A stretch of 60,425 bases of DNA, counting the filler, from Dimargaris cristalligena (lineage: Eukaryota), in NCBI GenBank assembly GCA_003614675.1. It is 3 parts of 3 records of this genome, joined end to end, with 100 filler letters (N's around TTAATTAATTAA, not from the genome) between each part and the next. Parts side by side here need not be neighbours in the genome. Positions count along the whole stretch, not along the records: positions 40,365 to 60,425 come from ML002709.1; 2 more parts are not named here. One strand, given 5' to 3'. A program made the translations under genes and the position numbers. The stretch's first letter is position 1; each line of letters opens with the position of its first letter. Below, in pieces: positions 1-60,425 of the stretch. Under the pieces are notes generated by a model, which worked only from the letters and a program-made list of their open reading frames with translations, did not search any database and was not told where the DNA came from.

Positions 1-24900: not shown

Positions 24901-27900
24901 TGTTCAGTCGCAATATTAATCAGTTAAACATGACACCCTTACTATACCCTTAAAGGGCATATTTGAGGTGCACCCGGATTTCCCCGCCTTTTAAAAAAGG
25001 CAAATGGGTGGGAAGGTGGAATCTAACGTGGGGCTGCCGAACTAAGTTCAAAAAAATCAAAAAAAAATCATCACCCAACCTTGCCCATCTCTGCTCGGAT
25101 CGCCCTTTAAGTAAGCGACTACTTGGTCTCTCAGGCATTGGGCGTAAATATATCCACTCATGATTGTTGAACAAAACTTAAACGTACAGTCACCCTATTT
25201 TGTTAGGATTGCCGATGCTGTCCTCATACTCGCTGCTTCAGAATATCAAGGGTGGTCAGGATAGTGGATTTAGATGCCCATGTACGGACAGGCTAACCCA
25301 AACCTAGCTTCCCCTCATCCCGCATCTCGCTCTGAACAACCGCTTACTAAAATAACCTCCCCCCTCCCTATCGCCCTTTGGGTACCCGCCCTAACCCTAA
25401 ACTCGACATCGGCAAGTGGTTATAAAAATGTAGCCGAAGGGTCCGTGATTACTTAAAGCGCACCTTACACGTCACAGGTGTATTTTGTTCAGGTGGTTGG
25501 CTAGACACGGAAGAAAATGGCGTTTATCACTCCAGTGACCACGCTTTTCCAACTCCTGTGATCCATCGTACACCCCACAGGAATAGTTGGGGCATTTTCA
25601 AACCTCTTTAAGGAGAGGGAAGAGAGAGAGAGAGAGAGTGAGAAAAGGGGGACAATGGGGGTGGAGGACGAATGGAAGGACGGTGAGGCAACACGGGTGG
25701 GGCATAAGCGGTCAAATGGGCTCGAAATATCCATAAACGTCCGGCGATGCCTCCAATGGCCAAAATGAAATCGTGGGACCAGCCTCCTCCCACCTTCCCA
25801 TGTACGTAGCCCGTTTATTGTTGACACGGTTATTAAAAGGACCGATACGGCCTGCCCACATGGACCAATGGTATGGTAGCAATCAGTATTCTAAATGAAG
25901 TATACCGTAATAGGTCACGTAGTTTAGTTTTGGATGTCCAGGAGGAGATGTGGAAGGGAGAGAGAGGAAAACATATCTTAGACCGAAGCCACAGTGTTTT
26001 ATGGCGTGGTACAAGCGGTTAAAAATAAGGCCGACAAAATTGGGACCTTCACGGCCCCATGACGCCGAAGGATCTTGGTAGGACCAGGTTGGCTGATTTT
26101 TAATCTATTCCATTGGCGATATCGCCTAATGAGCAATAGTTACCAAAGTGAGGGAGCTTTCTCAGAGTAAAAAAAAAAGAAGAGGAAGAAGGGGAAAACA
26201 TAAATAAAGTCTAGGATACCAAAGAAGTAACGAATATACAGTGATGAGTGTGATACCAAAATGCAGCTATTTAAAATGGTATTCACTTGGCTAGTACAAG
26301 ATATGAATGTGGAATGGTGGCGGGAGGGGTGACTGTACATGCGGGTTCAGGTAATGTTTATGCAGTTGACCACCTACAACCGTCACAGGTTGCCCGCAGT
26401 GACCGTTTGGGCCCCATTCTACGGTGTTTGGGGGGTATAGTATACAGTAGCCCAGAGTGGAAAGTAGCTATAGGGCACACTAGAGTGGAGTAAGTTTCAA
26501 TTGTCAGGACTGGAAATCTATTTTAGCGAATTTGGCGGAGCCGAATTTACTCTTCTCGTGGGCCTTCACGGGAAACCTAGGCGGTAAAATGGGCCCATTC
26601 GCAAAGCCTGCCCCTACTTTTCACTTTTTCCCCGCCCACCCCATTTCTGTTTCAACTAGTTGTCTATTCTAAAGCCACGTTGTGGTGCTTCCATAATCGG
26701 AAATCAATCAGGGAAAAATCTACCACGCCTGTGTACACTTTTGAATACAACATCCGCTGGCTAGTTGGGGGGGGGGGCGTGTTGTTTCAATTGAAAACTT
26801 CTGCCATAGAAAGACGATTGTTGAGTACATTGTCTGATAGAACCCTTCCCATATAGATAGAGTGAGGGGTTGGGGATGGGTAGGCCGTGAATGTACTAGG
26901 GAAACCAAACCTCTTTAACTCCAGAAAAGATATTTTATTCGGCCATCGGTGAGCATAATACGGGTGGCATGTTAGGATTTTCCGCCTGGGGGAACCGGTG
27001 GGTCCTCCGCAAATAAAGTATCCCAGGATTCGACGATAAAGGTGGGATGACTGCACAACCCTTTGGGGTTGATACATTTTATTTTCCGCATGGTTTCATA
27101 AAGTGGGTGGGCGGGGGGTACTTGGATAACAATCCTACACCTCGCTTGGATCGCTCTGGGCAAAAAATAGGACATATATCTCTAACCGTATGTATATATT
27201 AGTTGATTTGACGATCCCTGGCCGAAACAGCGGGTCCACCTTCCTGAGAAGTAATGAGTATCTAGTGGTGCTCAGATGCGGACTAGTACCCGGCCGGTGA
27301 AATTACCGAATAGGGACAAAAAAAAAGGAACGGGCGTACGTGTAAATGAGCATGAAAAGAGAAGAGTATAGGTCGCATCTCAATATTGTCTGATCATTAT
27401 AAGTTATCCTTTATTCCCAAATATTCCTACGAAGATCGGCCCCGCATATTGGATTAAGCAATTTACAAAGAGGCTGGACTGTTTGTAGGATCCAATTGTC
27501 GGTAGGTTTCACTGGCATAATGTGACGTGCGCAACCGACAGACCGGACATAGTGGATCCGATCCTTTCGACATGATTAGCTGAAGAGAGCTCGACAATCT
27601 AAGGATCACACTGGTTTAGGTCTATTTTACCACTGGAATGGTCCCCAGAGTGACATTTAGTGCAGGAATTCTCGATGTGCTGCTTACAGAAAAAAAACTG
27701 CTCAGTATTGTGAAATGTAAGGGAAGATAAGCATTATTGTTAAACATTGGAAGGCCAAGCCGGCTATTTTTGTTTGGTGCTAATGTCTTCGATTTTGGAG
27801 GAAAATATGTGGGATTTTTATTTTTCTCATTGGTAGGTATATTGTTTAGGGACTCTGATTACAGCAATATTCCATTTAAGCCGTACCGATATAGATGGGA

Positions 27901-30260
27901 AATGAATCTCTCTCTCTCTCTCTATCGATTCGATTAATGAGGGCGATGCGAATTTCACTTTTGAAAAGGAAAGAGGAGGGTTTGGGCTGAAACAGTCTAA
28001 CCGGATACACGTTTGAAAACAAAATATAAATAAGAACTGCAACACCTTTCCTCATTCCCCTTGGCACCAATGCTTTCACAATGAGTAAACATCCAAATTA
28101 AACGGCGGCGAACAGGCCACAAGTAGAAATAATGACCGTTAAAAAAGGTGGCCAATCTATCACCCTTTAGTCAGTGGTTAGTAAGCCTACCAATATTTTC
28201 CACCACTGCTTCCTCTATCTGCGGCCCACCTCTGTATCAAAACAGGACTAAATCAGGCAGATATTATAATTTTACGAGTTGGCCCTCTCTTAATTAACCA
28301 ACTACGGCTTCGCATAATCCACTCTTGTTTCTGGCCTCTAAACTCGTCTGTCGCCCACGCTTACTATATTACCCCTACCCCTCTCCTCCTCCGCCAGACG
28401 AAGTGGGACTTTGGTCTTTCCACTTTAACTGCTCTCCCAGATGGGACAACCTCCTTGTGAACCGATATATATTACCCAAATCGGGCAGTGGATTCCCTTG
28501 GGCTTGATGAGCTGCCAGCCATTAAGCACCACTCGTTCAAACATGGGGTGATCAAGCCGCCATTGTTCTTCGCCGTGGCCGTGGACTGGAATAGTTGCTT
28601 GACTTGGGCTTAGGCTTGGAATCTCAACGGTAAATCCGTTGGCCATATTCCCACCGCAAATTATAATTAAGGGTGACGACGGGGCCACAAGGGGTGAGAA
28701 TATAAAGATGGTCGAACGATGTTAACTACGCCCCGTCAGGCAATGCGGCTAATCACCACCGCTAAGGTAAACAAAAAAACACCGTCGAGTAGCAAGACGT
28801 CCAAAATTAAAGAGGGTCGGACAAATGAGGAAAGCGATATGGCATGCTGTAGATGTCCATACTGGACTTCACCCCGTAGCGGCGGTCGTTGGACAGAACG
28901 TAAGTATTTCTGGCCTACATTCTCGATAAACTCCGCTCGCACGCAGCATGCTGTTCATACATTTGCATGTCTGCTCTTAGGAGCGGAAAAGGTTAAGAAG
29001 AAAAGTGAGAGGTATGAGGGAGGGGTGTTGGGGCTGACCTACCATAAGGGCAACCCAACAAGGGTGCTGCTAATCAATCCGGGCATGGGCAAAAAATGCA
29101 CACGCACAGTAATCCATAATGATAATCGTAGCATGTTATACAGCCCGATACTCCACTCCACCCCAACCCACCTCTTACTATTCTCCCTTAAACCTGAACG
29201 TTTTTGCCTTCACTCTCCACAACTCGCGCCCGCACGCCCCACTTCTCCCACCGATATCCTCCAACACACCTTTACTTCCACACCCACATACACACATACA
29301 CCCTTGCTTCTCTAAGTATTCGCCAGTATTCACTAGTATCCACAGTGGCCGATGAGAGCCTCCGAGGTGCACTGGGCTTTCCCCGTATTCATTCCGTACG
29401 TTGACCTCATCCCCTCTCAATTCCCCAAAATGGCCATCCATACCGGGTACCAGAGTAGTTCACCCCCCCCTCATGACCCAGATAATACGGGTCTTTATCA
29501 GAAAATATCCTTAAGCTTTTGGAACAAGTTTAATAAGGGAAGGTCCGACCGGATTGCTGTACCGGAGAGCGATGGTGACCATGCCCCCACCGGTACACAT
29601 TGTTACATCTACACGGATTGTCTGCCACTGACCAGCCAGTAGACCGGCAGCCCAAGTCTTATTATCTCACTCTCTCGCACCGTTCCAATTTAGTGGATGC
29701 CATGGAGATGTGAGAAATCTATTTAAAAAAATAAAATGGACATAATAAAGAGAATCATCTATCACGTTTGTAGGGTATTAAGGGGTGGGGGTCACCAACT
29801 CAACCCCCTATTTTCCATATGTCCTACTCTCCACACCCCGTCTCAGGCCTGAAACCACTTTGGGGCCTGGTGGAACGGACCTTGCCAGGCCACCACTACC
29901 TCCTATGCAATACGGTGGATGGGATAAACTCCCACCTCCACCCAATACGAGTCAATTATACATCCTAAAAGTGGGGCAATGGTATATTGGAATGCTTTCT
30001 TTTCCGACTTTTGCGTCCATCCAGAGTCCATGTCTACGCGAGCAAATACGGTAAGACTGCTCCGCTTTTCGCCTTTCCTATTTGGTTACACGCACCCCTT
30101 TTTCTTTTACCAGTTATCTCTCGCCCGCTGTGGCAATTTCATAATGGAAGCGGATATCGTTCAATGAATTCTTTACACTGGGTGAGAAAGGAAAATCGAA
30201 TTCACACTCACGGGAAGGGAGGGTGGGCACCCCACCCCATTTCCGTTATACTACTGCTAC

Positions 30261-30333
30261 TACTACTCCTACTACTCATACTAATACTATTACTACTCCT
30301 ACTACTCATACTAATACTATTACTACTCCTACT
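30261..30333. repeat. Tandem repeat, 30-bp unit TACTACTCCTACTACTCATACTAATACTAT, about 2.4 copies
   Basis: Identical units at 30261-30290 and 30291-30320 plus a partial third copy; derived from (CTA)n. Confidence 0.9.
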
Positions 30334-31223
30334 GAGACTAGTTCGCCCAAATAACAACCATAATGTTTATGGCCAAATAAACACAGGACAGTGTATATAT
30401 GTATACACGTATATGTAGGAGAGCTGAATCTGAGGCGTCGATTTAGGGTCCTATGGGCATAACAACCCGTACATCCTCTCATTCTCCGACCCCGCCCACT
30501 CACTCCCCCCCCTACTATCTGGTTCTTTTTCCTATAAATAGGAAACCGTTGTGCCATTGCGAGTAACCTTGCATAAGTCTTCGCAGCCTATTCACACTCA
30601 TCCGATTGTCAAAGCTCCTGCAATTTGTCACTGCTTTCCCCTCCTTTCTCTCCCTCCCATTCTCCCGCTCGTCCGTACCCTCTCATATTGCATTTCCCCC
30701 TTGTCCTGCACCCTGGTCATCCTAAAGCCAGATTTATCGCTTCTTTGGGCTCTTTCCCCACCCACACACTTACCAGTTTTATTTCTATTAAAATTACTCG
30801 CACGTACACTCCATTCACTATTCTCCAGGCCCAGTTTCCCTGGCTCGCTTTTTTCCTATAGGCTTCCAACGCCTCTGCCTGTCCATTCGCACCTATTACT
30901 ATTATACTTTCCATTTTTTGGGGGGAGTAAAACCACGTTCATTACACCAGTTTCCGGTTCCCTTGGCTTTCAGAGTCGGAGTTTTACTGGGGCCCCGAGT
31001 ATTACCATCACCCCGCTACCCTGCCTCATTTTACTGGCACCAGCTGCCCTGTACCTCGCCGGTTTCTCATCACATTGGCTTTTGCAATTGGCCATATTCG
31101 ACATCTCTGATTGGACATTGTGCCTGTCGTCCTCACCCACCCGCTTTTTTCCTCACGCTTTCGGCCCCGATGATCTTTAAGCCCAGATCTGCTTCCCGTA
31201 TTGTATATCGGCACCCAGCTATT

Positions 31224-31258
31224 TCTATATAAATACCCCGTACGGGTATATATAAAAA
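31224..31258 (+). promoter_or_regulatory. Twin TATA boxes upstream of the GATA factor
   Basis: CTATATAAATA and TATATATAAAAAG flank a near-palindrome ATACCCCGTACGGGTAT and are followed by a pyrimidine-rich leader. Another CCTATAAATA lies at 30531. Confidence 0.5.
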
Positions 31259-31729
31259 GCGGCATCCCCTCCCAATTCATCTTCGGCAGACCATCCAGTG
31301 GTCGTTGTGTGTATCCCTCCCTCCCATCCATTACTACTATTGACTTCTGCGGCAGTGGTTAAACCCTGGCTAGCCTATTCTCTCCCCTGGACTCCTCCAA
31401 CCTCCCGGGATACTTTGACATTGGCAGGCCTCATTTGCCGTCGTGACTCAGCCCCCCCTTTTTACTATCGGTAGTACTGTATTCCTATATTCACCTTATA
31501 TTGCTTTCACGGACATCTCCTTCGGACTGTCATTACGTCTGACAGCCGCCATATCTATCTACATCTAGAAGGACACCTTATTATCCACTCGGTGTACTCC
31601 CCAAAATCGCATTTCCCAGCATCCTGCCGTGTGGCCGATTTAAGCAGAATCGATATCGTTTTCTGAATTTTCACCTGGCCTCTGGCAAACGAATCCGCCA
31701 CCCCCACGCATCTCATTTTTTTTCCTTTT

Positions 31730-34144
31730 ATGCTCACGACGACCGCTATTAAACGGCTACGTTTCACCCCTACGTCTGCCCTTAATTCTAACGCCCCACC
31801 CTCGACCAATTTTTTTTCTATATCCGCGTCGACATTGACATCTTCAAACTTGTCATCAACCATCGAATCGCCTCGATCGCCCACCGAACCCCACGCCCCG
31901 AATTACCCTGTCCATTCTTTCGAAGGTCCATCGACCGATTTGACGAGTACCCAACGCCCCACCGGCATGGCCGACTCTGGTATACCGCTCCCTTCCATCA
32001 CCGCCGACGCCCCTACGGATACGACGACCGCCTACGAAATCAGTGCGGTAGATCCCGTGGATTTCTCCTTGCTGCACCCGTCCTCTCCGGATTCCACCGG
32101 GCAGTACTTATCTAACTTGTTCGCCCAGACTTTCTCCACAATGGGCCATCCGGGTTCGATCTCAGGATCTGGTTCAGGTTCGGGGTTGGCGGGGCATTAC
32201 GCTCCGTCGCTATCCTATAATAGTTTGGCTGCAGAGACCGGGCCTTACGACTGGGCTTTCCATCATCAGTCCCAGTTTCAGGCCCAGGCCACGGTACCGG
32301 TACCTTCGTCTTCTTCGGTGTCGTCGTATCTGACGACCCCTCTCGTGGCCGACCCGAACTCGCCCACCCTTCCATGGCAATTTCCCCCTTCCATGCTGGC
32401 CCACCCGGGGGATGCATCGGCCCAGCAATTGGCCGGGTATTACCTGCCGGCTCCGACAGACGGGTCATGGTCCATAAATGCCAACCATTCGGCCCCTCCT
32501 CCTGCTGAATTCTGGGGCCCGGCTACCGGGAAACCGGCGGCCGAAACCACCGAATTCGGAGGGGGAAGTCATACCTTTGATTCGCCTATTAGCCCCGCCT
32601 TTCCGCCCAATTACGCCCATTATGCCTCCGCTGGACCGGCTTTCCAATACCCTACTAGTATGGTGGGCCAATCCGCATCGTTTTCCACGGCTGAGAATGC
32701 CGCCTACCCCAGCATGAACTCCACGAACTGGTTCACCAACCAGTTATACGCCCCGTGGTTGCCGTCCATGACCACCGCCACCGCCACGTCAACCAACGAT
32801 CACACCCTGCCGGCCAGTCCGCCCCACCCTATGCCGCCCTGTCCAAGTCCGAGCGGTGCCAGCCCGGAATATAATGCCGCCGGCACCAGTATGGAGGTGG
32901 ATTGTCCCCCCAATGGTCATGGTGGTAACCAACAACAGCCCCAAATGACCCGCGCCAATACCGGTCCGACAGCGAACCCCCCCAAACCCCGTGCGCGCCG
33001 ATCAACCGCATCGCCCAATGACAACGGCAATGGCACCGCCACCAACGCCCGCCGTCCCCAGGGGGGTCGTCGTGGCAAGGCCCCGGCCCTGGGCGACCTC
33101 ACTCCGCTTTCGAGTACAACTAACAACAGTCCAATGAACTTTGCTTCCTCCTCCCCCATGACGCCCATCTCGCCTAGTATTCCGTACTACAATCAACTCA
33201 CCACCCCTCCTCCGCATTCTGGTGCTGGGCTTGGAATGTCCATGAATATGGGAATGACAATGGGTATGGGTATGGGCATGGGCTGTTCTACTAATGCTTA
33301 TATGCCTCTGCTCACTACCGGTGGACCCGCTACTTTAACGGCACCCTCGCATTGCCAGCCATCCACCTCGGCAGCCGGTGCTAACCAACCGTCGGCCAAG
33401 GGCCGGACCAAGGTACTGGCGTTCCCTTCGTACAATTCCAAAGGCGAAATGAAGAAGTGCGGCAACTGCTTTGTCATTAATACCCCTAGTTGGCGTCGCA
33501 GCAAAGACGGCACCTACCTGTTGTGTAACGCTTGCGGCTTATACTACAAATTGCACAACCACGCCCGACCCTGGGAATACGGTACCAACGGCGTTCGGGT
33601 CGTACGCGGAATGGGCCGCAAATGCAAAACGGCGGCGGCGGCTAAAACGAAGGGCAAGGGCAAGGGGAAAGCCCCCACTGCTGCTGTTATTGCTGCTGCC
33701 GCTGCTGAAAGTCTGTCGGCGAAGGCCTCGGCCACCCCGACCATCAATTCCACCCAACCGAATTCCTGCTCACCCAGTACTTCCACCCCCATGGATCCGA
33801 ACCAGCTAACCAGTGCCATTAACCAAGCGGCCGCGGCCACTCCTACTATTATTGCTGCTGCTGCTGCTACTGCTACTGCTACGGTAGTGGGCACCCCGGT
33901 CGCGATGGCGATGGATGTCACCTCTCCATTGTCGACCCCGGGGTTCATTTACGAGGACGCTTCGCCCGCCAGTTCCGCCCCCCTATCCCGGTCGATTTCC
34001 TTCGAGCAGCCGACCTTACCTGGCCTGTACACCTGTCAGATGTGCGGAGCAGGGGCGGTTAGTCATACCGATATGGTGACCTTCCCCAACGGGGCTCGAG
34101 TCTGCGTCGCGTGCATTCGTCGTAGTCAGGGACAGCACCAGTAA
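31730..34144 (+). CDS. GATA-type zinc finger transcription factor (start may be ATG 31967)
   Basis: CGNC-FVINTPSWRRSKDGTYLL-CNACGLYYKLHNHARP is a CX2CX18CX2C GATA finger with a basic tail. Long S/P/T/A-rich low-complexity regions; intronless. Confidence 0.93.
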   Translation: MLTTTAIKRLRFTPTSALNSNAPPSTNFFSISASTLTSSNLSSTIESPRSPTEPHAPNYPVHSFEGPSTDLTSTQRPTGMADSGIPLPSITADAPTDTTTAYEISAVDPVDFSLLHPSSPDSTGQYLSNLFAQTFSTMGHPGSISGSGSGSGLAGHYAPSLSYNSLAAETGPYDWAFHHQSQFQAQATVPVPSSSSVSSYLTTPLVADPNSPTLPWQFPPSMLAHPGDASAQQLAGYYLPAPTDGSWSINANHSAPPPAEFWGPATGKPAAETTEFGGGSHTFDSPISPAFPPNYAHYASAGPAFQYPTSMVGQSASFSTAENAAYPSMNSTNWFTNQLYAPWLPSMTTATATSTNDHTLPASPPHPMPPCPSPSGASPEYNAAGTSMEVDCPPNGHGGNQQQPQMTRANTGPTANPPKPRARRSTASPNDNGNGTATNARRPQGGRRGKAPALGDLTPLSSTTNNSPMNFASSSPMTPISPSIPYYNQLTTPPPHSGAGLGMSMNMGMTMGMGMGMGCSTNAYMPLLTTGGPATLTAPSHCQPSTSAAGANQPSAKGRTKVLAFPSYNSKGEMKKCGNCFVINTPSWRRSKDGTYLLCNACGLYYKLHNHARPWEYGTNGVRVVRGMGRKCKTAAAAKTKGKGKGKAPTAAVIAAAAAESLSAKASATPTINSTQPNSCSPSTSTPMDPNQLTSAINQAAAATPTIIAAAAATATATVVGTPVAMAMDVTSPLSTPGFIYEDASPASSAPLSRSISFEQPTLPGLYTCQMCGAGAVSHTDMVTFPNGARVCVACIRRSQGQHQ

Positions 34145-34676
34145 TGGGTTCGCCAACCATGGCCAGCAATGCACGCCAATCGAGATGATGTCTCTCCCTC
34201 ATCACCCCCCACCCTTCACCACAGCCATTCTCCCTTCATCGCGCGCTTCCCACTTTCTCTGTTCTTTCTCTGTTTGATTACCCTTCCGGCCCGATGGAGA
34301 ATGGGATAAATTGCACTTCAACGGACAACTTGCACAATTATTTTTATATCTATCGCTATACCCCATATATCTTGCATTAACCCTTTCCCCATAGGGTTAT
34401 ATTCTTCAACCAATCAGTCATCGAGAACCCCCCACATCTGTACAAAAATTTGCTTAGCAACCCCACTTACTTGTTTATTATAGGCGATTGAAAATAGTTT
34501 AAAAACCATTACAAAGAAATATATATCTTACAATAAAAACCACTTGAAAAGTTTGGCCCATAGGAGGACCGATATTAAATAATGATAAATAGTACAATGG
34601 GTGGTACTAAACGATAAAGCTACTTCATCAAAGTCGGCCCAAAATGGGACACGTGTATATGCGTAGTGCTAATAGT

Positions 34677-35006
34677 CTAGACCTCGCCCCCGCTGTTGGG
34701 GCGCTTTAGAAGGGATTGAATGACAGGGATGCTGGAGAATGAACGCTTAGCGTTTGGGGTCCTGTAGGAATAACTGGTCCAGAAGAAATGGATGACCAGG
34801 TCCATGTTCTAACCCGAGACTCAAAATTCGGAATTCAAAGAAGAGCTCCAGTTTTAATTGTCGGGGATACTTTAACAAATAGAATGAACGTTTTGTTGAG
34901 GAAGAATGCAGCGGTGTAAATAAAAGCGAAGTGATGTAGTAGCAGTGGGGGCGCTAGTGAACTGAAGAATTTTTAATAGATTAGTAGGGCACCCTTTATA
35001 TATATA
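34677..35006 (-). other. Dispersed TATA-anchored conserved element, copy A (with 42-aa sORF 34677-34805)
   Basis: TATATAAAGGGTG (34990-35006), 26 nt, AGTTCACTAGCGCCCC (core 34953-34963), then CTCAACAAAACGTTCATTCTATTTG (34876-34900). Homologous to copies B and C. Confidence 0.7.
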
Positions 35007-36326
35007 GCCGACTTAGATTCTACCGCATGTGGGCTGGGAGTGCATGTTATGTGATAAATTCACCCCTGTTGGCTATGAAGCCTTGAAATGGCCCTGGTAG
35101 AGGGCCGAGGCAAGACCGTTGCCGATATACCTGGTTGACGACGGCAGGGACTTCGGAGGTTGAAATTGTTGGCGCTAATTGGCAGGGTCGATCATTCGTT
35201 AATGGCAAGGGTTTCTGAATGGGTGAGCCCCTGGTAGCTTTGGCACCCAGGTGTATCGTCCTCTGGCAAGGGCACTATCGTGTTGGTATTTGTCGCGCTA
35301 GCCCCAGCCACAGAATCAGAAGTAATAATGCATTTCAAATCTCGTTGGTGACACTAAACCCTGCTGAATGGGGCCTAATGTGAACATGCCTTGAAAGAAC
35401 AACGCAATTAATATCGTGTCCACTCATTTAGTTGTTGTAATATAAAGATGAAGCAATAAAACTGGAAGTAAAGGGAGTAAAGTTGCTAGAGGACGGTAGG
35501 TACCTCTAGGTGGTTAGTTTTCTTGAACAGTATAATCGGCATGGCGAATTATAAGTGGTTACAATGAGTGGTCGCAGGTTAACTAAATAAACTAACGTAA
35601 TTGGTGGAAACAGGATAGGATAATATACTCGTCAGGACATATCTTTCAACACATAGTGGTTTGCCCTAATAGCCCATTTCTTCAGCTTCACCCGCCAACT
35701 GCAAACAAGACTTACCATAAGATGCCTCATTTACCACGTCCAAATGGCTGTTTGAATGAAGTCTGACAAATAAGATCCCCTAGCTATTGGGTCGGCGAGC
35801 TCAATTATTTAGATAATTAATCCACAAGTGCGCGTAAACGCCATTTCTAACTTCATTGCGACCAGCAAGTAACCCAATGATAGGGAGCTCTACATATGAA
35901 GTAGAATTATAAAGTCGTAAATAAACGTTAGTAAAAATAGGATGGCTCACCCGTTCCCAAATAGTATTCATCCGGTATTCTTGAAGAATGGGCTGGTCAC
36001 AAGTGGCCTATTAAGTAAACCCCCAAACTAGATTCACAAACAGGGGATGGTAGATTTTATAGGCAATAAAAAAATAGAGAGAAAAATAGAACAAAATTTA
36101 AATAACCGGCAAACAAAACGCTGCTTATTGTCATTTTGTAATAGTGAGTTTTCCTGTGGTATTTTTGCAAAAATCCCACTAATAAGACATTTGAGATAAA
36201 TTTAAATGCTGAGAAGGATAACCTGTGGAGATTAGGACTCCACATCGGAGGGCCTATTTCCGTTTATTACGGTTGCTTATAGCCGCTACTATGCTAGTTG
36301 GGAGAGATTTGGGGATTGACTAGAGC

Positions 36327-37690
36327 CTAAAGAGGGATAAAGGAATTGTCCACCAGGACGGCGAGGTCTCCATTATCGTCAAAACTAATAGTGCTAGGGA
36401 TACCGTAATTATCGGGACAAAGGCCTCGGTTGGTCAGGGGGATTTCCCAGTGTCTACCCAGGGCCAGGAGATCACTGGCTGCTCCGGGTAAATTCCAGTC
36501 ATTGGCACACTGGATGAAATCGTCCAGGGAGTGTTCGTCCAGGGACCCCTGGATAACGTCCAAATACTCGCCCATATCTCTCGAAAAGCTAGCATCCGAA
36601 TCGAACAATGGGAGTTGATTCCGGAGCCCGGTGGCAATGACAACTATATACCAGACATAGACCAATTGTTCTTCTACTTCATGATCTATTTTACCGATGA
36701 AGTAGGATAAAATATCCCACTGGCGCGTCTGAATCAAAGTTATGATCAGGTTAACGGCCCAGATACGCATCATGGACAGGTCATCCCAATAAGGCCAGTC
36801 ACTTCGAAAAACAGTTGATAGTATACCAGGCATGAGCTCCTGGGGTTTGACCTGTCCCTCAATAATATGGGCTAATCCCACATCATTTACAACGATAAAA
36901 TCCAAAAATTGGCTAATAGATTCCTCGGGGCCTTGGTTAATGAGAGTGAATCCCGGAATCACGGCATGTTTTTGCTCATCCGAAAGCTGAGCAACATTAA
37001 CCCAACTTAGGTTACGAGTGGCGGTATGGCGATAGTCAGCGAGTCTGCCGATGGCTTCCGTTATTTGTTGGGCATTTAGCCCATTATCGGACCCGGCAAA
37101 GGCGGTGGAGATATTTTCAGCACTGGCCATGTACCTTAGCATGGATTGGACAATGTAGACCCGGCTCTGCATCAGTAGCGATTGAGTAGCCTCCGGAAGA
37201 TTTCCTGACGTGGGTTGGTTAGCTGCACCAGTATTATAGGCAGAAAGATCGAGAATCGAGAAGGGCTCGTTGTCAAAACTAGCGGCATTGGGGTGGGGAT
37301 ACCCGGTGTCGTCGCCCTACAGGGTAATAATGGTTCAGAGATATAGAGATATTATAATTGATGTTCATTAGGCAATGGCTATACCAAATTTTTCTACGTA
37401 GACGTCTAACAAGGACCGGGCCCTAAAGAATTCACAGCGTCGTGTACAATAAATGATCTAAAAAAGAGGGAGTGGTTCAGTATATTGTAAAGACTTACCG
37501 AAGCGTCAGTATCACTATCGTCCTTAGGCTTGTAAATGGACAATCCTCGACGTTGCAGGTGGTTGTTGGCCTGGGTAGATATCATTGGGTTATTCCAATC
37601 AGTAACTGACATCCAAGGACTCGGTAGAGCCGTCGTGGTACCGGTCAGCAGAGTAAGGCCTAAGAGGCTAAGCACGGATACCGTATACAT
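36327..37690 (-). CDS. Secreted hypothetical preproprotein, 393 aa, 2 exons (37499-37690, 36327-37316)
   Basis: Signal peptide MYTVSVLSLLGLTLLTGTTTA-LP and a propeptide ending HLQRR. Phase-0 GTAAGT donor and CTGTAG acceptor join in frame to the 281-aa ORF. TATATAAAGGG at about 37870-37881. Confidence 0.85.
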
Positions 37691-40264
37691 GGCGGTAGGT
37701 CAACGATGAGTGGGGAGTAAGAGTCGAGAGTTGAATGGCTGGACAAGAACAAGGTTAATATTACAATACCTTTAGTATAATAATGGGATACGCAACATTG
37801 GTATGAGCAGAAGTGGAAACGGGGGACTATTGTTGTTAATTGTTGTCCAATACCATCAGCGACTGACTGCCCTTTATATATCGCGGCAGGGTGGGATAGC
37901 ATTCAATTATTGCTTATTCGAGTCTTGGGCGTATGAATATCTATATTTAGACCCCTTTCCCGTCGCGCAGGAGGGATTATTAGGTGTGGGTTATCTATAG
38001 GATGTCAGGTGAAAGGGTATGGCGAGGAAAAATAAGACTGGGTAGACAAAACTACCACTGTTCAGTTTACCGAAGAGACATGCTACACTATTACTTTTTC
38101 CATGGAAGGCCGACCTGTACAATTCGCAGTTAGACAGGAAAACTCAATGTCTGCTAACGGTAGAAGTATTGAGAGAGTGAGAGAGGGGGGACTAAAGTGG
38201 CTGATTCGGAGATTTTCAATAGTTTTGTGATACTACTAGAAAGGCCCCGTAGTTTATTCATCCAATGGGGTCCAGCAACTCCTTTTGATAACACCTTCCA
38301 TACTCTAAATAAGGGCAAAAATAATCTCATTGGGGTTTCATAGTGAGGCACTATTTTGCTCATGTTAGCTAGACTATCATATCTGGTAGAATGGTCGATG
38401 GGACAATCGTTGCCAATTAAAAGCTAGCCGGAATGTACAAAATAGATTTACGACCATACTATAGACTTGAGGCTACTAGGTCACCATGATTGAGGGTGGC
38501 AGCGTGCAGTCATGGCAATTGGTACAGATTTCCTCCGATTGTCCATTAAGATGGGGCACGTGTAACTAAACGAACTTGGCACTTTAGTAAGGCGGTGAAC
38601 CGCTTCTCATAAGCCCCATAGTAAAATACCCGTATATTGGGTCTCTATATTAAATATCATCCTCTCAGCTATCAGTGGGGTTTTCTTATCAGGCCACATA
38701 TGTGGTGCCAATGGCAAGGCCTTGTTGACTGCAAAGTGATGCAGAACCAATCTCATAAAACCATTCCCTTTCGACAGTGCAGCCGATGGCCCATTCCCCA
38801 ACAACGAAAATATATACTGTAGCAATTTGCTGGATCTAAAATTAGCTATTGGTAGGCTCATTCAAAAAGTGAAGTTGAAGGGGTTTCATATATTTCCATA
38901 CTCACCTAGTTCTCGTGTTGCCTCAATGGCGTACCTTTTTTATATTAGTAATATATAACCCACTTGGTGGCGGTACACTAGAACGCCATGGTAGCTATCT
39001 AATGGCACAGTTCCGTGGCCAATAGGGGAAACGGCAGGTACGCGGAGAGGAGACCTGCTGACCAGGATGAAATACTTTTCAAAGTCGCCTCTGATGATAT
39101 TAATCGAAATACCTAACCCTCACATAATGAATATACTTAGTAAAAAGTAGCACAGTGCCACTGTTAGGAGGGTTCTGAATTCATGGAGGCCGGGTGTGTG
39201 GCGTACCAGGCCCCGTTTGAAAGAGCAATATCGGCAAAATGAATAGCCGGAAAGTAGAAGGGTTGACTACTCTGATCCCAGAAACGAGAAATAGACAAGG
39301 GCCGGGGGTGAGTGCGGGGTTTCAAAAGTAAATTTAGACAACTTACCCGCCCTTGAGAATCGCCAATATTTACGATTCATCATACTCTGAGATAATATTG
39401 TTCTCCGTTCAAAGTGCCCTCTGTCTGCCAGAGGTTAAATCGTCCCATAACCGAAACACCAATCTATCTAACCCAGTAAACCCAGCTGCAGGCATCTAGG
39501 TATACCGCTCACGGTTCTTTCTCCCTCCTAATATCATTTTAAAATTGCATCAGTTAGGCCGTACATTTACGCTTCGATTTATAATTACAACACAAAAGAA
39601 ATGGCTGGCATTAACACCCCACTGTCCAGCAATGGGGTGCTCTCACAGAAAATGGGGACAATCATTAGTAAAAGATACTTGGGAGGGGAGCCTTTTGGGT
39701 GAGACCATTGACCCCCCCCCACCCTTAACCCGGTCTATTCGGTAAAGCATTCGTTGCCTATCTTTTTGGTAGATTATCACTTGTCAACAGCCATTTAGGA
39801 TTCACTACAATAGCAGCATTAGAAAAGCTGGCTTGGCATGGGAGCAGACAAATATTAGGGCAATCCATCTTCCATAAGTCCATCCCAAAAACGGGATGCT
39901 CATAATACCAGTCAATACAGACGAGTGAATAAAAATAAGGGTATATATTTATGACATTATAACCAGATGGTTAGGAAGAGTGGTGTAGTAATACATCATT
40001 AATTGCAATATTATAGAGAGGTAAAAAAAATATAGATATAGTGGGGGTGGGGGTGGGGGGTTGTCCAGATAGCCTGGATAATATAGTATGCAATAAAGAG
40101 TATATTATGGAATACCACTCCTTGTAAATAGAACAATAAGGGAGTGAGTATTAATGAGCAATGCGATCAATGAGTATTTAAAAGAGGTGAGAAGTGAAAA
40201 GGCTGCGCGCCGACGAGATTTACGGTCATTCCTTCACGGACAACTACACGTCCACTTCCATACG

Positions 40265-40364
40265 NNNNNNNNNNNNNNNNNNNNNNNNNNNNNNNNNNNN
40301 NNNNNNNNTTAATTAATTAANNNNNNNNNNNNNNNNNNNNNNNNNNNNNNNNNNNNNNNNNNNN
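40265..40364. other. Artificial contig-joining linker
   Basis: 44 N + TTAATTAATTAA + 44 N, identical to the first linker. Confidence 0.97.
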
Positions 40365-40637
40365 CCCATACACGTATATTGTAAAACCTTATACAGCTGG
40401 TTTGAATTTTACCCATATTTATTGGGATTGGTGTGTAAGTAATATTATACAATATGGTAATTACCCTAAAGAGTATGGTATCATACTCGCGGATACACGC
40501 TCAAGGTCAGCAAGAGGGATGGAGAGAGAGAGAGCAGCTACCAGATTAATTCAAAATTAACCGCAGATACTCAATATCTGTCAAAACTAGACGCCGGTTG
40601 AACGAATGAAAAATAGTAGTACGAACATTAGTGCCCA

Positions 40638-40802
40638 TTATTCATTTTGTTTTTTCTGGTCGACTGCTTCGGGGAACCAGCTAAAGATGTCGCGACGCTG
40701 GAGGGCGAACGGGTGATCGGCAGCTTGGATGCTAGGTGTGGGCAGAGCTATGGCAATAGCACTAACGGTGGCCAGAAAGACAGCGGCGAAAGTGACACGC
40801 AT
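40638..40802 (-). CDS. Small secreted prepropeptide, 54 aa (not in ORF track): MRVTFAAVFLATVSAIAIALPTPSIQAADHPFALQRRDIFSWFPEAVDQKKQNE
   Basis: TCCACCATG start context, clear signal peptide (AIA-LP), dibasic LQRR site, C-ending codon bias like the housekeeping genes, and TATATAAAA at about 41018-41026. Confidence 0.82.
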   Translation of the reverse strand: MRVTFAAVFLATVSAIAIALPTPSIQAADHPFALQRRDIFSWFPEAVDQKKQNE

Positions 40803-43800
40803 GGTGGAAACAAAGATAGGTTAGGATAAAGGCGTTTGGACGAGGGGGGGGATATTATAGGTAGCGATTATTGGCCTTAATAAATTATAAGATTGATCTA
40901 TGGGCGGAGAGAATAGTTTAGTAGAGTACAGACGAATAGTTAGGGGAACCTGGGTGGTAGAGATGGGGGGCAATGTTAAAGCTTGATTGGAGTTTGGGTT
41001 GGGAGATAAATGCTGGGTTTTATATACAGTGACCTCGGTGGTATAGTCCTTGCCCTGGGTGAACCCATCCCCAAGGCATACAGCAGGGTGAAGATTTTGG
41101 GGGCAGTTGGGAGAGGCACAGCAGACGGAGAGTAGGGGATATTTGGGCCCTGAGGCCTCGGGTCGAGAGGCGGGACCGGACCCCCTACAGCCGTCGCTAT
41201 TTGAATAATCGACGGGTCTTCTCTGCCGCAGAACAGGCGGAAAGATGTTTAGGCCCTTACTATACTATAAGCGGAAGAGGGACTGGTGCTTAACAAGGGC
41301 TAGTCACTGGCTAAGGCGAGGATATCCAAAGAACGGTCTTTAGGAATTCGGCTACAACAGGGTATTGCTTTGGTTGAGTTGGATCGGGGAAGGGCCTCCG
41401 GTTGAATGGGGCCTAACCAATTACGTGTGCCTACGACGTAAAAAAGGCATGCCGTCAAAGGTGGGCAGCCACTATGCCCTTAGTCCCCCCAAAACACCGG
41501 CATTATGGTGGGCGTCGGTTAAGCTATATTTCTCTCCGTAACAGTTGACACTGCGACCTAGAGAGGTGAGCGTGTCACAATAAGCCTAGTAGACCAAATG
41601 TCGACCCTTACTAATGGCATTCGAATTATAATTACTACAGCTCTCCGAAACTGCAGGGTAGTAACGGTAACTTAATTGGGCAATTGTGGCGAGTGCGAGA
41701 CCACCCATGCACTCGTCCCAAAATAAATAGCATAAACGAATATATATAACATTTCTCCAAGGGGGACTCGGGCGAATTAAACTGGGAAGTAAAGGGAGGG
41801 TGGCGAACAAATAAAAAAGGGGGCCCTGATTCATGGAATAGTGGACGGTAGTCACCAGCGACTTTAGTTATTGAAAACGATACATTTACACAGCCTCCCT
41901 TGACCAGCCAACTGGGGCCCCTTGTGACAAGCCCAATAGCAATTCTTCGTTCTACATCCCCCCCTCCCTCTCGTTCAGCCTAATCCCATTTCCCCCCTAA
42001 ACATATGGCCATCCTACCCTAGTTATAAGAGAGTCAAAAAACCCCGGCTATTTGTATATATACGTTTACGTTGGCTATAGAGTTGACCCTTTTATAATAA
42101 TAATCCATTTAATTGGCGCAGAGTTAGAATTTACTGGGTCCAAGACGTACATACCAATGTTCAACACCTATCTTGCCATGATGCCAAACTCGACCTAGGC
42201 CTTGAGTTACCCTATATATAATATGGTGGCCCAAATATATGACGACCAACTGTACTAAATACCATAATTTGGGATTATCTAAATAGTAGCAGGATAGGGG
42301 ACAGTGTAAGCAAGACTGGTTCAAATTTGACCATATATGCCCTATTGAACTCAGCGAAGTCGCACAGCCAAATTTTACTAGATGCACTACTCGTATAACT
42401 CTGTACAGCCGTAGAGGTGAGGGCTTTTCGCATCTACGAAGGTATATCGGCATTAGGCTAAGCATAGTCAACAGTATAGGCAATAGTTCTGTGTGATTTA
42501 AATCTCCTATATGATATGGCGAAACTGATCCCCTATGCCTTCTGGGGATTTGTCCGTCTTTCGTATGATGTAATTTCGACGAGGTTACTGAGCTCCTAAT
42601 TGACCTGGATGGTCACCAATGCCCTTCCCACATACAGTCTAACTGCCTGCCTTAGCCATGGTGATTTCAATTACATGTATTTGATATCGTCTAAAACTCG
42701 ACTTACATCGATAATATCGAACTGGCCGTCCTTTTTTATACATGGTAATGCCTTAACCCCACCAACATGGCTGTAATGTGGCTGGTATTTAATGCAGGGT
42801 CCAATAATACGCCTAACGGGGCTGGGCCATTAATACCATCAGCTTGCATACAATATCTTCTGCCACTATCATTAGCTCTATCTTCACCCTGATGGTTATT
42901 GCCTATAATGTACGCACCAAAATTTTGAGTTGAATTAGTTTGGGCCAATGATAGCAGAACCGAGAATAGGCTCATGTAGACTTGCAGACTATAAGGCTTT
43001 AACTAATGCTATGGTTATTTCATGGGCCGGGCTTAATAGTCAATGGAATTATAGTTGTGTTGTCTTTGGGAGCTAGGCACTATCATCCCCTAGTTCCATC
43101 AATGAGGCACGGGAATTCCGTCTTGCCGAAGGGATCGCCTTCGTTCAGCCATTCCTACCGCTTGATTCAAGTATTCTATATATGGTATTCTCTATTCCAC
43201 CTTCATTATTATTCCTCTTCGTATCCTAACCCCCTGGTAGCAACTTCCAGCATAGTTTGTGTTATTCGACACCCTTTACTATAGTCAACTCGTTTATATA
43301 AAGCATGAGCCAAACCCTACAGTGATTCATTAATTGATTCGTCGTTCCCCATGTCCCTTCACTAATTAGCCCACCCCTTGTAATTGATATCTATCACTAT
43401 TATCTATAAAGCGACCGTCGCAGTTTTTTTTTATTCAGCGCCCTTCCACAGTATGTCCTCCAAGGCGTAAGTCATTCAGCCGTTACTAGCATGTTACCCT
43501 ACAGCATCATGGTCAGTTAATTACAATCACCAAGTTGACTAATCTCCAAGGGGTTGTTCACCTTCTCGCGGTATTTGGGCCTGTGGGGGCATTTGCATTG
43601 CCAAAACTGAGAAACGCGGTCAGTCGACCATGGTCAACCAACTTACAATCGAACCGGCCAAATCCAGGTACGACCACCGTAAAAAAAAAGCCTTCAATAA
43701 GATTGTAGGACTTAATGCGTGAATCAAGGAAATTGTGAATAGAAATGGGAACTTTACTGCGGGCTGGCCTGGATGAAGGAGTGACGGTAAGCGGGTCCAT

Positions 43801-46800
43801 GCTTCAATTATATCAGTAGAACTATAGGTAAATATATCGCAGTATCAGCTATAAAAAAATCTGGGCAGATGGAACACTATTCTAGTTATTGACAGGGTAT
43901 ATACATGAGGGACTACTAGACCATTGCCTTGGGGATAAATACATATACATATATACACTGCATATTCACCTAGCTGTCGAGTTTGATTCGAACGAAACTT
44001 CGCCTTATCTCCCGCCTTCCACGGGATCTTAATACATATGGCCAGTTGGTTGAGGTTGGAGAGCAATTGCCACCATTAGCCAATATTGGACGCAGTTTTG
44101 CGGACTCGTATTTACAGGGAGGGTAGCTTGAATATTGGGAACACCCTTTAGATTATATCCAGTCAAAATACCGAAGAAGTCGGTAGGGTCAGAACGGGTG
44201 CTGTGCAGGAAACCTCTGCTGCCGTGATAGTCGTGGGGGTAGTGGTAGTGGTTTTGGAATTATGATTAGAATTCAATAATTCCGAATAGTTCTAGGGATC
44301 CATTAAATAAGGTACTGGAAAGGGTCGGATGGAAGGGGATCCTTGGTAGTAAAAATAATTTGGGGAAGAAAGATATCCCGGCCCGAAATCCTGTGATACC
44401 AGCGCGCCTTTAATTTGGACCCAGCCGTACATCACTGATTCAGTACGCTGGGGGGGTGTCCTTACGAATAGACCAGGTCAGCGGATGCAGGCCTATCTTG
44501 ACGCCAGAATGTGATTCTTAGACTAGAAGAGTGAAGATAGGAAGACCATGTGACCCCGGCTGGCCAGTATGATTAGATGTGACAAAACCAGTGCAAATGA
44601 TAGTTCGTACCACTCGTCTTATTTTACCAACCGCCTCTTTAAAACGAGGGGGCAGTGGCGGAAGAGCACCGGCTGAAAGAGGTCACCCACCCACCCGTTA
44701 GACGAAGTCCAGAGTGTACAGGCAGAAGCAAGCGGTGGACTACATATATATACGTTTGTTCCTCTTTTGGAATCGCGCAGGCGGATAGTATAACTAGACC
44801 ATTTGGTTGAACTTCGAAATCACGCCGGCGTGCCAATCAGGAAAGTACGTACGCGGAAGGACAAGAGTGTCGGAATTCGCCCCGGAAGTGAACTTGGTCG
44901 GCTTACAATTCGGGCGACAGGGGCTGACAGGCTGCTGACAAAGAAGAAGCCATCTACAGCGACTGGGCTGGTGGGGGATACATCTAAAGTAATCCATGTC
45001 GGAATTGATGAATAGAGATAAAGGGGTATCCACTATATCAGTAAAGATCCCAACCGGCATCTTTTGGTGCGAATATATTATAGAAATTAACTTACAACCC
45101 ATCAAGCCAAGCCCTTCAAGCCGGTAATGTGATGCTAATTTGCATGAGCCCCGAGCCAACTACGGTTTAGTCGCAGTAAGCCAAGGAAAAAAGAACGCGC
45201 GCTGGGTGTTGTTAGGGAATTAGAGAGAGGGTGAGAGAGAGACAACCCTCCAATTTCTCCTTTAAAAATGATGAAGTACATATAGTTTTGGCCGTTTCGG
45301 AAGAGTGTAGACTGAATTAGCCTTGTTTATGAGCCCATCGACTATACCCCCAACCACAACTTAATGACCAGCCGGAGCATTCGATATCATCGACTCATAG
45401 ATATCTATTTGACTCGACATGTACTGAAAGGGTCAAAGAATAATTTCCTGTGGGAAGGTCGCACAATGCCTTGCGCAGGAAAGTGGCATTAGCCAATACA
45501 TCCAGCGCTTAGATCACACGAATAGTAAGAACTACTACGTATTGGTGCAAGCAAGAATCAAGAATAACCTAACAACGAGGAATGGCATATTGGTGCCACG
45601 CCCACGGGGCCCATTTCCTTCAGAATCACGTCGTAGCATTAAGGGTTACATCATCTATTCAATTTAGCGCATCCCCGCCCACAGCTATATTAAACAAATG
45701 GCAACAATCAGTGCAATTGTATTAGTTTAAATACTTGACACGTATTACTACGGAATCCATCAAATTCGATACGCGCCTGTTTAGCCTGATATGAGAGTCT
45801 AAACACCCACAACATATACACGGCCTTCTGGGACCGTCTAAATTCCCAAAGGAAAATAAAAGGAGGTGTTTATGGGAAATCATGTACCGCGAAAAGAGTT
45901 GGAAAAGTGATATATTGGAGACTTTCGAGAGATATCAAGGGTGGAAATACGACGGCTGTATAAGTTGGCCAATATTGAAAGACAATTGACCCCGCGCCAT
46001 TACTATTCGCTAGTTAAACCGTATTGAGGACCGCCAATACGGTGATTCTCATTATTGGTACCATGCGAGCCAATGTAATTAAAAGTAGGGTAGAGTGGCC
46101 TAATTCGCGTATTTCCACACGAACACCCAGCCAACCTGGCTTATTACCACCTGCTATATATGATTGACTTACTTAACCAAGAATATTATTTTTTCCAGCT
46201 AAAAGGTTTACCCCCTGTAATCGTGGCATTAGGTCATTTTGGGCCATAATGGGGGCAGTGATTCCCTCGCAAGTGATAAAATTGGACGCGTCTACCAAGT
46301 TTTCATATCATTGGGAGGTCACCTGTTAATAGCTCACCGCAATTGCTATATGCATATACAATCTTTGATCCCCTACTCTATATAAAGATAGTAATGCTAC
46401 AATTAGCCCAACAAGTCCCCCGTAAGTGAATATACCAAAGATCTGTGATAACAGTGGCTCCGGGTCGACCCATATACCGTCGCGACTGGACCATTCGGAG
46501 ACCTACTATACCGCGAATAAGTCCGGAACGCACTGATCATTCGTCTTGATATCTAATTACTCACCACAAACAGGTGATATCCCCCTACCCTTTATCTTAT
46601 ATACGGTTCATCGTTAGACTGGCGGCTCGGTAAAAATCATACACTGGTAAGTCGCAACGGCCGCGTAGCTATAGGATTATTTTATAAGTGACATGGGTGA
46701 GTTAAGTTATTTCATGTTGACGTTTTTATTTATAAAAAATATAGTTTAATATAGAGCGCAAGAAGTAGACCCAGATCTATAACAGTCGGTACATTATTTT

Positions 46801-47547
46801 GATGTGAGATTGTTTGCCGTGGCGCGAAAAGAAACACGCATAGGCAGCAGGGCTATGTCGTAGACCTAAACTACTGAATATGGCACATTTGTTGGCTACC
46901 CATTACAATAATTATTCAGTGAATGGGGGCAGGAGCAAAGGCCTACCTTTGCCATGTTTCCAGTACAACACTCTTCCCAAACACACACACGCACAAATAT
47001 ATATGGGATGTTATATTCGCCACTCAATTCCAAGAGAGCTGGCCTGAGAGTCTACAGTCAGTGTCGAGGAGGCAAAGAATAACAAGGTAAGAGCGAACCC
47101 CGGATGCCTGTGACTGGGGCGGATAAGAATGCAGATGCAAGGCCTTTTCCCCCAACGGACACTGCTATAGGCACATTTCAATACTCGCGGACCGAGTCAC
47201 GAGCGGTAAATTGCATGTAAATGGGTATACTGAAAAATTTATAAGGGAACATAATGAGTTAATACTAATGGCAGTGTTGAACACGGCCTAAGTGAGGCCG
47301 GCTAATAAAAGTGGGTAAAAAGGTGGTGGTGGAAATGAATAAAAGGGGGTGAGACCGACACTGAACATTATACCAGCAATGAAATGCATCATTGCTGGTG
47401 CAAAAAAAAATACGATACATAATCGGAGAAGTGAAGACGGTGGAATAGTAAAGGTACACCCTGGGGACCCATTTCTATTAAAAAAGGACAGTCCGTTTTC
47501 GAAAACGCTAATCCGCAATTAATACAGACATAGATATATCATGCGAA

Positions 47548-47857
47548 TTAGGACCAATGGCTTCTAGTTGTTAGTTGGTTAAAGGCTTGAATAAAATCAA
47601 AGCCGGGGCTACCAACGGTGGTTGTCGCAGTAAAGGCCAACTGGTAGCAGTTTGGGGAAGATATATCCATGTCAGCGGTAACGGGCGATGTAGGAGACTC
47701 GGTAAGGCTGTAGGTATTAAAAGCAAATGAGAATGAGCGTAGTTTATTAATTGAGTGAGTATAATAGTAATAATTAATCATAGTGGAGGTAGCAGCGATG
47801 GGGTTGCTAGTAAACTAAGGAGACAGTGGCGCGCTGCCCAAACACCCTTTATATATA
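47548..47857 (-). other. Dispersed TATA-anchored conserved element, copy B (with 40-aa sORF 47548-47670)
   Basis: TATATAAAGGGTGTTTGG (core 47843-47857), 26 nt, AGTTTACTAGCAACCCC (core 47806-47816), then CTCAATTAATAAACTACGCTCATTCTCATTTGCT (47722-47755). Confidence 0.7.
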
Positions 47858-47976
47858 ATCGGTTTACCAGCTGCCGCGGGTCTGTTAATAAATACATGGC
47901 GCATCTATGGTAGTCCCCGCTGAGTAAGGATCATTAGGGTATCCCATAGTGCAGTAATTATCAGCGCTTGGGTCTA

Positions 47977-48909
47977 CTATAGTTCGTGGACTGGGTTGTC
48001 CTCATCAACAGCTGGGGTATCTGAAATACCTAGTCCCCGGTTATCTAGGTCTCTACACACACTCTCCTCTGGTTGAGGTATTTCCGCAGTATTATTGACA
48101 GTATTGGTCTCGGCCACTGGGGTAGATGTAACATAGGCATAAAAAGGGTTCATTAGGGGTGGGGCACCAATGTGCTCCAAAGTGCCCTCTGAATACTCGA
48201 CACAGTTCATGGTGGGGCTGGCGATAATAACCCTGGTGTTGGGGCTACCGCTGGTATGAGTGGGATTTCTGACCCCGCGCAGTCGCTTCGGCTTCTTGGC
48301 GGACTTGTTGGAGCTGTATTTGTAGCCCGGGAATTTGGCGGCATGGGCAATCTTCTCCTCTTCGGCCAGGCGAAAGTACACGTCCTTGACATGCTTGGGC
48401 TCTTTATTCCACGTCTCGCCGATTCTCTTGGATATTTCCGCTTGGTTAATTTTTATATCTTGCTCGGGCATTAGTTCGCGGCTCTTTTCCGAGCGGTAGA
48501 TTATGAAGGCGTTTTTGGGACGGGGGATGTGGTCGGGCGAAGACCGCGAACGACCCCGGGCGGGGCATTTCACCAGACTGATGGTGGGCGATGACGCGGC
48601 CGGGGAGATCGCCATGGAGGGGACGGCCGAAGGATAGTTAGTCTGGGCCACTTGTTGCGAAGACAGTGGAGGAGTGTAAAATACGTTCGCCAGAACAACC
48701 GGAACGCCAGCCGTAGTAACTGCCCTAGTTATATCATCTTGACTGGGGTTTCTCATGGGGTGCATGTAGGCCAGATGCGCCATGGCAAGTGAATACACGT
48801 AATGGGCAGGGCCTACATCTACTGCGAATGGTGGCCGATGGGCAATAGGCTCCACGCCGCCCGTAGCATTGTTAGGCAGCTCGGCAGAAGGCATGCTTAG
48901 ATAATTCAT
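47977..48909 (-). CDS. MATA/SOX-type HMG-box transcription factor (310 aa)
   Basis: HIPRPKNAFIIYRSEK...INQAEISKRIGETWNKEPKHVKDVYFRLAEEEKIAHAAKFPGYKYS. First ATG at 48909. TATAAAAAGG at about 49143-49152 with a TTCAGTT initiator about 30 nt downstream. Confidence 0.93.
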   Translation of the reverse strand: MNYLSMPSAELPNNATGGVEPIAHRPPFAVDVGPAHYVYSLAMAHLAYMHPMRNPSQDDITRAVTTAGVPVVLANVFYTPPLSSQQVAQTNYPSAVPSMAISPAASSPTISLVKCPARGRSRSSPDHIPRPKNAFIIYRSEKSRELMPEQDIKINQAEISKRIGETWNKEPKHVKDVYFRLAEEEKIAHAAKFPGYKYSSNKSAKKPKRLRGVRNPTHTSGSPNTRVIIASPTMNCVEYSEGTLEHIGAPPLMNPFYAYVTSTPVAETNTVNNTAEIPQPEESVCRDLDNRGLGISDTPAVDEDNPVHEL

Positions 48910-51900
48910 CGGTACGATTTTTTTTTGGCTTTCGAATAGCACCGGAGAACGGGGGACAATTAACAGCAGTATAATTAGAAGGTTGTCAGGAGGCCAAATG
49001 GCCAGGAAAATATATATTCTAGTCAAGAATAGCGGTGGTGCAAAAATATTGTGACGTTGACTGGGGTGGTTGTGGTAGGTGCAAGTACTAGTCGATCGCA
49101 GGTGTTGATGATATCAAAAACTGAAGAAGGGGGACAGCTTGGCCTTTTTATATGGCGGCGGTCACCCAGAAAATCCAATGGGAGGAGATGGGGGATTTCG
49201 ATGGAAACGACAGGCCCTGGTCATATAGTGCTGGTTACCTCGTCCGTAGGAGGAAGGGCGATGGTGGCCCAATTCCCTCATCCCCACTTGGACTAAAATG
49301 ACTACACCATTAAGAGGGATAAACCCGACAAACGATTCACATGACAGCCCGTCCCCCCGTCTCGATACGCATAGCGTCCGTACAATCACCATCGAATACC
49401 TAACCCGTTCTTGAATTATTCGGAGCAGTTGGAGGCCAAACCACCCACCCATCCACATTTTTTATCGACTTATACGTATTTCCTGATAATTTAAACCTCC
49501 GATTTATCACTCCTCGATACAGCCCCACCGTTCGTTTATGCTGTAACGGGCGCCTGGTTAGCCTAGGATTATTGATACATAATATCCAGGAATAGATCTG
49601 CCATACCTTCTCGGTTTTACCGTAGGTGGATGCCTATTCCCTACCGCACACCAGTAAACTACGAGGCCTATACCGAGAAGATTTGGTATTCCCTTTCCGT
49701 TGGTTGGTATGCTTCGACATTTCCGTATAACTGACGGTGACCACGTGTATCTGGGAATTGGCCTTGTCGACTCGATCCCGGCCTGGCTGTTCAGATAATA
49801 GGGCGATTGAATGGGAAGGGTGGTCTGTGTGGGCCGCGGATTTATGATGCCGTCTATCTTGGGGTCTAACGCGCTGCTTCAATACAAACAGGGTTATATT
49901 ACAGTCACGTCGAAAGTATAAATTAATAAGAGTGGGAGGCTTCAGATTATCCCGAATATTATGCGAATACCGCGATGTTTAACCGAATGTGAATGGTGGC
50001 TTCGTAAAAATGGACCAGTTGTAAATAGGGGGATCTTGGAATGATGGAATAAATGGGGTCATATATTTGGCCAATCGGGGGGGGGGGGCTCCGCTTTGTT
50101 AATTAGTACTAACCCCCAATTTCACTGTACCCTATTTCTCCATGGCAAGGACATGGCCAGATTGCCTGATTTTTCCATGACACCCCCACCCCCGCTTCCC
50201 TTACTTAAATTTTTCCACCTAATAACACACACCTTATTTTAAAGTGATTCGCGTTTAACCACAGAATAGGCCCACCAAAACGCGTTCACCTTTTTCCTTC
50301 AGCCCTTCAGCCCACCTTCTTCCAATACTGAATGATTTTTCACGCTTTGAAACATTCCAATTAAAAGAATAGTCACAAATGCCTCCCAAGAACGAACAAT
50401 CTCATCAGCAAATTTTTGGCCCCCAGTAGTGAGTACCTCTTCAATAATGTATCCACTATCGAATAGGTTGGGCCAAAATATGGCCAATTCCCATCCATCA
50501 TCTTCCATGTGGGCAGCTGTTATTCCAACCAGCGACTTCCCCATTTCTAGACATAGAGTCTCATGGTCGAGAGAGGGATGGGTGTGATGGTGACGGGGAT
50601 AAAAGAACACGCTAATCCACCAATTGGCCATGAAATCTGACATCCGCCTGTGAGTGATTCAGAATATACCAATGGCACTTTAATCAGTGACCGGGTGTCG
50701 ACGCAAAGCCAGTACGGCTTAACCGCGCCCCCCTGGTTGGATCAGGGAAGAAATAAGTAGATTTATTTATCGCAAAGGATTCCATCTATGATGCAGGTGC
50801 CAAGAAGTTGTGTCAAAGGGGTAGATTAACCGAGGACGACTCGCAACAAAGCAAAACCTGATTAGGTTATATGCTGCCCACTCGACATGGTCGCATCGCA
50901 CCCGTACCCATGGTGCGTTTCCACTAGTACTCCACTGTCCATCGGCTAACTCGAGTCTTGGATGGATTTATCGGATAAACATGCCACTCCATCCAAGTAT
51001 GGGTAACCCGGGTTTGGTGGCATCCCATGCGCTCATGAGGTGTAGTAAAATAGCTCTTCATTTCAGATAGTTTGATGTCATTAGCCTACCAACATCACCA
51101 AATATGGTTAATGCAGATTTTATTCCAGGGTTTTCCTTGTGGCCCACCACCGGCATACCCAACCATAGCAAATGGCGACCATATGGTCACTGGGCACGTT
51201 CCAAAAGCAACTGCTGGCACTGTTAAACTACCATTAGGGATATCTGTGGGGTATGCCTCCCAACAGCACCACAGCAGCCCACCCGCTATATCACGATAAA
51301 TGGTTACTTTAAAATATAATATATTAAATGAAATATAGGGAGCACCAACTCAGGTAATACGGTGGGCCAAACTATATGATTACTATTAAGCAATGGCATA
51401 TCTGTTCACTCTCGCTGGGTATATTGCCATTTTGGCATGGTTTCGACTAAATATATGGCTGTCCGCCTGGAGTGCACTAAACAATGTGGTTTTGGGAAGG
51501 ACGAGGACCCGCTTTGAGACTATGCTACCCTGCTTGCCTAAAATTAGGTGCAGGTGGCGTAAAAGTTATTTTTGGCTGTGGTGACAAGGGAATCGCTGGT
51601 CAATCTCTGTTAAAATGATGTTTGCCAAGGTCATTCACGCTTCTCCCTCGGCCTGGAATGGCGTAGGGTGATGTCTATATATAAACAAGGACCAAGTAGG
51701 AACCCCCCCCCCCGAACAGTGACTTGGCTTGTAACATCCCCAGTGCCTATACCAATGGGCAGTCTATCAGAATCCTGCTATTACAACAATATTATGTCCG
51801 TGTCCAGCATTTTGATTTTCACTTTTCCCCAGATGTTTAATTTCATATTAACCCCTGACGTATGGAGGCCTTCTTGCAATGCAATTCTTAGGCTAAACTC

Positions 51901-53233
51901 ATGGAGTGCCTGTAATGCCCTATATTTTATGACTCATGAATTGCCATTGCGCTATCCATAACCCCCAGATAGGCCTATCGCTTTAAAACCTGTACGCTAC
52001 AGAATTAGCAAAGCAGTGTCTACGTGGTTTTTATGCTACCGAATTGGCAACCACAGTGGTCGAAGAATTCGCAATAATGCCAATCCTATAGCATTACAAG
52101 GAGCTTTTATTAAAAGGGGGAAATTAGTAGTAACTTATTTAACGGTCTAAGGCCCCTTTCCCTCGGTAGTGCAACTGCAACCTGGTCAGTGTAGACCCTC
52201 CACTGGTCATGTTTGATCGGAGGGATGATGCATTTTTAGAACCAGCAGTTAGGTGGGTTATTTATAGACCATCGGCAGATCATCTTTCTAATTCTAAAAA
52301 TATATTTAAGGGCGAAGGAACACTGTATCCCCCTAGGATGTGTACGCCAAGGAAACGAGGGGTATATAAAGGTTAAACAAATGTGAGGGAGCGAAGAATG
52401 TGTTTAGGGTAGTATATAGTGAGCACCCATAAGATTACTGAGTCCCCCCTTTTTTCTTTCCCCCATCACATATGTTCATTAATATATTCACCTCCATTAT
52501 TTCCTTAACCTATCCTACGCAGGTGCACTTTCCAAAAACCCAATAATAAACATACTGTGTAATAGTGAATGTAAAGGTTGGTCTATGGCAGACCAATTCG
52601 TACGAAGGGTCCAGAAATGGTGAGTTAACTCAGCGATGCCCTTCAAAACTGTTTGGCCGCCATATCATTAAGATTATCATAAAATCTGCTCTGGAAAATG
52701 CCAGACAAACGGAATGACTAATGAACTCTGCATAGCCCACTGAGTGATATCCAAAGTACAGGCTTGTTAAACTGACCATTTAGTTTGTACCCCATTAAGC
52801 TGATATTTATGCAAGTGCCCGTACAGGATATATTATCTTTTCGATAATGCAATATACCCCAGGGTAGAGACTGGGTATTTTTAGGTACCACAATAATCAA
52901 CCTCTAAGTTCACATTTACTCTCTCAGATAGTTGAACCCATAAATTAGTATATTGGTAAAGTGGTTTATATTGTTATTTCTAACCCGGTGGTTGAGGCCC
53001 GCCCTGCCAATAATGACATGACAGTACCTTTGCCAGAAGGTGGTGGGGTTAGAGACCTGGTTATTCAGACACCCCGACCACCAATGAATACCGAACCTAT
53101 CCACGAGTAGTAGTGTGCCCAACCCTCGATGCTCGCCATCATACAAGGTTACCTCAAGGATCCAAGGCCCAGCAGGGACAGTCTCATATGTGTCGTGTAT
53201 TATTAGCAGTCGCGCGATAGAATATAACCCAAC

Positions 53234-53376
53234 TATATAAAGGGTGTTTGGCCAATGCAATATTACTCACTTGGTTTACTAGCGCCCCTATCACCATTAC
53301 CTTACTTCACCCCTGTATATCTCGCTTAGAACCTCTAGTTAATAAAACTCGCTCGTTACATTTGCTAGTCCGACAG
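53234..53376 (+). other. Dispersed TATA-anchored conserved element, copy C
   Basis: TATATAAAGGGTGTTTGG (core 53234-53246), 26 nt, GGTTTACTAGCGCCCC (core 53273-53283), then CTCTAGTTAATAAAACTCGCTCGTTACATTTGCT (53333-53366) and CCGACAG. Confidence 0.7.
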
Positions 53377-54554
53377 TATGAGGTCAGTTAATTCATTTGG
53401 CAAGCATCATGAATTTTGTTTCATTGTGGAGGAGAGGTGCTTGGGAATTAAACAAACGGGGGCTGGTTACTGTAGAATCGGTTAGCAGTACTACCACAGC
53501 CCCCAACCATAGGCGATGTGTGGGGTTAACATTAGTACCGGCTATCGGATTATTCCTACCAATTGCAGTTGACTACTATATCTGATAGTGGCCACATCTG
53601 GCGAGGTCTCTTTTGCGACCTGGGCCATTTCCCAAGATACTCCTACTTTCACTAAGGCATTGGTATTAGAATTGGGCAGATTCGCCGTTATTCCATGGAA
53701 CTGCCAACGAAAGTTGGGGAATAGGGGATGTTGGGCGGAGTCGAGCACTGGGGATATAATATAATTGGATTGGTCTACACTGGCTAGTATGTTTAATTAA
53801 CCGTACTCGGTTATTGCTGGTGGTACTGTACTGCAAATAAAGCAACTGATAGTGCCTTTATGGTGATAGAATACGGGTAATTAGTCCTTCCAAATCATGT
53901 AGCCATCCGCCCGATAGTGCCGTTTCTAGTTGGGACATCCTGGTATTTACATACACCTTTCAACGTGTTACCCAGTTGTTTACTTTGAATACACAATTTT
54001 AATTGGGCGTAGTTCAATGAGCGGACTAGCGAATAATCCATTTAGTATGACGTATTGCCGGTAAACAATAAATTCCCAATCTGGTTTCCCGTCTGCGTGT
54101 CATTTAAAATTACATGCAACCTTTTTGAATTTCATTCCTACAGATAAACCGCGCTGGTTAGTAATAAATATCAGAATGTGGTACTTGAAAAATAATATTA
54201 GATATGTTCTTTTTTTTCTCATGTAGATTCCTTCGATGCATAGCTTTCATGTTAAGGAAATTTCGGGGGGTTTTCGGACGTGATATCATTATATTTAGTA
54301 AGGTGCTACCGCCTAGTCAAATGACACCTCGATTACCTCACTGACACTCCGCTTGGCATCAGCAAAAACGGGGTAACATACCTTCCATAACGATCAGATA
54401 CACGATTAAGGTAAATCAAATAATATTTTTATTTTCATCCATATTCGACTTTACGAGGTTCCCTTTTGGCCAGTCAACCACAGCCCTCCGATACAGGTAC
54501 CAAACCCTAAAGATTAGTACACAAAAAACATTGGGTGGGGAGAGACGAACCAAC

Positions 54555-55517
54555 CTAGATAAGTTTCTGAAGGCGATCGGAAATGCTGAGCTGGGTCCGG
54601 GTAAGATCTGACAGGTACACCACCATAAGAAGATCCTGCAGGTGGCTGTTGAACATTTTCTCGAAGCTGGTGGCCTCAATCTTGGGGGTAGCAGCCAGCA
54701 GGTCCATCAGATAGCGACCCACGAGGTTATTGGGGCTCACGTCGTTGGCTAGTACTTGGTCGACGTATTCGGTGACGCGCTGGAGCATGGCCTTGAGCTG
54801 CAGAAGGGCCTGTTCGAGGTTGTCCATATCGCTGAGCAGACTGACGGTGTGGTCGGGCTGGCTTTTGGCGGCATTGACCACGGCCAGACCGTTGGCGTCG
54901 GTCTCGTTGCACTTGACGGTGAAGGGAACGGGGACAAACATGCAGTTTTCGGGCTTCATCAAGGTTCCGACAGGGCTGCTGACGAACGTGCGCACTCCCA
55001 GGGTATCCCCGGTCAGGTTGGTGTCCAGGACTAGGTGCACGGCATTGCCGACGCCCACCTCGCGGTTGTAATAATCCTGAATGAGGGCGGAGTAGGAATT
55101 GAGGCCGCTGCCGGTGGCGTACCAACCGACGATGACCTCCTTCGGGTTCACCCGCTGGTGCAGCTCGAGCATGGTGTGGTGGTGCTCCATGTCCACTTCG
55201 ACCTGATCCTCGGTCTCGTAGTGGGGCACGGGGAAACAGTTGGTGATCTCGATGCTCTTATTGTCATCGGAGGGGGCGCCGAGCAAGGTCCCGATAACCC
55301 GGTCCTGGTTCTCGTTCCGGCGGAGGAAGTGGTCGAGGATGGCGAAAAAGACGAGGGGCCGGGCGACGATGGCGGAGCTGGTCGAGGAGGTGGTGGACGG
55401 GCTCAGATCGGCGGCAGTGGCTTGCCGAGCCACGGAATCCAAGGGGACCTCGGCGAGGTCTTCCACATTATGGGGCAGGTCCAGATGAAGGATGAGGTCG
55501 GATTGGTGGGTGATCAT
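54555..55517 (-). CDS. EIF3F: Eukaryotic translation initiation factor 3 subunit F (MPN domain), 320 aa
   Basis: PLVFFAILDHFLRR...RVIGTLLG...EITNCFPVPHYETEDQVEVDMEHH...VNPKEVIVGWYATG, and C-terminal FEKMFNSHLQDLLMVVYLSDLTRTQL. Confidence 0.96.
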   Translation of the reverse strand: MITHQSDLILHLDLPHNVEDLAEVPLDSVARQATAADLSPSTTSSTSSAIVARPLVFFAILDHFLRRNENQDRVIGTLLGAPSDDNKSIEITNCFPVPHYETEDQVEVDMEHHHTMLELHQRVNPKEVIVGWYATGSGLNSYSALIQDYYNREVGVGNAVHLVLDTNLTGDTLGVRTFVSSPVGTLMKPENCMFVPVPFTVKCNETDANGLAVVNAAKSQPDHTVSLLSDMDNLEQALLQLKAMLQRVTEYVDQVLANDVSPNNLVGRYLMDLLAATPKIEATSFEKMFNSHLQDLLMVVYLSDLTRTQLSISDRLQKLI

Positions 55518-55897
55518 TGTGGATAAACAGATAAACTGGGAGTTGAAAAAATGGAGGAGGCCGGGGAACGGGTAGAGGCGGCGAACAATAGCAACGGAGA
55601 GATGAAGAGAGGCCTTGGGGACTCAGGAGAACTGCTGTACGGTACGGCTCGTTGAACAAGTAGTAGAGGGGTTGAATCACGCCTTACCTTAGAATTTTGG
55701 TGAGGGTGTCGTTTCTTCCTTCTGTCTAATCGCAGCTGGCCGAGAGGGTGGTGTCCCTTTACTTAGCCGGTGTTGAAAAAAAAGACCGCCAGAATAAGCG
55801 GGAGGGCAGGCCACTCCTATTGTGGGGGGGAAGCGACGGACGGGCTTCCTTTCTCACACCACCTAGTACGGATGGGATAGCAACGAAACCGAAACAT

Positions 55898-55907
55898 ATC
55901 ACGTGAT
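55898..55907. promoter_or_regulatory. Palindromic E-box ATCACGTGAT in the divergent eIF3f/MSS51 promoter
   Basis: Perfect 10-bp palindrome (Cbf1/USF-type bHLH site) near the middle of a 760-bp head-to-head intergenic region. Confidence 0.45.
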
Positions 55908-56279
55908 TAAAGAACCCACCACTTACTCCTAATCTGGTTGGGTGGCCATTATGGCCATTGCCTACAGCGAATACTATGATATCCCGTTAGTTACTACTAG
56001 TAGCTGGTGAGATACTCCCAACCCTGCCTTGACCCACCCACACACCACAGCTCTAAACCGAATAGTCCACTAAACGGAGCACAGAGCCCACAGAAGCCCA
56101 TATTCGTTTTGGGCCCCCTGTATCCCTCCAGCCACTCGCATTCAAGTGGGGCGACTTCTTTGGCCCAACTTGTCTGATTTGCTTACCATTCAACTACTAT
56201 TGTCTCCTCTTCAATTCGCCTCTTCGTGATCCCCCGAATTCCACACAAGGCTCCTAGTCGCCGCTTTTGCGATCCAGCC

Positions 56280-57975
56280 ATGTCCTCCGCCTCACTCGTC
56301 CGGTGGTCCTCCAGTGGCCTGCGCCGATCCCGCCTGCCAACCGGCCGGTCCCTTCGTTCCGATGGGGAGAATCCCTCGCGCCGGTTCCTGCGTACCTCGG
56401 CCGGGTCTCAATTCTGGGGCATCTTCAGCCAGAAGCAGCCTCTACCCACCCTAGCCGAGCGCACCACCGCGTCAACCCCCAACCGCCCCACCACCCAAAG
56501 CTCCCGCTTATCCACCCGCCCCGGATTTTGGAGCCGCCTCATGGGAGCGTCGGCTAAACCACTTCTCCAACCCGACAACCTGTTCCACCCGCTTGCACAG
56601 TCCCCTATCCCCGCTATCCGCGAAAAGCACGTCTACATCGCCGAGCACGGCTGTTGCCCCGTCTGCGTGAACCACGAACCCTTCACCAATCGCCTGATCC
56701 AACATATGTCCCCCAAGGCCGATGCCGCTCCGTCTGCCCGTGCCGACCAGCAGGTCTTGACCCTGAATAAACAGCAGTCCAAGCCCCCTACGTATGAGTG
56801 CCCCGACTGTGGCTATCCCACCCACTGTTCCGAAGAGCATTACCTCCAGGATAAGGCCAATCACGACAAGGTCTGCGGTTGGCTCAAAGAAACCAATATG
56901 GACGACCATGATTTGCGTTCTGGTCGCCGTTTCCGCGAGTTTGACTTCCCGAGTAAGTTAAGCCCTCTCAATCACTTAGTATAACCTATAATTATTGCCA
57001 ATAGACTACAATCCCCCTAACTAAGAGGGTGTTGCCCAAGGGACTAGACGAATAACCTTTTGGGAAATTGCCCCGTTCTAGTGACCCCTCCACTCACCAC
57101 TTTATTATGCTTTCTCGTACTTTAATTGCCCATTTCCAGAGAAGCAGCCCAACGAAAACACCATCAATTTGGCCAACTGGGACACCCTACTGTATACCCG
57201 TGGCTTCCCTAGCCTAGTGAGCCAGCACGCCATTCACCACATCACCAAACTACTCACCTACCCATTGACCATCGGCTCGCTGCTCCACCCCCTCAGTCCG
57301 TACAACTTGAAGAACGCCCTTACCGTGGAGGGACTCCGGTCGCTCACGGCCCTCCGCACCACCCTGGGCGAACACTCCCAGATGAGTACCCGCAAAGACG
57401 TCATCTTTGACCCCATTCGCGTATTTATCGTCGGCGCCCGGGCGGAGGCTATGCTGCCGCCCCACGTCTACTCCCAGCTCGCCTTCATGTTTCCCCATAG
57501 CCCTTTCCATATCTACTTTGTTGGTCCCGAGGCCACCCCTCCCCCAGGCAACGATAGCACGCACCTCGGCGTTTCCCTGCAAATGATGCTCCGGTGGGAG
57601 CGTAAACTATTCCACGAATTCTACCACGAAGTCACCCCGTTCGACCCGTACCGCGACGTGTTCTTCCTCTTTAGTCCGGGCCTCGGGTACCCGTTTGCCC
57701 GGTCACTCTGGCGGCCTACGTTGGAACTCATGATCCAATCCCAGTGCCCGATTTTCGTGACTGCTTACAACCAATCGGACATGAATGCCGATGTAGCCAC
57801 CATCGAGGAGGACCACAAGGATACGTTTGACTGGCTGGTTAAGCCCACCGAAAATACGTTCCGTTCACTCAAGAAAGAAATCAACCTGCTTGATTTGACC
57901 GAAACTTCGCAAGCCAATTGGTACGTGTACGGTATCCGGGGAAAGAAGTACGAAGTAACCTTTACAGGCGAATAG
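56280..57975 (+). CDS. MSS51: Mitochondrial protein Mss51 (COX1 translational activator), 2 exons (56280-56952, 57140-57975)
   Basis: R/S-rich mitochondrial presequence; LLQPDNLFHPLAQSPIP; ECPDCGYPTHCSEEH; DDHDLRSGRRFREFDFP; NWDTLLYTRGF; RVFIVGARAE; NWYVYGIRGKKY. Phase-1 GTAAGT...CCAG intron. Confidence 0.95.
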
Positions 57976-58990
57976 GTGCTAGCAAAAAGGCGAAGGTATG
58001 CTTGTAGAGTCTTTTTCAATCTATAGCCAGTTGTACGAGTGGGTGCCCGTTGGTTGGAGGGATCAAGTTTAATTCACTTATTAATATATAGAAAGGCATC
58101 ATACGCCCACTTTCCCCTTCTTTCATAGTAGATGTGGGTGAAACTCAGACCCATCTGTATACGAGTTTGGATGTCATGTAAATGGAGGCATAATTAGTGA
58201 ATTTGTTGGGAGCTGTTAGTAACTGCTGTATTGCTTGAGGGTTTCGTTTTGTAACCAAATGAAACTGCTCTCATGTTAACGCACTATGAATCCCCCTAAT
58301 ATATATACCCCATATTGGATTGTATGTATATCGCCCCCTCCCCCCCCCAAGCCCAACATTTATGACAGACTACAGCATATTTTTTTATCATTACCTTTAT
58401 TGTTATACCATTCTTAATAATGAATCAGTAGTGTATCTGCCCTGACCAATGTCGGCCTTTTATATCTACCTGTCCTGCTCCCAGGTTACAGTTGCCCAAA
58501 TACCCCAGTCATTATGAGCACCTTGAATGTCCCATTAATGAATATGAACAATAGACAAGAATCTTGTCATGACATTCCCATTGTTGAAATACCTATCACT
58601 AAGGTTACCCCTATCAGTTCCATTAGGTTTTGGGCAACCATCTTCTTGCCTCTGTTTCTATTTTTACTACCATCACCTCTTTTATAATATTAAGCATAAT
58701 GTCAGCTGTAATGCAATTTTACACCTGTTGCTGTACTCCCATTCTCCTGAGTAATTTCAATTACTCCATAATACACCATAGTAAAACATTGGCCCAAATC
58801 TCAAAAATTGGGTATATCCATATCAAATAATTTGAATACCCGTCCTATATAAGCAATATCCCTATTTATTGACCTTGGTTTACATTTAATATTGTATTTC
58901 AGGTCTGACATTGTTTCAGCAATTATGCCCTACTCAATAAACACATTTTATTTAATGGATGGCCATCAGCCAACAGCAATTACAAGTGAA

Positions 58991-59245
58991 TTATTTACTG
59001 TCCTTGGTCACTAAACCCTTGTTCTTCTTCTCAAGCTCTTTGATCTTGATGGCCAGGTTGGCATATTCCTCCTTCTTACTCTTGACCAGACTATTAGTTG
59101 ACTTGAACATATCCAATAAGCCACAGCACAGGAGAGTGATGGGAGTCCCAGCTGATTGGGTTCCAGACAAGGGCAGAGCCATGGCAAGGGTGGTGGCAAG
59201 GGTGCTGACATTGGCCAAAGCAGCAACAGCAATGGTGAAATACAT
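58991..59245 (-). pseudogene. CpG-decayed small secreted prepropeptide gene (84-aa frame still open)
   Basis: MYFTIAVAALANVSTLATTLAMALPLSG aligns codon-by-codon with the 40802 signal peptide. LLCCG (CTG TGC TGT GGC) sits where LQRRG/LQRRD is expected. No CpG in the region; CTATAAATA at about 59549-59557. Confidence 0.6.
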
Positions 59246-59699
59246 AGTGAAAGTGGAGGGAAGAGTAGTGGGCACAAAAGGTTGGAAGGGTTGGATAATG
59301 GGTGAGGTGCCTAATTAGATGAAACTGGGTGAAAGGCTAATTAGCACCTGAAGCCAAGGTGATAAAAAGGGTCTTTTTGCTAAATACAAGGAAAAGGAGA
59401 ACAGAGAGTAAACTGAGTAGTAGCTAATAGTCACCTGAAGCTAAGGTGGTATTAGTGTTCTACAAGGGGGTCAAAGGAGTCAGATAATAATGTCTAGGAA
59501 GTAAGGGGCCAAAGTTGTCTGTCCTTTCAAGGGGATGAACAAGGGGTGTATTTATAGTTTTTTCATCCAAGGGGAAATAAAGGGAGAATCAGAGGGAAAT
59601 GATAGATTAGTCATCAACATGAGAACTTATGCATGTGATATAACTATAAACTAATTGGACTAGACTTGGCACATGGAAAGGCTTAGCATAAACAGGGGG

Positions 59700-59865
59700 A
59701 CCAATCAATAGGATGGTGGGCTGGTAGTTATGTAAAATATAGCCAGTGATATGTAAAGACCAATCAAGGAGCTGGTGGCATGTGGTTATGTAAAATATAG
59801 CCAGAGGTATGTATAAACTAGACAAGGGGCTGGTGGCATGTGGTTCTGTAAAATATGGCCAATGA
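59700..59865. repeat. Three imperfect tandem repeats of about 58 bp
   Basis: Units start at about 59700, 59759 and 59817 and share GCTGGT...GTT(A/C)TGTAAAATAT(A/G)GCCA. Two units begin ACCAATCAA. Confidence 0.8.
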
Positions 59866-59903
59866 AATGGAAATGGAGAGAAGGAGGGAGAAAGAAAATT
59901 TAA

Positions 59904-60425
59904 TGTGGTGTAGGCACCACACTCTCCCTTCTTAAGAGAAGAGTATATTCTTCAAAGGGGGTCTGGGCATCTATGGGCTGGCTTTATTCTGGATGAATGT
60001 ATGGGTTTCCTAGTGAGCTGGAGTCTGGTGGGGGTCAAGGTGTATGTGTTCCAACTAAGCTGGGTGGCAATAGTGAATGGGCCTAGCCACCTGGGTTCAA
60101 AGGTCTTGGCTGTGATATTCTTGACCATAACTGAATCACCGGGGTTGTATACACGAATTTTGGGTTTACTAGACCAGAATTTTGCCTTAAGGTTCCGATG
60201 CGCTGAGATTCTTGCTTTGAGTGCCTGGCTTCTGACCAACTGAAGATTCAAAAATCGGCCGGTGGGATCTGGAAAATGGGAAGGGAAGTCAACAGTAGGT
60301 TCAATCTCTTTTAGCATATTAGGGGTGCCTGGGAGTCTGGGCTCAACACCATACAAGAGAGTAAATGGGGTAAAGCCAGTGGTTCTGGACCTCTGGGACC
60401 TGATCATCAAGAGGGCAAATGGAAG
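59904..60425 (-). mobile_element. 3' end of a Ty3/Gypsy LTR retrotransposon: integrase C-terminus, polypurine tract and start of the 3' LTR
   Basis: TTGFTPFTLLYGVEPRLP...YNPGDSVMVKN...FEPRWLGPFTI...NTYTL...IHSSRIKP (integrase end plus GPF/Y module), stop at 59952. PPT AAGAAGGGAGAG (59922-59933) is immediately followed by TGTGGTG from 59921. Confidence 0.9.

Follow-up and report, generated by a model that had tools for sequence, protein, structure and literature searches.

The window, the whole stretch of 60,425 nt of Dimargaris cristalligena DNA analysed here (filler included), carries near its end a small gene that adjoins a long terminal repeat (LTR) retrotransposon. The gene is an open reading frame (ORF) of 84 aa on the minus strand (58991..59245) and contains no CpG and no Arg codon; the frame is open, as the initial annotation described. 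The product comprises a signal peptide-like leader (residues 1–24), a short pro-region extending to residue 41 and a helical mature part of 43 aa; signal peptides throughout this study were judged by hydropathy only. The codons TGC TGT (59123..59128, minus strand) encode Cys40 and Cys41 at the position of the Arg-Arg (RR) site of the family, and the gene is hereafter referred to as the CC copy. The structure model of the protein had low confidence (mean pLDDT 59.6), with helices at residues 4–22 and 35–83. Pfam search of the ORF returned no family above the cut-off and only a weak bZIP-like coil, and the 15 matches of a PDB search were weak (best E 0.011) and mostly generic coiled coils. A database model of the gene, of 96 aa, has a different C-terminus.

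Upstream of the ATG, a 57-nt remnant of the 5′ flank (59246..59302, minus strand) is followed by a 619-nt LTR (59303..59921, minus strand) with TG...CA ends, inverted termini and no CpG. The LTR and the gene point the same way, and 57 nt separate the LTR end from the ATG; TATAAAT occurs at LTR position 366, approximately 250 nt from the 3′ end of the LTR. A polypurine tract and the 3′ end of the retrotransposon internal region lie beyond it (59922..60425, minus strand, cut by the window end), including an integrase C-terminal-like ORF (59952-60407) that matched PF18697 just under the cut-off (E 1e-6). Genome search with a query holding the LTR end gave 15 matches, of which 14 concerned the LTR part, and matches to other loci began sharply at 59301-59303. 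Since the repeat matches end there and the paralogs of the gene sit at unrelated loci, the ORF is not a retroelement fragment. A gag or other transposon origin, the possibility that the initial annotation had weighed against its own reading, was rejected: the gene and its flank are single-copy, and no transposable element family was found in Pfam. Similarity to the 5′ flank of the closest paralog (C515) can be followed as far as 59299, 4 nt short of the LTR edge. From this break in homology we infer that the LTR was inserted beside the gene. Neither the far end of the element nor a target-site duplication was found: a search pattern assuming a 5-nt target-site duplication gave no matches, none of the left flanks of 17 LTR-start loci, as far as listed, matched this site, and the next-numbered contigs held no continuation of the element.

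Further observations were made on related elements and elsewhere in the window. A solo LTR at another locus (L049, G000:C1317) has a 4-nt duplication with the flanks ctgt and ccat, which look as if one CpG-bearing target duplication had decayed oppositely on its two sides. The internal region at 59922-60425 is 99.4% identical to that of the copy at G000:C618 and the LTRs only 91.6%; either recombination or a collapse of the assembly at the contig ends may explain this mismatch. The minus-strand ORF at 37406-37690 (94 aa) has a leader that is hydrophobic and, at a comparable position, LQRRG; it was not scored by the family profile and is a candidate for another pre-pro-protein. Two related ORFs (6239-7054 and 10137-11117) have a common PLVLATLVLLDQSKFD stretch, and the identical 12-nt AT linker in both N gaps (20148-20159 and 40309-40320) is an assembly artefact.

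The peptide family

Protein searches of the D. cristalligena genome recovered nine family loci, namely, the CC copy, the gene at 40802, C515, C168, C1879, C387, C1394, C595 and C533. In the family layout, a signal peptide and a short pro-region ending in [LI]xRR precede an aromatic motif, which is followed by a coiled-coil-like helix, approximately 40–55 residues long. The initial annotation had placed TGC TGT where RR is expected, with LRRG or QRRG predicted in other copies, and the family agrees: the site residues of the eight other loci are LQRR (four loci), IQRR, LERR, LVRR and, in C1879, IQRQ, so that seven carry RR and none CC, and C515 reads LQRRG. The RR site is gone in two of the nine loci, and each of these has a repeat end less than 60 nt from the ATG.

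Most members carry, beyond the site, an aromatic motif (for example GFFDFMKS, GIFDVFRS or DFMDFFRS, and GLLDMFKS in the CC copy) and then a helix with heptad spacing. Mean identity over 28 pairs was 47% in the leader and 26% in the mature part; between the CC copy and C515, 18 of 41 leader residues and 17 of 43 mature residues were identical. The two genes are 64% identical at the DNA level, with many differences outside the CpG type, and their similarity extends approximately 150 nt beyond the stop. A protein tree of eight rows provided no well-supported fork for the CC copy.

The gene at 40638..40802 (minus strand) is a short member of 54 aa with intact LQRR, 12 CpG and a 17-aa mature part without the long helix. 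The leader parallel between this gene and the CC copy was borne out. Their mature parts, previously described as unrelated, are not: that of the CC copy is related to the family, and the short gene shares the first mature motif (3 of 17 residues identical to the CC copy). The notion of a conserved leader with a variable core was right for the leader, which is better conserved on average, and wrong for the core, which is a homologous helix and not freely variable. Likewise, the reported 12-nt duplication exists as a near-repeat but is not an insertion; close paralogs and the CC copy have equal codon numbers there, so the gene at 40802 is the shorter one.

Named relatives were all hypothetical proteins of D. 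cristalligena. A protein search with 4681 candidates gave seven matches (six from D. cristalligena and one to the protein of the window itself), and a profile search of a 50% library gave nine, comprising seven family members and two repetitive proteins that were dropped as artefacts. No family relatives were found among longer proteins, which is weak evidence, and an Atlas search with two paralogs yielded no usable match for either. The profile searches gave no credible relative outside this species. A literature search, with limited reach into subscription papers, found nothing on CpG decay or on the peptide family in Dimargaris.

In the six RR-bearing paralogs with open frames, the sequence places a pro-region with the RR site after a predicted signal peptide; the CC copy has lost this arrangement. 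The genome also contains a kexin-like gene with a P domain and subtilase motifs. A cationic antimicrobial-type role was rejected for the family, as the mature parts of the paralogs have a net charge of 0 to −6. The intact members are most likely, in a reading that we hold only tentatively, Kex2-matured secreted helical peptides that would act at the host interface. They resemble the Kex2-processed pro-domain (K2PP) fungal effectors, as outlined in the available text of bioRxiv 10.1101/2020.05.27.120113, in the signal peptide, the short pro-region and the aliphatic P4 with Arg at P1 (LxRR). They differ in that no sequence relationship was found, the mature part is a cysteine-free helix, the host is a fungus and both the cleavage and the effector role are putative; the CC copy differs further in the loss of its cleavage site.

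CpG loss in the CC copy and its flank

Relative to the 91-aa paralogs, the CC copy lacks seven codons, precisely one heptad; the gap lies in the helix and preserves frame and heptad register. The protein has no Arg left, Tyr replaces the basic residue 2, and the signal hydrophobicity (1.89) is the lowest of eight members (2.34–2.79 in the others). The mature part has a net charge of +5, outside the range of the paralogs given above. As for the suggestion that some lysines are decay products, 6 of the 11 follow C, but only K67 resembles such a product in most comparisons, with Glu in 3 of 5 paralogs; K69 corresponds to Glu in 1 of 5.

The 255 nt of the gene contain no CpG, against 11–24 in the six RR-bearing open-frame paralogs and 15.5 expected (Poisson P 2e-7). 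At the 18 alignment columns with CG in at least two of these paralogs, the CC copy has TG at eight, CA at five, TA at two and other states at three. The control was a leave-one-out application of the same test to each paralog. CG was retained at 0 of 18 columns in the CC copy and at 36 of 87 in the controls (Fisher P 2.6e-4), and TG, CA or TA made up 15 of 18 non-CG states compared with 29 of 51 in the controls, a borderline difference (P 0.051). Given this borderline share and the many non-CpG differences from C515, ordinary divergence also contributes to the differences of the CC copy. Both Arg columns of the RR site are among the 18, with CG in 6/6 and 5/6 paralogs. The CC residues almost certainly arose from RR codons by CpG decay, and the original proposal of CpG-to-TpG change near a repeat is thus supported by the loss of all 18 shared CpG columns and by the adjoining LTR.

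The open frame is no sign of selection, since simulated loss of all CpG retained an open frame with a probability of 0.49, 0.49, 1.0, 1.0 and 1.0 in five paralogs; the frame would have remained open because CpG change yields a stop only at CGA codons. This bears on the proposal that the CC copy is alive, with the LTR as a new promoter and with CpG mutation having produced an uncleaved, cysteine-bearing and cationic variant. Such a proposal is compatible with the open frame and the in-register seven-codon deletion, with the sense-orientation LTR and its TATAAAT, and with the second-study data. Contigs of run X5 span 56000-59342 with three differences, cross the LTR junction by 40 nt and show the same CC; within the gene they differ only synonymously, and databases list the same 84-aa protein from another assembly, in which the contig is longer. 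However, an open frame is expected without selection, a single synonymous site has no power, the signal peptide is weakened, no Arg is left for kexin cleavage, and an LTR with no CpG bears the mark of a long-targeted element. A live copy is consequently considered very unlikely.

Together, the same CC and junction in X5 and the identical protein elsewhere indicate that the CC state is shared between samples and, at CpG, complete. The earlier description of a gene caught mid-decay is therefore wrong for this copy, which has no CpG remaining. Diversification, also suggested there, is unsupported, as the changes strip all Arg, weaken the signal peptide and track mutation context. The three X5 differences have C/G in X5 and T/A in the window, lie in CpG, CpA and CpT contexts at 2761, 551 and 85 nt from the LTR, and are too few to interpret.

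CpG depletion extends from the gene into single-copy DNA as a halo without strand (58303..59302), with 3 CpG in 1 kb that rise with distance. The first CpG to the left of 59303 lies 462 nt off, and the counts per 150 nt from the LTR edge are 0, 0, 0, 1, 0, 1, 2, 3, 4, 11, 12, 12 and 14, of which the last fall in a neighbouring MSS51-like coding gene and would be raised in any case, as coding DNA is richer in CpG. The background mean was 6.5 per 150 nt over 22000-58000, and the only genome match of the flank 57950-58990 was itself. Among 1116 sliding 1-kb windows in 1-58000, 19 had three CpG or fewer, all in a repeat-bearing hole at approximately 20250-22150. A CpG gradient into single-copy DNA beside a repeat was found at this one clean locus and at the C1879 pair. 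Halos beside eight copies of a second repeat were mild (means of 1.5–3.5 CpG per 150 nt near the edge compared with 3.3–4.9 further out, in unmasked flanks) and are a weak control for a general halo. The flank of the other LTR copy at C618 was rejected as a halo control, as its CpG hole contains another repeat (43 matches). A second stretch of the window that is devoid of CpG lies where a contig begins (20204-22100); within it, 20800-21380 belongs to an abundant repeat that also occurs near C515, C1394, C168 and C1879.

A second depleted copy and the origin of the decay

C1879 and C168 are 90% identical over 1.3 kb and may be paralogs or divergent alleles; the available text of PMC9866270 mentions a suggestion that D. 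cristalligena is non-haploid. Their ORFs show 24 differences, 22 of them transitions and 19 at CpG, with C/G in C168 in 16 cases. Codon differences comprise 8 synonymous and 12 non-synonymous ones, and C1879 retains 4 CpG compared with 15 in C168. A high-copy repeat other than the LTR (at least 40 matches, of 157 candidates) ends in CA 24 nt before the ATG of C1879 (8 of 8 fetched copies). C1879 is the copy that shows CpG decay part-way.

In the pseudogene C533 (G000:C533:11764-12078, L038), the start codon is lost and a stop, bridged by gene model P0014, interrupts the leader; RR and CpG are kept, with 7–15 CpG per 200 nt around the gene. As this dead copy shows, a gene is not stripped of its CpG merely by losing its function. 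This argues against an order of events in which the gene was silent or dead first, through birth-and-death of paralogs, was methylated as silent, and received the LTR later in a tolerant spot. Other losses in the family (C533 and the short gene at 40802) fit such an order, as do the reports of 5mC on non-expressed genes in Phycomyces in the part of PMC11258239 available. However, in each of the two CpG-depleted copies a repeat ends no more than 60 nt from the ATG, and the depletion of the CC copy includes non-coding flank and wanes with distance from the LTR, which makes this order highly improbable.

A PF00145 search of the draft genome gave two matches. One is a DNMT1-type gene (G000:C729) with RFD, BAH and methylase domains, the C-terminal end of which runs off the contig, and the other is a short untyped C-terminal piece; no RID-like gene was seen in this search, which was not exhaustive. 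Between LTR copies, transitions occurred at 135 of 948 CpA sites compared with 59 of 1031 CpT and 48 of 867 CpC sites (approximately 2.5-fold), counted over eight pairs that share one LTR and are not independent. The CpA excess would allow a contribution from CpA methylation or from a process resembling RIP. Homology-triggered, RIP-like bursts on paired repeats could thus have leaked into the flank, rather than slow 5mC deamination; CG-to-TA double changes at 2 of the 18 sites, the CpA excess and a 1-kb reach that matches RIP leakage as described in the available part of PMC2973834 agree with such bursts. They sit poorly with CpG as the main mutation context, with the two PF00145 matches noted above and with the one-sided change between C168 and C1879 (16 vs 3), which fits position and not the pairing of gene copies. 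Bursts of this type are accordingly judged quite unlikely. Neurospora-type RIP acts mainly as C-to-T at CpA, whereas here 19 of 24 differences lay at CpG and CpA was secondary. The CpG to TpG/CpA footprint is confined to repeats and their surroundings, as for Dnmt1/Masc2-type decay.

We consider it rather probable that the CC copy was inactivated as collateral damage, by CpG mutation of the methylation type that spread from the transposon. An LTR retrotransposon would have inserted 57 nt upstream of the ATG and severed the gene from its upstream DNA. CpG methylation directed at the repeat, for which the DNMT1-type enzyme is the likeliest agent, would have extended over approximately 1 kb of the single-copy flank. 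Deamination of methyl-C would have converted every CpG in the gene, of which the footprint is the visible result. Through this conversion the protein would have lost its RR site and every other Arg, along with the basic residue at position 2 and part of the hydrophobicity of its signal peptide. It is very probable that the LTR caused the CpG decay, and the CC copy itself is probably non-functional and presumably silent. The in-register seven-codon deletion, the same protein in the second assembly and the many non-CpG differences from C515 are points against this reading as a whole.

Relation to known systems and significance

According to the available text of PMC2973834, RIP leaks into single-copy effector genes of Leptosphaeria maculans such as AvrLm6 and LmCys1. 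The D. cristalligena locus is similar in that C-to-T changes affect a single-copy gene for a small secreted protein, are graded by distance and reach approximately 1 kb. In contrast to that system, CpG is the main and CpA the secondary context, the host is outside Dikarya, and the non-exhaustive search showed a DNMT1-type gene and no RID-like gene. For Microbotryum and rusts, fungi whose only enzyme of this kind is of the Masc2/Dnmt1 type, C-to-T decay of transposons with a CpG signature has been described (PMC4352252, in the portion accessible). The CpG context and a methylase with DNMT1-RFD and BAH domains are common to both; the decay in Dimargaris differs in its reach into a host gene and in its CpA bias, the portion accessible describing TE copies. 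CpG loss in host DNA beside Alu insertions, as presented in the accessible text of PMC7431005, offers a further parallel of insertion, spreading and age-graded loss over several hundred bases. Alu is a mammalian SINE, whereas the element here is a fungal LTR in a genome otherwise hardly CpG-depleted, hence the sharp edge and the total loss. In Phycomyces and Linderina, 5mC is stated to lie in repeats, and the main text of that paper, as far as available, does not name Dimargaris (PMC11258239).

The process is known from other lineages; what is new is the orphan peptide family and the C1879 replicate. The locus is a real and well-supported example of a host gene that has decayed at CpG next to a transposon, in a lineage that has been little studied. 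As a broader reading, which we regard as unlikely in its entirety, D. cristalligena might use unstudied Kex2-matured helical peptides on fungal hosts, and insertions shortly before the start codon with CpG/CpA leakage might recurrently switch members off and rapidly rewrite them. Outside Dikarya and keyed to CpG, this would be the counterpart of effector turnover driven by RIP, perhaps accompanied by a CpA activity independent of RID.

Our analysis provides a codon-level view of how repeat-directed CpG mutation in an early-diverging fungus hits neighbouring single-copy genes, with processing sites made of CGN codons as the first casualties. The complete case of the CC copy and the partial case of C1879, with C168 as a near-twin control, form a test pair for methylation spreading. 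The study also draws attention to candidate secreted peptides that form an orphan family in this haustorial mycoparasite.
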